From an uncultured Planctomycetales bacterium (GTDB lineage: Bacteria; Planctomycetota; Phycisphaerae; UBA1845; PWPN01), in assembly GCA_964455315.1 (NCBI GenBank), contig CAYVVX010000055.1, positions 1 to 13,827 of the forward strand: DNA of 13,827 nt, given 5' to 3'. Below are positions 1 to 13,827 of this stretch, one piece after another (the first letter of the stretch is position 1; each line of letters opens with the position of its first letter). The notes beneath the pieces were generated by a model that searched no databases, was not told the DNA's origin, and worked only from the letters and a program-made list of their open reading frames with translations. The position numbers were made by a program, and so were the translations under genes.

Positions 1-477
1 GAGTTCAACAGCATCCCCTTCGACCTGGGTACGGTGGGGATGGCGAGGTCACCGCGCGATCCCGACTCGGCCAGTTCGCAGTTCTTCATCTGTCTCGGCC
101 GCCAGCCGCTGTTCGACGGGAACCAGACCGCGTTCGGCTACCTGGTGGGCAACGAGTCGTTCGAGACCATGCGCCGGATTCAGGCCGTGCCGACCGGTCC
201 GGGTGATCGCCCGCTCAAGCCGGTCTTCATCCGTGCCGTCTCCCTGGAGAACGTGCCTCCACCGCACCTGGATCGCAAGGACGCCCCGGCGCTGTCCTCC
301 GGCAGCACCCACGTCGGGCTGGACCCGGTCGGGTCCGCGAATGGAGGCCGTCTGCCGTCGTCGTCGGTCGGCCCGGCGGAGATCAAGCCGGACGATGACG
401 ATCTGAACGCCTGGAGCCTGTCCGCGGTGCTGAAACCCTCCTCACGGCCTGCCGAGGATGATCAATCGTCCCCTTGA
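1..477 (+). CDS. Cyclophilin-type peptidyl-prolyl cis-trans isomerase, 5'-truncated by the window edge, with a low-complexity C-terminal extension of about 65 aa
   Basis: Frame 1 reads from base 1 with no start codon. It has the conserved cyclophilin C-terminal core (…SMAN/R-G-P-xx-GSQFFI… then FG.V..G…V..I). After the domain end (…IRAVSLENV) the ORF continues through a P/S/D-rich tail to a stop at 475-477. Confidence 0.8.
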   Translation, partial: EFNSIPFDLGTVGMARSPRDPDSASSQFFICLGRQPLFDGNQTAFGYLVGNESFETMRRIQAVPTGPGDRPLKPVFIRAVSLENVPPPHLDRKDAPALSSGSTHVGLDPVGSANGGRLPSSSVGPAEIKPDDDDLNAWSLSAVLKPSSRPAEDDQSSP

Positions 478-553
478 GATCGCTTTAGTTCTCAGAAATG
501 GCATGTCCGCGACCGGGTAGCGCGTTGGGCCCGGTGCCCTGGTGCCCTTTCGG

Positions 554-582
554 TTGACATGTGCCGCCCGGCCAGCTAAAGT
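554..582 (+). promoter_or_regulatory. Candidate sigma70-type promoter for the asnO operon (TTGACA-N17-TAAAGT)
   Basis: A perfect -35 TTGACA lies at 554-559, a 17-bp spacer follows, and a -10-like TAAAGT lies at 577-582. It sits in the 300-bp intergenic region upstream of the GTG start at 780, implying a 5' leader of about 190 nt. Confidence 0.35.
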
Positions 583-779
583 GTCGTGTGCTAAGCATTT
601 GGGCGCGGTGCTGCGCCGGGACATCGGAGTCCCCTGCCTGGAAGTGGTCTGGTCCCGCCGGACCCTCCGGGGACTGCTCCTCCGTGGCTGTTGGCGCAGC
701 CGCCGGGAGCTGTGGCCGGCACCGGGCATGATGATTCCCTTACTACGTCAGCCAATCAACCTGAAAGTGAGCCCCATCC

Positions 780-2552
780 GTGTGTGGTATCTGTGGTGAC
801 ATCGTTTTTACCGCCGGCGGCGCCTCCACGGCGGCGGTGGGGCGGATGATGGAGGTGATGAGCCCGCGCGGCCCGGACGGCTTTGGAAGCTTCTCCCAGT
901 CAAGAGTGGCACTGGGGCACCGGCGGCTGAAGATTATTGACTTGAGCGAGCATGCCCAGCAGCCGATGGTGGATAGTGCCCTGGGGCTGGCGGCGGTCTA
1001 CAACGGAGCCATTTATAACTACCAGTCGCTGCGCTCGGAGCTCGAGGGCAAGGGCTACCGGTTCTTTTCGACCGGCGACACGGAGGTGATTCTCAAGGCC
1101 TACCATGCCTGGGGATCGCGCTGCGTGGAGCGCTTCAACGGCATGTTCGCCTTCGCGGTGTGGGAGCGGGACAGCGGCACGGTGATGCTGGCCCGGGACC
1201 GGCTGGGGATCAAGCCGCTGTACTACGCGGAGACCGCCGACGGCCTGCGCTTCACTTCGAGCCTGCCGGCGATCATCGCCGGAGGCGGGGTGGACACCTC
1301 CATCGATCCGGTGGCGCTCCACCACTACCTGACCTTCCACTCGGTGGTACCCCCGCCGCACACCATCCTGCGCGGCGTGCGCAAGCTTCCGCCGGCCACT
1401 CTCCTGACCCTGCGCGCCGACGGATCGCGGCGGGAGGAAACCTACTGGCGCCCGCGCTTCGAGCCGGATGCCGAGGAACGCAGCTACACGCTCGATGACT
1501 GGAAGCGGCGGCTGCTGGACGAACTGGGCAAGGCCATCAGCCGGCGCATGGTGGCCGATGTCCCCGTGGGCGTCCTGTTGTCCGGCGGGGTGGATTCGAG
1601 CCTGGTGGTGGGCATGCTGGCCAACGCGGGCCAGCAGGGCCTGGAGACGTTCTCGATCGGCTTCGAGAGCGTCAACGACGAGAAAGGCGACGAGTTCCAG
1701 TACTCCGATGTGATTGCCGAGCGGTTTTCGACGCGGCATCATCGCATCCGGGTGGACTCGGACCGGGTGCTTCCGGCGCTGGAGGCGTGCGTGCGATCGA
1801 TGAGCGAGCCGATGGTCAGCCATGACTGCATCGGGTTCTACCTGCTCAGCCAGGAGGTCAGCCGGCATGTCAAGGTGGTCCAGAGCGGCCAGGGGGCGGA
1901 TGAGGTCTTCGCTGGCTACCACTGGTACCCGCCGATGATGGACAGCGGTGATGCCGTCGGCGACTACGCCCGGGTTTTCTTCGATCGCGACCATGCCGAC
2001 TACACCCGGGCGGTGGCTCCGGGCCTGGCCGGCAGGGATCACAGCACCGCGTTTGTCGCCGAGCATTTTGCCGCGGACGGCGCCCCGGCGGCCGTGGACA
2101 AGGCCCTGCGGATCGACACCACGGTCATGCTGGTCGACGACCCGGTCAAGCGGGTGGACAACATGACCATGGCCTGGGGGCTCGAGGCCAGGGTGCCGTT
2201 CCTGGATCACGAACTGGTGGAGATGTCGGCCCGCATCCCCGCGGAATTCAAGGTCAGGAAGGGCGGCAAGCACGTTCTCAAGGAAGCCGCCAGAGAGGTT
2301 ATTCCCTCCGAGGTCATCGACCGGCCCAAGGGCTATTTCCCGGTGCCCGCTCTGAAGTACCTGCGCGGGCCCTACCTGGAGCGGGTGCGGGACGTGCTCA
2401 ACGCTCCGGCCGCGAGGGAGCGGGCGCTGTTCAATCGGGCGTACGTGGACGAACTGCTGATTTCTCCGGAGGACGGCATTACTCCACTGGGCGGCTCGAA
2501 GTTGTGGCAGGTCGCCCTGCTGGAGTACTGGCTGCAGGTGCAGGGACTATGA
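780..2552 (+). CDS. asnO: Asparagine synthetase-family glutamine amidotransferase (class II/Ntn, N-terminal Cys); NAGGN-cluster amidotransferase AsnO-like
   Basis: The GTG start is immediately followed by Cys (MCGICGD…), the obligatory Ntn nucleophile. An AsnB-like glutaminase domain (RRLKIIDL, YNGAIYNY, GMFAFAVWE) is followed by a PP-loop synthetase domain (SGGVDSS). It is 590 aa. Its stop overlaps the next gene's start (ATGA). Confidence 0.9.
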   Translation: MCGICGDIVFTAGGASTAAVGRMMEVMSPRGPDGFGSFSQSRVALGHRRLKIIDLSEHAQQPMVDSALGLAAVYNGAIYNYQSLRSELEGKGYRFFSTGDTEVILKAYHAWGSRCVERFNGMFAFAVWERDSGTVMLARDRLGIKPLYYAETADGLRFTSSLPAIIAGGGVDTSIDPVALHHYLTFHSVVPPPHTILRGVRKLPPATLLTLRADGSRREETYWRPRFEPDAEERSYTLDDWKRRLLDELGKAISRRMVADVPVGVLLSGGVDSSLVVGMLANAGQQGLETFSIGFESVNDEKGDEFQYSDVIAERFSTRHHRIRVDSDRVLPALEACVRSMSEPMVSHDCIGFYLLSQEVSRHVKVVQSGQGADEVFAGYHWYPPMMDSGDAVGDYARVFFDRDHADYTRAVAPGLAGRDHSTAFVAEHFAADGAPAAVDKALRIDTTVMLVDDPVKRVDNMTMAWGLEARVPFLDHELVEMSARIPAEFKVRKGGKHVLKEAAREVIPSEVIDRPKGYFPVPALKYLRGPYLERVRDVLNAPAARERALFNRAYVDELLISPEDGITPLGGSKLWQVALLEYWLQVQGL

Positions 2553-4330
2553 GCACATCAACGGGACGAAACACGCGCAGGCGCGGCGGCAGCCACCGCC
2601 TGGATCGTCAAAAGGGCCCCTCGCTGCGAAGCTGGGAGCAACCCATCTCGCCGCTGGCCGACCACATGGCCCGCGACGCGGTGGTCGACCTGGGCTGGGG
2701 CCGGCTGATCTTCGGCCACACCTTCGAGAGCAACGAGTGCCTGGCCAGGACGCTGGCCTCGGAGCAGCCCGGCCGGCGCGACGTGGCCTGGTATCTCCGC
2801 GACCCGCACGTGGTTCTGTCAATCCTTCCGCAGGATCTCTTTCTCGACCCGTCCCACACCTATCGGCTGTGGGGGCACCAGTACCGAGCCTCGGGGAAGA
2901 CGGCGAACGGCTTCCTGGTCCGGCGTATCCGCAGCCGCGCGGATTCCGACGAGGTCAATCGGATCTACGCATCGCGGGGCATGGTGACCTGCGACGCGGA
3001 CTTCATGCTCGACAAGCGGGCCAGCAAGCTGCGCACCTACCTGGTGGCGGAACGCATCCCGGATCGGCGCATCCTGGGGACGGTCACGGGTATCGATCAC
3101 GTGGAGGCGTTCAACGATCCGGAGAACGGCGCCAGCCTGTGGTGCCTGGCCGTGGATGCCCAGGCGGACAGTCCAGGGGTCGGCGAACACCTGCTCCGGC
3201 ACCTGGTCGAGCACTACCTGGCCCGCGGACGAGCCCACGTGGATCTCTCGGTGATGCATGACAACTCGGAGGCCATTCGTCTCTATGAGAAGATCGGCTT
3301 CACCCGGGTGCCGGTCTTCTGCGTCAAGCGCAAAAACTCGTTCAATGAGCCGCTGTTCACGGCTCCCCGGCCGGAAGCGAAGCTCAATCCCTACGCAAAG
3401 ATCATCACCGATGAGGCGCGAAGGCGCGGCATTCGCGTGGAGATCATCGACGAGGAGGCCGGGTACTTCAATCTTCAGATGGGCGGTCGCAGCGTAATCT
3501 GCCGGGAATCACTGACTGAACTGACCACGGCGGTGGCAATGAGCCGCTGCGATGACAAGCGGGTGACCCGCCGGCTGTTCAAGTCCGCGGGGCTGCACGT
3601 CCCGGCTCAGCAATCCGCCGACGGGGGGGCAGGGGACGCGGCCTTTCTGGGCGAATACACCCGGGTGGTGGTCAAGCCGGCTCGCGGGGAACAGGGTGCC
3701 GGCATCAGCGTCGACGTTCGAGAAGAGCAGGAGCTGCGCCGCGCGGTGGATCTGGCTCGATCGGTCTGCCCGGAGGTCATCCTCGAGGAGATGGTTGACG
3801 GCCAGGATCTGCGCGTCATCGTGATCGACGACGAGGTGGTGGCCTCCGCCGTGCGGAAGCCGGCGATGATCACCGGAACCGGCGAACACACCGTCCGGGC
3901 CCTGCTCGAGAAGTACAACCGTCGCCGGGCCGCGGCGACCGGCGGCGAAAGCCGCGTGCCGTTGGATGACGAGACCCTGCGCTGCCTGCAGGTGCAGGGG
4001 TGCGCCTGGGACGACGTCCCCGCGGCCGGTCAGATGCTGCTGGCGCGCAAGACCGCCAACCTGCACACCGGGGGGACGATTCACGACGTCACCGGACAAC
4101 TGCACGGCGCGCTGCGCGAGGCGTCCGTTCGAGCGGCGCGGGCCATCGGTATTCCCGTGGTGGGGCTTGACCTGCTGGTGCCCGACGTCGGCAGGCCCGA
4201 CTACGTTCTGATCGAAGCCAACGAGCGGCCGGGACTGGCCAATCACGAACCGCAGCCGACGGCCGAGCGGTTCATTGATTTCCTGTTCCCACAGACGACA
4301 TCATCTCGGCCGGTTGACTCGGTCGATTGA
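2549..4330 (+). CDS. ngg: N-acetylglutaminylglutamine synthetase-like bifunctional protein (N-terminal GNAT acetyltransferase + C-terminal ATP-grasp ligase)
   Basis: ATG 2549-2551 overlaps the asnO stop TGA 2550-2552, which suggests translational coupling. The listed ORF's upstream M at 2504 lies inside asnO and is rejected. The GNAT region is …VTGIDHVEAF…WCLAVDAQ…GVGEHLLRHLVEHY…AIRLYEKIGF. The ATP-grasp region is …VVVKPARGEQGAGISV…LEEMVDGQDLRVIVIDDEVV…LIEANERPG. It is about 593 aa, as expected for Ngg. Confidence 0.85.
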   Translation: MSTSTGRNTRRRGGSHRLDRQKGPSLRSWEQPISPLADHMARDAVVDLGWGRLIFGHTFESNECLARTLASEQPGRRDVAWYLRDPHVVLSILPQDLFLDPSHTYRLWGHQYRASGKTANGFLVRRIRSRADSDEVNRIYASRGMVTCDADFMLDKRASKLRTYLVAERIPDRRILGTVTGIDHVEAFNDPENGASLWCLAVDAQADSPGVGEHLLRHLVEHYLARGRAHVDLSVMHDNSEAIRLYEKIGFTRVPVFCVKRKNSFNEPLFTAPRPEAKLNPYAKIITDEARRRGIRVEIIDEEAGYFNLQMGGRSVICRESLTELTTAVAMSRCDDKRVTRRLFKSAGLHVPAQQSADGGAGDAAFLGEYTRVVVKPARGEQGAGISVDVREEQELRRAVDLARSVCPEVILEEMVDGQDLRVIVIDDEVVASAVRKPAMITGTGEHTVRALLEKYNRRRAAATGGESRVPLDDETLRCLQVQGCAWDDVPAAGQMLLARKTANLHTGGTIHDVTGQLHGALREASVRAARAIGIPVVGLDLLVPDVGRPDYVLIEANERPGLANHEPQPTAERFIDFLFPQTTSSRPVDSVD

Positions 4331-4345
4331 GGGTCTTGTATCCAC

Positions 4346-5458
4346 ATGGCCAAGAAGCTTCCCATTGATACGAACTACCTGGCGGACGTCCTGGTCCGAC
4401 TCCTGAATATTCCCAGCCCCAGCGGGTACACCAACAACGTCGTCCGGTTTCTGTGCGAAGAGCTGCGCTCCCTGGGCATCGGGGTGGAGCTGACCCGGCG
4501 GGGTGCTGTTCGGGCCACCCTGAAAGGCAGGCAGGCCCATCCGGGCCGTGCGGTGGTATCGCACCTGGATACGCTGGGGGCGGTGGTGACCCAGCTCAAG
4601 GACAACGGGCGGCTGGCAGTTCTGCCCGTCGGCACCTGGTCCAGCCGTTTCGCGGAGGGGGAACGGGTGACGGTTTTCACCGACGAGACCAGCTATCGCG
4701 GCACGGTGCTGCCGCTCAAGGCCTCCGGGCATGTCTACAACGAGGGGATCGACTCGCAGCCGGTGTCCTGGGACCAGGTGGAGGTGCGGATCAACGAGCG
4801 GTCCATGACCGGGGAGGATCTGGCGGCACTGGGCTTTCGCGTGGGCGACATGGTTGCGTTCGACGCCCGCCCGGAAGTTGCCTCCAGTGGGTTCATCTGC
4901 TCGCGGCACCTGGACGACAAGGCCGGCGTGGCCTGCATGCTGACCGCGGCGCGAACCATCGTCCAGGCGGGCATCGAGTTGCCGCTCAACTGCTACCTGC
5001 TGTTCACCATTTTCGAGGAGGTGGGCACCGGTGCTTCGGCGGTGCTTCACGGTGACGTGGCCGAGCTGGTGGCGGTGGACAATGCGACGCCGGCACCGGG
5101 ACAGAACTCGACCGAGCTGGACGTGACCTTCGCGATGATGGACTCGACCGGTCCGTTCGACTACCACCTGACCCGCCGGCTGCTGGACCTGGCCAAGGAG
5201 TACGAGATTCCCCATCGCCGGGACGTGTTCCGGTATTATCGCTGCGACGCGGCGTCGGCGGTCGAGGCGGGCAACGACATCCGCACCGCGCTGGTCTGTT
5301 TCGGCGTTGATTCCTCGCACGGCTACGAGCGGACTCACTTGGACGGGCTGGCCCATCTGACCCAACTGCTGATGGTCTACGTGCAGACGGGACTGACCTT
5401 TCCCCGCGATGCGGTGGATCTCGGCCCGGTCGAGGGATTCCCGGAGCAGCCGATGTGA
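4346..5458 (+). CDS. M42-family metallopeptidase (glutamyl aminopeptidase-like, FrvX/YsdC family), as found in NAGGN clusters
   Basis: ATG lies 15 bp after the ngg stop, with GAGGG upstream. M42 hallmarks are present: HLDTLGAVVT…NGRL (like the AHMDEIG motif), SRHLDDKAGV, FEEVG, VDNAT and a C-terminal SSHGYERTH. It is 370 aa. Confidence 0.85.
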   Translation: MAKKLPIDTNYLADVLVRLLNIPSPSGYTNNVVRFLCEELRSLGIGVELTRRGAVRATLKGRQAHPGRAVVSHLDTLGAVVTQLKDNGRLAVLPVGTWSSRFAEGERVTVFTDETSYRGTVLPLKASGHVYNEGIDSQPVSWDQVEVRINERSMTGEDLAALGFRVGDMVAFDARPEVASSGFICSRHLDDKAGVACMLTAARTIVQAGIELPLNCYLLFTIFEEVGTGASAVLHGDVAELVAVDNATPAPGQNSTELDVTFAMMDSTGPFDYHLTRRLLDLAKEYEIPHRRDVFRYYRCDAASAVEAGNDIRTALVCFGVDSSHGYERTHLDGLAHLTQLLMVYVQTGLTFPRDAVDLGPVEGFPEQPM

Positions 5459-7068
5459 TCCGTTCGCCGGTACCAGGCCGACCAGCGGGGGCAGGTCGTC
5501 GATCGGGGGGTGCCTGTGTCATCGCTGTACTCGTGCTGATGTGCTGCGGCTGCGAACGGGAAAGCGAAGGTATTCCGAGCACTCTGCCGGCCCAGGCGAC
5601 ACCGCGGAAGGGCGGCGAACTCATCGTCGCGCTGCAGTCCGAAGGTACCAGCCTCGATCCCCACGCGGTGACCGACGCCGCCTCCATGCGACTCATCGAG
5701 AACATGCACGCCACCCTCTTGCGCTATGCGCAGGACTACGGTGAGACGGAGCCGGACCTCGCCCGGCGCATCGATCTGTCGGCGGACGGTCTTCAGGTAA
5801 CCATCCACCTGCGGCCGGGGGCGCGGTTCCATTCCGGCCGCGAAGTTGCGGCGGAGGATGTCATCTTTTCCATCGAGCGGATTCGCCGGTTGCGGGTGCG
5901 CGCGGATCAGTTCGCGGCCGTCGAGCGGATGGATGCTCCTGATCCACATACCGTGCGGCTGTATCTGTCCCGACCGGCGGCGCCGCTGATGATAAGCCTG
6001 TCGAATCCGATGAACGCCATCGTCGACGCGGAACTGGTCAAGCAGGCCGACGATCGATTCGACAGCGTCGACGCCGGCGCCGGCCCGTTTCAACTGGTGG
6101 AGTGGCGTCGCGGCCGGCATCTGAAGCTGAAACGGTTCGACGGCTACTACCTGCCCGATCGCCCTCGCCTGGATCGGCTGGTGTACCGCCCGATCGCCGA
6201 CGAAACCTCGCGGTCGACCGCACTGCTGACCGGACAGGTGCATCTCATGCCCGACGTGCCGGTGCAGGACGTGGACAGTCTCAGGGCCGCGCCGGGCGTT
6301 GAGGTCCGCTCGGTGTCGGGCACGTTCTGGGAGTACATCGGGCTGAACACCCGGCGGCCTCCGCTCGACGACGCCCGCGTGCGCCAGGCGGTGGCCTGGG
6401 CGATCGATCGCGAGCTGCTCAATCGGCTGGTCAAGTTCGGCCACGCGACCGTACTGTCCGGTGGACACATTCCCCCGAACCACTGGGCCCGCGCCGAGTT
6501 CGAACTCTATCCGCGGCGGGACATCGAGCGGGCCAGGGGTCTGCTGGCCGATGCGGGCCTGCCGGAGGGCTTCGACGCGACGCTGAAGGTGGGATCGTCG
6601 TTTCCCTATCAGGTGCTGGCGGCCGAGGCCATCAAGCAGATGGTCGCCGAAGCGGGCATCCGCGTGCATCTTCGCAGCCTGGAGTCGAGCGTGTTTTTCG
6701 ACGCACTGGCTCGTGGCGATTTTGACATGACCGTGGTCGGCTGGGTGGGCCTGGTCGATCCGGACGAGTGGACCTGGAACCTGTTTCACAGCGAGGGCAA
6801 ATGGAACCAGCAGGGGTATGCGAATCCGGTGCTCGACGGGCTGCTCGATGAAGGACGGCGCACACCTGGCCGTGAGGATCGCCGCGACCTGTACGCGCGG
6901 GCCCAGCGGATCATCGCCGATGATGCCCCGATGGTATTCCTCTACGTGAATGACCAGATCGCGGCCATGCGCCGGGACGTGCGCGGGTTCGAGCCGCACG
7001 CGACGGCGTCGCTGCTTGCGCTGCGCGACGTGTGGCTGGCCAGTCCATCGCCGGCGGAGGCGCGCTGA
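5455..7068 (+). CDS. ABC transporter substrate-binding protein, family 5 (peptide/nickel/opine; DppA/OppA-like), with probable signal/lipoprotein peptide
   Basis: ATG 5455-5457 overlaps the M42 stop TGA 5456-5458. The N-terminus has a basic n-region (…GAGRRSGG), a hydrophobic h-region (ACVIAVLVLM) and a Cys cluster (CCGC). The mature part (GGELIVALQSEGTSLDPH…) is typical of cluster-C SBPs. It is 537 aa. Confidence 0.8.
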   Translation: MIRSPVPGRPAGAGRRSGGACVIAVLVLMCCGCERESEGIPSTLPAQATPRKGGELIVALQSEGTSLDPHAVTDAASMRLIENMHATLLRYAQDYGETEPDLARRIDLSADGLQVTIHLRPGARFHSGREVAAEDVIFSIERIRRLRVRADQFAAVERMDAPDPHTVRLYLSRPAAPLMISLSNPMNAIVDAELVKQADDRFDSVDAGAGPFQLVEWRRGRHLKLKRFDGYYLPDRPRLDRLVYRPIADETSRSTALLTGQVHLMPDVPVQDVDSLRAAPGVEVRSVSGTFWEYIGLNTRRPPLDDARVRQAVAWAIDRELLNRLVKFGHATVLSGGHIPPNHWARAEFELYPRRDIERARGLLADAGLPEGFDATLKVGSSFPYQVLAAEAIKQMVAEAGIRVHLRSLESSVFFDALARGDFDMTVVGWVGLVDPDEWTWNLFHSEGKWNQQGYANPVLDGLLDEGRRTPGREDRRDLYARAQRIIADDAPMVFLYVNDQIAAMRRDVRGFEPHATASLLALRDVWLASPSPAEAR

Positions 7069-8009
7069 TGGCGGCGTACCTGCTGCGGCGGCTGGGGAGT
7101 TCGCTGGTCGTGTTGCTGGGGTTGTCGCTGCTGGCGTTTGCCCTGGTGCGACTGGCCCCGGGCGACACGGTCACGGCGATGCTGGGTGTGCATCACAACC
7201 CGTCCGATGCCGAAGCACTGCGCGAGCGGTACGGCCTGGATAAGCCGCTGCCCGTGCAATACGGCATCTGGCTGTCGCGCGTGGCCCGGGGCGACTTCGG
7301 GCGCAGCATCAGCGGGCGTGCGGTGGTGGCGGAACTGGGTGACGCCCTGCCGGTGACGCTCGAATTGATGCTGCTGAGCCTGGGCTTTGCCGTGGCGGTG
7401 GGTCTGCCGCTGGGGGTGCTCGCGGCGTTGCGCCGCAACCGCCCGGCGGACCTGGTTGCGACCTTCGCGGGACTGGTGGGCATCTCCATCCCGGGCTTCT
7501 GGCTGGGTACGCTGCTGATCCTGCTGTTCGCGCTGATGCTCCGCTGGCTGCCGGCCGGTCAGTTCGTCGACGCCGACGTCGATCTCGCTGCCAACCTCCG
7601 GCACATGGTCCTGCCGGGGCTGGCGCTGGGGACGGCGGTGGCGGCCGTGATCATGCGCATGACACGGGCGTCGATGCTGGAGGTGATCCGGCAGGATTAC
7701 GTGCGGACGGCGCAGGCCAAGGGGCTGCCGCGGAGAAGCGTTGTATTCAAGCATGCCCTCCGCAACGCCGTGATCCCGGTGTTGACGGTGGTCGGGATCC
7801 AGGCCGGGTACCTGCTCGGCGGGTCGGTGGTCATTGAGGAAGTGTTTTCGCTGAACGGCGTGGGCCGGCTGGCGCTGCGGGCGATCGGCAACCGCGACTA
7901 TCCGCTGCTTCAGACGGTGATTCTGATGATCGGCACCGCGTTCGTGCTGATCAATCTCACGGTGGATCTGGTGGTGGCATGGGTGGATCCGCGGATCAAG
8001 CGGGGCTAA
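7068..8009 (+). CDS. ABC transporter permease (DppB/OppB-like)
   Basis: ATG 7068 overlaps the SBP stop (TGATG). The N-terminus MAAYLLRRL… is typical of DppB. It has multiple TM segments and the EAA-like region …RTAQAKGLP…. The listed GTG start at 7032 lies inside the SBP gene and is rejected. Confidence 0.85.
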   Translation: MAAYLLRRLGSSLVVLLGLSLLAFALVRLAPGDTVTAMLGVHHNPSDAEALRERYGLDKPLPVQYGIWLSRVARGDFGRSISGRAVVAELGDALPVTLELMLLSLGFAVAVGLPLGVLAALRRNRPADLVATFAGLVGISIPGFWLGTLLILLFALMLRWLPAGQFVDADVDLAANLRHMVLPGLALGTAVAAVIMRMTRASMLEVIRQDYVRTAQAKGLPRRSVVFKHALRNAVIPVLTVVGIQAGYLLGGSVVIEEVFSLNGVGRLALRAIGNRDYPLLQTVILMIGTAFVLINLTVDLVVAWVDPRIKRG

Positions 8010-8047
8010 GGGCGGCGCGGCGCCCCCCCGGGCCGCGCGGGTGACGT

Positions 8048-8881
8048 ATGAGCGACATGTGGCGACGCTATCGACGCAGCAGGCCGGCGGTCATCGCCCT
8101 GGCGGTGCTCGCGACCTATGCGCTGGCGGCGCTGCTGGCGAGCGCGATCGCCCCGTACGATCCATTGGCGATCAGCGCTATCGGCATCTCACCTCCCGGG
8201 CCGGACCACCTGATGGGGACCGACCAGCTCGGTCGGGACATCTTCAGCCGGGTGCTGTTCGGCGCCCGGCTTTCCCTGCGCGTCGCCGGCATCTCGGTGC
8301 TGATCGCGCTGACCGCCGGGGGGCTGCTGGGTCTGGTCGCCGGCTACTTCGGCGGCGCCCTGGATGCGTTATTAAGCCGCCTGACCGACATGATGTTCGC
8401 CCTGCCGGACATCCTTTTGGCCCTGGTGATCATGTCCATATTGGGGCAGGGCCTGACCAACATCTCCATCGCGGTCGGGCTGGTGTACATCCCCATATTC
8501 ACCCGGATCTGCCGCGCTGCCACGCTGTCGGTGAAGGAGCGACCCTTTGTCGAAGCCGGGCGGGCCCTGGGGCTCTCCCACGCGCGGCTGCTGCTGCGCC
8601 ACGTGCTGCCCAACATCCTCACGCCGCTGATCGTGCAGGCCTCGCTTTCGTTTGCGTTCGCGCTGTTGTCCGAGGCGGCGTTGAGCTTCCTGGGATTGAG
8701 CGGAGAGACCGACGCACCCCTGTGGGGCCTGATGCTCCGGCGCGGCAAGGACGTGATGCACCTGGGCTGGTGGATCGCGGTGTTTCCGGGACTGGCCGTC
8801 ACGCTGGCGGTTCTGAGCTTGAACATCGTCGGCGACGGCCTGCGCGACGCGCTGGACCCGCGACTTCGGCAGCAGGTCTGA
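8048..8881 (+). CDS. ABC transporter permease (DppC/OppC-like)
   Basis: It lies 38 bp after the previous permease. A hydrophobic TM1 follows the N-terminus …RRSRPAVIALAVL…, then the DppC-type region …GTDQLGRDIFSRVLFGARLSL… and the EAA-like motif …EAGRALGLSHARLLLRHVLPN…. It is 277 aa. Confidence 0.85.
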   Translation: MSDMWRRYRRSRPAVIALAVLATYALAALLASAIAPYDPLAISAIGISPPGPDHLMGTDQLGRDIFSRVLFGARLSLRVAGISVLIALTAGGLLGLVAGYFGGALDALLSRLTDMMFALPDILLALVIMSILGQGLTNISIAVGLVYIPIFTRICRAATLSVKERPFVEAGRALGLSHARLLLRHVLPNILTPLIVQASLSFAFALLSEAALSFLGLSGETDAPLWGLMLRRGKDVMHLGWWIAVFPGLAVTLAVLSLNIVGDGLRDALDPRLRQQV

Positions 8882-8952
8882 CCGGCGCCCGTGCTGATCG
8901 GCAGCAACGCGCGCGAATTGAGCTTGACGCGGAGCGGGATTGACCTGGCGGA

Positions 8953-9288
8953 TCAGCTTCGATGGTTGCCGCTGGCGGCCATTCTTGTCCGGATCGCGCG
9001 CTTCTTCCGTGGCGGCATTTCGGCGTGAGGCGCCTCGCTCGGTTTCGAACCGGCGGCCTTCTGCTTGTGGGCCCATTCACTGAAGGCCGCCGCGACCGAA
9101 CCGGCCTCCGACGCGGTCACCTCGATGCGAACGATGGTGTGATCGCTGCCGCGCCGCTCGAGCAGCAGGCAGGGCACCGACTCGGTTTTGGAAATCACCC
9201 GCACCGCGGATCGAACCGTGAGCCGTTCCGATCCGCTGGTGTGATGAAAGATGGGTTCGCCCAGCTTCAAACGACCTCTCGCCGCCAT
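8953..9288 (-). CDS. Hypothetical small protein (about 111 aa) with a Lys/Arg/Pro-rich C-terminal tail
   Basis: The internal ATG (complement of 9286-9288) is preceded on the minus strand by GAAAGGA 5 nt upstream, a strong RBS, so this start is preferred over the ORF-track start at 9375. It is convergent with the permease gene and divergent from the NfeD operon. I recognise no family. Confidence 0.5.
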   Translation of the reverse strand: MAARGRLKLGEPIFHHTSGSERLTVRSAVRVISKTESVPCLLLERRGSDHTIVRIEVTASEAGSVAAAFSEWAHKQKAAGSKPSEAPHAEMPPRKKRAIRTRMAASGNHRS

Positions 9289-9384
9289 GGTGGTCCTTTC
9301 AACCTGCGACCGAGGAAGCAAACTGAACGCTCTAGCCTGAGCTTCATCATGATCGGGCGGCCTGCCGAAGTCCATAGCCCCGGG

Positions 9385-9414
9385 TTGGGTAGAGACTTCC
9401 CCAGGCTTTATAAT
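9385..9414 (+). promoter_or_regulatory. Candidate sigma70-type promoter for the NfeD-flotillin operon (TTGGGT-N18-TATAAT)
   Basis: A perfect -10 TATAAT lies at 9409-9414 and a -35-like TTGGGT at 9385-9390, with an 18-bp spacer. An inverted repeat CACGC-TGAAC-GCGTG at 9422-9436 overlaps the predicted +1 region. The RBS AGGAG (9496-9500) precedes ATG 9510. Confidence 0.4.
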
Positions 9415-9509
9415 TCCCCTGCACGCTGAACGCGTGGTATGCTTCTCTCAGGAATGGGGCAGGTTCGCCCGGATTTCAGGCGTCGTCCGAAGAATCAGGA
9501 GCAACCGTC

Positions 9510-10286
9510 ATGAATGCCGCAATAATGATAGATAACGGGGTGCTGGCTGCGGTTGGGGAGTTGGGCATGTGGTCCTGGCTCCAATCGGCGTATGTCATCT
9601 GCCTGATCGTCGGCGGCGGGATGCTGGCGGTATCCACACTCCTGGGCGGGGATTCGCACGGTGATGTCGATGCCGGCGGCGACCTGGGCCTGGATGGGCA
9701 CGCGGATCTCGACGGTGCCGACTTCGACGCGGACACCGGCGGACTCGACGCTGACGCCGCCCATGGCGCCGACCTCGTCCATGCCGATGCCGCTCATCAC
9801 GGGGCGATGATCGACGGGGCATCGCTGGCGTCATGGTTTTCGATCCGATTTGTCATCTATTTCATGGCCGTCTTCGGCCTGATCGGCACCATCCTGAGCT
9901 ACCTGAGCGGGGCCGGGCCGCTGGCCAGCTTCGTCGCGGCCATGGTCGGCGGCGTACTGGTGGGGCAGATCGTCCACCAGGCCATCCGCTGGCTGCGCCG
10001 CAGCGGCGGCAACAGCGCCCTGGTGGTCGACGACTATCTCAACCGCAGAGCCCGGGTCACAGTGACCATCGCGCCGTCAGCGAAAGGCGAAGTCTCGCTG
10101 GAGCTGCGCGGGGACACCCGCTATGTGCCGGCGCGGGCCCGTCGCAGCGACGAGGCGTTCAAGATCGGTGACGACGTGGTCGTGGTCGGGTGGTCACAGG
10201 GCACCGCGGAGGTGCTCTCGGTGAAGGAGCACGAGTTTCTGACCGAAGGGCGTCCTAACACGAAGCATCAACCGGAGGTTGTCTGA
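9510..10286 (+). CDS. NfeD-family membrane protein (short YuaF-like form: TM helices + C-terminal OB-fold), flotillin partner
   Basis: It has an N-terminal TM helix, then an Asp/Gly/His/Ala-rich stretch of about 55 aa, then 2 TM helices (…FVIYFMAVFGLIGTIL…, …FVAAMVGGVLVGQIV…), then a C-terminal beta-rich region (RARVTVTIAPSAKGEVSLELRGDTRYVPAR…DDVVVVGWSQGTAEVLSV) typical of the NfeD OB-fold. Its stop overlaps the flotillin start (TGATG). Confidence 0.8.
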   Translation: MNAAIMIDNGVLAAVGELGMWSWLQSAYVICLIVGGGMLAVSTLLGGDSHGDVDAGGDLGLDGHADLDGADFDADTGGLDADAAHGADLVHADAAHHGAMIDGASLASWFSIRFVIYFMAVFGLIGTILSYLSGAGPLASFVAAMVGGVLVGQIVHQAIRWLRRSGGNSALVVDDYLNRRARVTVTIAPSAKGEVSLELRGDTRYVPARARRSDEAFKIGDDVVVVGWSQGTAEVLSVKEHEFLTEGRPNTKHQPEVV

Positions 10287-11647
10287 TGAACACGCTGATC
10301 CTGATGGACATCATGGACGCGGCCATGATCGGGGCCGGGCTGCTGCTGGTGGTGATCGCCTTCGCCACGCTGATCGCCAAGATCATGGTGGTGGGCAATC
10401 CCAGCGAGTTGCTGGTCATTACCGGCCAGCGTTCCCGCGAGGGGCTCGGCTACCGCACGCTCATCGGCGGGCGCACGCTGGTGGTGCCCATCATCGAGAA
10501 GGTCGCCCGCATCAGCCTGCGCAACATGCAGGTCGAGCTGGAGGTCAAGGCCCAGTCCGGCGGCGGCAAGATGATCCCGGTGACCGTGACGGGCGTCGCC
10601 TATGTGACGGTATCCTCCGACGCCGACATCCGCGGGGCGGCCATCGAGCGTTTCCTGGGCCAGCCGGAGGGCGAGATCCAACTCGTCTCCCGCGAGACGC
10701 TGGAGGGCGGTCTGCGCGCGGTGATCGGCAAGATGACCCCGGAAGAGATCGTCGAGGACCGTGACAAGTTCGTGGCCACCGTCATGAACGAGGTCAACGA
10801 CGACTTCCGCAAACTCGGGCTGGTCATCGACAGCGTGAACATCCAGAATGTGCATGACGAGGAACAGTACCTCGAGTCGATCGCTCGCAAGGCCTCCGCG
10901 GCCGTGCGTGCCGAAGCCCGTCAGTACGAGGCTCAGCGGAAATCGGAGGCCGACATCAAGGAGGCCGAGGCCGACGCGCTGGCGCGCGAGGCCCGCGCCG
11001 AGCGGGACGCCGAGGCGCGATCCGCCGAGGCGGCCGGACACCAGAAAGCCGAGGCGGCCCGCCTGGGGGCGGAGAAGTCCATCGCCGAGGCGGACAATGC
11101 CCTGCGCATCCGCAAGGCGGAGCTGGCCAGGGAGGCGGAGCTGAAGGAGGCGGAGACGCAGCGTGCCGCGGCGGAGGCGGCCGAGGCCCACCTGCTGGCG
11201 ACACGGGTCAAGCAGGCGGACGCATCCCGCCTGGTGGCCATCGCCGACGCGGAAGGCAAGGCCGCCACCGTACTGGAGCAGGGCAAGGCCCGGGCCGCGT
11301 CGATCGCGACCATCGGTGCCGCAATACAGAAGCATCCGGAAGCGTTGAAGGTCATGCTGGCGGAGATGATGCCCGACGTGGTCAAGGAGCTGACCAAAAC
11401 CATCGCCAACGTGGAGTTGGGCGACGTGACCGTGATCGACGGGGGCAGCGGCAGCGGGATCGCCACGGCGGCACTGGGGCGGGCGCGGATGCTGTCGGAG
11501 TCGCTGGCCACGCTGGAGTCGGTGCTGGGGATCGACCTGCGCGAGCTGACCAGGCAGATCGCCTCCAACGCCGGCAAGGGTGGCGACGACGCCAGGAGGA
11601 TGACGCCGCCGGGGCCGTCGCGCGGCGAGGATACGCTGACCGGCTGA
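10286..11647 (+). CDS. Flotillin-like SPFH/band-7 protein (FloT/YuaG-type)
   Basis: It has an N-terminal membrane anchor (…GAGLLLVVIAFATLIAKIMVVG…), an SPFH domain (…RTLVVPIIEKVARISLRNMQVELEV…GGLRAVIGKMTPEEIVEDRDKF…) and a long Glu/Ala-rich coiled coil (EAEADALAREARAERDAEAR…AELAREAELKEAETQRAAAEAAEA), the classic flotillin EA-repeat. It is 453 aa. Confidence 0.9.
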   Translation: MNTLILMDIMDAAMIGAGLLLVVIAFATLIAKIMVVGNPSELLVITGQRSREGLGYRTLIGGRTLVVPIIEKVARISLRNMQVELEVKAQSGGGKMIPVTVTGVAYVTVSSDADIRGAAIERFLGQPEGEIQLVSRETLEGGLRAVIGKMTPEEIVEDRDKFVATVMNEVNDDFRKLGLVIDSVNIQNVHDEEQYLESIARKASAAVRAEARQYEAQRKSEADIKEAEADALAREARAERDAEARSAEAAGHQKAEAARLGAEKSIAEADNALRIRKAELAREAELKEAETQRAAAEAAEAHLLATRVKQADASRLVAIADAEGKAATVLEQGKARAASIATIGAAIQKHPEALKVMLAEMMPDVVKELTKTIANVELGDVTVIDGGSGSGIATAALGRARMLSESLATLESVLGIDLRELTRQIASNAGKGGDDARRMTPPGPSRGEDTLTG

Positions 11648-11658
11648 TGATGCCGGTC
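11638..11658. terminator. Compact hairpin between convergent genes (GACCGGC-tgatgat-GCCGGTC); possible bidirectional terminator-like element without a U-tract
   Basis: A perfect 7-bp inverted repeat has the flotillin stop TGA (11645-11647) in its loop. The methyltransferase stop (complement of 11659-11661) immediately follows. The two convergent CDSs are only 11 bp apart. Confidence 0.25.
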
Positions 11659-12459
11659 TCAGGTCGCCCGCCGGCAGCGCACGATCAGTGAGTAGGCGAT
11701 GATGCGGGTGTCGGCGAGTCCGGGGTGTTCCGCCAGCGTTGCGTCGTCCACCGTCGGTTCAAGCAGCCGCTCGATGACGAAGCCGGTGTCGATCAGCGTG
11801 TTGATCCATCGGCTTAGCGTGAAGCAGAATCGCGGGATGCGGAACTGCGGCAGCGTGGCCGCGAGCTCCGCCGGCGCCGAGCCGAACATCCATTCATCGA
11901 TACCCCCTTGTTCTTCCTTGAAGTAATCGCCGCAGATCACCGCCGACCGCGCGCCGTTCTCATCCAGCAGCCACTTGAACCGCGGCGTCTGAAAGCAGGG
12001 GTGGCAGATCGAGAACTGGAAAACGCCCCCCGGCTTCAACACGCGATGCGCCTCGCGCATGGCCGCGAAGGGATCGGGCATGTCCATCAGGCACATGAAC
12101 GACGTGGCGAAATCAAACCTCCCGGCGCCGAACGGCAGGCTCATGCCGCTGGCACGCACATAGCGAACGCCCCGCGGGTGCTCGCGTTCCTCGCTCACGG
12201 CATGTCCGAGAAAGCGCCCGGCGATATCCAGCGCCGTCATGCGCGCCCCGCGTTCCGCCAGCAGCCGCGTGTTGTGCCCCTCGCCGCAGCCGATGTCCAG
12301 CCCGTCGAGCCCCTGGATATCGGGCAATGTCGCCAGAAACGCCGGCGTGTTCATCAGGTCGCGGTGCCGGTCGCAGCCCATGCGACTGAGCAGCGTCCAC
12401 GCGTCCGCGTTGCCGTCCCAGCAGCGTGCGACGCCCCGTTCATCTCCGCAGAATTCCAT
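11659..12459 (-). CDS. Class I SAM-dependent methyltransferase (Methyltransf_11/25-like)
   Basis: The SAM-binding motif I is LDIGCGEGHNT, an acidic motif II is …MTALDIAGRF…, and the post-I region is …LKPGGVFQFS…. The preferred start is the ATG at the complement of 12457-12459, with GGGGAA/AGAGG upstream on the minus strand. The ORF-track start at 12555 is an artefact of the CATG shared with the divergent gene's ATG. Confidence 0.75.
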   Translation of the reverse strand: MEFCGDERGVARCWDGNADAWTLLSRMGCDRHRDLMNTPAFLATLPDIQGLDGLDIGCGEGHNTRLLAERGARMTALDIAGRFLGHAVSEEREHPRGVRYVRASGMSLPFGAGRFDFATSFMCLMDMPDPFAAMREAHRVLKPGGVFQFSICHPCFQTPRFKWLLDENGARSAVICGDYFKEEQGGIDEWMFGSAPAELAATLPQFRIPRFCFTLSRWINTLIDTGFVIERLLEPTVDDATLAEHPGLADTRIIAYSLIVRCRRAT

Positions 12460-12507
12460 CCTCTGTTCCCCCGCTTTGACCGACGTTGTGACCCTGTGTC
12501 GCCGGAT

Positions 12508-12518
12508 GATACAGTATC
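12508..12518. promoter_or_regulatory. Perfect palindrome GATACaGTATC in the divergent intergenic region; candidate operator
   Basis: The 5-1-5 palindrome lies 35 bp upstream of the GATase ATG and about 50 bp upstream of the methyltransferase start, so it is placed to control both divergent promoters. Nearby are -35-like TTGACC (12475-12480) and TTGTGA (12485-12490), and -10-like TACAGT. Confidence 0.25.
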
Positions 12519-12553
12519 CGTGCCCCGGGTACACGTTCTGAGGTCTTGCGAGC

Positions 12554-13255
12554 ATGGCCAGAATCGCGGTGTTTCAACACGTCTGGTGCGAGGATCCCGG
12601 AGTCTTCGGCGAGGAACTGTCGCGCCTGGGTCATACGCTTTCCGTGTTCCGTCTCGATGAAGGTGTCGCGGTGCCCTCCGTCCGCGACTTCGATGCCTGG
12701 CTGGTGATGGGGGGGCCGATGAACGTGGACGAGATCGAGCGGTACCCGTACCTGCGCGCGGAGCGGGATCTGCTGGCGGACTTGATCGCGGCCGACCAGC
12801 CGGTGCTGGGCGTGTGCCTGGGCTCGCAGCTCATCGCCAGGGCTGCCGGAAGCCGGGTGTACGCCCAGCGACCCAAAGAGATCGGGCTCTATCCGGTGGC
12901 GCTGACACCGGAGGGGCGGAGCGACCCGCTGCTGCGACGACTGGCGGAGCTTCCCGAGGTGCTGCACTGGCACGGCGACACGTTCGACCTGCCGGCCGGG
13001 GCCGTGCACCTGGCCCGTTCGGAGCGCTTCGACCGGCAGGCCTTCCGTGTTGGCGCGCGGGTATACGCCCTGCAGTTTCACATCGAGGCGACGCCCGCGA
13101 TGGCCGGCAGGTGGGCGGAGGCGTTCAGCGGCGAGCTCGCCGAACAGCCGCCGGCGGACCAGTGGAGCCAGTTCCTGTCCCGGATGGAGCGGTCTCTGGA
13201 GGCCCAGAATCGGGTCGCCCGGGAGGTGATCCGTGGCTGGGCAGATCTCATCTGA
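12554..13255 (+). CDS. Class I (type 1) glutamine amidotransferase-like protein (GATase1 / GMP-synthase-N-terminal-like, stand-alone)
   Basis: GAGG lies 10 bp upstream of the ATG. The catalytic nucleophile elbow is GVCLGSQ, and His/Glu are in …LQFHIEAT…. It is 233 aa. Confidence 0.85.
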   Translation: MARIAVFQHVWCEDPGVFGEELSRLGHTLSVFRLDEGVAVPSVRDFDAWLVMGGPMNVDEIERYPYLRAERDLLADLIAADQPVLGVCLGSQLIARAAGSRVYAQRPKEIGLYPVALTPEGRSDPLLRRLAELPEVLHWHGDTFDLPAGAVHLARSERFDRQAFRVGARVYALQFHIEATPAMAGRWAEAFSGELAEQPPADQWSQFLSRMERSLEAQNRVAREVIRGWADLI

Positions 13256-13599
13256 TTGACTGGGGACTCGGTGCGTATCACATAACATGTTGATAGGAAA
13301 TGACTTATGTGCAATCGCGAGCGTGTCCCCCAAGCCTTCATGGGGCGATGTGGGTTTCCTGAAGTTTGGCATTCGCGGAGGGGCGGGCTATGATTTGGTC
13401 GGAGTTGACAACGGGAGCGGCCTGAGTAAACTACCGATCAGCAAAGGCAGTGGTACAAGCGGTTCGGCACAGCTTCCAAGCCCAGGCCGGGCCAGAAAGG
13501 GTGATCGGCTTTTGCGTACCAGGATTGATAGCGACATCCGGATCGCCGAGGTGGCGATGTCTTAGCCGGCAGGAGCGGTCTCGTCTGACGCTGACGGAA

Positions 13600-13629
13600 C
13601 CACCGGCTGAGAGCTGGCGGTTTTTTTTT
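13600..13629 (+). terminator. Rho-independent terminator-like hairpin followed by T9
   Basis: An 8-bp stem CCACCGGC / GCTGGCGG (one A·C mismatch, one G·T wobble) has a 5-nt loop (TGAGA) and is followed immediately by TTTTTTTTT (13621-13629). It lies between the GATase gene and the tRNA, downstream of a low-GC segment. Confidence 0.45.
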
Positions 13630-13691
13630 CGGCGTATCGCGGCGGGCGACCTGCGACGGCTGAGCCGGTGGTGGCGTGTCGCTCCCTGCGA

Positions 13692-13765
13692 GGGCTCGTA
13701 GCTCAGTTGGTTAGAGCGCGTCGCTGATAACGACGAGGTCATAGGTTCGACTCCTATCGGGCCCA
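13692..13765 (+). tRNA. tRNA-Ile (anticodon GAT)
   Basis: A manual cloverleaf fits. The acceptor is GGGCTCG/CGGGCCC (7 bp, one G·U). U8-A9 are present. The D-arm is GCTC-AGTTGGTTA-GAGC. The anticodon stem is CGTCG/CGACG with loop CTGATAA (GAT at 13726-13728). The variable loop is AGGTC. The T-arm is ATAGG-TTCGACT-CCTAT. The discriminator is A, and CCA is not encoded. Architecture is very close to canonical bacterial tRNA-Ile(GAU). Confidence 0.9.
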
Positions 13766-13827
13766 TTGAGAAGAGCGGACCAGCGGAGTAGAAGACCAGT
13801 AGATCGATTCGTGCGTACCGCTCTACT

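Follow-up and report, generated by a model that had tools for sequence, protein, structure and literature searches.

RESULTS

Genes and junctions of the unit

NAGGN is a widespread bacterial osmolyte, and we found no transporter for it described in the literature that we searched. What, then, would a peptide-type importer be doing directly behind a set of NAGGN genes, and what could energize it if no ATPase genes come with it? The question is raised by contig CAYVVX010000055.1 of an uncultured Planctomycetales bacterium (Planctomycetota, probably Phycisphaerae), which we analyzed over its entire length of 13,827 nt and refer to as the window. The gene order is the same in a second, independent assembly (Logan, L001).

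The unit lies on the plus strand and opens with the NAGGN "trio," all three members of which clear their NCBIfam cut-offs by a wide margin. asnO (780..2552) encodes N-acetylglutaminylglutamine amidotransferase (TIGR03104, 1008 bits, cut-off 570; Pfam GATase_7 and Asn_synthase). It is followed by ngg (2549..4330), the gene for N-acetylglutaminylglutamine synthetase (TIGR03103, 861 bits, cut-off 569), a bifunctional protein with GNAT and ATP-grasp Pfam matches; the source gene calls also start ngg at 2549. The third gene encodes a NAGGN-system M42 family peptidase (4346..5458; TIGR03106, 550 bits, cut-off 398; Pfam Peptidase_M42) whose nearest homologues, at 65-68% identity, belong to Phycisphaeraceae. 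Head-to-tail after the trio come the genes for a substrate-binding protein (SBP) and two permeases, permB and permC. The SBP (5455..7068) is a family-5 (Dpp/Opp/Nik-type) lipoprotein that matches SBP_bac_5 with 281 bits and falls below the cut-off for every NCBIfam equivalog: the top match, GsiB, reaches 184 bits against 594, and NikA, OppA, and the other named SBP5 equivalogs score lower than that. Its nearest PDB entry is AgaA (6hlx, 213 bits). Permease 1, permB (7068..8009), is of the OppB/DppB/NikB type (BPD_transp_1_N and BPD_transp_1), and permease 2, permC (8048..8881), the final gene of the unit, is of the OppC/DppC type (OppC_N and BPD_transp_1). The EAA-type loop of permB aligns with TARAKGL...ALRNAMLPVVT of DppB, and that of permC reads VEAGRALGLSHARLLLRHVLPNILTPLIV in translation. 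An ORF in another frame that overlaps permC (8041-8943) has no family match.

The genes are closely packed, with junctions that read, in order, ATGA, 15 bp, GTGA, TGATG, and 38 bp. The ATG of ngg overlaps the asnO stop (ATGA), and the M42 gene begins 15 bp past ngg. A first-pass annotation of this DNA had placed an ATG start for the SBP in the M42 stop, as ATGTGA at 5455-5458. The overlap is real and 4 nt long, but the codon is different: the hexamer ATGTGA occupies 5453-5458, and the ATG within it (5453-5455), read in frame with M42, is the final M42 codon. In the SBP frame, the M42 stop is overlapped by a GTG start at 5455-5457 (GTGA). The source annotation starts the SBP at ATG 5539 (P0001, 509 aa), which cuts off the hydrophobic signal peptide and the Cys present in homologues. 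We therefore take GTG 5455 as the start, since no other in-frame start upstream brings the signal peptide back. It is preceded by GGAG 8 nt upstream, and a similar Shine-Dalgarno-like sequence, GGAGG, stands ahead of permB. The same -4 overlap is possible at four other loci (L014, L015, L016, and L083) and is used in the source gene calls of L172, at the L016 locus; in most loci the M42-SBP gap ranges from -8 to about 190 bp, with the -4 overlap shared by five. The M42 and SBP genes are the most tightly joined pair. The other two junctions of the transport genes are as first described: the SBP stop TGA (7066-7068) shares a base with the permB start ATG (7068-7070), giving TGATG at 7066-7070, and 38 bp (8010-8047) separate the permeases.

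On this arrangement, asnO-ngg-M42-SBP-permB-permC is probably a single co-transcribed unit of six genes. The signals around it were sought with E. coli-type consensus sequences, which may not fit Planctomycetes. A terminator-like hairpin (522-546) lies 3' of the upstream cyclophilin gene. A sigma-70-like promoter match, TTGACA-17-TAAAGT (554..582, plus strand), stands upstream of asnO as a possible operon promoter, but it is weak evidence, since it is the sole match in positions 1-10000, where 1.0 is expected by chance. The same scans gave no promoter-like or terminator-like site on the plus strand between 780 and 8881; a terminator-like hairpin on the minus strand falls within the unit, at 3939-3921. 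At the 3' boundary, outside the unit, is a candidate gene in convergent orientation, an ORF of 111 aa without a family match (8953..9288, minus strand).

Absence of ATPase genes

The statement that no nucleotide-binding genes accompany the module in the window holds for the 13.8-kb contig as a whole, which carries neither an ABC ATPase gene nor a remnant of one. In a tblastn search of the window with four ATPase queries, the best E-value was 0.41, and Walker A and LSGGQ motifs are absent from all six frames. Beyond the unit, the next genes on the plus strand are not ATPases either: one encodes a membrane protein, the other an SPFH/flotillin protein (10286-11647). The stretch 9510-10286 has no family match.

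Nor is the absence the result of a mis-called region, a possibility that had been left open: it is lineage-wide in Planctomycetota, and sister PVC classes retain two genes. Five NAGGN-linked loci, from Kiritimatiellia, Verrucomicrobia, and Lentisphaeria, have two OppD/F-type ATPase genes directly after permC (L014, L017, L024, L032, and L035). None follow the permeases in nine Planctomycetota loci with the trio-to-SBP order, within downstream flanks of about 8 kb in six of them (L007, L009, L015, L027, L029, and L083) and 1.4-2.2 kb in three (L020, L031, and L056). Two loci of reversed order (L026 and L042) lack them too. The two ATPase subunits of the PepT family (D and F, with ABC_tran and oligo_HPY) are thus missing from the window and from its Planctomycetota relatives. 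The loss of ATPase genes is a recurrent one, seen in Planctomycetota, "delta" MAGs, Oligoflexus, Vulgatibacter, and Paenibacillus. A profile search with the NAGGN-linked ATPases of the PVC superphylum, confined to the contigs that bear ATPase-less modules, gave no match. About a dozen ATPase-less species nevertheless keep intact SBP, permB, and permC ORFs that are 55-65% identical, and the EAA-type ATPase-coupling loops are conserved in both permeases. Since these loops are intact, ATPases supplied in trans are the natural inference. Incomplete importers consisting of an SBP and two permeases are known to be energized by orphan multitask ATPases (PMC7658222).

Linkage to NAGGN genes across species

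We surveyed 80 GTDB species-level loci with an orthologous SBP. The trio adjoins the SBP in 27 of them, in two gene orders: 25 have the trio followed by the SBP, as in the window, and 2 have SBP-permB-permC followed by the trio (L026 and L042). Nearly all belong to the PVC superphylum, from at least four classes. With this many species-level loci involved, the linkage is not by chance, which bears out the proposed functional tie between the transporter and the NAGGN genes. At two loci only the SBP is left beside the trio; the SBP remains next to the M42 gene even where the permeases have moved away. In a neighbor-joining tree, NAGGN-linked SBPs group with a few unlinked SBPs from PVC or "delta" genomes, apart from those of Firmicutes.

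Other orthologous modules lack NAGGN genes as neighbors (ZRK34, "delta" MAGs, Oligoflexus, and Vulgatibacter). One unlinked "delta" MAG carries the trio on the same contig, at a distance of about 620 kb. The orthologous module of Firmicutes has DUF1028, Amidohydro_1, and PucR-type genes around it and no NAGGN genes.

The answer to how often NAGGN loci carry such an SBP, a comparison that the first-pass annotation had called for, depends on the starting point: the link is found in 27/80 orthologue loci and in 0/52 assessable NAGGN loci from metagenomes, where we looked for a transporter. The SBP-permease linkage is therefore a minority, lineage-centered variant, and NAGGN producers generally manage without a transporter. 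The accompanying claim that the canonical NAGGN operon carries no transporter stands for P. aeruginosa and for all 52 of these metagenomic loci, but not for S. meliloti, where an importer is present on pSymB.

The ligand pocket

In DppA, Arg355 presumably contacts the C-terminus of the bound dipeptide. Asp408 contacts its charged N-terminus (PMC3295651). The equivalent of Asp408 is missing in all 81 aligned SBPs, the column being a gap flanked by Leu or Phe, and that of Arg355 is missing in 79 of the 81; the Arg355 column holds Phe in the window SBP, in most PVC members, and in 20 of the 28 NAGGN-linked members. Judged from the alignment, a pocket without these anchors is compatible with a blocked ligand such as NAGGN and disfavors Gln-Gln or other free dipeptides. 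The anchors are typically missing also from family-5 SBPs for sugars, opines, and metals, so the pocket argument excludes only classical free dipeptides. The nearest solved SBPs, AgaA, GsiB, and HbpA, have small, Glu/Gln-derived ligands. We take these, drawing in part on PMC3295651, to be agropinic acid, a small Glu-lactam derivative and not a free peptide, for AgaA, and glutathione for GsiB and HbpA.

DISCUSSION

The first-pass annotation suggested NAGGN, Gln-Gln, or related dipeptides as the importer's ligand; what evidence we have on the ligand, the missing DppA-type residues, is negative in kind. That the module serves uptake or recapture of NAGGN or a close relative, energized by ATPases encoded elsewhere, has in our judgment about an even chance of being right. 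On this model, the products of asnO and ngg make NAGGN; the SBP serves as extracytoplasmic receptor, and permB and permC as membrane channel, in a type I ABC importer of the PepT family, which has become a fixed companion of NAGGN genes in the PVC superphylum; and the two nucleotide-binding subunits would come from genes elsewhere in the genome. The substrate would most likely be NAGGN, NAGG, or similar terminally blocked Gln peptides, and the importer would recapture leaked solute and scavenge what neighbors release. The M42 hydrolase would act in the cytoplasm on the imported or stored compound. A wider reading is tentative: this SBP-permease family may be a NAGGN-specific uptake system, which in PVC bacteria would serve recapture and turnover, the M42 enzyme may be the cytoplasmic NAGGN/NAGG hydrolase, and the Firmicutes importer, with DUF1028, amidohydrolase, and PucR genes, may serve NAGGN catabolism, scavenging it from the community (halophilic and gut Firmicutes).

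The ligand could instead be a different small solute, for instance another osmoprotectant or an amide compound of opine-like, gamma-glutamyl, or other type, with the importer co-regulated only through a shared role in osmotic or nitrogen stress. We think this unlikely. It fits the agropinic acid and glutathione bound by the closest solved relatives, the Firmicutes modules with their different neighbors, and the several genomes in which orthologues are unlinked. It does not explain why the trio is linked in at least four PVC classes and two gene orders, or why the SBP stays beside the M42 gene after the permeases have relocated, and an unlinked "delta" genome carries the trio too. Precursor supply, in which the importer takes up ordinary di- or oligopeptides containing Gln or Glu, from which M42 frees Gln or Glu for NAGGN synthesis, seems to us rather more doubtful. 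Aminopeptidase activity is classic for M42 enzymes (Pfam PF05343, "glutamyl aminopeptidase"), three Gln are used per NAGGN (PMC8070244), and M42-SBP is the tightest pair of the unit; the SBP family, however, lacks the residues equivalent to Asp408 and Arg355 that anchor free peptide termini, and the trio includes M42 also where there is no transporter.

Could the module be a relic on its way to being lost, or could the SBP work by itself, say as the input to a sensor? The repeated loss of ATPase genes, the two loci that keep the SBP alone, and the permB of L042, which is recovered as two tblastn pieces, point that way. We nevertheless regard it as improbable, given the intact ORFs of ATPase-less species, the conserved coupling loops, the start-stop overlaps that have been kept, and the established sharing of ATPases among other ABC importers (PMC7658222). 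That the genes adjoin by chance or through an assembly error might be suspected of a short MAG contig, but with the same order in the independent assembly and the linkage common to 27 species-level loci, this is extremely unlikely, and we rejected it.

The trio-importer linkage provides a concrete candidate for a NAGGN transporter, the first that can be put to the test. The wider reading, if true, would supply functions for the NAGGN M42 enzyme and for DUF1028; on the role of the third trio gene, the literature that we read, PMC8070244 among it, offers guesses only. The locus also offers a clean example, well resolved by phylogeny, of PepT-family importers shedding their ATPase genes; to date, the sharing of ATPases has been documented mainly for sugar importers.

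The window has the same enzymes in the same order as the NAGGN cluster of S. meliloti and P. aeruginosa (PA3459-PA3461), an osmotically induced compatible-solute pathway (PMC8070244). In P. aeruginosa the operon comprises three genes, accompanied by a divergently oriented MarR regulator, and includes no transporter (PMC8070244), whereas the trio of the window is joined at its 3' end to genes for a family-5 SBP and two permeases. On S. meliloti pSymB, a complete five-gene Dpp-type importer, followed by a GntR-like ORF, lies upstream of asnO-ngg; its SBP is 31% identical to that of the window, and there is no M42 gene. With E. coli DppABCDF and GsiABCD the window shares the SBP_bac_5 receptor, the B-type and C-type permeases, and the EAA-type loop; compared with DppABCDF, it lacks DppD/DppF genes and the Asp408 and Arg355 anchors. 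AgaA (6hlx), the closest solved SBP by sequence, is yet a distant relative and belongs to an opine catabolic system of Agrobacterium, with no NAGGN link.

Incomplete importer operons are served by ATPases encoded elsewhere in the cases of MsmX (B. subtilis), MsmK (streptococci), and the multitask ATPase of Streptomyces lividans (PMC7658222). Those operons import carbohydrates, and their single ATPase acts as a homodimer, whereas the usual arrangement in the PepT family is a D/F heterodimer with oligo_HPY tails. A precedent for recapture comes from Synechocystis, whose GgtABCD, an ABC importer for the cell's own compatible solute, re-imports leaked glucosylglycerol (PMC5002435); it differs from the module in transporter family and solute and is not joined to biosynthetic genes. 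According to the reference list of PMC5002435, its ATPase gene, ggtA, and the ggtBCD cluster were each reported in a paper of their own. If our module imports NAGGN, the "make and recapture" logic of glucosylglycerol would extend to a peptide osmolyte. GgtABCD belongs to the sugar-type CUT1 family, and ggtA presumably lies apart from ggtBCD in the genome.

Results

The 13,827 bases of the window make up one entire contig with a G+C content of about 66%, and a Logan assembly made independently from the same sample has the genes in the same order. Following the C-terminal part of a cyclophilin (34-477, + strand, by family match), the window carries the NAGGN genes asnO (780-2552, +; TIGR03104, 1008 bits against a cut-off of 570), ngg (2549-4330, +; TIGR03103, 861 bits against 569) and the NAGGN-system M42 peptidase (4346-5458, +; TIGR03106, 550 bits against 398), here called the trio. 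The closest homologues of this M42 peptidase are in Phycisphaeraceae, at 65 to 68% identity. The importer genes come next: a family-5 substrate-binding protein, or SBP (5455-7068, +; SBP_bac_5, 281 bits), an OppB/DppB-type permease, permB (7068-8009, +; BPD_transp_1_N and BPD_transp_1), and an OppC/DppC-type permease, permC (8048-8881, +; OppC_N and BPD_transp_1). An ORF in another frame over permC (8041-8943) was rejected, since it matches no family and 8048-8881 encodes a full OppC-type permease. The asnO and ngg genes overlap in ATGA (2549-2552), and 15 bp separate ngg from the M42 gene. The first-pass annotation had read an overlap of SBP and permB in TGATG (7066-7070) and a 38-bp spacing between the two permeases, and both are borne out by the sequence. 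Upstream of asnO there is a promoter-like match, TTGACA-17-TAAAGT at 554-582, which is weak evidence. The promoter/terminator scan found no terminator after permC, a result of little weight, because the scan looks for signals of the E. coli type.

Past permC lies a convergent 111-aa ORF (8953-9288, - strand) with an AAGGA-like ribosome site; it matches no family in Pfam or NCBIfam, and tblastn against 86 related loci (L001-L086) gave no hit. A 258-aa membrane protein of no recognized family and an SPFH/flotillin protein follow at 9510-11647. Their stop and start share base 10286, and they resemble an NfeD-flotillin pair. A methyltransferase gene (- strand) and a class-I glutamine amidotransferase gene also lie in the downstream part of the window.

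The M42 stop was said at first pass to overlap an ATG start of the SBP. The overlap itself stands; its position and the ATG start do not. The motif ATGTGA lies at 5453-5458, where the ATG belongs to the M42 frame as its last codon before the stop; for that reason we discarded it as a start for the SBP. In its own frame, the SBP begins with GTG at 5455-5457, overlapping the M42 stop TGA at 5456-5458, with GGAG 8 nt 5′ of this GTG. The source's own annotation starts the SBP at ATG 5539 (P0001, 509 aa), giving a product, MCCGCER..., that lacks a hydrophobic leader; this start was rejected because the signal peptide is lost. In most SBP homologues the leader ends in [AG]C, and GTG 5455 is the sole upstream in-frame start that gives back such a leader (...GGACVIAVLVLMCCGC). 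The end of the window SBP leader, LMCCGC, is unusually rich in Cys. Two other SBP records, P0008 and P0016, are shortened much as P0001 is, with the leader cut. An exact-sequence look-up of permC and of the SBP from its GTG start returned no record; the SBP is recorded only with the shorter start of P0001. A -4 overlap between the M42 stop and the first SBP-frame start is also possible in four related loci (L014, L015, L016 and L083), and database gene calls for the L016 locus use it (L172, 8841-10004 and 10001-11575).

To follow the SBP across genomes, we scanned one genome per GTDB species with an alignment of 27 SBP homologues (A1). The scan yielded 80 SBP loci with flanks of about 10 kb; for their annotation, the proteins of the window, one OppD-type ATPase and one DUF1028 protein served as tblastn queries. 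The trio is directly 5′ of the SBP in 25 of the 80 loci. Two more have the reversed order, SBP-permB-permC directly 5′ of the trio (L026, Phycisphaeraceae, and L042, a "delta" MAG). The linked loci come from Phycisphaerae/Tepidisphaerales, MAGs labelled Planctomycetaceae, Kiritimatiellia, Verrucomicrobia and Lentisphaeria, and their SBPs are 44 to 59% identical to that of the window. A chance linkage is ruled out by the two gene orders and the spread over several classes. In a second set of loci, SBP-permB-permC stands alone, and ATPase and NAGGN genes are both absent over 8 to 10 kb; this set comprises Planctomycetales ZRK34, three "delta/proteobacterium" MAGs, L028, Oligoflexus and Vulgatibacter. 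One of these unlinked "delta" MAGs carries the trio about 620 kb from the SBP module on the same 3.8-Mb contig, and another has an M42 homologue on an equally long contig. In a neighbour-joining SBP tree (no bootstrap), a Firmicutes group stands apart from a PVC/"delta" group in which the unlinked members are interspersed; the nearest relatives of the window SBP are from Tepidisphaeraceae. Together with the Phycisphaeraceae homologues of M42, this makes a Phycisphaerae MAG the probable source of the window.

Some linked loci depart from the full arrangement. Two Planctomycetota loci, L172:5275-11575 (the L016 locus, with a 4-nt M42/SBP overlap) and L086, keep asnO-ngg-M42-SBP; permease genes are absent within 10 kb, leaving the SBP an orphan beside the trio. 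In the long-read "delta" MAG, permB is found as two overlapping tblastn pieces (L042:11500-12427), which suggests a frameshift, by sequencing error or decay.

We then considered the same linkage from the trio side. With an M42 alignment (A3) as the query, JGI metagenome contigs gave 80 NAGGN loci, 52 of them with at least 1.5 kb downstream. None of these 52 has an SBP or permease 3′ of M42; one carries, upstream and in opposite orientation, an SBP5 of 32% identity. The Pseudomonas aeruginosa NAGGN locus consists of the three genes and a divergent MarR regulator only (PMC8070244). In Sinorhizobium meliloti pSymB, by contrast, a full Dpp-type importer (SBP, two permeases and two ATPases) followed by a GntR-like ORF lies directly 5′ of asnO-ngg on the same strand (L087:1053-10710, CP130053.1); its SBP is 31% and its permeases are 44 to 47% identical to those of the window. 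The GntR-like ORF is apparently frameshifted in the CP130053.1 strain, and the PLSDB gene table for pSymB leaves out the permeases and one ATPase. The first-pass statement that the canonical NAGGN operon carries no transporter thus agrees with P. aeruginosa and the metagenome loci but fails for S. meliloti. The linkage count proposed at first pass depends on the side from which it is made: 27 of 80 SBP loci are linked, against 0 of 52 trio-based metagenome loci. Together, these observations make the trio-importer fusion a minority variant centred on PVC bacteria, and peptide-type importers beside NAGGN genes also occur outside it.

No ABC ATPase is encoded in the window, in line with the first-pass claim that the module has no DppD/DppF-like genes there. 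The best tblastn match to E. coli DppD and DppF, a Planifilum OppD-like protein and a NosF had E = 0.41, and Walker A and LSGGQ motifs were absent from all six frames. Of the NAGGN-linked loci that extend far enough downstream, five from Kiritimatiellae, Verrucomicrobia and Lentisphaeria (L014, L017, L024, L032 and L035) do have two OppD/F-type genes directly 3′ of permC. None were found in the downstream flanks of nine Planctomycetota loci with the trio-SBP order, searched over about 8 kb (L007, L009, L015, L027, L029 and L083) or 1.4 to 2.2 kb (L020, L031 and L056), and the reversed-order L026 and L042 likewise lack them. Where Pfam annotation is available for ATPase-less loci, glycosidases or convergent genes take the place of the ATPases. 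At a contig end about 600 bp past permC, the Tepidisphaeraceae locus L020 has a convergent ABC ATPase (9599-10375, - strand), 36% identical to the OppD-type query; it probably belongs to a different ABC family and is unrelated. The permeases of the ATPase-less loci are intact and 55 to 65% identical to those of the window. The coupling loops are kept in permB (TAQAKGL..., compared with TARAKGL...ALRNAMLPVVT in DppB) and permC (VEAGRALG...LPNILTPLIV) of the window. Intact permeases with kept loops argue for importers that would function with ATPases supplied in trans, much as MsmX and MsmK serve sugar importers (PMC7658222). To look for relocated partners, we used a profile (A2) built from five D-type ATPases of NAGGN-linked PVC loci; its best 120 matches were OppD/F proteins of generic or fused type, and none of them lay on a contig with an ATPase-less module.

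The third set of loci comes from Firmicutes and a few others, with SBPs 41 to 51% identical and the order SBP-permB-permC, usually a pair of ATPases, then DUF1028. The ATPase pair together with DUF1028 lies 3′ of the orthologous module in 37 loci (L038-L085, L005, L018 and L174; for example, L174:5937-15443), with hosts that include Halobacillus, Halanaerobium, Sporolactobacillus and Lachnospiraceae. In 15 to 18 Bacillaceae loci, the genes for a PucR-like regulator and an Amidohydro_1 protein come next, followed in B. alveayuensis by an M20 peptidase. From its gene content, this type of locus looks like an uptake-plus-amide-hydrolase cluster. The only PDB relative of DUF1028 is 2imh, and a literature search on its function returned nothing useful. 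Paenibacillus L043 and L045 have SBP-permB-permC-DUF1028 without an ATPase, and Planifilum L005/L018 have one ATPase gene only; ATPase gene loss in these Firmicutes is independent of that in Planctomycetota.

The window SBP reaches no NCBIfam equivalog (the best is GsiB, 184 bits against 594). Its nearest solved relatives, AgaA (6hlx), an unnamed SBP (5u4o), GsiB/YliB, HbpA and DppA, already place its predicted fold. In E. coli DppA, Arg355 contacts the C-terminus of the dipeptide. Asp408 touches its charged N-terminus (PMC3295651). Both positions were confirmed in the MG1655 sequence. In a MAFFT alignment with DppA, the Asp408 column is a gap, then Leu or Phe, in 81 of 81 family members (GWVG-[LF]VDPD, compared with GWTGDNGDPD in DppA). 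In place of Arg355, 20 of the 28 NAGGN-linked members have Phe, as do 9 of the 11 unlinked PVC/"delta" members; Firmicutes mostly have Asn or Trp. Pairwise HMMER alignment agrees with MAFFT on these anchor residues, and the S. meliloti SBP lacks both equivalents too. The predicted pocket is therefore not suited to peptides with free charged termini, which disfavours plain Gln-Gln as the ligand. It likewise disfavours a supply role, in which the importer brings in ordinary Gln/Glu peptides and M42 frees Gln or Glu for NAGGN synthesis. A pocket without terminal anchors is as expected for N-acetylated, C-amidated NAGGN, although this trait is permissive only, being common to many non-peptide SBP5 proteins. 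The DppA chain of PDB 8z1z_F reads VQDPY and GWTGRN, compared with VQRPY and GWTGDN in the wild type (MG1655 dppA, L089:7099-8706, - strand), an apparent R355D/D408R charge swap exactly at both ligand-anchoring residues.

Discussion

We propose that the cluster couples NAGGN synthesis to its recapture. Under osmotic stress, a promoter ahead of asnO would drive transcription of the unit, and Ngg and AsnO would make NAGGN. The lipoprotein SBP would bind NAGGN or NAGG, whether leaked from the cell or released by neighbouring ones. Import would proceed through permB and permC, powered by OppD/F-type ATPases encoded elsewhere, and M42 would work on the cytoplasmic pool. The tight M42-SBP junction, retained where the permeases lie elsewhere, suggests that M42 and the transporter form a "salvage" half of the cluster.

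In the searchable literature we found no transporter described as linked to NAGGN genes or specific for NAGGN, and the NCBIfam models describe the three-gene trio only. The fused cluster makes it possible to test directly how NAGGN is transported and what M42 does. On the proposed reading it would be a set of osmolyte genes with a cognate ABC importer that depends on trans-encoded ATPases, and both concepts are already known. The closest functional precedent is the re-uptake of glucosylglycerol by GgtABCD (PMC5002435).
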